NCBI RefSeq assembly: GCF_051860785.1
Contig: NZ_JBIMLB010000016.1
Location: 9,108 to 73,107, forward strand
Direction: 5' to 3'
DNA: 64,000 nucleotides
Origin: Hydrogenophaga sp.
GTDB lineage: Bacteria; Pseudomonadota; Gammaproteobacteria; Burkholderiales; Burkholderiaceae_C
Part shown: positions 1 through 64,000 of the stretch, piece by piece
Layout: each line of letters starts with the position of its first letter
Numbering within the stretch: position 1 is the first letter of the stretch
Program-made: the position numbers and the translations under genes
Notes under the pieces: generated by a model
Database searches by the model: none
What the model saw: only the letters and a program-made list of their open reading frames with translations
Told to the model about the DNA's origin: nothing

Positions 1-503
1 TCGATGCCGGTCCAGCCGAACAGGGAGGCGTCGGGCCGGAAGTTCACGTACAGACCATCGGAGCCGCCCAGCGCCTTGTTGTCGAAGAACAGGAAGAACA
101 CCATCTGCGCGAACGCCATGGTGACCATGATGAAGTAGATGCCGTGCGTGCGCACCACGAAGAAACCGATGACCAGCGCTGCGAGGCCCGCAGCCAGCGC
201 GGAGACGGGCAGCGCCCACCACAGGCTGATAGGCAGGTCGGCTGGCGTGAGGAATGCCAGCGCATAGCCAGCCAGGCCGAAGTAGGCCGCATGGCCGAGT
301 GAGACCAGACCCGTGACACCCTGCAGCAGGTCCAGGCTCATCGCGAAGATGGCCAGAATCATCATCTGCGAGAGCATTTGCAGGTAGAAGTCGGAGCCCG
401 CGATGGGGATCAGCGGAAAGGCTGCGAGTGCGATGGCGCCCAGCAGCAGGATGAGCTGAATGCTGCGAGGCAGCTTTTCGAGTTGTGCTTTCGGAGAGCT
501 CAT
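1..503 (-). CDS. LivM-type ABC transporter permease (partial, runs off left edge)
   Basis: ATG at 503 overlaps the upstream stop (ATGA). Hydrophobic translation MSSPKAQ...GLVSLGHAAYFG...GIYFIMVTMAFAQM has typical LivM motifs. Not in the ORF track because it has no stop in the window. Confidence 0.85.
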   Translation of the reverse strand, partial: MSSPKAQLEKLPRSIQLILLLGAIALAAFPLIPIAGSDFYLQMLSQMMILAIFAMSLDLLQGVTGLVSLGHAAYFGLAGYALAFLTPADLPISLWWALPVSALAAGLAALVIGFFVVRTHGIYFIMVTMAFAQMVFFLFFDNKALGGSDGLYVNFRPDASLFGWTGI

Positions 504-1363
504 TGTTTGAAGAGCCCTTCAGGCTTGTAGAGCAGCACGGCGGCCATGAGCATGTAGACGGCCATGCCGGCGATCTGGGGAGCCAGCACCTTGCCAAAGG
601 TGTCCACCAGGCCCACGAGCAAGGCGGCGACCAAGGCGCCACGCACCGACCCGATGCCACCGATGACGACCACCACGAAACACATGATCAGCACCGAGCT
701 GCCCATGCCAGGGTAGACGCTGGAGATGGGCGAGGCGATCATGCCGGCGATGGCGGCGAGGCCCACGCCCAGCGCAAACACCACGCCATGAATCAGGCGG
801 ATGTTGATGCCCAGCGACTCGGTCATTTCGCGGTTGAAGGCTCCGGCGCGGATCTTCATGCCCAGGCGCGTTCTGGAGATCAGCAGGTACAGGCCCAGAG
901 CGAGCGCGATGCACACGCCCGACATCACCAGGCGGTAAACCGGATAGGAGAGGTTGTCGGTCAGCGGAATGGACCAGTTGAGCAACTCAGGTACCTGGAC
1001 CGAGTGCACGTCGTCCCCCCAGAGGATGGAGCGCACCTCCTCGAAGATGTAGATGAGACCGAAGGTCAGCAGCACCTGGTCCAGGTGGTCGCGGTGGTAG
1101 AAGTGGCGAAACAGCAGCCACTCCAGCAGCCAGCCAAACACCACGGCCAGAATGGCGCCCAGCACGATGGCCAGCACCAGACTCTCCAGCTGGCCGGCCA
1201 GGAACCAGGCGAGGTAGGCGCCCAGCATGTAGAAGCTGCCATGTGCGAGGTTGACCACGCCCATGATGCCGAAGATCAGCGTGAGCCCGGCGGCCAGCAT
1301 GAACAACAGCAGGCCATACTGCAGACTGTTGAGCAACTGGATCAGGAAGTTGGCGAAATCCAT
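500..1363 (-). CDS. LivH-type ABC transporter permease
   Basis: MDFANFLIQLLNSLQYG...GLTLIFGIMGVVNLAHG LivH signature. Start moved to the ATG at 1363. Confidence 0.9.
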   Translation of the reverse strand: MDFANFLIQLLNSLQYGLLLFMLAAGLTLIFGIMGVVNLAHGSFYMLGAYLAWFLAGQLESLVLAIVLGAILAVVFGWLLEWLLFRHFYHRDHLDQVLLTFGLIYIFEEVRSILWGDDVHSVQVPELLNWSIPLTDNLSYPVYRLVMSGVCIALALGLYLLISRTRLGMKIRAGAFNREMTESLGINIRLIHGVVFALGVGLAAIAGMIASPISSVYPGMGSSVLIMCFVVVVIGGIGSVRGALVAALLVGLVDTFGKVLAPQIAGMAVYMLMAAVLLYKPEGLFKQ

Positions 1364-1463
1364 GGTGCGGGATGCAGGCGAGTGGGGAAAAGAGGCGAGC
1401 AAAAAGCAGACCAGCGCCGCTGGGGCGCCGGTTTGGAGTGCAATCGGGTGAAGAGCAGCGTGC

Positions 1464-2651
1464 TCAGCCCATGCGGCAGCCGGCGGCGGAGTCGGCCACG
1501 GCCTTCTGGGCGACGCCAATCACCTTGTTTTCCTTTTTCTCGACCTTGCGCAGATAAATGTCTTGCACAGGGTTGTGAGCCTTGCTCATGGTCCACTTGC
1601 CACGCGGGCTGTCGATCACAGCACCTTCCATGGAAGCATAAAGCGCCTTCTTGTTGTTGAGGTCGCCCTTGACGGCATTCGCTCCCTTGATGAGCAGCAG
1701 GCCGGTGTCATAGCCCTGGACCGCGTAAACGTCCGGTTGCAGGCGGAAGGCTTTGGCGTATTCCAGACGGAATTGCTTGTCGCGCGGCGTGTTCAGCGAA
1801 TCGCCGTAGTGCATGGTGGTTAGAACGCCGTCGGCGGCCGGGCCTGCGGCCTCGAGCACGCCCTCGGTCAGGAATCCCGAGCCATAGAGCTGAATGGTCT
1901 TGTTCAGGCCTGCGGCGGCGTAGTCGCTCATGAACTTGGCCGCACCACCGCCGGCGAAGAAACAGGCCACGGCATCGGGCTTGAGCGAGGCGATCTCGGT
2001 GAGCAGCGCCTGAAACTCCACGTTGGGGAAGGGCAGGCCGAGCTTCTTGACGATGGTGCCACCCGCAGCGGTGTAGCTCTGTTCAAAGCCTTCGAAGGCC
2101 TCGTCGCCAGCGGCGTAATTCCAGGTGATCCAGACGGCTTTCTTGTGGCCGCGGTCCACCATGGCCTTGCCCAGCGCGAGCGTGGGCTGAGAGTTGGTGA
2201 ACGAGGTGCGGAACACATTGGGTGCGCACTGGGCACGCGTGGCCACGTGCACGCCAGCGTTCGGGATCAGGTTCAGCACGCCCGTGTCGCGAGCGACTTT
2301 GTGAATGCCCATCTGCACGCCGGAGTGCACGGTGCCAATGAGGACATCGACCTTGTCGCGTTGCACCAGACGGGTGGCATTCTCGATGCCCTTGGCCGGG
2401 TTGGATTCGTCATCGACCTTGAAGTATTCGATTTCGCGGCCGCCGAGCTTGCCACCTTGTTCATTCACGGCCATACGGAAGCCGTTCTCGATCGCCACGC
2501 CGAGCTGGGCAAAAGTGCCGGTGTAGGGAAGCATGAAGCCCACGCGGACCTTGTCCGACTGCGCGCGCACGATCTGGGGCAGCAACAGGCCTGTGGATGC
2601 GGCGCCGATCACGGCAGCGCTGCGGGTCAGGACGAGTCGGCGGGTGGTCAT
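1464..2651 (-). CDS. ABC substrate-binding protein, LivK fold, aromatic-acid-binding type
   Basis: Twin-Arg-like signal (MTTRRLVL). Motifs GTVHSGV, PNAG, CAPNVFRTSF and HNPVQ match my recollection of the R. palustris RPA0668/HbaE benzoate and hydroxybenzoate binders. Confidence 0.85.
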   Translation of the reverse strand: MTTRRLVLTRSAAVIGAASTGLLLPQIVRAQSDKVRVGFMLPYTGTFAQLGVAIENGFRMAVNEQGGKLGGREIEYFKVDDESNPAKGIENATRLVQRDKVDVLIGTVHSGVQMGIHKVARDTGVLNLIPNAGVHVATRAQCAPNVFRTSFTNSQPTLALGKAMVDRGHKKAVWITWNYAAGDEAFEGFEQSYTAAGGTIVKKLGLPFPNVEFQALLTEIASLKPDAVACFFAGGGAAKFMSDYAAAGLNKTIQLYGSGFLTEGVLEAAGPAADGVLTTMHYGDSLNTPRDKQFRLEYAKAFRLQPDVYAVQGYDTGLLLIKGANAVKGDLNNKKALYASMEGAVIDSPRGKWTMSKAHNPVQDIYLRKVEKKENKVIGVAQKAVADSAAGCRMG

Positions 2652-2799
2652 GGTGTGTTCTCCTTTGGATGGTTTGCCGGGATGCGATTCACTTTAGACG
2701 GCAGGGTGGTGCTTGGCGATCCTGACTTACCCGTACTTTAGATATGAACAATTCAGGAGTGAAATTTGATCGTTTCCTCAGACGCCGCATGAGAAATAG

Positions 2800-2828
2800 T
2801 GCATCTCAATGGCCTGCAATATATTGCA
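2800..2828. promoter_or_regulatory. Palindromic operator TGCAATATATTGCA plus an upstream TGCA
   Basis: Perfect 14-bp palindrome at 2815-2828 and a further TGCA at 2800-2803, in the AT-rich region upstream of the ABC operon. Confidence 0.5.
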
Positions 2829-3021
2829 TATTTGCTTTGATCAACTGCGGGAAAACCCTCAATCCAAGAGCCGGACGAGCAAGAATTGACGCCATGTTGG
2901 CTGCGCCATCGGATCGCAGCTTGCGGCGAAACCTGGCGAGCTTCTCAAGCGTGAGAATTCGCTAGGAAGAAGGTGGTGAAGGTGAAGAGCATGCGCCTCG
3001 ATGGAGCCAGCGGCGAAGGCT

Positions 3022-3098
3022 TGGCCTGCCCGGAGGGACTCGAACCCCCGACCTGCTGCTTAGAAGGCAGCTGCTCTATCCGGTTGAGCTACGGGCAG
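3022..3098 (-). tRNA. tRNA-Arg(UCU)
   Basis: 77-nt cloverleaf, anticodon arm GCTGC-CTTCTAA-GCAGC, GTTCGAGT T-loop, encoded CCA. Confidence 0.97.
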
Positions 3099-3117
3099 AC
3101 AGAGTGACTGGTGATAC

Positions 3118-3145
3118 AAAAAAGGCCCACACTGTGGGCCTTTTT
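3118..3145. terminator. Intrinsic terminator-like hairpin between tRNA-Pro and tRNA-Arg
   Basis: A6-GGCCCAC-ACT-GTGGGCC-T5, with U-tracts possible on both strands. Confidence 0.65.
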
Positions 3146-3156
3146 GTTTCGATCAA

Positions 3157-3233
3157 TGGTCGGAGCGGCGGGATTCGAACTCGCGACCCTCTGCTCCCAA
3201 AGCAGATGCGCTACCAGGCTGCGCTACGCTCCG
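3157..3233 (-). tRNA. tRNA-Pro(UGG)
   Basis: CGGAGCGTAGCGCAGCCTGGTAGCGCA...TCTGC-TTTGGGA-GCAGA...CCGACCA, 77 nt. Confidence 0.97.
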
Positions 3234-3279
3234 ACTAAGCGGTGGATTGTACCTGTTGCCAGGCACCCCATCGTCCACC

Positions 3280-3984
3280 TCATCGTTTTTCGTATTGCGT
3301 CTTGCCAAACAGCACGTCGCGCGACTTGTCGTCCGTCAGCGGCTTGCGGGCGTCGGCCAGCACGGTCACGGCGCGTTGCACAGCCGGTCGCGCGGCGATG
3401 GTGTCGAACCAGACCTTCAGTCGCGGATGGTCGGCCCAGTCGATGCCCTGGTTCTGCCAACTGCGCAACCAGGGAAAGATGGCGATGTCGGCCACGCTGT
3501 ACTGGTTGCCTGCGATGAACTTGTGTTGGGCCAGTTGGCGGTCCATCACGCCATAGAGGCGCCTGGCTTCATTGGAGTAGCGGTTGATGGCGTACTCGAT
3601 CTTCTCGGGTGCGTACAGGCGGAAGTGGTGCGCCTGGCCCAGCATGGGGCCCACGCCACCCATCTGGAACATCAACCACTCCAGCACCTTCCATTTCGCG
3701 CGGTCCGACCTGGGCAGGAATTTGCCGGTCTTGGCGGCCAGGTACAACAGGATCGCGCCGGATTCGAACAAACTGATGGACTCACCATCCGGCCCCTCTG
3801 GATCTACCAGGGCCGGGATCTTGTTGTTCGGGCTGATCTTCAGAAACTCGGGTGCGAACTGATCGCCCTGGCCGATGTTGATGGCGTGCACTTGCCAGTC
3901 GCGTCCCAGCCGCAGGCCACATTCCTCCAGCATGATGTGAACTTTGTGTCCATTGGGCGTGGGCCAGGAGTAGACGTCAATCAT
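3280..3984 (-). CDS. Glutathione S-transferase, YfcG/YghU (Nu) type
   Basis: MIDVYSWPTPNGHKV, SPNNKIPAL and SLFESGAILLYLA GST motifs. Confidence 0.9.
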   Translation of the reverse strand: MIDVYSWPTPNGHKVHIMLEECGLRLGRDWQVHAINIGQGDQFAPEFLKISPNNKIPALVDPEGPDGESISLFESGAILLYLAAKTGKFLPRSDRAKWKVLEWLMFQMGGVGPMLGQAHHFRLYAPEKIEYAINRYSNEARRLYGVMDRQLAQHKFIAGNQYSVADIAIFPWLRSWQNQGIDWADHPRLKVWFDTIAARPAVQRAVTVLADARKPLTDDKSRDVLFGKTQYEKR

Positions 3985-4061
3985 GAAGAGAGGCCTTTCT
4001 GTCAGTAGAGGGCGGTTGGTTATGCTCGGTGGCAATTCACTCTACGGGAAAACACAAGTCC

Positions 4062-4730
4062 ATGTTCGAGCGACTGGGAAAAGCGTTGGGTGCTCTGTTG
4101 ACATCCTCAGACCCTTCGGGTCCGCTGGCGCACTGGGCCTTGTCGCACGGGCTGGCATTCAAACCCATGTTCGGCGGCGCGTACGCCATGGTGGGTCAGT
4201 GGCAGAGCCGAAGTGTTCGCATCGAATGCGGAGCACCTTCGCGGCCCTATTTGCAGGGCATGGAACTCATGGGCCGAGTCGATCTGGGCCTGGCCACGCC
4301 GGGCAGTGTGGTGCTGATGAACCGCTCACTCAAGCGTGCATTCGAGCAGCAGGCGACGGCGCTGTATGCCAGCTACACCGACAGCCTGCAGACCAGTGCC
4401 GCGATGCTGCCGGAGGAAATCCGGTGGCTGGCGATGTACCGCGATGCGGGTTGGGCCGGGCCCGACGAGGCGTTCTGGGAACGCTATGCCGTGCTCACCG
4501 ACTCGACCGATGCTGCCAGGTCATGGATCGACGCGAGCGCCGTGCAGCGGCTTATGGACTGGCCGGGCGACACCGTTTCCGCTGCCACGCCGTTGCTGTT
4601 CATGCTGCTGCGTGGCAAGGTCTATCTGCGCCTGCAGATCGACCAGACGCGAGACGAGCCCGCGGCGTTGCATGCCATGGAGCTCCTTCGCCACCTGAGC
4701 GAGCAGGCCAGCGCGCTGCCCACGTCCTGA
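4062..4730 (+). CDS. Hypothetical protein (222 aa)
   Basis: Fills the gap between the GST and ACAD genes with GC3-rich codons. No motif recognised. Confidence 0.7.
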   Translation: MFERLGKALGALLTSSDPSGPLAHWALSHGLAFKPMFGGAYAMVGQWQSRSVRIECGAPSRPYLQGMELMGRVDLGLATPGSVVLMNRSLKRAFEQQATALYASYTDSLQTSAAMLPEEIRWLAMYRDAGWAGPDEAFWERYAVLTDSTDAARSWIDASAVQRLMDWPGDTVSAATPLLFMLLRGKVYLRLQIDQTRDEPAALHAMELLRHLSEQASALPTS

Positions 4731-4746
4731 GGCGTGGTGAGCGTCT

Positions 4747-6006
4747 TCAGAAGCCGCGCGTGACCGGCATCTCCACGTCGGTCTTGACCGTCATGTGGCG
4801 TGCGAGTTCCAGTTTGGCGATGGACTGGCGGTGCACTTCATCTGGCCCGTCGGCCAGGCGCAGCGTGCGCTGGCTGGCATAGGCGTAGGCGAGCGGAAAA
4901 TCGCCGCTCACGCCACCGCCGCCATGGGCCTGAATGGCCATGTCGATGACGTCGCATGCCATGTTGGGAGCCACCACCTTGATCATCGCGATCTCGGCCT
5001 TGGCCACCTTGTTGCCCACGGTGTCCATCATGTAAGCCGCCTTGAGGGTGAGCAGGCGTGCCATCTCGATGCGGCAACGTGCATCGGCAATGCGCTCGTG
5101 CCATACCGATTGCGCTGACACCGGCTTGCCGAAGGCCACACGGCTGTTGAGCCGCTGGCACATCAGTTCCATGGCGCGCTCTGCTGCGCCAATGGACCGC
5201 ATGCAGTGATGGATGCGGCCGGGGCCGAGCCGACCCTGGGCAATCTCGAAGCCGCGGCCTTCGCCGAGCAGGATGTTGCTGACCGGCACGCGAACGTTCT
5301 CCAGCAGCACTTCCATGTGGCCGTGCGGCGCATCGTCGTAGCCGAACACCGAGAGCGGTCGCAACACGGAGATGCCTTTGGTATTCGCCGGCACCACGAT
5401 CATCGATTGTTGTGAGTGGCGGGGCGCATCGGGATTGGTCTTGCCCATCACGATGTAGACCGCGCAACGCGGATCACCCGCGCCGGAGGACCACCACTTG
5501 CGGCCGTTGATCACGTACTCGTCGCCATCGCGCTCGATGCGGCACTGGATGTTGGTCGCGTCCGATGAGGCCACTTCGGGCTCGGTCATCAGGAACGCCG
5601 AACGGATTTCGCCGCGCAGCAGGGGTTCGAGCCATTCATCTTTCAATGTTTCGCTGGCGTAGCGCTCCAGCGTTTCCATGTTGCCGGTGTCGGGCGCGGA
5701 GCAGTTGAACACCTCTGCCGCGAACGGCACGCGGCCCATGATCTCGCACATCGGTGCGTACTCAAGGTTGGACAGGCCCTGCGGCGCACGCGGGCTGCGT
5801 GGCAGGAACAGATTCCACAGGCCTGCGGCCAGCGCCTTGGGCTTGAGCTCCTCAATGATGGCGGTCGGTACCCAGGGGTTGCCCTTGGCCCGATTGGCCG
5901 AGATTTCCTCGAAGAAGCGTGCCTCGTTGGGGTACACGTGCTGGTCCATGAACGCGAGCAGGCGCTCGCGCATGTCCTTGACCTTGTCGGTGTAGTCGAA
6001 ATTCAT
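4747..6006 (-). CDS. Acyl-CoA dehydrogenase, ACAD10/11 (FadE2/LvaC-like) subfamily
   Basis: [42 protein letters not shown] and [10 protein letters not shown] motifs. Confidence 0.92.
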
Positions 6007-6048
6007 CGTGTCTCCTGTAGGGTGAGGCTTGGATGCCTGGGAAGGGGA

Positions 6049-7134
6049 TCAGCCGGCGCTGGCAAACTGCCAGGCCAGTTCGGCCATGGGCCGTGCACCT
6101 GAGGCCGACTTCACGGCCTGGGCGCTGGATGCGGTGCCGGCCTCCACCCGCTTGGCGATGCCTTGCAGGATGGCCGCCAGGCGGAACATGTTGTAGGCCA
6201 GGTAGAAATTCCAGTCCGCCTTGAGCTGATCGGGCTGCACGAAGCCGGTGCGCTCGCAATACAGCGCGATGTAGTCGGCTTCCGATGGAATACCCAGCGC
6301 TGGCAGGTCCAGGCCGGCGATGCCGCGAAACGCGCCGGGTGGAATGTGCCAGGACATGCAGTGGTAGCTGAAGTCGGCCAGTGGGTGACCCAGGGTGGAG
6401 AGTTCCCAGTCGAGCACCGCGAGCACGCGCGGCTCGGTGGCGTGGAACATGAGGTTGTCGAGTCTGTAATCGCCGTGCACGACAGACAGCAGCGACTCGT
6501 CGCGTGCCATGGCCGGCACGTTCTTCGGCAACCACTCCATGAGCCGGTCCATGGCGTCGATGGGTTGCGTGACTGACGCCTGGTACTGCTTGCTCCAGCG
6601 GCCGATCTGGCGTTCGAAGTAGTTGCCCGGCTTGCCGTAGCCGTCCAGGCCGATCTCCAGCGGTCGCACGGTGTGCAACGCGGCCATCACGCGGTTCATT
6701 TCGTCGTAGATCGCGCCGCGCTGCGTGGGTGTCATGTCAGGCAGGGACTGATCCCACAGCACGCGCCCATCCACACATTCCATGACGTAGAAGGCGCGTC
6801 CGATGACCGATTCGTCTTCGCACAGTGCGTGCATCCGGGCCACCGGAACGCCCGTGCCGTGCAGTGCGCTCATCACGCGAAATTCACGTTCAATGGCATG
6901 GGCCGATGGCAGCAGTTTCGCCACGGGCCCAGGCTTGGCGCGCATCACGTAGGCGCGTTGCGGTGTGATCAGTTTGTAGGTGGGGTTGGATTGCCCGCCC
7001 TTGAACATCTCGACGGTGAGCGGACCGGCGAAGCCAGGGACCTGTGTCTCCAGCCAGGCCGAGAGGGCCGCTTCGTCGAACGCGTGCTGGTCCGCCACGG
7101 GCCGGGTACCGGTGAAGTTCTGGTGATCGCTCAT
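6049..7134 (-). CDS. APH-family phosphotransferase, ACAD10/11 N-terminal-like
   Basis: FKGGQSNPTY, LLPSAHAIERE, HGDYRLDN and LDWELSTLGHP motifs. Confidence 0.9.
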   Translation of the reverse strand: MSDHQNFTGTRPVADQHAFDEAALSAWLETQVPGFAGPLTVEMFKGGQSNPTYKLITPQRAYVMRAKPGPVAKLLPSAHAIEREFRVMSALHGTGVPVARMHALCEDESVIGRAFYVMECVDGRVLWDQSLPDMTPTQRGAIYDEMNRVMAALHTVRPLEIGLDGYGKPGNYFERQIGRWSKQYQASVTQPIDAMDRLMEWLPKNVPAMARDESLLSVVHGDYRLDNLMFHATEPRVLAVLDWELSTLGHPLADFSYHCMSWHIPPGAFRGIAGLDLPALGIPSEADYIALYCERTGFVQPDQLKADWNFYLAYNMFRLAAILQGIAKRVEAGTASSAQAVKSASGARPMAELAWQFASAG

Positions 7135-7198
7135 GAAGCGGGTCCCCGAGGCGAGGTGAGGTAAGGGGATGACCGCGTCGGCCGTTGACCGACCTTGC

Positions 7199-7918
7199 TC
7201 AGGACTCCGACTCGGCAATGCGCATGAGCATGTCGCGGTTGCGAACCACCAGCCCACCTTGTTCGATGCGGATCGCGTTCTCGCGCTCCATCGACTTGAG
7301 CTCCTGATTCACACGCTGGCGCGAAGCCCCCAGCAACTGCGCCAGTTCTTCCTGGGCCAGTTGCAGGCCGATGCGCATCTCGCTGCCATCCGACAGGCAG
7401 GGCACGCCGTAACTGCGCACGAGGTGAAGCAACTGTTTGGCCAGGCGTGCGCGCAAGGGTAGGGTGTTGAGGTCCTCCACCAGGCCGAACAGCGTGCGGA
7501 TGCGCCGCGCCTGCAGGCGCATGAGCGCTTCGTAGAGCTCCACGTGTGTGCTCAGAATCTTCTGGAAATCGGTCCGGGCCACGCAAAGCATGGTCGTGGG
7601 TCCGTGGGCGTAGGCATCGTGCGTGCGCTGGTCGCCGTCGAACATCGCCACATCGCCGAACCACACACCCGGCTCCACATAGGTCAACGTGATCTGCTTG
7701 CCCGAGAGCGAGGTCGAACTCACGCGCACCGCGCCCTTGGCCACAGCCGACCATTCGGAAGGTGGATCGCCGCGGGCGACGATCAGGTCGCCGTCCTTGA
7801 ATCGCTTGACGTAGGCGCATCGGAGTATGTCGTGACGCAGGGAAGGAGATAGGCTGCTGAACCAGCGACCGTTGTTGATCGCCTCGCGTTCTTCCATTGT
7901 CAGAATCGGTTCGTCCAT
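7199..7918 (-). CDS. Crp/Fnr family transcriptional regulator
   Basis: cNMP-binding domain (WFGDVAMFDGDQRTHDA) and HTH QEELAQLLGASRQRVNQ. Confidence 0.92.
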   Translation of the reverse strand: MDEPILTMEEREAINNGRWFSSLSPSLRHDILRCAYVKRFKDGDLIVARGDPPSEWSAVAKGAVRVSSTSLSGKQITLTYVEPGVWFGDVAMFDGDQRTHDAYAHGPTTMLCVARTDFQKILSTHVELYEALMRLQARRIRTLFGLVEDLNTLPLRARLAKQLLHLVRSYGVPCLSDGSEMRIGLQLAQEELAQLLGASRQRVNQELKSMERENAIRIEQGGLVVRNRDMLMRIAESES

Positions 7919-8016
7919 GGGCTGTCTTTTGAGTGACTGGAAAAGCGATCATTGTCACCACAGGGACGTGGCGGGAGGATCAGGGTATGCGCGCAGGCTC
8001 TGCGCTGGGGCGTCGC

Positions 8017-8796
8017 TCAGCGGTAGCTGGCGGGGCGCTTTTCCATGAAGGCACTGATGCCTTCACCCGCATTGGCGTGGTGCAGGCAGCGCACGAAGTG
8101 GTCGCGTTCGGCCGCGAGCTGGGCATGCAGCGCCTGTGTGGATGCGTCGTTGGCCAGCTCCTTGATGCTCGCCAGTGCGTTGGGCGCTCGTGCATTGAGC
8201 CGCTCGCTCAAGGCCAGAGCATGGGTCAGGGCCTCGCCGGGTGCGCTGACCTGGTTGATCACGCCCAACTGATGCAGTCGCTCGGCGCCGATGCGGTCCC
8301 CGCACATCAGCAACTGCAGCGCGGTGGCGCGTGGCAGGGCGCGCATGAGGCTCCAGGTCGCGCCACCATCTGGCGAGAGGCCGACGGTGCTGTAGGCCAT
8401 CACAAAAACACTGTTCTGCGCAGCCACCACCATGTCGCAGGCCAACACCAGGGAGAAACCAGCGCCGGCACAGGAGCCTTCCACCGCCGCAAGCACCGGC
8501 TTGGGAAAGGTGCGGATGGTCTCGACCCAGTTGTGAAGGCCTTCGATGCTTTGTGCCTGAACCTCGGGCGGTTGCTGGCGATTGTCCAGCAGCCGTTGCA
8601 GGTTGCCGCCCGCGCAGAAATGGCTGCCTTCTCCGGTGATCACCACGCTGCGCACTTCGTCGCTGCTCTCGGCCACGTTGAGGGCCTCCACGCCGGCGGC
8701 GTACATGTCCGGACTCAGCGCATTCCGGTTGTCGGGGTTGCTGATGGTCAGCACCATGGTCTGGCCATGGCTGTGGCTCTTGAGGCTGGCGGTCAT
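8017..8796 (-). CDS. Crotonase-superfamily enzyme (PaaG/oxepin-CoA hydrolase-like)
   Basis: FCAGGNL, KPVLAAVEGSCAGAGFSL and VGLSPDGG crotonase motifs. Confidence 0.85.
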   Translation of the reverse strand: MTASLKSHSHGQTMVLTISNPDNRNALSPDMYAAGVEALNVAESSDEVRSVVITGEGSHFCAGGNLQRLLDNRQQPPEVQAQSIEGLHNWVETIRTFPKPVLAAVEGSCAGAGFSLVLACDMVVAAQNSVFVMAYSTVGLSPDGGATWSLMRALPRATALQLLMCGDRIGAERLHQLGVINQVSAPGEALTHALALSERLNARAPNALASIKELANDASTQALHAQLAAERDHFVRCLHHANAGEGISAFMEKRPASYR

Positions 8797-8804
8797 GAAC
8801 TCTC

Positions 8805-10322
8805 TCATTCCTCGTGGGTAAGACTCAAGCCCAATGCGCCACGCCGACGCAGCCAGGGAGAAGGGCGGTAGCGTGGATCGCCGTACACGGTCTGCAGGTT
8901 GAACAGGATCTCCAGCACGTTGGTCGGCCCGATGCGATCGCCCATGGCCAGAGGCCCTGCCGGGTAGCCCAGGCCGAGTGTGACCGCGATGTCCAGATCG
9001 GCGGGTGAGCAGATACCTTGCTGGCACATGTCGGCGGCAATGTTGACGATGGTGGCGACCACGCGCTGCGTGACGAAACCGCCGCTGTCGCGGATTACGC
9101 TCACCGGCTTGCCATCGCGCGCGAACAGCGCGTGCGCGGCGTCGCGCATGTCGGCTCGCGTGGCGGGGTTGGTGGCCAGCACGCGACGGCGCGTGGCGGC
9201 GTCTTCCAGCATCATGTCGATGCCCAGGGTGCGTGTGGCGTCCAGCCGCTCCACCGCGGCCAGTGTGGTCACGTCCAGACCCAGAGGCGCCACCAGGATC
9301 AGCGCGCTGGCCGAGGGGGTGGCCCCGGTCTCGATGCTTGCACCCAGGTTCTTGAGCAACTGGTAAAGCTCCTGGCGCCTGGCTGCCTTGGGCGAGACCC
9401 ACACAGGTGGAAGTTCAGCGATGCTGGGGGTGGGTGGCTCGGCGGACAAGCGGGCCACGCCCTTGTCGTAGACGTAGAAACCTTCGCCGACTTTCTTGCC
9501 CACCACACCGCCAGCGAGGCGCTGGGCGGTGATGACGCTGGGCCGGTAGCGTGGTTCTTCGAAGTACTGGTGGTAGATGGATTCCATCACCGGGTGCGAG
9601 ACGTCCAGCGCGGTCAGGTCCATCAGTTCGAACGGACCAAGGCGAAATCCCATCTGGTCCTTGAGGATGCGGTCGATGGTGGCGAAATCGGCCACCTGCT
9701 CCCCAACCACCCGCAGCGCTTCGGTGCCATAGCCGCGCCCGGCGTGATTGACGATGAACCCGGGCGTGTCCTGGGCCACCACCGGGGTGTGACCGAATTG
9801 GCGTGTGTAGTCGGTGAGGCGCTGGCACACCTCGGCACTGGTCTTCAGGCCAGCAATGACCTCGACCACTTTCATCAGCGGTACGGGGTTGAAGAAGTGA
9901 TAGCCCGCGAGTTGCGTTGGGCGCTTGAGTGCCGCGGCGATCGCGGTGACCGAAAGCGACGAGGTGTTGGTTGCGAGAACCGCGTCGGGCTGCACGATGC
10001 CTTCGAGGTCGGCAAACAGCCGTTGCTTCACATCCAGCCGCTCGACCACTGCCTCGACCACCAGATCGCACGGAGCGAGGTCGGTCAGCGCCTGGGCCAG
10101 ATGAAGGCGTTCCAGGCAGGCCTGCATGGTGGCGGCGTCCATGCGGTTCTTGCCCACGAGTGTCTGCCAGGTGGTCTGCAGGGCGTCCCGAGCGGCCTGG
10201 GCGGCACCGGCCTGCACGTCGAAAAGCCAGACCTGGCTGCCGGCCTGTGCCGCCATCTGGGCAATACCGCGGCCCATGGCACCGGTTCCAACAATGCCTG
10301 CCGACGGAAAAATGGGTTGCAT
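8805..10322 (-). CDS. 3-hydroxyacyl-CoA dehydrogenase (PaaH-like, duplicated C-domain)
   Basis: GTGAMGRG Rossmann motif, EAVVERLDVK, ATNTSSLS, HFFNP and PGFIVNH. Confidence 0.92.
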   Translation of the reverse strand: MQPIFPSAGIVGTGAMGRGIAQMAAQAGSQVWLFDVQAGAAQAARDALQTTWQTLVGKNRMDAATMQACLERLHLAQALTDLAPCDLVVEAVVERLDVKQRLFADLEGIVQPDAVLATNTSSLSVTAIAAALKRPTQLAGYHFFNPVPLMKVVEVIAGLKTSAEVCQRLTDYTRQFGHTPVVAQDTPGFIVNHAGRGYGTEALRVVGEQVADFATIDRILKDQMGFRLGPFELMDLTALDVSHPVMESIYHQYFEEPRYRPSVITAQRLAGGVVGKKVGEGFYVYDKGVARLSAEPPTPSIAELPPVWVSPKAARRQELYQLLKNLGASIETGATPSASALILVAPLGLDVTTLAAVERLDATRTLGIDMMLEDAATRRRVLATNPATRADMRDAAHALFARDGKPVSVIRDSGGFVTQRVVATIVNIAADMCQQGICSPADLDIAVTLGLGYPAGPLAMGDRIGPTNVLEILFNLQTVYGDPRYRPSPWLRRRGALGLSLTHEE

Positions 10323-10398
10323 AAGTGTGTCGTATTTGGAATAAGAGGCCCGGCGGCTATGACAAAATGACCGAACGAAAGAACGAAGGACATCCAAC

Positions 10399-12528
10399 GT
10401 GCGCCAGACATGGACAGCCTGTATTTTGCTATCAACTGCCATGGGCAGTTCGGCAGTGACCTTGGGAAGGCACAGTGGCGCAGCCCTCATTGGTCAACCG
10501 CTTGATGTCCGGGTGCAGCTTCTGGTCGGTCCTGATGAGGACGCCACCAACCAGTGCGTGACCACCGACGTGTTCTATGGCGACGCCCAGGTCTCGCCGG
10601 GCACCGTTCGCAGCACGCCCCAGAAGGCCGCCGGGGCCGATGCCCAGGCCTCGGTCCGCATCCAGTCGACCTTGCCGGTGAACGAGCCCATCGTCACGCT
10701 TTATGTGAAGGCAGGTTGCAGCAACCCTTTCACCCGACGCTATGTGCTGCTGGCCGATTTGTCATCGGAACCCGCAACGACCAGTTCTGCTGCACCCTCT
10801 GCTCCCTTGGCTGCACCCGTGCGGCCTCCCGCTGCCGAATCGGTGACGCCACCACCCCGTGCCGCGGCGGCGCCACGCTCTGATCGCGGTGCCAGAACCC
10901 CTGGCGCTTCCACGCGACCCGCCCCCGGGGCTGCGAGCCAGGCCAATGACCGGTCGGCTCCTGCCTCGAGGCCTCCCAGCGTGGTGCGCCGAGCGCCCAC
11001 TCCCGTGGCAGCGCCGCGCCTTCAACTCGACCCGGTGGATCTGGACCCCGGCATCGAGCGCGATCCGACGCTCAGGCTCTCACCGTTGATGCTCAGCGAA
11101 CCTGGAAGCTCCGAAGAAGCGCGGGCCGCCGCGACCGAGCGCTGGAAGGCCATCAACGCCTCGCCCGAGGACATCTTGCGCGATGCCCGCAAGCTGGGCC
11201 TCCTGGAGGCCGAGGCTACCGAGCTGCGCAACGCGCAAACCAGGGACCAGGCCAGCCTTGCCGAGCTGAAGTCCCAGCTGGAACAGGCGCGGGACCAGCG
11301 GTACAGCAACCCGCTCGTTCATGTGCTGGGTGGCTTGCTGCTGCTCGCGCTGCTGGCGTTGTTGTGGATCTGGCGGCGCAAGGCTCCGGCGGCAGGTTCC
11401 GAGGCTTCGCGTGCGTGGTGGTCATCTCATCCCGATGACAAGACGGCGGCCGACAAGCTTGGCGAACCTGTGGTGCGCAGTCCGCCGACGCCTGCCCCGA
11501 TCGTCGATGAAGGCAAAGAGATCGACTTCAATCTGGACGACGATTCTTCATTTGATGTGCTGACCCCCCCCAGGGCGGGCACGGTGCGCAGCGGCAGGCC
11601 TCCCCTCGCAGCGGAGCAGGCTCCAGCTCTGCCCACCCGCGACAAACGCGAATTTTCGTCCAGCGCCATCGGCGGCTCGCGTTCCATCGCTACCGAAGAG
11701 TTGTTCGATATCCAGCAGCAGGCCGACTTCTTCGTCTCGCTGGGCGAGGATGGACAGGCCATTGAGGTGCTGCGCAATCACCTTGCCGAAAGCCATGAGC
11801 CCAGCGCCTTGGCCTACCTCGATCTGTTCAAGCTGTACCACCGGCTTGGCCGGCGCCACGATTACGACCAGTTGCGCGACGAATTCAACCAGGTCTTCAA
11901 CGCCGGCGCACCACCTTTCGATCACTACACTGACGCCGGGCGAGGGCTGGAAGCCTATGAGACCGCGTTCAGCCGCATCCAGTCGCTGTGGCCGGAGCCC
12001 CGTGTGCTCGATCTGATCGAGCAATCGATCTTTCGCGATGCTTCCGACGACGAAGTCGAAGTCTTCGACCTTGAGGCTTACCGCGAACTCCTGCTGTTGC
12101 ATGCGATAGCGAAAGATCTCATCAAGCGCGATGGAACCCAGACCGCAGGCAACAGCGAATTCCGCCACACCGCCGTGCAGCCCCTCAAGGCGGCTGGTCG
12201 CCTGCTTGAGGGCTCGCCGATTGCCCAGACAGGATCTGCCCACGACGTTCGCGAGCGCAACACCCAACCCATGGGGCTGGACACGATGACACCTGCATCC
12301 TCGCGCCTGGGGCTGGACGTGAATCTGGACGACCTCTCGGAGTTTTCGGCATTCGAAGCCTCGCTGCCGGAAGTGGACGTGACCATCGAGCCAACCGTCA
12401 AGCCTCCTGAAGAGGAGCCACCTGGCGATTCGGGTGGCAATCTGATTGATTTCGAAGTGCAGGACTTCATGCCGCCCGAGCACCAGGACACCGACCGTCG
12501 CGACGGTGATCCCGACAAGAAGCCCTGA
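10399..12528 (+). CDS. FimV/HubP-like polar landmark protein
   Basis: FimV-type N-terminus (LGRHSGAALIGQPLDVRV), Pro/Ala linker, coiled coil, one TM helix and an acidic C-terminus with QQADFFVSLG. Confidence 0.65.
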   Translation: MRQTWTACILLSTAMGSSAVTLGRHSGAALIGQPLDVRVQLLVGPDEDATNQCVTTDVFYGDAQVSPGTVRSTPQKAAGADAQASVRIQSTLPVNEPIVTLYVKAGCSNPFTRRYVLLADLSSEPATTSSAAPSAPLAAPVRPPAAESVTPPPRAAAAPRSDRGARTPGASTRPAPGAASQANDRSAPASRPPSVVRRAPTPVAAPRLQLDPVDLDPGIERDPTLRLSPLMLSEPGSSEEARAAATERWKAINASPEDILRDARKLGLLEAEATELRNAQTRDQASLAELKSQLEQARDQRYSNPLVHVLGGLLLLALLALLWIWRRKAPAAGSEASRAWWSSHPDDKTAADKLGEPVVRSPPTPAPIVDEGKEIDFNLDDDSSFDVLTPPRAGTVRSGRPPLAAEQAPALPTRDKREFSSSAIGGSRSIATEELFDIQQQADFFVSLGEDGQAIEVLRNHLAESHEPSALAYLDLFKLYHRLGRRHDYDQLRDEFNQVFNAGAPPFDHYTDAGRGLEAYETAFSRIQSLWPEPRVLDLIEQSIFRDASDDEVEVFDLEAYRELLLLHAIAKDLIKRDGTQTAGNSEFRHTAVQPLKAAGRLLEGSPIAQTGSAHDVRERNTQPMGLDTMTPASSRLGLDVNLDDLSEFSAFEASLPEVDVTIEPTVKPPEEEPPGDSGGNLIDFEVQDFMPPEHQDTDRRDGDPDKKP

Positions 12529-12541
12529 ACGGCACCGCCGC

Positions 12542-13549
12542 TCAGCGCCTGACCTGCAGGGCTCCGGGATTGACGATGTTGGTGGGCGTGCCCTTGATGA
12601 AGTTGACGACGTTGTCGAACGCCGCTGCGAAATACATCTCGTAGCTGTCCTGCTCCACGTAACCGATGTGGGGAGTGCAGATACAGTTCTCCAGGCGGAG
12701 TAAAGCGTGCCCTTGCAGGATGGGCTCCGATTCAAAAACGTCGACGGCAGCCATGCCGGGATGGCCGCGGTTGAGGGCGGCAATCAGGGCTTCGGGTTCG
12801 ATCAATTCCGCGCGCGAGGTGTTCACCAGCAGCGCACTGGTCTTCATGCGCGCCAGGTCTTCCGCCTTTACACAACCCGCACTCTTTTCACTCAGGCGCA
12901 AGTGCAGTGAGAGCACGTCGGAATCTGCGAACAGCGTCGCCTTGCTGTCAACCGTCTCGTGGCCGTCTTCCCTGGCGCGTGCCCGTGCTTCCTCGCTGCC
13001 CCAGACCACAACACGCATGCCGAAGGCCCGGCCGTAGCCGGCCACCAGTTGGCCGATGCGGCCATAACTCCAGACGCCAAGGGTTTTGCCACGCAGCACC
13101 ATGCCCAAACCGAAATTGGCAGGCATTGCCGCCGCCTTGAGCCCGGCCTGCTGCCAGGCACCGTGCTTGAGGTGTGACACATACTGCGGAATGCGGCGCA
13201 TGGCGGCCAGCACGAGACCCCAGGTGAGTTCGGCAGTGGACACTGGAGAGCCCACACCTTCGGCCACGGCAATGCCTCGCTCGGTACAGGCGCCTACATC
13301 GAGATGACTGCCCACACGACCGGTCTGGGCGATCAGTTTGAGTCGGGGGAGTTTCTCGATGAGTTGCCGCGTGACCTGCGTGCGCTCGCGGATGAGAACC
13401 AGCACATCCGCATCGCGCAGTCGGATGGAGAGTTGACCCACACCTTTGACCGTGTTGGTGAACACCTTCGCGGGATAGGGTTCCAGTTTCTCGGCGCATC
13501 GCAGTTTGCGCACCGCGTCTTGATAGTCATCAAGGATCACAATATTCAT
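12542..13549 (-). CDS. D-2-hydroxyacid dehydrogenase
   Basis: SYGRIG, SLHLRL, VNTSRA, DVFESEP and TPHIGY family motifs. Confidence 0.9.
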   Translation of the reverse strand: MNIVILDDYQDAVRKLRCAEKLEPYPAKVFTNTVKGVGQLSIRLRDADVLVLIRERTQVTRQLIEKLPRLKLIAQTGRVGSHLDVGACTERGIAVAEGVGSPVSTAELTWGLVLAAMRRIPQYVSHLKHGAWQQAGLKAAAMPANFGLGMVLRGKTLGVWSYGRIGQLVAGYGRAFGMRVVVWGSEEARARAREDGHETVDSKATLFADSDVLSLHLRLSEKSAGCVKAEDLARMKTSALLVNTSRAELIEPEALIAALNRGHPGMAAVDVFESEPILQGHALLRLENCICTPHIGYVEQDSYEMYFAAAFDNVVNFIKGTPTNIVNPGALQVRR

Positions 13550-13606
13550 GGCCCTATTGTGCCTTCACCACCATCTTGATCGCCCCGCCGCACGGGCGCA
13601 GTGCGC

Positions 13607-13981
13607 TCAGGCGGCGCGCGCAGAAACCTGGGTTTCCTGATCTGCAAGCCGATCCAGTTCGGCGCACACATCGTTGATGCGGCCCGAGATCACCAACCGC
13701 ACGCCAATCGACGGTGAGGGCAGCGGATCCGTCTGGCGCAACACCCGGACACGGCACGAGCCGGGGTTTTCTGACCGCTTCAGCGGCGGAATGTGCGCTT
13801 CTTGTTGTGCGGACACATTCGCCGAGCGGCTCAGCCAGCCGGCACGAGAGAATCGCTGCACCGCACGGCTGGCCAGCGGTTCATTGGCCGCTGGCGTGCG
13901 GTGTGTGGAAGGCGCAGGCAGCCAGCAATCGATGAGCTGAAGCGGCGCGCGCCAGGTGTTGGTGTTGAAGAGGATTCCCAT
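13607..13981 (-). CDS. Small hypothetical protein (124 aa) downstream of lexA
   Basis: AAGGAG Shine-Dalgarno upstream of the ATG at 13981. C-terminal RLVISGRINDVCAELDRLA looks like a conserved motif. Confidence 0.7.
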   Translation of the reverse strand: MGILFNTNTWRAPLQLIDCWLPAPSTHRTPAANEPLASRAVQRFSRAGWLSRSANVSAQQEAHIPPLKRSENPGSCRVRVLRQTDPLPSPSIGVRLVISGRINDVCAELDRLADQETQVSARAA

Positions 13982-14119
13982 GCGAAACTCCTTGGTGGGG
14001 TTGAACACAGGCAGGATTGATGGAGAGTTGCCAACGCAGGGATGTGTCCTTGTGCAGGCTGCAGAAGCCCGCTGGACCAAACGCCCGCCACCTGCTGAGG
14101 CAACGCTGACCGGAACCGG

Positions 14120-14806
14120 TCAGAGCTGGAAACTGTTGCGGATCAACCCCACCGCCAGCCCCTCGATCTCGAAGGGCTCGCCTGGTTCGACCACGATGGT
14201 CTTGTAGTCGGGGTTTTCGGCATGCAGTTCGATCAGGTGCTGGCGCCTCATGAACCGCTTGACGGTGACGTCGTCGCCCAGGCGAGCCACCACGATCTGG
14301 CCATTCTTGGCTTCCTTGGTCGCCTGCACGGCAAGCAGGTCGCCGTCCATGATGCCGGCGTCCCGCATGGACATGCCGCGCACCTTGAGCAAGTAGTCTG
14401 GCGCACGCTGAAACAGGCTGCGCTCGACGTGGTAGGTCTGGTCCACATGCTCCTGCGCCAGGATGGGGGAACCCGCTGCCACGCGGCCGATCAGGGGCAA
14501 CATGAGCTGGGAGAAACCAGGGAGCGGCAGTGTAAGCTGGCGAGCCCTTGAATCATTGATGGAGCGCAGGTCTTCGCTGCGCAACCGGATTCCACGGGAC
14601 GTTCCACTGACCAGCTCGATGACGCCTTTGCGAGCCAGTGCCTGAAGGTGCTCCTCGGCAGCGTTGGCCGACTTGAACCCCAGTTCGCTGGCGATTTCGG
14701 CCCGCGTGGGTGGCGCACCTGTGCGGGCAATGGCGGTCTGGATCAATTCCAGAATCTGCTGCTGCCGGGCAGTGAGCTTCGGGGTGGCATGGGGCATGTC
14801 GGACAT
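14120..14806 (-). CDS. lexA: SOS repressor LexA
   Basis: PPTRAEIA...NAAEEHL HTH, Ala-Gly cleavage site (VAAG), catalytic Ser (GMSM) and Lys (VKR). Confidence 0.97.
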
Positions 14807-14871
14807 GAAAACCTCGTCTGGAACGTGGAGAGGGGCCGGAGGACAAGCGGGCTGGGACTGTATACCTATAC

Positions 14872-14887
14872 CTGTTTTCTTATCCAG
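14872..14887. promoter_or_regulatory. SOS box CTGTTTTCTTATCCAG
   Basis: CTG-N10-CAG upstream of lexA. A degenerate third box (CTGTATACCTATACCT) lies at 14858-14873. Confidence 0.75.
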
Positions 14888-14890
14888 TGG

Positions 14891-14906
14891 CTGTATTTTT
14901 AACCAG
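14891..14906. promoter_or_regulatory. SOS box CTGTATTTTTAACCAG
   Basis: CTG-N10-CAG with an AT-rich core. Confidence 0.8.
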
Positions 14907-14923
14907 TTTGGGAGACTTGGCAA

Positions 14924-15895
14924 GTGGCGCAGGCAAATCGGGCTGATCGATTGGTGTTGTTGGGCACGGGTGGGACCATCGCGGGGCGGGCTGCCGAGGC
15001 AGCGGACAACGTGGGTTACGTGGCGGGCCAGGTTGACGTGGCCGAATTCGTTGCTGCGGTGCCTGCACTTGATGAGGCGCCTCTCGACGTGGAACAGATC
15101 GCCCAGATCGACAGCAAGGACATGGGGCTGGGCGTCTGGCAAGCCCTGGTGCGGCGCATCGCTGCGCATCTGGAACGCCAGGAGGTGAAAGCGGTGATCG
15201 TCACCCACGGCACCGACACCATCGAAGAGACCGCCTTCCTGCTGCAAAGCTTGCTGCGACCGGCAAAACCCGTGGTGCTCACGTGCGCCATGCGGCCGTC
15301 CACGGCCCTGATGCCAGATGGCCCTCAGAACCTGAGCGATGCCGTGGTGGTGGCTCGTTATGAAGGTGCGGTGGGTGTCGTTGTGGTGTGTGCGGGGCAA
15401 GTGCACGGCGCCCGCGACGTGGCCAAGGTCCACACGTACCGGCTGGACGCTTTCGATTCGGGCGATGCAGGCCCGCTGGCATGTGTCGAGGAAGGGCGGG
15501 TGCGGGCGTTTCGCAACTGGGATTCGGCGGGTGAAGACCGGCCGTTTGATACAAAAGCGCGGGCGCGCTTTCTGGCCATCAAGGAGCTGCCGCGCGTTGA
15601 GCTGATCACCAGCCATGCCGACGCCGACGGCAGTCTGGTGCGGGGCTTGCTCGCACTGCGGCACGAAAGACCTTTGCGCGGCATCGTGGTGGCAGGCACA
15701 GGCAACGGCACGGTGCACAGTGCGTTGACGAAGGCCTTGAACGACGCGCAGGCGCAAGGGGTTCGGGTGAGGCTGACCAGCCGCTGTGTGAATGGTCGCG
15801 TGGTACCTCATCCAGGACTGGCTTTCGAGGACGCTGGCGGCCTTTCCCCGGTCAAGGCGCGGTTGGCGTTGGCGCTGGACCTGCTGGAGGTCTGA
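14924..15895 (+). CDS. L-asparaginase/glutaminase (no obvious signal peptide)
   Basis: GTGGTIAG and HGTDT catalytic motifs. GTG start. Confidence 0.9.
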
Positions 15896-15897
15896 TC

Positions 15898-16317
15898 GTG
15901 CTGGCCGCGCTCGGCGCCCATCCTTGGGCCTATCCCATGCTCGAGGTGGCGCATCTGTTGGGCGTCGCGCTGCTGCTGGGCAACCTGGTGCTTCTGGAGC
16001 TTCGCGTCTTCGGCTGGGGCGCGGCTCTGCCGGTGGAGCCCCTGGCACGCCTGAGCCTGGGATTGGCGATCAGTGGCTTTGCACTCGCTGCGGTCTCGGG
16101 CTTGCTGATGTTTGGCACGCAACCCGGGGAACTGTTGGCAAACCGTGTGTTCACAGCCAAGATGGTGCTGATCATGCTGGCGGGCTGCAACGCTGGCTGG
16201 TTCCATGCGCGTCGGTCGTTGCAACGGCAGGACGGCACGGCCCGCGCCTTGATGACGCTGTCGACCGTCTTGTGGCTGCTGGTGCTCACGTGCGGTCGAT
16301 GGATCGGCTATGTGTGA
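15898..16317 (+). CDS. 4-TM membrane protein (DUF6644-like)
   Basis: [19 protein letters not shown] and three further hydrophobic helices. GTG starts 2 nt after the asparaginase stop. Confidence 0.75.
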
Positions 16318-16340
16318 ATCGAAACCTGAAGGAGAACCGC

Positions 16341-16820
16341 ATGCAAAGACGTGAACTGGTACAGGCGGGTGCACTGCTCGGTCTGACGGGCTGGAGCTCC
16401 GGTGCCCTGGCTCACCACGGATGGAGCAGCTTCGACCAGGACCGCCCGGTCTACCTCGAAGGCAAGGCCGCAGAGGTGAAATGGCGCAATCCGCACGCGG
16501 AACTGGTGCTGGAAGTGGCGGAGAACCTGACGCTGCCGGCCGACCTGGCGCGACGCCCTTTGCCAGCACAGACGGCCGGTATCGATGGGCCGGCCTTGCT
16601 GGCCAAGACCGTGTTGCCGAGTCGGCGCGACAAGCGCTGGGAAATCGAACTGGCACCGCTGTTCCGCATGGGCCAGTGGCAGGTGCCTGAGATCAAGAAC
16701 GGCACCGCGATGGCCGTGGTGGGGTTCACGTTCAAAGAAGAAAAGGGCGAGGCGATCATCCGCGCCGAATACATCTTCGTTGATGGGAAAACCTACGGGC
16801 TGCGATCCAGCCCGGCTTGA
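16341..16820 (+). CDS. Exported protein (DUF6152-like)
   Basis: GAAGGAG SD, signal peptide ending ALA, then HHGWSSF and WRNPH. Confidence 0.8.
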   Translation: MQRRELVQAGALLGLTGWSSGALAHHGWSSFDQDRPVYLEGKAAEVKWRNPHAELVLEVAENLTLPADLARRPLPAQTAGIDGPALLAKTVLPSRRDKRWEIELAPLFRMGQWQVPEIKNGTAMAVVGFTFKEEKGEAIIRAEYIFVDGKTYGLRSSPA

Positions 16821-16824
16821 GGTC

Positions 16825-17493
<669 letters not shown>

Positions 17494-17634
17494 TCAAAGT
17501 TTTCAATGGCTTGGCCGCTGTCTCCAGCAGCGCGCCCGGACCTGGAATCCGGGGCAACCTTTCGAGGATAGCACGGGCATTCCGGAGTCTGGCTTACAGC
17601 ATCTGGAGCCGATCCACCCCGGAAAATGGCGATT

Positions 17635-18432
17635 TCAGCTAGCGCGAAGGAGGGCTCGCACACGTTCCAGATCAGCGGGCGTGTCGACACCCGGGCCGGG
17701 CGAAAGCCCCGTCACATGCACGGCGATGCGGTGGCCATGCCAGAGCACGCGCAATTGCTCCAGCGACTCGGTGGCCTCGAGCGGGGCAGGCTCGAGGCGC
17801 GGGAACGTGCGCAGGAAATTCACCCGGTAGCCGTAGATGCCGATGTGACGAAGCGGTGCAGGCGAGGGAAGGGCTGCCAGGGCTTTTCCCGCTGCAAGCG
17901 AACCCATGCCGTCCCGCCACCATGCGATCGGTGCTCGGCTGAAATACAGCGCCGTGCTGATCCGGTCGAGCACCACCTTGACGACGTTGGGGTTGAGAAA
18001 CTCGTCCGGTTGCGCGATGGCGTGGGCCGCAGTGCTCATCACGCAGTCGGTGCGACGTGCCAGTTCGGCGGCCACCGCGTCGATCAGCGCCGGCTCTATG
18101 AGTGGCTCATCTCCCTGCACGTTCACCACCACTTCGTCATCGTCCAGACCCAGCAACTCACAAGCTTCGGCCAGCCGGTCGCTGCCCGAGGCGTGGTCGG
18201 TGTTCGTGAGCACGGCCTCGATGGCGTGGGATTCGCATGCCTGGACGATGCGCGCATCGTCCGCGGCCACCACGCAGCGTCGTGCCGAACTCTGTTGCGC
18301 ACGCCGGGCCACGCGCACCACCATGGGCAGGCCGCCAATGTCGGCCAGGGGTTTGTCGGGCAGGCGGCTGGATGCCAGACGCGCTGGAATCAACACGGTG
18401 AAGCCAGCGCCGGCCACGGCCGAGGGCATCAT
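17635..18432 (-). CDS. kdsB: CMP-Kdo synthetase
   Basis: [22 protein letters not shown] and RHIGIY. Confidence 0.96.
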
Positions 18433-18635
18433 CCCAGTGGTGCGGGTGCCGAAGGTCGCGCCGCTTCCTCTTCCGTCAGTGGACGCGCTTCGTGTTCGAG
18501 CAGGACCGGGATGCCGTCCCGCACCGGGTAGGCCAGCCGCGCGCTGCGCGAGATCAGCTCCTGTTTCTCGCGGTCGAAAATCAAAGGCCCCTTGGTCACG
18601 GGGCAGACCAGCAGCTCAAGCAGTTTGGTGTCCAT
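18429..18635 (-). CDS. Trm112/YcaR family protein
   Basis: [18 protein letters not shown]...[11 protein letters not shown], in the usual position between lpxK and kdsB. Confidence 0.93.
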
Positions 18636-19704
18636 GGCGCGATGATAGTCGGGAGAGGTGTGCATCAACCGCCGCAAAGAAGGTAGGGTCTGGCACCAGT
18701 TCCAGCGGTATGGCCCACGCCGGCAGCGAGCCGTCGGGCGGCAGCATCGGGAACAGTTTGACAGCGTCTTTCTCGGTGCAGATCAGGGGATGGCGCGCGG
18801 TCTTGACCACGTCTGCATAGGCTGAGACGTCCGCATGGTCTGGCAAGGCGACGCAATCAGCCAGTTTGAAGCCGCGTTCACGCAGCATGTTGAAGAACAC
18901 TTCAGGGCGCGCGATGCCGGCGACAGCGATCAGCGGTTGCTCCCGCAGTTGGGCCAGCGTCGGGTTTTCACCTGCAGGCCCGACGGCAGAAGCCGCGAGT
19001 TGGCGCACGGCGTTGAAGATGGGTATGCCATTCAGCACCGGCGGACGGTTGGCCGCTGCGTTGGTACGGCCTTGCTGCAGCACCATATCGGGTCGGCCCG
19101 GTGCCCCGGCGCGGAGCGGCCACGGCTCACGCAGCAAGCCTGCGGGCAGAAGCCAGCCGTTGCCGATCCCACGGTCGTCGAACACCGCCACCGTCAGGTC
19201 GCGACCCAGGGCCAGGTGTTGCATGCCGTCGTCGCAGACCAGCAGGTTCACCTCGGGATATGTGGCCAGCAGGGCATGCGCAGCTTCCACCCGATAGCGT
19301 GCCACACAGACGGGTGCTCCGGTGCGCTGCCGGATGAGCAGCGGCTCGTCGCCCGAGTGGTGGGCAGGCGTGTCCGGCTCGACATGCACAAGGCCGTCAC
19401 CCTGTCGACCATGTCCACGCGAGATCACGCCCGGACACCAGCCGCGGGCCTGCAGGTGGGACACCAGGGCCATGGTGGTGGGCGTCTTGCCTGCGCCGCC
19501 CACCACGACGTTGCCGATCACGATGACTGGCACGCCCGGCTTGACCGACACGAACAGGCCAAGCGCGTAGAGTGCCCGGCGAGATGCAATGAGGGTGCGG
19601 TACACGAGAGAGAGGGGCCACAGCAGGCAGGCCAGTGCCCCACGGCGTTGCGCGCTTTGAAGCCACGCCGACTGCCAGCGCGCATGCCACTTGCCCTGGC
19701 TCAT
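18616..19704 (-). CDS. lpxK: Tetraacyldisaccharide 4'-kinase
   Basis: [23 protein letters not shown] and [10 protein letters not shown]. Confidence 0.95.
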
Positions 19705-19732
19705 GGCTGGCGCCGTGCGGACACGGCCTGCT

Positions 19733-20170
19733 TCAGGGTTTGCCGCGGGCGGCAGATGCACCCGACTGCTGCGTGGCAAACGTGATCTGCACCAGGCCGG
19801 CGCGGCGTGCGGCGTCCATCACGTTGATGACCGACTGGTGGGTGGCGGCCGCGTCGGCACTGATGACGATCACGGTCTCGCGGCTGCTCTGGGCGGCCAG
19901 CGAGAGCACGCGGGTGAGAGCCTCTACGCCCACACCTTCAAGCACTTGCTTGTTGATCGAGTAGCGGCCATCGGAGCCAACGGCCACCACCACCTCGCGC
20001 GGGTTCTGCTTGGGGGCCTGGGCATCGGCCACGGGCAGGTTCACCTGGAGTTCGGTGAACTTGCTGTACGTGGTGGTGAGCATCAGGAAGATCAGCACCA
20101 CCAGCAGGATGTCGATGAACGGGATCAGGTTGATCTCGGGCTCATCGCGCGTTCCGGGCCGGAAGTTCAT
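19733..20170 (-). CDS. ExbD/TolR family protein
   Basis: EINLIPFIDILLVVLIF, with ADAAATHQSVINVMD in the periplasmic domain. Confidence 0.92.
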   Translation of the reverse strand: MNFRPGTRDEPEINLIPFIDILLVVLIFLMLTTTYSKFTELQVNLPVADAQAPKQNPREVVVAVGSDGRYSINKQVLEGVGVEALTRVLSLAAQSSRETVIVISADAAATHQSVINVMDAARRAGLVQITFATQQSGASAARGKP

Positions 20171-20814
20171 AGCGGCGTCCTGCGCAGGCTCAGCAGGTGG
20201 CGGGTGAAGCGTTCGGCGGCCAGTTCCATGCCCAGCAGGTAGTCATCCACACGCGCGCGGAAGTAGCGCCAGAAGATCAGTGCAGGGATGGCCACGATCA
20301 GGCCGAACGCGGTGTTGTACAGAGCGATCGAGATGCCGTGGGCCAGTTGCCCGGGGTTGCCCACGCCAGGCACCACGCCTGCGCCTTCGGAGGCTTGCGA
20401 GCCGAAGATTTCGATCATGCCGATGACGGTGCCCAGCAGGCCCAGCAAGGGCGCGGCCGAGGCAATCGTGGCCAGGGCCCCCAGGTAGCGCTGCAGTTTG
20501 GCGGCGGCCTGACGGCCCGCACCTTCCAGGCTGGCGCGAAGGTCGTCCTCGCTGGCGCGTGGGTTGCTGTTGAAGGTGCGAAAACCGCTGGCCAGCACCG
20601 AGCCGAGCACCGAGTTCTGCTCGAGCTGGGTCACCACATCCGGGCCAGGGATGCCATTGCGTGACACCATGATGGCTTCGTCGAGCAGCTTGGGCGGCAT
20701 GATCTTGCTGGATTTCAGGCTGATGAAGCGCTCGATGACCAGGGCCAGACCCAGCACGGAACAGATGATCAGAGGCCAGATCGGCCAACCGGCGGCTTGT
20801 ATGATGGAAAACAA
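20167..20814 (-). CDS. ExbB/TolQ/MotA family proton-channel protein
   Basis: APLLGLLGTVIGM and ALYNTAFGLIVAIP. TTG start chosen after a GGAG SD. Confidence 0.9.
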   Translation of the reverse strand: MFSIIQAAGWPIWPLIICSVLGLALVIERFISLKSSKIMPPKLLDEAIMVSRNGIPGPDVVTQLEQNSVLGSVLASGFRTFNSNPRASEDDLRASLEGAGRQAAAKLQRYLGALATIASAAPLLGLLGTVIGMIEIFGSQASEGAGVVPGVGNPGQLAHGISIALYNTAFGLIVAIPALIFWRYFRARVDDYLLGMELAAERFTRHLLSLRRTPL

Positions 20815-20971
20815 ATCAGGGCTCCAGTCGACGGCCGCCCGAAGGGGGGCCCGTACGGTCGGACGATTATGTCTCAGCACCTGATGCATCCCTCGGTGGC
20901 CATCCCCCCGAACGCACCGGGTGTCGGACCAGTTCCACACGACATGGAGACCGAACGCCATGCACAGATTC

Positions 20972-20980
20972 TGTGGATAA
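20972..20980 (-). promoter_or_regulatory. Perfect DnaA box (TTATCCACA on the minus strand)
   Basis: TGTGGATAA in the exbB/xseA divergent region, flanked by degenerate boxes. Confidence 0.6.
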
Positions 20981-21174
20981 CTTTGTGAAGAAATCACCTG
21001 AATGGGCTATCGAGGGCGCGTCTGGCGCGGCCTGCGACAGATCGATGACAAAACAGGCAGGTCAAAAGACTTTGAAATCAACGCACTTGCCGCAACGCCG
21101 TGGGTCTTCTGGGTGCAGGCATGCGAAATCCAGTCACGGCGCGGCTTGTGGACACATTTGCATGGGAAAGCCCC

Positions 21175-22455
21175 GTGGCTGAATCATTTTCTGACGATGA
21201 TGCGCGCGCGACGCGGCGCGTGTGGGCAGTTGGGCCGCTGATGCGAGCGGTGGCGGACACCCTGGCCGCGCGCTTCAATCCGGTAGCGGTCCGCGGCGAA
21301 CTTTCCGGCTTCTCGCGCGCGGCCAGCGGGCATTGCTACTTCTCCCTGAAGGACGACGGCGGACAAGTGCGCTGCGCCATGTTCCGGCGAGCCGCCGACC
21401 AGCTCGACTTTGCACCGCGCGACGGGCAACTCGTTGAGGCGCGCGGCAAGCTCGATGTCTACGGACCTCGGGGCGACTTGCAGCTCATTGTGGAGAGCCT
21501 AAAGCCCGGAGGGCAGGGCACGCTTTTCGAGCAGTTCCTCCAGCTCAAGGCCCAGCTGGAAGACGAGGGTCTGTTCGAGGCGGCGCGCAAGCGGCCGCTG
21601 CCTGCCCAGCCACGTGGCATTGGCGTGGTGACTTCGCTGGGCGCCGCTGCGCTGCGCGACGTGGGGACTGCGCTGCGGCGACGAGCGCCGCACATTCCCG
21701 TGGTGATCTACCCCGCCGCGGTGCAGGGCCAACAGGCGCCCGGCGAACTGTGTGCGGCACTGCGCACGGCCTACGCACGCGCCGAATGCGATGTGCTCCT
21801 GCTCGTGCGCGGGGGCGGGTCGCTCGAAGACCTGTGGTCCTTCAACGATCCCACGCTGGTGCGCACCATTGCCCAGGCACCCATGCCGGTGGTCTGTGGC
21901 GTCGGCCACGAGACCGATTTCACCCTGGCCGATTTTGTCGCCGACCTGCGCGCACCCACGCCCACCGCCGCCGCCGAGCTTTGTGCGCCGGCCCGCGAGC
22001 AACGTCTAGGCGAACTGGAATACATCCATGAGCGCCTGAGCTCGACGGTTCTGGGCGTCCTTGACCAGCAAGGCCAGCGACTGGATCGGCTGGCGCAGCG
22101 GCTCGGTCGCCCATCGACCCGCCTGCACGACAGCCAGCAGCAACTCACCCGTCTGCAACACCGTCTGCAAAGTGGCGTCATGCTCGCGGCGCAGTTGCAG
22201 CGCAATCGCCTTCGTGCCTTGCAGACGGCCCTGCCGCTGGCGCGGCAACGGGCGCTGGATCGCCAGCACACCCGACTTCAGCGTGCCGAGGTGGCGTTGG
22301 GCATGCTTGACCCGCGCCTCGTGCTGCAGCGGGGTTACGCCTTCCTCACCGACGAGGGTGGACATGCGCTCACGCGCGCCGCGCAGGCCCAGCCAGGGCA
22401 AGCTTTGCGCGCCACCCTGGCCGACGGTGAACTCGGGCTGCACGTCGATCCCTGA
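21175..22455 (+). CDS. xseA: Exodeoxyribonuclease VII large subunit
   Basis: GELSGF..SGHCYFSLKD, RGGGSLEDL, VGHETD and PTPTAAAE. Start uncertain (GTG at 21175 chosen). Confidence 0.95.
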   Translation: MAESFSDDDARATRRVWAVGPLMRAVADTLAARFNPVAVRGELSGFSRAASGHCYFSLKDDGGQVRCAMFRRAADQLDFAPRDGQLVEARGKLDVYGPRGDLQLIVESLKPGGQGTLFEQFLQLKAQLEDEGLFEAARKRPLPAQPRGIGVVTSLGAAALRDVGTALRRRAPHIPVVIYPAAVQGQQAPGELCAALRTAYARAECDVLLLVRGGGSLEDLWSFNDPTLVRTIAQAPMPVVCGVGHETDFTLADFVADLRAPTPTAAAELCAPAREQRLGELEYIHERLSSTVLGVLDQQGQRLDRLAQRLGRPSTRLHDSQQQLTRLQHRLQSGVMLAAQLQRNRLRALQTALPLARQRALDRQHTRLQRAEVALGMLDPRLVLQRGYAFLTDEGGHALTRAAQAQPGQALRATLADGELGLHVDP

Positions 22456-22587
22456 GACGTGGGGACGGCGCGAGAAACCATGCTCGCCTTGCCGTTAGTG
22501 GCCTTGCCTACAATGCATCGCTGTTGACCTGCTGCTCCTTCGCGTGGCAGTCAGGCACGTTTCACAACACCAACACAAGAGGACCCC

Positions 22588-23169
22588 ATGGAACACACGC
22601 TCCCCGCACTGCCTTACGACCTCGATGCCCTGGCTCCCCATTACAGCCGCGAAACCCTGGAGTTTCACCATGGCAAGCACCACAACGCCTATGTGGTGAA
22701 CCTCAACAATCTGCAGAAGGGGACCGAGTTCGAAAGCCTCGACCTCGAATCCATCGTGAAGAAGTCCAGTGGCGGCATCTACAACAACGCCGCGCAGATC
22801 TGGAACCACACCTTTTTCTGGAACTGCATGAAGCCCAATGGCGGCGGCGAGCCTTCCGGCAAGCTGGCTGAGGCCATCACCGCCAAGTGGGGCAGCTACG
22901 CTGCATTCAAGGAAGCCTTCGTCAAATCGGCTGTGGGCAACTTCGGCTCGGGCTGGACCTGGCTGGTGAAGAAGGCTGACGGCACCGTCGATATCGTCAA
23001 CATGGGCGCCGCCGGCACCCCGCTGACCACGGGCGACAAGGCCCTGCTGACCGTGGACGTGTGGGAACACGCCTACTACATTGACTACCGCAACCTGCGT
23101 CCGAAGTTTGTGGAGACCTATCTGGACAAGCTGGTGAACTGGTCCTTCGCCGAAAAGAACTTCGGCTGA
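22588..23169 (+). CDS. sodB: Fe superoxide dismutase
   Basis: [15 protein letters not shown] (Fe-type) and DVWEHAYY. Confidence 0.95.
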
Positions 23170-23190
23170 GCCACCGTCGATGCACAAGCC

Positions 23191-23224
23191 GGGCTCGAAG
23201 GGCAACCTTCGGGCCCTTTTTGTT
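23191..23224 (+). terminator. Intrinsic terminator after sodB
   Basis: GGGCTCGAAGG-GCAA-CCTTCGGGCCC followed by TTTTTT. Confidence 0.8.
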
Positions 23225-23406
23225 GAGTGCAGCTGAAAAAAAATGAAGATTTTCGAGTCGCCTTTCTGCATTGTGGGAATGGCGTTCCAAAATGGGCACT
23301 CCTGCCGGACCGCTGAAAGCAAAATCACGGATGGTGCCGAGCCCGAGCCCGGACAACACAGCCGGCCCGGCCGGCGGCATACCCCAACAATCTCTGGAGA
23401 TACGCA

Positions 23407-25644
23407 ATGAGCAGCCAGCAACCCACCATCATCTACACGCTTACGGACGAAGCACCCCTGCTGGCCACCAGTGCGTTCCTGCCCATCATCCGCACCTTCG
23501 CGGCTCCCGCTGGCGTGAACGTGGCCACCAGCGACATCTCTGTGGCTGCGCGTGTGCTTGCCGCCTTCCCGGAGAGCCTGACCGAAGCTCAGCGCGTCCC
23601 GGATCATCTGGCCGAACTGGGCAAGCTCACGCTCAAGCCGGAAGCCAACATCATCAAGCTGCCCAACATCAGCGCCTCTGTGGCGCAACTCATGGCCTGC
23701 ATCAAGGAGTTGCAGGCCAAGGGCTACAAGATCCCGGATTACCCCGAGAACCCGAAGACGGACGAGGAAAAGGACATTCGTGCGCGCTACGCCAAGTGCA
23801 CCGGCAGTGCGGTGAACCCTGTGCTGCGCGAAGGCAACTCGGATCGGCGTGCGCCCAAGGCGGTGAAGGAATACGCGCGCAAGAATCCCCACAGCATGGG
23901 TGAGTGGAGTCAGGCCTCCCGCTCGCACGTCTCGCACATGCACGCGGGCGACTTCTACCATGGCGAGAAGTCCATGACCTTGGACAAGGCGCGCGACGTC
24001 AAGATGGAACTGCTCACCGCGAGCGGCAAGACCATCGTCCTCAAGCCCAAGGTTTCGCTGCTGGACCGCGAGATCGTGGATTCCATGTTCATGAGCAAGA
24101 AGGCCCTGCTGGCCTTCTACGAGAGGGAAATCGAGGACGCCCACAAGACTGGCGTGATGTTCTCGCTGCACGTCAAGGCCACCATGATGAAGGTGTCCCA
24201 CCCCATCGTTTTCGGCCACTGCGTAAAGATCTTCTACAAGCAGGCCTTTGAGAAACACGGCAAGCTCTTCGACGAGTTGGGCGTCAATGTCAACAACGGC
24301 ATGGTCGATCTGTACAACAAGATCGGCACCCTGCCGCAGAGCAAGCAGGACGAGATCAAGCGCGACCTGCATGCCTGCCACGAAGGCCGGCCGGAACTCG
24401 CCATGGTTGATTCTGCCAAGGGCATCACCAACTTCCATTCGCCCAACGACGTGATCGTTGACGCGTCCATGCCGGCCATGATCCGCAACAGCGGCAAGAT
24501 GTGGGGCGCCGATGGTCGCCTGAAGGACGTCAAGGCCGTGATGCCCGAGTCGACCTTCGCCCGCATCTACCAGGAGATGATCAACTTCTGCAAATGGCAC
24601 GGCGCGTTCGATCCCAAGACCATGGGCACCGTGCCCAACGTGGGCCTGATGGCCCAGCAGGCCGAGGAATACGGCTCGCACGACAAGACGTTCGAGATTC
24701 CCGAAGACGGCGTGGCCAACATCACCGACCTGGCCACCGGCGAGGTGCTGATGAGCCAGAACGTGGAGCAGGGCGATATCTGGCGCATGTGTCAGGTGAA
24801 GGACGCTGCCATCCGCGACTGGGTCAAGCTTGCCGTCAACCGCGCGCGCAACTCGGGCATGCCGGTGGTGTTCTGGCTCGATCAGTACCGCCCGCATGAG
24901 GCACAGCTGATCACCAAGGTGAGGATGTACCTGCACGAGCACAACACGGCCGGCCTGGACATCCAGATCATGAGCCAGGTGCGCGCCATGCGCTACACCC
25001 TGGAGCGCGTGATCCGTGGCCTGGACACCATCAGCGCCACCGGCAACATCCTGCGCGACTACCTCACCGACCTGTTCCCCATCATGGAACTCGGCACCTC
25101 GGCCAAGATGCTGTCCATCGTGCCGCTGATGGCCGGCGGTGGCATGTACGAAACCGGTGCCGGCGGCTCCGCGCCCAAGCACGTGCAGCAGCTGGTGGAA
25201 GAAAACCACCTGCGCTGGGATTCGTTGGGCGAGTTCCTGGCACTCGCGGTTTCGCTCGAGGACCTGGGCCTGAAAACGGGCAATGCGCAGGCCAAGATCC
25301 TGGCGCGCACGCTCGATTCAGCCACCGGAAAACTGCTGGACAACAACAAGAACCCGTCGCCCAAGACCGGCCAGCTCGACAACCGGGGCAGCCAGTTCTA
25401 CCTGGCGCTGTACTGGGCGCAGGAACTGGCGGCTCAAACGGAAGACCCGGCCCTGGCCGCCAGGTTTGCGCCGCTGGCGAAACAGCTGGCGGACAACGAG
25501 AAAACCATCGTGGCCGAACTGGCCGAGGTGCAGGGCAAGGCCGTGGACATCGGGGGCTACTACAAGCCCGATTTCGACAAGCTCGAAACCATCATGCGCC
25601 CCAGCAAGACCTTCAACGCCGCGCTAGCTTCGATGAAGGCCTGA
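23407..25644 (+). CDS. idh: Monomeric NADP-isocitrate dehydrogenase
   Basis: 745 aa. [28 protein letters not shown] and [11 protein letters not shown]. Confidence 0.96.
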
Positions 25645-25653
25645 AGTTCCCTG

Positions 25654-25673
25654 GGCCGCGGGAAACCGCGGCC
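25654..25673. terminator. GC hairpin between convergent idh and DUF192 genes
   Basis: GGCCGCGG-GAAA-CCGCGGCC, with no U-tract. Confidence 0.35.
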
Positions 25674-26125
25674 TATCGGGTGAAGGGCGAGCCGGCCAGC
25701 TTCGAGCCGGCCTTGAGACCGCGCTTGGCGAACCAGCCCTGGTGCATTTCCAGTACGAAGCGCACCGGTTTTGCCGAGCAATGGGAGTCCAGGCTTTGCG
25801 GGTGCATGTCCGCCAGGTTGACAATGGTGCCGTCGTCGGCGATGAAGGCGGCCGTCAGCGGAAGGAAGGTGTTCTTCATCCAGAAACATTGCCCGCCCGG
25901 CTGCTCGAACACGAACAGCATGCCCTCGTTGGCCGGCATTTCCTTGCGGAACATGAGGCCGGTGGCTCGCTGCTCCGGCGTGGACACCACCTGAGCGTTG
26001 ATCAGGTACATCCCCGCCGACAGCTGCACCCTGGGCAGTTGCAACTGCGGCGATTCCGACTGCGCCCAGGCCGGACCGGCGAAGACGATGAGCAGGCAGA
26101 ACAGGTGGATGAGCAGGCGTTTCAT
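25673..26125 (-). CDS. DUF192 family exported protein
   Basis: Signal peptide, [20 protein letters not shown] and VLEM. Confidence 0.88.
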
Positions 26126-26244
26126 GGGGGCAGGGCGGTAGATCGCATCGACGTTGCATTGTGCGTCAATCGACCTTGTCTCCAGGGGCGCAGACTAGAA
26201 TTTCCCTTTCCCTCGACTCCATTCCCTCCCAGAGACGCCCGTCC

Positions 26245-27498
26245 ATGTACCAGCACATCCAGGTTCCCGCCCAGGGCCAGAAGATCACCGTCAACGCCGA
26301 CATGTCCCTGAATGTGCCCGACGAACCTATCGTGCCATTCATCGAAGGCGACGGGACGGGACTGGACATCACGCCGGTGATGCTCAAGGTGGTGGACGCC
26401 GCCGTGGCCAAGGCGTATGGCGGGAAGCGCAGAATCCACTGGATGGAGGTGTACGCGGGCGAGAAGTCGACCCGGGTCTATGGTCCGGATGTCTGGCTTC
26501 CCGAGGAGACCCTTGCGGTGCTGCGTGAGTATGTGGTTTCCATCAAGGGGCCACTGACGACGCCGGTGGGTGGTGGCATCCGCTCGCTCAACGTGGCTCT
26601 GCGCCAGGAACTCGACCTCTACGTCTGCCTGCGCCCCGTGCAGTACTTCAAGGGCGTGCCCTCGCCGCTGAAGGAGCCCGAGAAGACCAACATGGTGATC
26701 TTCCGCGAGAACTCCGAAGACATCTACGCCGGTATCGAGTACGAGGCCGAATCCGACAAGGCGAAGAAGCTGATCAAATTCCTGACCGAAGAAATGGGTG
26801 TCACCAAGATCCGTTTCCCCAACACGTCGGGCATTGGCGTCAAGCCGGTCTCGCGCGAGGGCACCGAGCGCCTGATGCGCAAGGCCATCCAGTACGCCGT
26901 CGACAACGACAAGCCCAATGTGACCATCGTGCACAAGGGCAACATCATGAAATACACCGAGGGCGGCTTTCGCGACTGGGCCTATTCACTGTCGCAAAAG
27001 GAGTTCGGCGCCCAGCCGATTGATGGTGGCCCCTGGTGCCGGTTCAAGAATCCCCGCACCGGACGCGACATCATCATCAAGGACAGCATTGCCGATGCCT
27101 TCCTGCAGCAGATCCTGTTGCGCCCCGCCGAGTATTCGGTGGTGGCCACGCTCAACCTCAACGGCGACTACATCTCCGACGCCCTGGCCGCGCAGGTGGG
27201 CGGCATCGGCATCGCCCCGGGTGCCAATCTGTCGGATACCGTGGCCTGCTTCGAGGCCACGCACGGCACGGCCCCCAAATATGCGGGTAAGGACTATGTG
27301 AACCCGGGCTCGGAAATCCTTTCTGCCGAGATGATGCTCCGGCATATGGGCTGGAAGGAGGCCGCAGACCTGATCATCAGTTCCCTGGAGAAAGCCATCC
27401 TCAGCAAGAAGGTCACTTACGACTTTGCCCGGCTGATGGATGGCGCCACGCAGGTGAGTTGCTCGGGTTTTGGCGAGGTGATGATCGACAACATGTAG
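26245..27498 (+). CDS. icd: Homodimeric NADP-isocitrate dehydrogenase
   Basis: [25 protein letters not shown] and HGTAPKYAG. Confidence 0.97.
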
Positions 27499-27544
27499 GG
27501 GGGTAGTCGCCGACTCCTGCTACAGGCTGCGCCAGCCTGCGAAC

Positions 27545-27568
27545 AAGCGTTCAAATGACGCTTTTCTT
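27545..27568 (+). terminator. Possible terminator after icd
   Basis: AAGCGT...ACGCTT followed by TTCTT. A second hairpin CAGGCTG-CGC-CAGCCTG lies at 27523-27539. Confidence 0.4.
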
Positions 27569-27727
27569 CACGGTTTTCCTGTCCGCTTTGGATTCACAAT
27601 GAGGCATGGACGATCGCGCCGCCACCGCTGCTCCACGGAGTCCGGGTCAAGCCATCTCATGCTCGATCCAGGTTTTCCCATTCCCGCACGTCGCTGCGGA
27701 CACAGGCGCGCCGCTAGAATCATTTTC

Positions 27728-28084
27728 ATGGCCACCCAGAACCCGAAAAAACCACCCAACCCCGTCGCTCCACCCAGCGTGGGCAGCGACGACGCGGTGG
27801 TGCTTGAGCGGCGCGCTCAGCGCACGCTCCCACCCCAGATGTTCCAGGTGGTGCTGCTCAACGACGATTTCACACCCATGGAATTCGTGGTGCACGTCAT
27901 CCAGGAGTACTTCAGCAAGGACCGTGAAACCGCCACCCAGATCATGCTCAAGATCCATCTGGAAGGGAAAGGCATCTGCGGGGTGTATTCCCGCGATGTG
28001 GCCAGCACCAAAGTGGACCAGGTCCTGCAGGCAGCCCGCGCGTCGGGGCATCCACTGCAATGCATGAGTGAGCCTGTTGAATAA
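27728..28084 (+). CDS. clpS: N-degron adaptor ClpS
   Basis: [13 protein letters not shown] and IMLKIH..GKG, directly upstream of clpA. Confidence 0.96.
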
Positions 28085-28173
28085 GCCCGAACCCCCCCCA
28101 TCTGCACGCCGTACCCCATACTTGTATCCAACCGATTGCTTGTCAAATCATCCCCATCCCAAAGGACGTGCCC

Positions 28174-30510
<2,337 letters not shown>

Positions 30511-30530
30511 ACGCGGCGGTTCACAGAAAC

Positions 30531-30565
30531 AAAAAAAGCCCGGTGCAAACCGGGCTTTTTCTTTT
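30531..30565. terminator. Bidirectional terminator between clpA and the DUF853 gene
   Basis: A7-GCCCGGT-GCAA-ACCGGGC-T5. Confidence 0.85.
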
Positions 30566-30580
30566 CCAGCAGCTCGCGGA

Positions 30581-32122
30581 TCAGCGTGACTTGCCGCCCA
30601 GCAGTCCACCCAGCACGCCACGCAGGAGTTGCCTGCCCAGGCCGCTGGCGACGGTTCGCGCAGCGGTCTTTGCCATGGTCTGCACGAGCCCGTCGTACTG
30701 ACCGCCTCGAGGACCGGTCCGACCGAAGAGCACCTCGTTGATTGCGCTTTTCTCTTCTGCAGGCGCTTCTCTGGACGCGCCCGGAATGCGGGGCGCCTTG
30801 GCCGCAGGTTTGCCGGCCGCCTCGGGTGTTTCCGCTTCGCCGCGTGCGCTCGCGTGCGACTGGAACATCTCGTAAGCGCTTTCGCGGTCCACCACCTTCT
30901 CGTACACGCCGGCCACCAGGGAATTCTGGCGCAGTTGCCGGCGCTGGTCGTCTGTGATGGGGCCGAGCTGGCTGCCCGGCGGGATAACGAAGACCCGCTC
31001 GGTTTCGCTCGGCCGGCCCTTGGCGTCGAGCAGGCTCACGAGCGCCTCGCCAACGGCGAGCTCGGTGATGGCAGCTTCGATGTCCAGCCCGGCCTTGGGT
31101 CGCATGGTTTGCGCGGTGGACTTCACGGCTTTCTGGTCGCGCGGGGTGAACGCACGCAGCGCGTGCTGCACGCGGTTGCCGAGCTGGCCGAGCACGCTGT
31201 CGGGGATGTCCAGCGGGTTCTGCGTCACGAAGTAGACCCCGACGCCCTTGGAGCGCACCAGGCGCACCACCAGTTCGATGCGTTCGATCAGCACCTTGGG
31301 CGCCTCGTTGAACAACAGGTGGGCCTCGTCGAAGAAGAACACCAGCTTCGGTTTTTCCGGGTCACCGATCTCGGGCAGCGTCTCGAACAGCTCGGAGAGC
31401 ATCCAAAGCAGGAAGGTGGCGTACAGGCGCGGCGCGTTCATGAGCTTGTCGGCCGCCAGGATGTTGATCACGCCCTTGCCGTCCACGGTCTGCATGAAGT
31501 CGCTGATGTCGAGCATGGGCTCGCCGAAGAACTTGTCGCCGCCTTGCTGCTCGACCTGCATCAGCCCGCGCTGGATGGCGCCGATGCTGGCCGCGCTGAT
31601 GTTGCCGTACTCGGTGGTGAACTGCTTGGCGTTGTCACCGATGTGCTGGAGCATGGCCCGCAGGTCTTTCATGTCGAGCAGCAGCAGGCCGTTGTCGTCG
31701 GCGATCTTGAAGACGAGATTCAGCACGCCGGCCTGCGTGTCGTTGAGGTTGAGCATGCGCGCGAGCAGCAGCGGGCCCATGTCGCTGATGGTGGCGCGCA
31801 CCGGGTGGCCGAGTTCACCGAACACATCCCACAGCGTGGTGGGGCAGGCCTGGGAAGCGGGCAGGGTGATGCCACGGTCCTGCAGCACCTTGGCCAGCTT
31901 CTCGCCAAAGCTGCCTTTCTGGCTGATGCCCGAGAGGTCGCCTTTCACGTCGGCCATGAACACCGGCACACCGATGTTCGAGAACTGTTCGGCCAGGGTC
32001 TGCAGCGTCACGGTCTTGCCGGTGCCGGTGGCGCCGGTGATGAGACCGTGGCGGTTGGCCAGCCCGGGCAGCAACTGGCACGTGGTGTTGGCATTCTGGG
32101 CGATCGGCATCGGTTCGGCCAT
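30581..32122 (-). CDS. HerA-like ATPase (DUF853/YjgR)
   Basis: [23 protein letters not shown] and [14 protein letters not shown]. Confidence 0.9.
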
Positions 32123-32224
32123 GGTGATGTCTTCCTGGAGGGGCGTTGTTCGGGGCGCAGTGGGTGAAAACGTAAAATCGCAGGCTTATTAGATCAAAGC
32201 CAGAACAGGCTGAAGGACAATTTC

Positions 32225-32950
32225 GTGGCCGGACACAGCAAATGGGCAAATATTCAGCACCGCAAGGGACGCCAGGACGAGAAGCGGGGCAAGATCTGGA
32301 CGCGAGTCATCCGTGAAATCACGGTGGCAGCCCGCCAGGGTGGCGGCGACCCTGCCATGAATCCTCGCCTGAGGCTGGCCATCGACAAGGCCAAGGCCGC
32401 CAACATGCCGGCCGACCGCATCAAGTACAACGTGGACAAGGCCTCGGGCAATCTGGAAGGCCAGGCGCTGGAGGAAATCCGCTACGAGGGCTACGGCATC
32501 GGCGGCGCAGCGGTGATTGTCGACACCATGACCGACAACCGGGTTCGCACCGTGGCCGAGGTGCGTCATGCCTTCAGCAAGTACGGCGGCAACCTGGGCA
32601 CCGACGGCTCGGTGTCCTTTCAGTTCAAGCACTGCGGCCAACTCATCTTCGCGCCTGGCACCTCCGAGGACAAGGTGATGGAAATCGCCCTGGAAGCGGG
32701 TGCGGACGACGTGATCAGCGACGACGAAGGTGCCATCGAGGTGTTGACCTCGCCCATCGAGTTCGAGGCGGTGAAGAACGCACTGGAGGCCGCAGGACTC
32801 AAGTCCGAGGTGTCCGAGGTCACCATGCGCGCCGAAAACACCATCCCGCTTGCCGGTGATGACGCAGCGCGCATGCAGAAGCTGCTGGACGTGCTGGAAG
32901 ACCTGGACGATGTCCAGGAAGTCTTCCACAACGCTGAAATCTCGGAATAA
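32225..32950 (+). CDS. yebC: YebC/PmpR family protein
   Basis: [20 protein letters not shown] and TDNRVRT. Confidence 0.96.
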
Positions 32951-32961
32951 GGCGACCGCTG

Positions 32962-34236
32962 ATGAAAGTTCTCGTGATTGGCAGCGGTGGCCGCGAACAT
33001 GCGCTGGCCTGGAAACTCAAGCAATCTGAAGGCGTGAGCCAGGTCTTTGTGGCGCCGGGCAATGCCGGCACCGCCCGCGACGCGGACCTGCGCAACCTGG
33101 CGCTCACCGACAAGGTGGTCCTGCGCGAATGGGTGCAGGCCAATGGCATCGGTCTCACGGTGGTCGGCCCCGAAGCGCCTTTGGCCGCGGGCGTGGTGGA
33201 CGAATTCCGCGCCCATGGCCTGGCCATCTTCGGTCCCACCAGGGCGGCCGCGCAACTGGAGAGCTCCAAGGCCTTTTCCAAGGCCTTCATGGAGCGCCAC
33301 GGCATTCCCACGGCCAGGTACCAGAGCTTTACCGATCCCACTGCCGCGCATGCCTACGTGGACGCCGAAGGTGCCCCCATCGTCATCAAGGCCGACGGCC
33401 TGGCCGCTGGCAAGGGTGTGGTGGTGGCCATGACGGTGGCCGAGGCGCACGAAGCCATCGACTTCATGCTGGTGGACAACACCCTGGGCGTGGCGCACAA
33501 CGAAGGTGGTGCGCGGGTGGTGATCGAAGAATTCCTGAGCGGTGAAGAAGCGAGCTTTATCGTGTTGTGCGATGGCGAGCACGCCCTGGCCCTGGCCACC
33601 AGCCAGGACCACAAGCGCCTGCTCGATGCCGACCAGGGACCCAATACCGGCGGCATGGGGGCCTATTCGCCCGCACCGGTCGTCACGCCTGCGGTGCACG
33701 AGCGCGCCATGAACGAAATCATCCTGCCGACGCTGCGTGGCATGGCGGCCGACGGCATTCCTTACACCGGCTTCCTGTATGCGGGCTTGATGATCACGCC
33801 GGACGGGCGGGTCAGGACGCTGGAGTTCAACTGCCGCATGGGCGACCCCGAAACCCAGCCCATCCTGATGCGTCTGCGCAGCAATCTGGCGCAAGTGCTT
33901 CTAAGCGCCACTCGCGCCGAACTGGACCGTGTCAGCCTCGAGTGGGACCCGCGCGTGGCGCTCGGTGTGGTGCTGGCTGCCGCCGGCTATCCGCTGAATC
34001 CGCGCAAGGGTGATGCCATCGCCGGCCTGCCGGCCGACGCATCCGACTGCATGGTGTTCCACGCAGGCACCGCGCAGGTGGACGAGCAAGTGCAGGTGTC
34101 GGGAGGGCGCGTGTTGTGCGTCACCGCGCTGGCAACTTCGGTGGCCCAGGCGCGAGAGCGTGCCTACGAGGCGATCGGATCCATCGGTTTTGACGGCATG
34201 CAGTACCGCCGCGACATCGGGTACCGCGCACTTTGA
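32962..34236 (+). CDS. purD: Phosphoribosylamine-glycine ligase
   Basis: GSGGREHAL, KADGLAAGKGV, GPNTGGMGAYSP and EFNCRMGDPE. Confidence 0.98.
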   Translation: MKVLVIGSGGREHALAWKLKQSEGVSQVFVAPGNAGTARDADLRNLALTDKVVLREWVQANGIGLTVVGPEAPLAAGVVDEFRAHGLAIFGPTRAAAQLESSKAFSKAFMERHGIPTARYQSFTDPTAAHAYVDAEGAPIVIKADGLAAGKGVVVAMTVAEAHEAIDFMLVDNTLGVAHNEGGARVVIEEFLSGEEASFIVLCDGEHALALATSQDHKRLLDADQGPNTGGMGAYSPAPVVTPAVHERAMNEIILPTLRGMAADGIPYTGFLYAGLMITPDGRVRTLEFNCRMGDPETQPILMRLRSNLAQVLLSATRAELDRVSLEWDPRVALGVVLAAAGYPLNPRKGDAIAGLPADASDCMVFHAGTAQVDEQVQVSGGRVLCVTALATSVAQARERAYEAIGSIGFDGMQYRRDIGYRAL

Positions 34237-34874
34237 ACGCGCCCGCCGACTACCCCGGCCCGCACGAAGTTCGCTTCAAGGGCTCGGCCCTGGCTCGATG
34301 GCTCCTGGGGTGCGCTGGCTGGAAACTGCAATACGAAGGCTTCCCCTCGCTTCAGGGGGTGGCCATCATCTATCCCCACACCAGCAACTGGGATTTCGTG
34401 GTGATGATCCTGGCCAAATGGACGATCGGCGTGCCGGCCCACTTCTGGAGCAAGGATTCGCTGTTCCGCGTGCCGCTGCTCGGGCGCTGGCTGAGCTGGC
34501 TGGGCGGTATCGCCTTGCAGCGTGGGTCGCCGCAGGGCATGGTCGGCAACATGGTGAATCTCATGAACCAGCACCGGCAAGAAGGGCGTGTGCTCTGGCT
34601 GGCGCTCTCGCCCGAGGGCACGCGGCGGCGCATGCCGGGCTGGCGCAGCGGGTTCTACCGCGTGGCCCTGGGCGCCGATGTGCCCGTCGCGCTGGTTCAC
34701 CTGGACTACAGTCGCAAACAGGTCAAGGTCATGGATTTTCTGCGCATGAGTGGTGATATCGACGCCGATCACGCCCGCATCGCGGCCGCCTACGAAGGCG
34801 TGGGTGGGTTGCGGCCGGAAGGCGCCAGTCCGGTGCAACCTTTGTCCAAGGCTTTTTCTGCCGATACGGTGTGA
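34233..34874 (+). CDS. PlsC-like acyltransferase
   Basis: PHTSNWD (HX4D) and SPEGTR motifs. TTG start overlaps the purD stop. Confidence 0.88.
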
Positions 34875-35794
34875 GCATGCAACAGACCCCTCAGTCCCTG
34901 GTTCGTGAGTACCTCGTCGATCTGCAGGAGCGCATCACCTCCACGGTGGCGCTGGTCGATGGCGGTCGATTCCTCGTGGACAGCTGGACCAAACCGCGCG
35001 GCGACAAGCTGCAAGGCAGCGGCATCACCCAGATCCTCGAGGACGGTGTGGTCTTCGAGCGCGCGGGCTGCGGCTTCTCCCATGTGAGCGGGCCACGCCT
35101 GCCGCCCTCAGCCACCCAGCACAGGCCAGAACTGAGTGGCGCACCCTTCGAAGCCATGGGCGTCTCACTGGTGTTCCATCCGCGCAATCCCTACGTGCCC
35201 ACGGTGCACATGAACGTGCGCATGCTGGCGGCCACGCCTGCGGGCGGTGAGCCGGTGTGCTGGTTCGGTGGTGGCATGGACCTCACGCCGTACTACGGCT
35301 TCGAGGAAGACGCCGTGCATTTCCATCGCTCAGCGAAACAGGCCCTCGATCCCTTCGGTGTCGACAAGTACCCTCGCTTCAAGCGGTGGTGCGATGAGTA
35401 TTTCTACCTCAAGCACCGCGAGGAGCAGCGTGGCATTGGCGGCGTGTTCTTCGACGACTTTTCCGAGCTCGGTTTCGATGGCAGCTTCGCCATGATGAGT
35501 TCGGTGGGCGATGCCTTCCTCGACGCGTACCTGCCTCTCGTGGATCGTCGAAAGAACACGCCCTATGGCGAGCGCGAGCGCAGCTTCCAGCTCTACCGGC
35601 GTGGCCGCTACGTTGAATTCAATCTGGTGTGGGATCGCGGCACGCACTTCGGTCTTCAGTCTGGCGGGCGCAGCGAGTCCATCCTGCTTTCCATGCCGCC
35701 GCTGGTCAGCTGGGCCTACAACCGCAAGACGAAGAAGGGCACGCCGGAAGAACGCCTCTACAAGGATTTCCTGGTGCGCAAGGACTGGATCTGA
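34871..35794 (+). CDS. hemF: Oxygen-dependent coproporphyrinogen III oxidase
   Basis: [25 protein letters not shown] and [10 protein letters not shown]. Confidence 0.97.
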
Positions 35795-36426
35795 TGGCCG
35801 CCCGGCGAGTGGGCATGTTCGGCGGCGCCTTCGACCCGCCCCACCGCGCCCATCGCGCGCTGGCCGAGACGGCGCTCGAGCAACTGGAGCTGGACGTCCT
35901 GCACATCCTGCCCACTGGCCAGGCCTGGCACAAAACGCGCGCACTCTCACCCGCAAAAGACCGCGTGGCCATGTGCCAGCTAACTTTTGGAGATTTGCCG
36001 CGTGTGGTGCTCGACGAGCGAGAGATTCATCGCGAAGGACCCAGCTACACCGCCGACACCCTGAGCGAACTGCAGCGTGAGTACCCGGGAGCCGAACTCT
36101 TCCTGGTGCTGGGCGCCGACCAGTTGCTCGCCTTCAAGACCTGGGTGCGCTGGCAGGAAGTGTTGCAACTGGCCACGCTGGCGGTGGCCAACCGTGCCAC
36201 CGACATCGGCGCCCACGCGTCCCTGGACCAGACCACCGAGACCGATCTCTCGGCGGTGGATATTCCCTTTCAATCGCTGCGCATGCCGCTGAAAAACATC
36301 AGCGCCACCGACGTGCGGGCCCGCGTGGAACGGTCCACGCTGGACATCGGAGCGCTGGACGTTCTGGTGCCAGAGGCCGTCGCACGCTATATTTCACAAC
36401 ACCACCTTTACCAGCCTCCTCAATGA
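35794..36426 (+). CDS. nadD: Nicotinate-nucleotide adenylyltransferase
   Basis: GGAFDPPHRAH, SYTADTL, LGADQ and ISATDVR. Confidence 0.93.
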   Translation: MAARRVGMFGGAFDPPHRAHRALAETALEQLELDVLHILPTGQAWHKTRALSPAKDRVAMCQLTFGDLPRVVLDEREIHREGPSYTADTLSELQREYPGAELFLVLGADQLLAFKTWVRWQEVLQLATLAVANRATDIGAHASLDQTTETDLSAVDIPFQSLRMPLKNISATDVRARVERSTLDIGALDVLVPEAVARYISQHHLYQPPQ

Positions 36427-37070
36427 CCAGCGAAACCACAGCCAAAAAAGACATCCAGAAACTCCAGCGAGCCATCGTCGACGGCCTGGAGGACGTGAAG
36501 GGTCAGGACATCGTGGTCTTCAACACCGAGCACCTCTCCCCCCTGTTCGAGCGGGTCATCGTCGCCAGTGGCACTTCCAACCGGCAAACCAAGGCCCTGG
36601 CCGCGAGCGTGCGCGATTCGGTGCGCGAAGCCGGCTTCGACAAGCCGCGCATCGAGGGTGAGGAAAACGGCGAATGGATCATCGTGGACTGTGGTGCGGC
36701 TGTGGCGCATGTGATGCAGCCCGTGATTCGGCAGTACTACCGCCTCGAAGAAATCTGGGGCGCCAAGCCGGTTCGTTTGAAGCACGGTGCTGAAAAGCCC
36801 GCTGCGCCAGTGAAACCTGCTGCGAAAAAGAAGCCGTCGAAAAAGCCTGAAGCTGCACCTGTTTCTGCCAGGACCGTGGTGCGCAAGGCCGCTTCCAAAG
36901 CCGCCCCGGCTCCGGTGGCTGCAAAGAAGGCGCCGGCGCGCAAGGCCACGCCGGTCAAGACCTCCTCGCCCAAGAAGGTGGTTGTGGTTGGGAAGCCGGT
37001 GGCGAAGAAGTCCCCTGCGAAGCCCGCTGCCCGCACCACCAGCAAACCGGCCGCCAAGAAGAAGACATGA
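36423..37070 (+). CDS. rsfS: Ribosome silencing factor with a basic C-terminal extension
   Basis: [15 protein letters not shown] and [10 protein letters not shown] core, followed by a 95-aa K/A/P-rich tail. Confidence 0.93.
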
Positions 37071-37534
37071 AGCTGCTGATCGTCGCGGTCGGGCTGAGGG
37101 TGCCCGACTGGGCCCAGACCGCCTACGACGATTACGCCAAGCGCTTTCCCCCCGAGTTGCGGGTGGAGATCAAGACCGTCAAGACCGAGCCGCGGGCTTC
37201 CCGCACGCTGGAGACTTTGCTCACGGCCGAACGTGAACGCATTGAAGCCGCCATTCCCCGGGGCAGCCGCGTGGTCGCGCTCGACGAGCGCGGCACCACG
37301 CTCACCACCAAGGCGCTGGCCCTGCAACTGCAGCAGTGGCAACTGGAGGGCGACGACGTGGCGTTGGTCATCGGCGGGCCCGACGGGCTTGACCCCGCGT
37401 TTCGCGCCGCGGCGCACCAGCGCATCCGCCTGTCTGACCTGACGCTGCCGCACGCCATGGTGAGGGTGCTCCTCATCGAACAGCTCTACCGAGCCTGGTC
37501 CGTCAACGCCAATCACCCCTACCACCGCGAATGA
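37067..37534 (+). CDS. rlmH: 23S rRNA m3Psi1915 methyltransferase
   Basis: LDERG, IGGPDG, EQLYRAW and HPYHRE. Confidence 0.96.
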
Positions 37535-38148
37535 CCGACTTCATTTATCTCGCCTCCCAGAGCCCGCGCCGCAAGCAGTTGCTGGAGCAATGGGGCGTGC
37601 GCTGCGAACTGCTGCTGCCTGACGCCTCAGAAGATGCGGAGTCGCTCGAAGCGGTGTTGCCTGGCGAGGCTCCGGCGGCGTACGTCCAGCGGGTCACCGG
37701 GCTCAAGTTGCAGGCTTCTCTGGCGCGGTTGAAGCGCCGGGGCCTACCGAGTGCACCCGTGCTGTGCGCAGACACCACCGTGGCCCTGGGGCGGCGCATT
37801 CTGGGCAAGCCGGGCGATGCCGCCGAGGCGCGTCGCATGCTGGCCGATCTGGCGGGGCGTCGCCATCGCGTGCTCACTGCTGTGGCGGTGGGGAAACCCG
37901 GCGCGCGCACCAACCGCACCTGGGCCGCCCTGTCTACGTCGTGGGTGAGTTTCGAGGCGTTGAGTGCCGCGCGCATCCGTCGCTACGTGGACAGCGGTGA
38001 ACCCATGGGCAAAGCCGGCGCCTATGCCATCCAGGGCAAGGCTGGCCTCTGGGTCAGCCACATCAGTGGCAGTTATTCGGGCATCATGGGCCTGCCCGCG
38101 CACGAAACCGCCCAGGTGCTTGAAGCGGTCGGTGTTCAGCTGGACTGA
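37531..38148 (+). CDS. maf: Maf family nucleotide pyrophosphatase
   Basis: [17 protein letters not shown] and KAGAYAIQG. Confidence 0.95.
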
Positions 38149-38182
38149 ATCCATCAAAAACAACGCCACGGAGACGGCCTTC

Positions 38183-39754
38183 ATGAGCCAGGACATTCTG
38201 ATCAATTGGTCGCCGCAGGAGACGCGCGTGGCCGTGGTGGAGCAAGGCGCGGTGCAGGAAGTGCACCTGGAACGCACGCTGGAACGCGGGCTGGTGGGCA
38301 ACATCTACCTGGGCAAGGTTTCGCGCGTGCTGCCGGGCATGCAGTCGGCGTTTATCGACATCGGCCTTGACCGCGCGGCCTTCCTGCACGTGGCCGACCT
38401 CATGCCCAACATCGCGGCCAAGCACGCCGCGCCACGCGAGCGCGCGCCGCAGCAGACTTCTCCGGACGCGGAGGCCTCTGCGCCAGCCGTGCCTGCCGCG
38501 GTCGTCAACAGCGCGCCGAAGGTGCTCACACCCAACCCGGTGCTGCCGATCGAACGGCAGATCTTCGAAGGCCAGGCCCTGATGGTTCAGGTGCTCAAGG
38601 ACCCGATCGGCACCAAAGGCGCGCGTCTGACGGCGCAGATCAGCATCGCGGGGCGCCTGCTGGTGTTCCTGCCGCAGGACAACCACATCGGCGTGTCGCA
38701 GAAGATCCCGCCGGCCCAGCGCGAGGCCTTGCGCCAGCGCCTGGTGCGGCTCACCGCCACGGCCGACGGCAGCGCAGCGGGCGGCTTCATCCTGCGCACC
38801 AACGCCGAAGACGCCACCGACGAGGAGCTGGTGGAAGATACCGCGTACCTGCGCAAGACCTGGCTGCGCATCAAGGAAGCGTCCACGCGGCAGCCTTCGG
38901 CGACCTTGCTGCATGAAGACCTGAACCTCATGCAGCGTGTGCTGCGCGACCTGGTGGGCGCGCAGACGCAGTCGATCCGCATCGACTCGCGCGAGCAGCA
39001 CGGCCTGTTGACCACCTTTGCCGCCGAGTTCATGCCCGACACCGTGACCAAGCTGCAGCACTACAGCGGCGAGCGTCCGATCTTCGATCTGTTCAACATC
39101 GACGAAGACATCGTGCGCGCGCTCAGCCGACGCGTGGACCTCAAGTCCGGCGGATATCTGGTGATCGACCAGACCGAAGCGCTGACCACGGTGGATGTGA
39201 ACACCGGTGGCTTCGTGGGAGCGCGCAATTTCGACGACACCGTCTACCGCACCAATCTGGAAGCGGCGCAGGCCATCGCGCGGCAATTGCGACTGCGCAA
39301 CCTGGGAGGCATCGTCATCGTGGATTTCATCGACATGGTGCGCGACGACCACCGCGAATCGGTGCTTTCCGAATTCCGCAAGCAGCTCGCGCGCGACCGC
39401 GTAAAGACAATGACCGGCGGATTCTCCCAGCTCGGCCTGGTGGAGATGACGCGCAAGCGCACCCGCGAATCGCTGGCCCACATGCTGAGCGAATCCTGCG
39501 TGGCGTGTTCCGGGCGCGGCGTGGTGAAGACAGCGCGCAGCGTGTGCTACGACATCCTGCGCGAGATCCTGCGAGAGGCGCGAGCCTTCAATCCGCGCGA
39601 GTTCCGGGTGGTGGCCTCGCCCAAGGTGATCGAGCTTTTCCTGGACGAGGAACGCGCCCACCTCGCTGGCCTGTCGGATTTCATCGGCAAGCCGATCTCG
39701 CTGCAGAGCGAGAACTCGATGACGCAGGAGCAGTACGACATCGTGCTGCTTTGA
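38183..39754 (+). CDS. rng: Ribonuclease G
   Basis: GNIYLGKV, AAFLH, IDQTEALTTVDVNTG and LRLRNLGG. Confidence 0.96.
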   Translation: MSQDILINWSPQETRVAVVEQGAVQEVHLERTLERGLVGNIYLGKVSRVLPGMQSAFIDIGLDRAAFLHVADLMPNIAAKHAAPRERAPQQTSPDAEASAPAVPAAVVNSAPKVLTPNPVLPIERQIFEGQALMVQVLKDPIGTKGARLTAQISIAGRLLVFLPQDNHIGVSQKIPPAQREALRQRLVRLTATADGSAAGGFILRTNAEDATDEELVEDTAYLRKTWLRIKEASTRQPSATLLHEDLNLMQRVLRDLVGAQTQSIRIDSREQHGLLTTFAAEFMPDTVTKLQHYSGERPIFDLFNIDEDIVRALSRRVDLKSGGYLVIDQTEALTTVDVNTGGFVGARNFDDTVYRTNLEAAQAIARQLRLRNLGGIVIVDFIDMVRDDHRESVLSEFRKQLARDRVKTMTGGFSQLGLVEMTRKRTRESLAHMLSESCVACSGRGVVKTARSVCYDILREILREARAFNPREFRVVASPKVIELFLDEERAHLAGLSDFIGKPISLQSENSMTQEQYDIVLL

Positions 39755-39769
39755 CGGGGCCCCGTGCGT

Positions 39770-41575
39770 TCAGGTACCGGTGCTCAGACCTTGCGAGTGC
39801 AGCCTGGCGTACAGGCCATCGGCTGCCAGCAGCTGCGCATGCGTACCCTGCTCGGTGATGCGACCCTCTGCCAGCACCACCACGCGATCGGCATGTTCGA
39901 TGGTGGAGAGCCGGTGCGCGATTACCAACGTGGTGCGGCCCTTCATGAGGCGGGCCAGGGCGTCCTGCACCAGCCGCTCGGACTCGTTGTCCAGCGCGGA
40001 GGTGGCTTCGTCCAGGATCAGGATGGGCGCGTCCTTGTAGATCGCGCGGGCGATGGCCAGCCGTTGGCGCTGACCACCCGAGAGTTCGGTCGCGTTGTGG
40101 CCCACGGTGCTGTGAATGCCCTGGGGCAGGCGAGCGACGAGCTCGCTGAGGTTGGCTGATGCCAGCGCGGCGTGCACGCGCTCGAGGTCAATCTCGGCAT
40201 CGGATGCACCCAGGGCCACGTTGGCCGCGAGCGAGTCGTTGAGCATCACCACGTCCTGGCTGACCATGGCGAACTGGCGCCGCAGGCTGGCGAGTTCCCA
40301 TTGTGTCAGGGCCACGCCGTCGAGCAGGATCTCGCCTTCATCCACTTCCACGAAGCGCGGAAGCAGGTTCACCAGCGTGGTCTTGCCCGAGCCGGACGGG
40401 CCTACCAGGGCCAGCACTTCGCCTGGGGCAATGTCGAGCGAGATGCCGCGCAGCGCGGTGCGGCCCTGTTCGGCGGCTTCGTTCTGCGCCGAGCCCTCTT
40501 TGGCCGGATAACGCACCCACACCGAGTGCAACTCGATCTGGCCCCGAACGCGATCGGCCTGGTGCCTGCCTCCGGCCTGCTCGGGTGTGTGCTCGATCAA
40601 TTCGAGCCCACGCTCCAGCGCGACCAGGCCGCGCGTGACGGGTGCGGTGATTTCGGCCAGGTGCCGGATCGGTGTGATCAGCATCAGCATGGCGGTGACG
40701 AAGGCGACGAAGTTGCCCACCGTCACGCCGCTGGAACTGCTTTGCCACAGGGCCACGGTGATCACCGCCGACAGCGCCGCCGAGGCCAGCAGCTGGGTGA
40801 GTGGCGTCATGGCGGCCATCGCCACGGTGGATTTGAGCGCCAGGCGCCGCAGCGCCACGCTGAGCACACCGAAGCGTTCGGACTGGCGCCGCTGCGCGCC
40901 GTGCAGGCGCACCATGCGGTGGGCGAGGGCGTTTTCCTCCACCACGTACGCCAGTTCGTCGGTGGCGTGCTGGTTGTCGCGCGTGAGCTGGTAGAGCCGG
41001 CGCGAGAGCACGCGCATCATGAAAATGAGGGCCGGAAACACCGTGAGCACGATCAGTGTGAGGCCCCAGTTCAGGTAAAAAAGGTAGCCCAGCAGCGCCA
41101 CCACGGTCAGGCTGTCCTTGGTGAGCGTCAGGATGGCCGAGACCAGCATCTGCGAACCGTTCTGCACCTCGTAAACGAGCGTATTGGAGAGCTTGCTCGC
41201 GCTCTGGCGCGAGAACAGCGTCATCTGCGCATCGTTGAGTTTGGCGAACATCGCGCGCCGCAGGTTCAGCAGCCCGAGGCTGGCGGTGTACGAGAGCGAG
41301 TATTGCGCCACGAAGGTGGCCATGCCCCGAATGCCAAAGAGGCCCATGAGCGCCACCGGCACGGCCCACAGGGGAATGTTGCCCTCGGTGAAGCCTTCGT
41401 CGAGCAGGGCCTTGAGCAGGATGGGAATCATCGGCTCCGTCAGCGCGCCCACCAGGGTGCTCACGGCCGCCAGCACGATGCCTGCCTTGGCCGATCGGAA
41501 ATAGGGCCACAGGCGCATGAGGCGCTGAGACAGCGTGCCCTCCAGAGGCTTGTGCGGGGTGTTGGTGTCGTTCAA
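39770..41575 (-). CDS. msbA: Lipid A flippase MsbA
   Basis: ABC exporter TMD plus NBD, GPSGSGKT, LSGGQRQR and DEATSALD. Start uncertain. Confidence 0.88.
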   Translation of the reverse strand: MNDTNTPHKPLEGTLSQRLMRLWPYFRSAKAGIVLAAVSTLVGALTEPMIPILLKALLDEGFTEGNIPLWAVPVALMGLFGIRGMATFVAQYSLSYTASLGLLNLRRAMFAKLNDAQMTLFSRQSASKLSNTLVYEVQNGSQMLVSAILTLTKDSLTVVALLGYLFYLNWGLTLIVLTVFPALIFMMRVLSRRLYQLTRDNQHATDELAYVVEENALAHRMVRLHGAQRRQSERFGVLSVALRRLALKSTVAMAAMTPLTQLLASAALSAVITVALWQSSSSGVTVGNFVAFVTAMLMLITPIRHLAEITAPVTRGLVALERGLELIEHTPEQAGGRHQADRVRGQIELHSVWVRYPAKEGSAQNEAAEQGRTALRGISLDIAPGEVLALVGPSGSGKTTLVNLLPRFVEVDEGEILLDGVALTQWELASLRRQFAMVSQDVVMLNDSLAANVALGASDAEIDLERVHAALASANLSELVARLPQGIHSTVGHNATELSGGQRQRLAIARAIYKDAPILILDEATSALDNESERLVQDALARLMKGRTTLVIAHRLSTIEHADRVVVLAEGRITEQGTHAQLLAADGLYARLHSQGLSTGT

Positions 41576-41768
41576 GAGCAGGTCGATTCGGGAATTCGCA
41601 GGAATCTGCGGAACATTGCGGGTCGGTCGGGATCAAGAAGCCACGGCGCGAACCCTTGGTCGCGCTCACATCTTGTCACGGGACGGGGTAAACCCTCCGT
41701 TATTATCAGCCGGTTGGATTTGGCAACCCGAGCCGAGCCGCCACCCAGGAAAAAGCGACACACACAGG

Positions 41769-43085
41769 ATGCTGGATTTGACCCCAACCAAAATGCTGGC
41801 CACCCTTCCAAGACGACGCGTGCTCGGCCTGGTTTCTTCCTTGCCGTTGCTCACCTGGCCGTTGACCGATGCCCGCGCCCAGTTCCGCGTCGAGGTCTCC
41901 GGCGTCGGCCTGACCCAATATCCGATTTCTGCCGTCGCTTTTCGGGGCAACGACGTCGCCACCGAGAACATCGCGGCCATCGTTCGCGCCGACCTGGAAC
42001 GCAGCGGCCAGTTCCGTTTTGTTGAGCCGGTCAGCTCGGGCCTGGACGAGACCTCGCGCCCCGACCTCGGACCGTGGCGCGAGAAGGGCGCCGATTCGCT
42101 GTTGACGGGCAGCGTCACCCGGCTCGCCGATGGACGCTTCGACGTGCGTTTCCGCCTCTGGGACGTGGTGCGCGGACAGGATCTTGGCGGCTTGAGCTAT
42201 CCCGTCAGTGCCCAGGATCTGCGTCTTGCAGCGCACCGCGTTGCCGACCACATCTTCGAGAAGATCACCGGCGTGAAAGGTGTCTTCTCCACCCGCATCG
42301 CCTACGTGACCAAGGCCGGTCCACGTTACAACCTCTGGGTGGCCGATGCCGATGGCGAGAACGCCCGTGCTGCGCTCACCAGTCCCGAACCCATCATCTC
42401 GCCGAGCTGGGCGCCCGGCGGTGCGCAACTCGCCTACGTTTCGTTCGAGGCGCGCAAGCCGGTCATCTACGCCCACGATGTCGCCTCTGGAAAACGCCGC
42501 CTGCTGGCGAACTTCAAGGGCTCGAACAGCGCACCTTCCTGGTCGCCCGACGGCCGCTCCGTGGTGGCCACGCTTTCCCTCTCGGGCAACACGCAGATCT
42601 ATTCCATGGATGCCGCCGGTGGCGAGCCCCGCCGCCTGAGCCAGACCGCCAGCATCGACACCGAGCCGGTCTTCAGCCCCGACGGCAACAACATCTATTT
42701 CGTGAGCGACCGCGGTGGCTCCCCGCAGATCTACCGCATGAGCGCGCAAGGCGGCAATGCGCAGCGGCTCACCTTCAACGGCAACTACAACATCTCACCC
42801 GCCCCCAGCCCGGACGGGCGATGGCTCGCGTTTGTCTCGCGCATCGGCGGGGGCTTTCGCCTGCACGTAATGGAACTTGCCAGCGGCACCGTGACCGCCT
42901 TGAGCGAATCCAACGCCGACGAAAGCCCGAGCTTCGCCGCCAACAGCCGCATGATCATCTACGCCACGCGCGATCGCGGGCAGGAAGCGCTCATGACCAC
43001 CACCGTCGATGGCCGCATCAAGACCCGCCTGGCGGGTTCGCAAGGCGACATCCGTGAGCCGGAATGGGGCCCGTTCCTGCGCTGA
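41769..43085 (+). CDS. tolB: Tol-Pal beta-propeller protein TolB
   Basis: DLERSG, FSTRIAYV, PIISPSW and PD40 repeats. Confidence 0.96.
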   Translation: MLDLTPTKMLATLPRRRVLGLVSSLPLLTWPLTDARAQFRVEVSGVGLTQYPISAVAFRGNDVATENIAAIVRADLERSGQFRFVEPVSSGLDETSRPDLGPWREKGADSLLTGSVTRLADGRFDVRFRLWDVVRGQDLGGLSYPVSAQDLRLAAHRVADHIFEKITGVKGVFSTRIAYVTKAGPRYNLWVADADGENARAALTSPEPIISPSWAPGGAQLAYVSFEARKPVIYAHDVASGKRRLLANFKGSNSAPSWSPDGRSVVATLSLSGNTQIYSMDAAGGEPRRLSQTASIDTEPVFSPDGNNIYFVSDRGGSPQIYRMSAQGGNAQRLTFNGNYNISPAPSPDGRWLAFVSRIGGGFRLHVMELASGTVTALSESNADESPSFAANSRMIIYATRDRGQEALMTTTVDGRIKTRLAGSQGDIREPEWGPFLR

Positions 43086-43161
43086 GTTGACGCTCGCCAG
43101 CCGGCCCGAATCCTGCATAGTTTTCCCATTTTTTTCACCCATTCGTTTCAGAGGAATTTCC

Positions 43162-43755
43162 ATGTTCAATACCGACTCATCCGCTCGACTTGCTCCCCGC
43201 AACCGGCTGACCCAGCGCTGGCTGCGCTTGATCGCTGGCCTGGGTCTTGCCGCCGTGCTGGCTGCCTGCAGCTCGGGCGTCAAGCTTGACGACGTGCCCG
43301 TGGAAGACCGCACGGGCACCTCCACAGGAGCTGGCGCCGGCGGCGCCGGTGGTCAGGGCGGTGCGGTGGACCCCCGCGGTGTGTCAGGCGTTTCGGTGGC
43401 CGGTTCCGACGCCGCTCAGCCCAATGCCCTGACCCGCGTGGTGTACTTCGACTACGACAGCTTCGAGGTGAAGGCCGAGTTCGCTGCCACGCTGGAAGCC
43501 AATGCGCGCTACCTCAACGCCAACCGCACCCGCCGCGTGAACCTCGAAGGTCACACCGACGAACGTGGTGGCCGCGAATACAACCTCGCTCTGGGCCAGA
43601 AACGTGCAGAAGCCGTGCGCCGTGCGCTGAGCCTCCTGGGTGTGAGCGAGGCGCAGATGGAAGCCGTGAGTTTCGGCGAAGAAAAGCCGGCACAGACGGG
43701 GCTGGACGAAGCCGCCTTCGCCAAGAACCGTCGCGTTGAACTGACCTACCGCTGA
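43162..43755 (+). CDS. pal: Peptidoglycan-associated lipoprotein
   Basis: Lipobox LAAC, EGHTDERG, YNLALGQKRA and NRRVE. Confidence 0.97.
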   Translation: MFNTDSSARLAPRNRLTQRWLRLIAGLGLAAVLAACSSGVKLDDVPVEDRTGTSTGAGAGGAGGQGGAVDPRGVSGVSVAGSDAAQPNALTRVVYFDYDSFEVKAEFAATLEANARYLNANRTRRVNLEGHTDERGGREYNLALGQKRAEAVRRALSLLGVSEAQMEAVSFGEEKPAQTGLDEAAFAKNRRVELTYR

Positions 43756-43760
43756 TCCCT

Positions 43761-44543
43761 ATGGTGAACCCACTGCGCTCCGCATCCGGCCTGCTGGGCT
43801 TTTGCTCCCTAGCCATCGCAGCTGTCTGGCCCCTGCAGGCTCACGCGATCTTTGGAGACGACGAGGCGCGCCGGGCCATCATTGAATTGCGTCAGAAGGT
43901 CGACAAGAACCAGGCAGATACGGCGGCCGCGAACGCGGAGGCCAGAGAGAACGCCGCCGCCACCCGGCGGAGTTTGCTGGAGCTGTCCAACCAGATCGAG
44001 CAGTTGCGCGCCGAGCTTGCCCGCCTGCGCGGACAAAACGAGCAACTGGCGCGCGAAGTCTCCGAACTGCAGCGGCAGCAGAAGGATGTGCAGGCGGGGG
44101 TCGACGAGCGCCTGCGTCGGGTCGAACCGCTGCGCATCGAGCACGATGGGCAGGCCTTCAATGCCGCGCCCAATGAAAAGCGCGACTTCGACGCAGCCAT
44201 GGATCTGCTGCGCAAGTCCGACTTCGTCCCCGCCGCGACCGCCTATGCGGTCTTCCTGCAGCGCTACCCCTCCAGCGGCTACACACCCTCGGTGCTCTAC
44301 TGGCAGGGCAATGCCCAGTACGCCAGCCGTGCGTACAAGGAAGCGGTGGAGAGCCACCGCCGTCTGCTGCGCGATTTCCCCGATCACGTGCGCACGCCAG
44401 AGGCCATGCTTGCCATGGCCAACAGCCAGTTCGAACTGAAGGACCCCAAAGGGGCGCGCAAGACGCTCGAAGATCTGGCCAAGGCTTATCCGAACTCTGA
44501 AGCCGCTGCCGCAGCGCGCGACCGTCTGGCTCGATTGCGCTGA
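43761..44543 (+). CDS. cpoB: Tol-Pal protein CpoB/YbgF
   Basis: FGDDEARRAI, coiled coil and TPR repeats, downstream of pal. Confidence 0.93.
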   Translation: MVNPLRSASGLLGFCSLAIAAVWPLQAHAIFGDDEARRAIIELRQKVDKNQADTAAANAEARENAAATRRSLLELSNQIEQLRAELARLRGQNEQLAREVSELQRQQKDVQAGVDERLRRVEPLRIEHDGQAFNAAPNEKRDFDAAMDLLRKSDFVPAATAYAVFLQRYPSSGYTPSVLYWQGNAQYASRAYKEAVESHRRLLRDFPDHVRTPEAMLAMANSQFELKDPKGARKTLEDLAKAYPNSEAAAAARDRLARLR

Positions 44544-44602
44544 AGTCCAGCGCATGTCCTCGCGGACATGCGGCTGAGGGGCCGCCACCTACAATGGCGG
44601 CC

Positions 44603-45715
44603 ATGGAAATTGCCGATCTTCTCAAGCTGCAGACCCAGGTGCTCTGGGCTGCCTTCGCCGTGGCCATGGCCTTCGGCTTCATTGCCCAGCGCACCCACTT
44701 CTGCACCATGGGTGCCGTCAGCGACATCGTCAACATGGGCGACTGGACCCGCATGCGCATGTGGGGCATGGCGGTCGGCGTGGCCATGATCGGGTTCTAT
44801 GGCATGGCCTGGCTCGGCTGGATCGACGCCGGCAAAACCATCTACACCTCGGGTCGCATCATCTGGCTGTCGGCGCTGGTGGGCGGAGTCCTGTTCGGTT
44901 TCGGCATGGTGCTGGCCTCGGGCTGCGGCAGCAAGACGCTGGTGCGCATCGGCGCGGGCAGCCTGAAATCGCTGGTGGTGTTCTTCGTGATGGGTTTTGC
45001 CGCCTTTGCCACACTGCGCGGCGTCATGGCGGTGCTGCGCGTCAACACGGTGGATCGGGTTGCCTTCGAGATTCCCGCTGGCGGCGCCATCCCTTCGTGG
45101 TTTTCCAATGGCCTCGGGCTTGACCCGGCCATCACCGGTCTGGCGGTGGCACTGCTGGTGGGTGGTGCGCTGGTGATCTGGGCCCTGGCCGGGCCTGGCT
45201 TTCGCACCTTCAACAACCTGCTTGCCGGCCTGGGCATCGGCCTCGTGATCGTGACCATGTGGTGGGTCAGCGGCAGTTTCGGTTTTGTTCCCGAACACCC
45301 CGAGACGCTGGAAGCCGTCTACCTGGCTACCAACACCGGCCGCATGGAGTCGCTCACCTTCACTGCACCCATGGCCTACACGCTGGATTGGGTCATCTTC
45401 TTCAGCGACACCTCCAAGTTGCTCACCTTCGGCGTGGTCACTGTCGCGGGTGTGGTGGTCGGGTCTCTGGTCTGCGCACTGATCGAAGGCAGCTTTCGCT
45501 GGGAGGGCTTTCGCACCACACAAGACACGGCATTGCACCTGGCCGGTGGTGCCTGCATGGGCGTGGGCGGCGTGACGGCACTGGGCTGCACGGTGGGGCA
45601 GGGCCTCTCGGGCCTGTCCACACTGAGCATCACCAGCGTGATTGCCGTCACCGGCATCATGCTGGGTGCGGTGGGTGGTTTCCGCTTCCAGATGTGGCTG
45701 CTGGACCGAGAGTGA
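44603..45715 (+). CDS. YeeE/YedE family (thio)sulfur transporter
   Basis: QRTHFCTMG, LASGCGSK and ALGCTVGQG Cys motifs in a multi-TM protein. An alternative ATG lies at 44594. Confidence 0.88.
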   Translation: MEIADLLKLQTQVLWAAFAVAMAFGFIAQRTHFCTMGAVSDIVNMGDWTRMRMWGMAVGVAMIGFYGMAWLGWIDAGKTIYTSGRIIWLSALVGGVLFGFGMVLASGCGSKTLVRIGAGSLKSLVVFFVMGFAAFATLRGVMAVLRVNTVDRVAFEIPAGGAIPSWFSNGLGLDPAITGLAVALLVGGALVIWALAGPGFRTFNNLLAGLGIGLVIVTMWWVSGSFGFVPEHPETLEAVYLATNTGRMESLTFTAPMAYTLDWVIFFSDTSKLLTFGVVTVAGVVVGSLVCALIEGSFRWEGFRTTQDTALHLAGGACMGVGGVTALGCTVGQGLSGLSTLSITSVIAVTGIMLGAVGGFRFQMWLLDRE

Positions 45716-46548
45716 ATCGCACAACCGCCGACGAACAGTTCGAGCGCCGTTTCGGCGGGCTGCGCCGCCTCTACGGCATGGAGGGCGTGCAGCGCATCTT
45801 CAACGCGCACGTGGTGGTGGTCGGCATCGGTGGTGTGGGCTCCTGGGCGGTGGAAGCCCTGGCACGCAGCGGCGTGCACCGCCTCACGCTGATCGATCTG
45901 GACCATGTTTCCGAATCCAACATCAACCGCCAGATCCATGCGCTGGAGCCCACGCTGGGTCGGGCCAAGGCCGAGGCCATGCGCGAGCGCATCGCGCAGT
46001 TTCACCCCGCGTGCGTGGTGGACGTGGTCGACGACTTCGTCACACCGGACAACTGGCCTGGTCTGCTGGATGCCTTGCGCGACACGGCCGGCCAGTTGCC
46101 TTCGGCACTCATCGATGCGTGTGACCAGGTGCGCGCCAAGACGGCGTTGGCCGCGTGGGCGACGGCGCAAGGTGTTCCATTTGTCACCGTGGGTGCGGCG
46201 GGTGGCAAGCGCATGGCCCAGGCAGTTGAAGTGGCGGATCTGTCGGAGACGACACACGACCCACTGCTCGCGCAACTCCGTTATCGCCTGCGCAAACACC
46301 ACGCCGGCGCGCGCAACGGCCGTCTGGGAGTGGCCTGCGTCTTCAGCCGGGAAGCCGTTGCGCCACCCGATGCGTCCTGTGGAATTGACGCAGGCGACGG
46401 CACGCTCAATTGCCACGGCTACGGCTCAGTCGTGAGCGTGACGGCGACCTTCGGCCTGTGTGCGGCTGGTTGGGTGATGAACACGCTGGCCGCTGGCGCC
46501 GGAAAAAAGAAGGATGCTCTTCAAAGCCCTGACACAATGACGCTATAA
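45712..46548 (+). CDS. tcdA: tRNA threonylcarbamoyladenosine dehydratase (ThiF/E1-like)
   Basis: RFGGLRRLYG, VGIGGVGSW, DLDHVSESNINRQ, DLSETTHDPL and GYGSVVSVTATFG. Confidence 0.9.
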   Translation: MNRTTADEQFERRFGGLRRLYGMEGVQRIFNAHVVVVGIGGVGSWAVEALARSGVHRLTLIDLDHVSESNINRQIHALEPTLGRAKAEAMRERIAQFHPACVVDVVDDFVTPDNWPGLLDALRDTAGQLPSALIDACDQVRAKTALAAWATAQGVPFVTVGAAGGKRMAQAVEVADLSETTHDPLLAQLRYRLRKHHAGARNGRLGVACVFSREAVAPPDASCGIDAGDGTLNCHGYGSVVSVTATFGLCAAGWVMNTLAAGAGKKKDALQSPDTMTL

Positions 46549-46549
46549 T
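46544..46549 (+). promoter_or_regulatory. -10 box of the tRNA-Lys promoter
   Basis: Perfect TATAAT overlapping the tcdA stop codon, TTCAAA 18 bp upstream, and a GC-rich discriminator. Confidence 0.55.
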
Positions 46550-46623
46550 TTGAGGCTTCGCGCAGCAGTCCAAAAGACTCGAGGCCGAACCCGAGCGGGT
46601 CGGTTTTCACGCAGATCCCCTCG

Positions 46624-46699
46624 GGGGCGTTAGCTCAGTTGGTAGAGCAGCGGACTCTTAATCCGTAGGTCGAGTGTTCGAGTCACTCACGCCCCACCA
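46624..46699 (+). tRNA. tRNA-Lys(CUU)
   Basis: 76 nt, GCGGA-CTCTTAA-TCCGT anticodon arm, CCA end. Confidence 0.97.
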
Positions 46700-46739
46700 C
46701 CTTTTTCGGGTTGCCATCAGGCAGCCACCCCGTTTTGAT

Positions 46740-46815
46740 GGGACGTTAGCTCAGTTGGTAGAGCAGCGGACTTTTAATCCGTTGGTCGGCAGTTCGAGCC
46801 TGCCACGTCCTACCA
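46740..46815 (+). tRNA. tRNA-Lys(UUU)
   Basis: 76 nt, GCGGA-CTTTTAA-TCCGT anticodon arm, CCA end. Confidence 0.97.
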
Positions 46816-46821
46816 TCAAGC

Positions 46822-46856
46822 AAGAGGGGTCCGACCGCAAGGTCGGACCCCTTCTT
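46822..46856. terminator. Terminator after the tRNA-Lys pair
   Basis: AAGAGGGGTCCGACC-GCAA-GGTCGGACCCCTTCTT. Confidence 0.8.
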
Positions 46857-46881
46857 CGTTCATGGGGCCGCCCAAAGCGGC

Positions 46882-47649
46882 TTATCGGGTGCCGCTGAAA
46901 ATCAGGCCTTCCGTCAGGCCGGGATTCATCACGATCGAATGCAGCACGTTGCCGTTGAGGTAAGCGTGACCCGTGAAGACAGTTCCCGGCGGGAGAGAAG
47001 GAATGCATCCCGCTCCGACAGTGATGGTGACGTCGTAGACATTGCCGGATGCGTGCAGAGTGGTGGTGCCGGACAGATTGCAGCCATTGTCGGATAGCGC
47101 GGTAACCGTGCCGTCAGGCGCAACAACAACGTCGGCACCTTCGCTACCTGTACCGGTAATCCCGACGTCACCGGCGTAGGTGCCTGCAAGCGCCGCCAGC
47201 GAGGGCGCATTTTCGTAGGCGGGTGAGTACGTGCCCGTGAAGGCCACGGAAGGCACGCTTCCGCTCACCGTGCCGCTGATGGAGGATCGGGGTGTGAAAG
47301 AGGCGGACAGCGATCCGATGGTCACGGACGCAGGCGCTTCAAAATTGAAGTCGCGGGTGGGCGACGCGGTAAAGGTGTTGCCGGTGGTGACCCCATTCCC
47401 GACCACCGCGCCGGCAATGCCGGTGGCGGGGCCGCCCGCAGGACCGGAATACAAGGAATACACGCGACCATTGTCCAGAATCAAGGTGGAAACGTCGCGA
47501 AGCGTCGGTCCTGCGCCCATGGTGCCGACGTAGAAACCAGCCGGGCTGGCCGGTGGGTTGGGGGCGGGCGGAGCACCACCATCACCACCGCACGATGCCA
47601 GCACGGAAACAGATGCCAGCGCACACAATTTCAAGAGGGTTTTATCCAC
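46882..47649 (-). CDS. Hypothetical beta-rich lipoprotein
   Basis: GTG start, lipobox LASC (Cys20), Gly/Pro linker and two similar beta-rich halves. Confidence 0.8.
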   Translation of the reverse strand: MDKTLLKLCALASVSVLASCGGDGGAPPAPNPPASPAGFYVGTMGAGPTLRDVSTLILDNGRVYSLYSGPAGGPATGIAGAVVGNGVTTGNTFTASPTRDFNFEAPASVTIGSLSASFTPRSSISGTVSGSVPSVAFTGTYSPAYENAPSLAALAGTYAGDVGITGTGSEGADVVVAPDGTVTALSDNGCNLSGTTTLHASGNVYDVTITVGAGCIPSLPPGTVFTGHAYLNGNVLHSIVMNPGLTEGLIFSGTR

Positions 47650-47800
47650 GGGATGGCCTTTGTAACGAATGGTGACCGACTATAAGCCCCCGCTCTCGTG
47701 GATCAACGACGGCGAAGCTGCACAGGAGGAAATGGATCACGCAAACCGGACTTTTGCGCATCCAGCGTTCATGCCTCCGGTGCTATCGCACGCGGTCAGA

Positions 47801-48049
47801 TCATTTCTTTTTCACAAAACCGTAGATCACCAGCAGGATAATGGCGCCGATCACCGAAGCAATGAAGCCCACAGGCTCGCCCTGCTGGTAAAAGCCCAGT
47901 GCCACGCCCAGGTAGCCGGCCAGGAAGGCGCCGGCCACGCCGAGGATGGCGGTCATGATCCAGCCCATGCCGTCGTCGCCTGGCTTGATGGCCCGGGCGA
48001 TGAAGCCCGCGATGAGACCAATAAAGAGGGTTCCAAGAATGGACATCAT
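47801..48049 (-). CDS. GlsB/YeaQ/YmgE family membrane protein
   Basis: IGLIAGFIARAIKPG...GFIASVIGAIILL. Confidence 0.9.
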   Translation of the reverse strand: MMSILGTLFIGLIAGFIARAIKPGDDGMGWIMTAILGVAGAFLAGYLGVALGFYQQGEPVGFIASVIGAIILLVIYGFVKKK

Positions 48050-48092
48050 GGTGAAGGCCTTCCGTTGAAGTGAGGGGATTGAACAGGATACC

Positions 48093-53300
<5,208 letters not shown>

Positions 53301-53328
53301 TCAATCAAGATTGCAGACGCACCTTGCC

Positions 53329-54153
53329 TCAGTCTCGGAGCAGGTCGTTCAGGCTGGTTTTCGAACGCGTCTGTGCATCCACGCGCTTGACGATGATGGC
53401 CGCGTACAGGCTGTATTTGCCGCCGTCCTTGGGCAGGCTGCCGCTGATCACCACCGAGCCCGAGGGCACGCGGCCATAGCTCACCTCGCCCGTGGCGCGG
53501 TCGTAGATGGGGGTGCTCTGGCCGATGTACACGCCCATGGAGATGACCGAGTTCTCTTCGATCACCACACCCTCGACCACTTCGGAGCGCGCGCCGATGA
53601 AGCAGTTGTCTTCGATGATGGTCGGGCCGGCCTGCAGGGGTTCGAGCACGCCGCCGATGCCGACGCCGCCGGAGAGGTGCACGTTCTTGCCGATCTGGGC
53701 GCATGAGCCCACGGTGGCCCAGGTATCGACCATGGTGTTTTCGTCCACATAGGCGCCGATGTTGACGTAGCTGGGCATGAGGATCGCACCCTTGGCGATG
53801 TAGCTGCCGCGCCGCGCGACGGCCGGCGGCACCACGCGCACGCCAGTGGCTTTCATCTCGCTTTCGCTCAAATGAGCGAACTTGGTCTTGACCTTGTCGA
53901 AGAAGGCCAGGTCGCCGCTGCGCATGACTTCGTTGTCCTTCAGGCGGAACGAGAGCAGCACGGCCTTCTTGATCCATTGGTGCACCGTCCACTGGCCCAC
54001 GCCCTCGCGCGTGGCCACGCGCAGCTTGCCGCTGTTGAGTTCGGAAATCACGTGCTCGACAGCTTCCAGCACCTCCTTGGGGGCGGAGGTGGGGGAGAGG
54101 TCGGCGCGGTTGTCCCAGGCGTTGTCGATGAGGGTTTGCAATTGTTGGGTCAT
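53329..54153 (-). CDS. dapD: Tetrahydrodipicolinate N-succinyltransferase
   Basis: [19 protein letters not shown] and [11 protein letters not shown]. Confidence 0.98.
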
Positions 54154-54191
54154 GGAACTCGAGGCAGAAGTGAACAAGGGGAGCGTGCGCT

Positions 54192-55415
54192 TCAGGTGCG
54201 ACGCGAAACGAACTCGGCGATGCGGGTGGCGGCTTCGAAACACTCGGCGGGCTCCGCCACCAGTGCCATGCGAATCCGGCCGGCACCGGGGTTGACACCG
54301 CCGGTCTCGCGGGCGAGGTAGCTGCCGGGCAAGACCGTCACATTGTATTGAGCCAGCAGTTCACGCGCGAAGGCTTCATCGGCGCTCAGGCCCGGGCTGG
54401 CCTGGGCAAAGGCAGCGGGCACGCCGGCCCAGAGGTAGAAAGCCGCATCGGGCAGTGCCACATCGAGCACGCCCGCCAGCAGGGGTGTGACCTGGGCAAA
54501 CTTCTCGCGGTACTGCCGCCGGTTGTCCACCACATGGGCCTCGTCGTTCCAGGCGGCGGTACTGGCCGCCTGCACCGCCGGGCTCATGGCGCCGCCGTGG
54601 TAGGTGCGGTAGAGCAGGAAGGCCTTGATCAGCGCTGCGTCGCCTGCCACAAAACCGCTGCGCAGGCCTGGCACGTTGCTGCGTTTGGAGAGGCTGGTGA
54701 AACTGATGAGCCGCGGAAAGCCTGCGCGACCCAGGCGCTGGGCAGCTTCCAGCCCGCCCAGAGGCGGTTCGTCGCGGAAATAGATCTCGCTGTAGCACTC
54801 GTCCGAGGCGATGACGAACCCGTGGCGGTCGCTCAGTTCGAACAGGCGGCGCCATTCCTCCAGCGGCATCACCGCGCCTGTGGGATTGCCTGGCGAGCAC
54901 ACATAGACCAATTGGGTGCGAGCCCACACCGCTTCGGGCACGCTGTCCCATTCGGTGGCGAAATTGCGCGCCGGGTCGCTGGCCACGTAGTGCGGCTCGG
55001 CGCCGCCGAGCAGGGCGGCGCCTTCGTAGATTTGATAGAACGGGTTGGGCATCACCACTGTGGCACCCTCACGCGTGGGGTCGATCACTGTCTGCGCGAA
55101 GGCAAACAGGGCTTCGCGCGAACCGTTGATGGGCAGCACCTGGGTGGCCGGGTCCAGCGCAATGCCGTAGCGCCTTTGCACCCAGCCGGCGCAGGCTTGC
55201 CGCATGGCGGGCTCGCCGGCGGTGGCCGGGTAGCCGGCCAGGCCGGTGTCCAGCGACGCGGCCAGTGCCTGCTTCAGAAAATCGGGGGTGGCATGGCGGG
55301 GCTCGCCAATGCCCAGGCTGATCGGGCGCAGGGCCGGGTTGGGGGTCACGTCGGCAAAAAGCCGTCGCAGCCGCTCGAAAGGGTAGGGCTGCAGGCGTGC
55401 TAGCAAAGGATTCAT
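54192..55415 (-). CDS. dapC: Succinyldiaminopimelate aminotransferase
   Basis: [24 protein letters not shown] and SLSKRS (PLP Lys). Confidence 0.94.
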
Positions 55416-55532
55416 GGCTGGGGATTATCGGGGCTGGCGCCCACGGTATCATCGACCACCGCGGCAGCGCAGCCGCTGCGGTGAAAATGCCTTTGAATTC
55501 AATCACTTGGCTTTGCCACGGGGCCTTCCAGC

Positions 55533-59051
<3,519 letters not shown>

Positions 59052-59081
59052 CACCACCACCCAGCGGAACCGCACCACACC

Positions 59082-62290
<3,209 letters not shown>

Positions 62291-62297
62291 GCAGGGC

Positions 62298-63989
62298 TCA
62301 TTCGCCCAACTGGTAGCTCAGCGTCACGTTCGCGCGCCACTGACGATCGGGATCGGCCACCGGCGCGTCGCCGGTCGGTTTCGAGACGGCGAAATCCAGG
62401 TTGTAGTGCTTGTGGTTGGTCAGCCGCAGCCCCAGACTCACCGACCGCAGATCCGCAGGAACCGGGGTGGCGAGACGTCCGTCAACGCGAGCCCATTCCA
62501 TCAGCACGTAGGGCTGCCATTGCCGCAACCAGCGGTTGTCCAGTGCAAACGCGCGGTTGAGTTCCAGGCCCAGGCCCCAGCCCGAATCACCCACCGCTTC
62601 ACCCGCTCCGTAGCCGCGCGCAAAGCGGTTGCCGCCGAACGACACCTTCTCGCTGCCCGGCAGGTTGTGCGGGCTGTGCTGCATGGCGAAGGACACGGCC
62701 GTGCCCAGGCCGTTGTTGTAACGGTGTTGATGGCTGGCTTCGAGCTGCAGGCGCACAAAGGCCAGCTTGACCGGGCTGGGCCCGGACAGGCCCGGCACGT
62801 TGCTGGTGACGCCGGCAGATGCGCCCAGCGCGGAAAGACCGTGCGATAGCTTCAGGCTGACCTGTGCGCCGTCGTTGGGCCGGTTCGACGTGTAGCTCAG
62901 TTGCCCGAACACCGCACGCACCTGGGTTTCGTCGACGAGTTGAGCGCCGTTGGCGGGGTTGCTGATGCCATCGCGCGTGTTCACGCCATACACGCCCCCA
63001 CTGGCCACCCAGCTGGTTTCGCGTGAGAGGCGCAGGGGAATACTGGCCACGACCTCGGCGCGCTCGACCTCGCTGCGGCGTTGCAACGCGCTCTGCACGC
63101 CCAGTTGCTCGGCGGGGTCGCCGCGGTACTGCGACAGCGTGCCTTTGAGGGACAGGCCCTCGCTGCCGATGAACTGCTCGTAGTGCAGGGCGTTGTAGTG
63201 GTCGTTGCGGGCCGTGGACAGCAGTGTCGAGACGCCCAGCTGGCTGCCCGGGACCAGGGGGTCGTTCACCGCGCCGGTGACCACGGCGCGCGGGTGGGGC
63301 TGGCGCGTTTCCAGTCCCACAGCGAGGTCGTAAGGTTTGTGACGTGCCTGGATCACCAGGGTGCTGGCGCCATCGGTGCTCGTGGGCAATTGCACCTGGG
63401 CTTGAATGCCGATGCCCGGCAGGCGGCCGAGGAGGGCGGTGACGTGCTCGAAGGTGGCGGTTCGCAGGGGTTTTTCGCGCTGGATGTGTTCGGCGATCTC
63501 GCGCAGCCTGGCCTCGGCCTTGCCGGGGTCGCCCTCGATGCGCACCGTCTGCACGTGACCTTCCACCGCCACGATGCGCACCACCCCGTTCTCGAAGTTC
63601 TGCACCGGCACGAAAAAGAACGACAGCGCGTAACCCTGCTGTTGGTAGAGGCCGCTGGCCTGCTGGCTGCGCTCCACGATTTCACCCACGGTGACCGCCT
63701 GGCCAACCAGCGGCGTGAACAAGGCGGCCACTTCCGCAAATGGGATGGACTGCACGCCCTCGATGTCGAACTTGCGCGGCGTGATCCTGGTATTGAGCAG
63801 GTCAGCAGGCGGTGGCGCGGGCCGCTGGACATCCACCTGCACATCCGCCCCCGGCTGCGGGGGAATGACGGGACGAGGCAGCGTGTCCAGCGGGCTGCCA
63901 ACGGGTGCCACGCCTTGCGCGCCCACACCCATGGCCACCCACCAGGACACACCGACCAGCAGAAGTTGCCTGGTGCGGTGTGTTGGCAT
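62298..63989 (-). CDS. ShlB/FhaC/HecB (TpsB) outer-membrane transporter
   Basis: Signal peptide, POTRA (GYALSFFFVPVQ..GVVRIVAVEG) and barrel motif RGY..GEAVGDSG. Confidence 0.88.
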   Translation of the reverse strand: MPTHRTRQLLLVGVSWWVAMGVGAQGVAPVGSPLDTLPRPVIPPQPGADVQVDVQRPAPPPADLLNTRITPRKFDIEGVQSIPFAEVAALFTPLVGQAVTVGEIVERSQQASGLYQQQGYALSFFFVPVQNFENGVVRIVAVEGHVQTVRIEGDPGKAEARLREIAEHIQREKPLRTATFEHVTALLGRLPGIGIQAQVQLPTSTDGASTLVIQARHKPYDLAVGLETRQPHPRAVVTGAVNDPLVPGSQLGVSTLLSTARNDHYNALHYEQFIGSEGLSLKGTLSQYRGDPAEQLGVQSALQRRSEVERAEVVASIPLRLSRETSWVASGGVYGVNTRDGISNPANGAQLVDETQVRAVFGQLSYTSNRPNDGAQVSLKLSHGLSALGASAGVTSNVPGLSGPSPVKLAFVRLQLEASHQHRYNNGLGTAVSFAMQHSPHNLPGSEKVSFGGNRFARGYGAGEAVGDSGWGLGLELNRAFALDNRWLRQWQPYVLMEWARVDGRLATPVPADLRSVSLGLRLTNHKHYNLDFAVSKPTGDAPVADPDRQWRANVTLSYQLGE

Positions 63990-64000
63990 GGGCTTCTTCT

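Follow-up and report, generated by a model that had tools for sequence, protein, structure and literature searches.

An APH-fold small-molecule kinase and an acyl-CoA dehydrogenase (ACAD)-fold flavoenzyme encoded side by side in Hydrogenophaga sp. very probably form a two-enzyme module that feeds 4-hydroxy acids into beta-oxidation. We base this reading on orthology to mammalian ACAD10 and ACAD11, on conserved catalytic and phosphate-binding residues, and on a gene adjacency that has been kept. The reactions would be those established by the enzymology of orthologues, namely mouse and human ACAD10/11, LvaA/B/C of Pseudomonas putida and a pair from Burkholderia pseudomallei, with orthology to the assayed bacterial proteins drawn through ACAD11, the structure 3dxp and Paraburkholderia proteins as proxies (71% and 75% identity). 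Both genes lie on the minus strand of the window, the 64,000-nucleotide stretch of DNA that was analyzed, with the kinase (6049..7134, 361 aa) upstream of the ACAD (4747..6006, 419 aa) and exactly 42 bp between them (6007..6048, minus strand). An AGGAG ribosome-binding site can be read in this spacer before the ACAD start. The open reading frames confirmed the original prediction of a co-oriented APH kinase and ACAD 42 bp apart, with all of the motifs quoted for them.

The kinase frame opens at ATG 7134 and ends at 6049. A longer GTG frame reaching 7257 was considered as an alternative start and rejected, as it overlaps the upstream gene and the relative L001 matches residues 1-361 only. In the translation we located the motifs GGQSNPTY (46-53), HGDYRLDN (220-227) and DWE (242-244), and the protein matched the Pfam family APH with an E-value of 1.5e-51. 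Searches against the PDB returned 3dxp, from Cupriavidus pinatubonensis JMP134 (E 5e-169), and the N-terminal domain of mouse ACAD11 (E 3e-82), to whose kinase domain the window protein is 43% identical. The former, a structural genomics entry misleadingly labelled 'putative acyl-CoA dehydrogenase', is the nearest solved structure, 72% identical in the alignment used for the tree. The window kinase has the HxD..N catalytic loop and the metal-binding DWE, together with the Arg of beta3 and the Glu of alphaC, and its catalytic residues are R65, E84, D222, R224, N227, D242 and E244. When these were mapped onto a bacterial homologue, the C. thermarum kinase, R65, E84, D222, N227, D242 and E244 proved identical to residues that had been mutagenized in that enzyme, where mutating them lowered or abolished activity (10.1101/2025.09.10.675409), while R224 is a conservative substitution for K216 of that enzyme. 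The homologue search yielded 1668 clusters (50% identity) at E < 1e-30, most of them of about 350 aa, and fused relatives of 772-1006 aa occurred among the best 150 homologues. In a tree of sequences that did not include LvaA, the window protein grouped with stand-alone kinases of bacteria in a supported clade, which meets the clades of ACAD10- and ACAD11-type fusions at an unresolved node. We class the protein as orthologous to the kinase domain of ACAD10/11 and predict that it acts as a 4-hydroxyacyl-CoA 4-kinase.

Alternatively, the physiological substrate of the kinase could be a glycerolipid (1-O-alkylglycerol or monoacylglycerol), a proposal made recently for ACAD10, in which case the pairing with an ACAD would reflect some other role. 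[quoted passage not shown] The crystallized enzyme of C. thermarum (9o56) has the same catalytic residues as the window kinase, which it matches with an E-value of 3e-39. That enzyme is, however, only 30% identical to the window kinase and sits farther out in the tree on a long outlying branch, and its relatives in Bacillales have an ACAD10/11-type ACAD within 5 kb in 37 of 80 loci. The activation of glycerolipid-active kinases by acetyl-CoA suggests a CoA-binding pocket, and ether lipids are not known in Comamonadaceae. The close and conserved coupling of the kinase to a phosphate-eliminating ACAD also favors an acyl-CoA over a glycerolipid, and we consider a glycerolipid substrate very unlikely.

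The partner protein was assigned to the ACAD10/11/LvaC type from its reading frame and its Pfam and PDB matches. Acyl-CoA_dh_N, Acyl-CoA_dh_M and Acyl-CoA_dh_1 all scored above their cut-offs (E 1.5e-37, 6e-21 and 1.7e-6 across the three domains), and the PDB matches included mouse ACAD11 (8v3u, E 3e-142), human ACAD11 (2wbi, 7e-142) and 4hr3 (1e-132), compared with 1.5e-37 for the best ordinary ACAD. Identity to the ACAD domain of mouse ACAD11 is 57%. We found the two motifs quoted in the original prediction at residues 101-111 and 383-392, and its statement that an Asp occupies the usual position of the catalytic Glu was borne out, as D386 aligns with the catalytic D753 of mouse ACAD11, an Asp of the type described as a substitute for the catalytic Glu of ordinary ACADs (PMC11342911, PMC12440821). 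By alignment, R259, R264, H267, R270 and D386 correspond to R626, R631, H634, R637 and D753 of ACAD11, residues that are essential or in contact with the 4-phosphate (PMC12440821). The HCMR motif (H267-C-M-R270) and the upstream Arg R259 are kept, and the 14-residue stretch that holds R259, H267 and R270 is the same as in mouse ACAD11 and missing in two generic ACADs. More broadly, the signature residues of the window protein are common to ACAD10/11-type proteins and missing in generic ACADs. These similarities lead us to predict that it is a 4-phosphoacyl-CoA phosphate-eliminating enzyme.

In public records, homologues of the two proteins go by the names 'aminoglycoside phosphotransferase', 'phosphotransferase family protein' or 'acyl-CoA dehydrogenase'. 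If these names were right, the pair would consist of an aminoglycoside or other antibiotic phosphotransferase lying by chance beside an ordinary fatty-acyl-CoA dehydrogenase, and the kinase does have weak NCBIfam APH(3') matches (E 1e-5). We rejected an aminoglycoside kinase on the APH(3') score of 25 bits against a cut-off of 205. On the side of the dehydrogenase, the Asp and the HCMR phosphate-binding signature of the window ACAD are missing in ordinary ACADs, and ACAD10/11 are inactive on unsubstituted acyl-CoAs (PMC12440821). A literal reading of the database names is almost certainly wrong.

If the pair works as its orthologues do, the kinase would transfer phosphate from ATP to the 4-hydroxyl group of a 4-hydroxyacyl-CoA and so form a 4-phosphoacyl-CoA. 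Asp386 of the flavoenzyme would then take the C2 proton while a hydride is held transiently on FAD, and the phosphate, gripped by R259, H267 and R270, would be eliminated as the electrons are given back, following the phosphate-elimination mechanism described for ACAD10/11-type enzymes (PMC11342911). The product would be a trans-2-enoyl-CoA, an ordinary beta-oxidation intermediate, and an external electron acceptor would not be needed. Sources of the 4-hydroxy acids would be lactones, 4-hydroxyalkanoate polymers or oxidized lipids. The original suggestion of a 4-hydroxy-acid unit that works by phosphorylation of 4-hydroxyacyl-CoA and elimination of phosphate is supported by homology and by the residues conserved with ACAD11 and the bacterial kinase.

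Contig scans that started from the window kinase, from 3dxp and from the Trinickia kinase covered Comamonadaceae, Cupriavidus, Ralstonia, Paraburkholderia, Trinickia and Oxalobacteraceae only. At 70 of 73 loci from Comamonadaceae the kinase preceded the ACAD; for the other Burkholderiales the figure was 42 of 73. The gap between them had a median of 43.5 bp (74 Comamonadaceae loci), and a kinase with no adjacent ACAD occurred at three Comamonadaceae loci. The two are housekeeping-region genes, nearly universal in Comamonadaceae. In the Burkholderiaceae genera Paraburkholderia and Trinickia the orthologous genes are adjacent too, with 68-71% (kinase) and 75-76% (ACAD) identity to the window proteins, whereas 3-6 kb separate the kinase from its downstream partner ACAD in Cupriavidus. 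A scan of positions 3000-10800 of the window gave no promoter-like sites, and terminator-like sites were not above the level of shuffled sequence.

Mammalian ACAD11 and ACAD10 (8v3u, 8v3v, 2wbi; PMC12440821) contain domains orthologous to the two window proteins (43% for the kinase and 57% for the ACAD, relative to mouse ACAD11), and the catalytic Asp, the HCMR motif, the upstream Arg and the kinase HGD..N and DWE motifs are common to ACAD11 and the window pair. However, each mammalian protein is a single fused polypeptide, to which ACAD10 adds a HAD domain, and is targeted to peroxisomes or mitochondria, whereas Hydrogenophaga has two genes. The original prediction had presented this arrangement, with no LvaB-like small gene between kinase and ACAD, as a different architecture. 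The absence of such a gene was upheld, since the 42-bp spacer is too short to leave room for one, and no small ORF was found in the 42-bp and 64-bp spacers. The architecture is, however, not new: a split form without LvaB has been published for B. pseudomallei (PMC11342911), the kinase belongs to a set of 1668 homologous clusters, and the two-gene form without LvaB is widespread. The B. pseudomallei proteins Q63VL0 (kinase) and Q63VL1 (ACAD), purified without LvaB, each stood in for the matching ACAD10 domain in vitro, and the pair took 4-hydroxyhexanoyl-CoA through its 4-phospho ester to hexenoyl-CoA (PMC11342911). Judged from the consecutive accessions, their genes are apparently adjacent, and by description this pair is like that of Hydrogenophaga in being betaproteobacterial, split into two genes and without an LvaB partner.

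A further system with this chemistry is the lvaABCDE operon of P. putida KT2440, which converts 4-hydroxyvaleryl-CoA to 4-phosphovaleryl-CoA and then to pentenoyl-CoA/3-hydroxyvaleryl-CoA (Rand et al., 2017, as given in PMC6692424 and PMC12440821). The two steps of LvaA/LvaB/LvaC are those proposed for the window pair, LvaC has a catalytic Asp and active-site sequences in common with the ACAD10/11 type (PMC12440821), and homologues of lvaABCD have been reported in Alpha-, Beta- and Gammaproteobacteria (PMC6692424). It is nevertheless highly improbable that the pair is a dedicated levulinate/4-hydroxyvalerate operon equivalent to lvaABCDE. LvaA requires the 12-kDa LvaB, which has no counterpart in the 42-bp gap, and it is reportedly only 29% identical to the ACAD10/11 kinases (PMC11342911), so that the window kinase, at 43%, is far nearer to ACAD11. 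The lva operon also includes an SDR (LvaD), a CoA ligase (LvaE) and a sigma-54 regulator (LvaR), none of which turned up in a scan of 30 ORFs of the window. That scan, which covered the larger ORFs, agreed with the earlier statement that the window holds no ligase, reductase or thiolase, as it detected no CoA ligase or transferase that could make the substrate, no thiolase and no SDR. Housekeeping surroundings and near-universality in the family are ill-suited to an accessory, substrate-specific operon, and we therefore read the pair as a general auxiliary beta-oxidation function rather than as a dedicated levulinate operon.

The original prediction had further linked the pair to a Crp/Fnr regulator, a crotonase and a 3-hydroxyacyl-CoA dehydrogenase. 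All three genes are present on the minus strand upstream of the kinase, but the crotonase is not a generic hydratase, and it and the dehydrogenase appear to have their place in phenylacetate catabolism and so lend the reading of the pair no direct support, as detailed below. The gene nearest to the kinase (7199..7918, minus strand) encodes a Crp-subfamily transcription regulator of 239 aa, recognized by its Pfam cNMP-binding domain and HTH_Crp_2. The protein is without the Fnr cysteine cluster, and among solved structures it comes closest to Crp of M. tuberculosis and GlxR-type proteins of C. glutamicum (E about 1e-22). At 79 of 80 loci from Comamonadaceae the regulator gene, with 76-99% identity, immediately precedes the kinase, and it holds the slot that in the sister families Burkholderiaceae and Oxalobacteraceae is taken by a histidine phosphatase gene. 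We regard it as a candidate local regulator. No canonical TGTGA-N6-TCACA site was conserved upstream of the dehydrogenase, crp, kinase or ACAD genes in 80 loci. The site search in these 80 loci also returned a recurrent GGTGACAA element upstream of crp.

The next gene (8017..8796, minus strand) encodes a crotonase-fold protein of 259 aa that belongs to the PaaG-like 'alternative oxepin-CoA hydrolase' family (NCBIfam NF046063, 389.2 bits against a cut-off of 300). Its PDB matches include 4jfc (E 6.5e-117) and PaaG (4fzw_C, 6.5e-44). A generic enoyl-CoA hydratase was rejected for this neighbor because both catalytic Glu are absent: the Glu of the 5zai GGGxE motif is matched by S115, and the second hydratase Glu by Y133. 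The PaaG-like PDGG Asp is retained. The alternative oxepin-CoA hydrolase of Paraburkholderia bryophila, H281DRAFT_04594, has a Ser for the hydratase E144 (rat), as in the window protein, and the Paraburkholderia orthologue of the window protein has S118, matching the published residue (PMC9007349). In Paraburkholderia the hydrolase gene adjoins the kinase too, and this family is required for growth on phenylacetate (Price et al., 2022, PMC9007349). Farther upstream lies a gene (8805..10322, minus strand, starting at ATG 10322) for a PaaH-like 3-hydroxyacyl-CoA dehydrogenase of 505 aa, with one 3HCDH_N and two 3HCDH C-terminal Pfam domains, that scored 732 bits with NCBIfam PRK08268 (cut-off 508) and 452 bits with TIGR02279 (PaaH), under the cut-off of 669. 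A crotonase lacking both Glu, an NF046063 score above cut-off and a PaaH-like dehydrogenase make it more likely that these two neighbors belong to phenylacetate catabolism than that they process the product of the kinase and ACAD, and the crotonase-fold protein probably stands outside 4-hydroxy acid chemistry.

On the other side of the pair, a Nu-class (YfcG/YghU-like) glutathione transferase (GST) is encoded at 3280..3984 (minus strand), as identified by Pfam GST_N and GST_C; its NCBIfam PRK13972 score of 234 bits is under the cut-off of 332. The GST is a conserved downstream neighbor of the ACAD across Burkholderiales, with no more than 150 bp between them at 28 of the 32 loci in a second locus set and at 9 of 17 from Comamonadaceae, and in Hydrogenophaga a convergent hypothetical gene intervenes. 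New points on the neighborhood are the alternative oxepin-CoA hydrolase with its PaaH-like partner, the placement of the Crp gene in the phosphatase slot, and the Nu-class GST that usually comes after the ACAD; the original prediction had missed the GST and the slot of the Crp gene.

One may ask whether the whole series of genes, for the PaaH-like dehydrogenase, alternative oxepin-CoA hydrolase, phosphatase or Crp protein, kinase, ACAD and GST, is a single unit of aromatic CoA-thioester (phenylacetate) catabolism or aldehyde detoxification, within which a by-product, a hydroxylated acyl-CoA, would be salvaged by the kinase and ACAD. Comamonadaceae, Burkholderiaceae and Oxalobacteraceae keep the gene order, and the gaps are operon-like (medians of 18 bp for ECH-phosphatase, 55 bp for phosphatase-kinase and 86 bp for ACAD-GST), and the crotonase family is the one needed by Paraburkholderia on phenylacetate (PMC9007349). 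However, that phenotype was reported for the hydrolase only and not for its neighbors (Price et al., PMC9007349), and 4-hydroxyacyl-CoA is not known in the paa pathway. In Cupriavidus and Ralstonia the neighborhood is broken by 3-6 kb of unrelated genes, and synteny of core genes over a long range may last without a common function. We judge such a single unit decidedly unlikely. It is also unlikely that a Burkholderiales unit of this composition clears hydroxylated or aldehydic acyl-CoA by-products, which could come from aromatic ring cleavage or lipid peroxidation, with the Crp-family protein sensing a pathway metabolite and not cAMP. If this were true, the ACAD10/11 pathway of bacteria would have the phosphatase or regulator as its third functional component, parallel to the HAD domain of ACAD10.

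The two-enzyme module for 4-hydroxy acids that we favor represents no new kind of biology, because its chemistry and split architecture have already been published. The 4-hydroxyacyl-CoA pathway has been demonstrated in mammals, Pseudomonas and Burkholderia, and the window pair is a sound, expected member of it. Both proteins are core genes in Comamonadaceae and in many other Burkholderiales, where their public labels are only 'phosphotransferase family protein' and 'acyl-CoA dehydrogenase', and they could be renamed as a 4-hydroxyacyl-CoA kinase and a 4-phosphoacyl-CoA phosphate-eliminating enzyme. Hydrogenophaga and Cupriavidus are known polyhydroxyalkanoate producers. The assignment may be relevant to the engineering of polyhydroxyalkanoates that contain 4-hydroxyalkanoates, as well as to bacteria that use gamma-lactones, levulinate-derived 4-hydroxyvalerate, 4-hydroxybutyrate or oxidized lipids.

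The kinase gene runs on the minus strand from an ATG at 7134 to a stop codon at 6049 (361 aa), and the acyl-CoA dehydrogenase (ACAD) gene follows on the same strand from an ATG at 6006 to a stop codon at 4747 (419 aa), with a 42-bp spacer between them and an AGGAG site before the ACAD gene. When the minus-strand ORFs were re-read, the coordinates and motifs of the original prediction proved exact, namely GGQSNPTY (residues 46-53), HGDYRLDN (220-227) and DWE (242-244) in the kinase and two motifs at residues 101-111 and 383-392 in the ACAD. In Pfam the kinase has an APH domain (E 1.5e-51), and the ACAD has all three acyl-CoA dehydrogenase domains (N-terminal, middle and C-terminal). Among all PDB sequences, the ACAD was most similar to mouse ACAD11 (E 3e-142) and human ACAD11 (7e-142), with 4hr3 from Mycobacterium abscessus scoring 1e-132, whereas the best ordinary ACAD reached just 1.5e-37. 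The kinase matched a structural-genomics protein from Cupriavidus pinatubonensis (3dxp, E 5e-169) and, at E 3e-82, ACAD11 in its N-terminal domain. In BLASTP, the ACAD is 57% and the kinase 43% identical to the corresponding domain of mouse ACAD11.

The residues on which the chemistry of this family depends are retained. In ACAD11, the catalytic D753, H634 and R637 of the HCMR motif, R626 and R631 were reported either to be essential or to contact the 4-phosphate (Rashan et al., PMC12440821); in our alignment these correspond to D386, H267, R270, R259 and R264 of the ACAD, and the 14-residue stretch around R259-R270 is identical in mouse ACAD11. The same signatures were found in the ACAD10-like and ACAD11-like fusion proteins of a representative library, and the phosphate-binding and Asp signatures were not found in two generic ACADs taken from one related locus. 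Taking the orthology, residue conservation and genetic coupling documented here together with the published enzymology of orthologues, from which the reactions themselves are drawn, the kinase would phosphorylate the 4-hydroxyl of a 4-hydroxyacyl-CoA. The Asp of the ACAD-fold enzyme would then deprotonate C2 while a hydride passes transiently to FAD, after which the phosphate would be eliminated and the electrons given back, releasing a trans-2-enoyl-CoA with no need for an external acceptor (PMC11342911, PMC12440821).

A different substrate has been put forward for the kinase family. According to a 2026 preprint, the kinase domain of ACAD10 and several prokaryotic homologues, some of them requiring acetyl-CoA, phosphorylate 1-O-alkylglycerols in vitro (10.1101/2025.09.10.675409). 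Mutagenesis of the Caldalkalibacillus thermarum enzyme in that work (PDB 9o56) showed that R61, E78, D214, K216, N219, D234 and E236 matter; these align with R65, E84, D222, R224, N227, D242 and E244 of the Hydrogenophaga kinase, so that six of the seven positions are identical and the seventh is a conservative Lys-to-Arg change. However, the two proteins share only 30% identity overall, and even among the Bacillales relatives of the C. thermarum kinase an ACAD10/11-type ACAD lies within 5 kb in 37 of 80 loci. These Bacillales ACADs are 63-68% identical to the Hydrogenophaga ACAD. Genomic context therefore favors an acyl-CoA substrate in bacteria generally. Genes for a short 3-hydroxyacyl-CoA dehydrogenase and a crotonase are also often found close by in the Bacillales loci.

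We analyzed how the kinase is distributed and what surrounds it. By its nearest relatives, the window belongs to a Hydrogenophaga species of the family Comamonadaceae. The family comprises 1668 clusters (50% identity) with E below 1e-30; most members stand alone, at about 350 aa, and a minority are fusions of 600-1006 aa. A maximum-likelihood tree covering 102 kinase domains, including ACAD10- and ACAD11-type fusions and the C. thermarum enzyme, placed the Hydrogenophaga kinase within a supported clade of 49 stand-alone kinases. The node that joins this clade to those containing the fusions is unresolved, and the C. thermarum kinase forms a long outlying branch. The ACAD gene lies directly 3′ of the kinase gene in 70 of the 73 Comamonadaceae loci (from a sample of 80) with enough downstream sequence to be scored, at a median gap of 43.5 bp; three loci have a kinase without an adjoining ACAD.

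The split pair had been proposed to have an architecture different from that of the lva operon for levulinate use. This holds in that P. putida lva includes LvaB whereas the pair studied here does without it, since kinase and ACAD genes are separated by only 42 bp. The arrangement is not new, however, as a comparable pair from B. pseudomallei, the kinase Q63VL0 and the ACAD Q63VL1 (consecutive accessions), was selected by Paquay et al. because it is closer to ACAD10 than the Pseudomonas Lva proteins are (PMC11342911). Each protein was purified alone, without LvaB, and each can take over from its counterpart domain of ACAD10 when 4-hydroxyhexanoyl-CoA is turned into hexenoyl-CoA (PMC11342911). 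We liken this pair to ours on the basis of its published description; the identities that we measured, 68-71% for the kinase and 75-76% for the ACAD, are for Paraburkholderia and Trinickia orthologues, whose genes also adjoin one another.

In Burkholderiaceae and Oxalobacteraceae the gene order is PaaH-like dehydrogenase, crotonase-fold gene, histidine phosphatase (His_Phos_1), kinase, ACAD and Nu-class GST, with operon-like gaps (medians 18, 55, 56 and 86 bp). In 41 of 79 such loci the phosphatase gene sits directly 5′ of the kinase gene (for example at 6201-6932 in L109 and 6239-6958 in L122, with 39 further loci). A phosphatase beside the kinase has two parallels: ACAD10 with its HAD domain, and the lva cluster of Pseudomonas citronellolis, in which a histidine phosphatase takes the place of LvaB (PMC6692424). 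In Comamonadaceae there is no phosphatase in the neighborhood and a Crp-family gene occupies its slot, while a Methylibium locus (L145) carries both. In Cupriavidus (L084-L101) and Ralstonia (L103, 8050-11690) 3-6 kb separate kinase and ACAD, an interval that in L103 holds an SDR, two LysR regulators and a 4HBT thioesterase; the adjacency of ACAD and GST is retained in both genera. A second type of cluster, consisting of an ACAD, an SDR, a phosphotransferase and a GntR regulator, was observed on a Comamonas endophytica plasmid (NZ_CP106882.1; L163, 5065-8743). Its ACAD, too, has the HCMR and (I/L)YDGP signatures, pointing to a paralogous kinase/ACAD system that resides on a secondary replicon.

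The Nu-class (YfcG/YghU-like) GST gene, whose place downstream of the ACAD is conserved across Burkholderiales, is located at 3984-3280 on the minus strand. Its true start is probably the ATG at 3984 rather than a TTG at 4035, as the longer ORF matches the family profile only from residue 18 onward. Between ACAD and GST, a hypothetical plus-strand ORF (4029-4730, 233 aa) is convergent with the ACAD gene, the stop codons being 16 bp apart. It had no match in Pfam or NCBIfam, and its position is kept while its sequence evolves fast (87% identity in the nearest Hydrogenophaga, 31-57% in other Comamonadaceae).

The Crp/Fnr regulator expected from the original prediction is indeed linked to the pair, upstream and on the same strand (7918-7199), and is found 5′ of the kinase in 79 of 80 Comamonadaceae loci. 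The protein combines a cNMP-binding domain with a Crp-type HTH, lacks the Fnr cysteine cluster and is closest to M. tuberculosis Crp and GlxR-type proteins. Relative to the nearest relative it is better conserved than the enzymes (99% versus 94% identity). A search for canonical Crp sites upstream of the cluster genes found none. In many Comamonadaceae loci a GGTGACAA element recurs approximately 40-75 bp before the start of crp (region 7919-8016 here), with the variants GGTGACAATGATCGC in this sequence and GGTGACAACCCTGACG in Acidovorax; it may act in autoregulation or as part of a promoter.

A crotonase and a 3-hydroxyacyl-CoA dehydrogenase had also been linked to the pair, and both are present upstream on the minus strand, at 8796-8017 and 10322-8805 (505 aa, start corrected from the sequence), respectively. 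The former, however, is not a generic hydratase. With 389 bits it passes the cut-off (300) of the NCBIfam equivalog "oxepin-CoA hydrolase, alternative type," a family defined only from Paraburkholderia phenylacetate fitness data (Price et al., PMC9007349), and it has Ser115 and Tyr133 in place of the two catalytic Glu residues of canonical hydratases. Its nearest named structure is the epoxyphenylacetyl-CoA isomerase PaaG (E 6.5e-44), and it retains a PaaG-like Asp within PDGG. The Paraburkholderia bryophila member, needed for growth on phenylacetate, has S118 instead of E144 (PMC9007349), as does the Paraburkholderia crotonase-fold gene adjoining the kinase. The dehydrogenase has the long PaaH-like architecture, scoring above the cut-off for PRK08268 (732 bits) and below that for TIGR02279 (PaaH, 452 bits). 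Judging from these family assignments, the two genes are more likely to work in phenylacetate catabolism than to process what the kinase and ACAD produce.

Other features surround the cluster. A 709-aa plus-strand ORF (10399-12528), divergent from the PaaH-like dehydrogenase and with a signal-peptide-like N-terminus, had no match in NCBIfam and is conserved yet variable (24-83% identity among relatives). Genes for tRNA-Arg(TCT) (3022-3098) and tRNA-Pro(TGG) (3157-3233) lie on the minus strand between the GST and an ABC-transporter binding-protein gene. The lexA open frame (14120-16048, minus strand, 642 aa) matches LexA only in its C-terminal third (residues 424-633), so the real lexA is much shorter; over-long open frames are a common artifact of high GC content.

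Housekeeping genes make up the rest of the window (lexA, xseA, icd, purD, RNase G, tol-pal, dapD and dapE), and the LvaD-type SDR, LvaE-type ligase and sigma-54 regulator of P. putida lva were not found among the 30 larger ORFs scanned. Given these surroundings and the missing lva partners, we read the kinase/ACAD pair as a core auxiliary beta-oxidation function rather than an accessory levulinate operon. This functional reading has annotation value, since public records keep generic names for these genes, such as "phosphotransferase family protein," "aminoglycoside phosphotransferase" and "acyl-CoA dehydrogenase."
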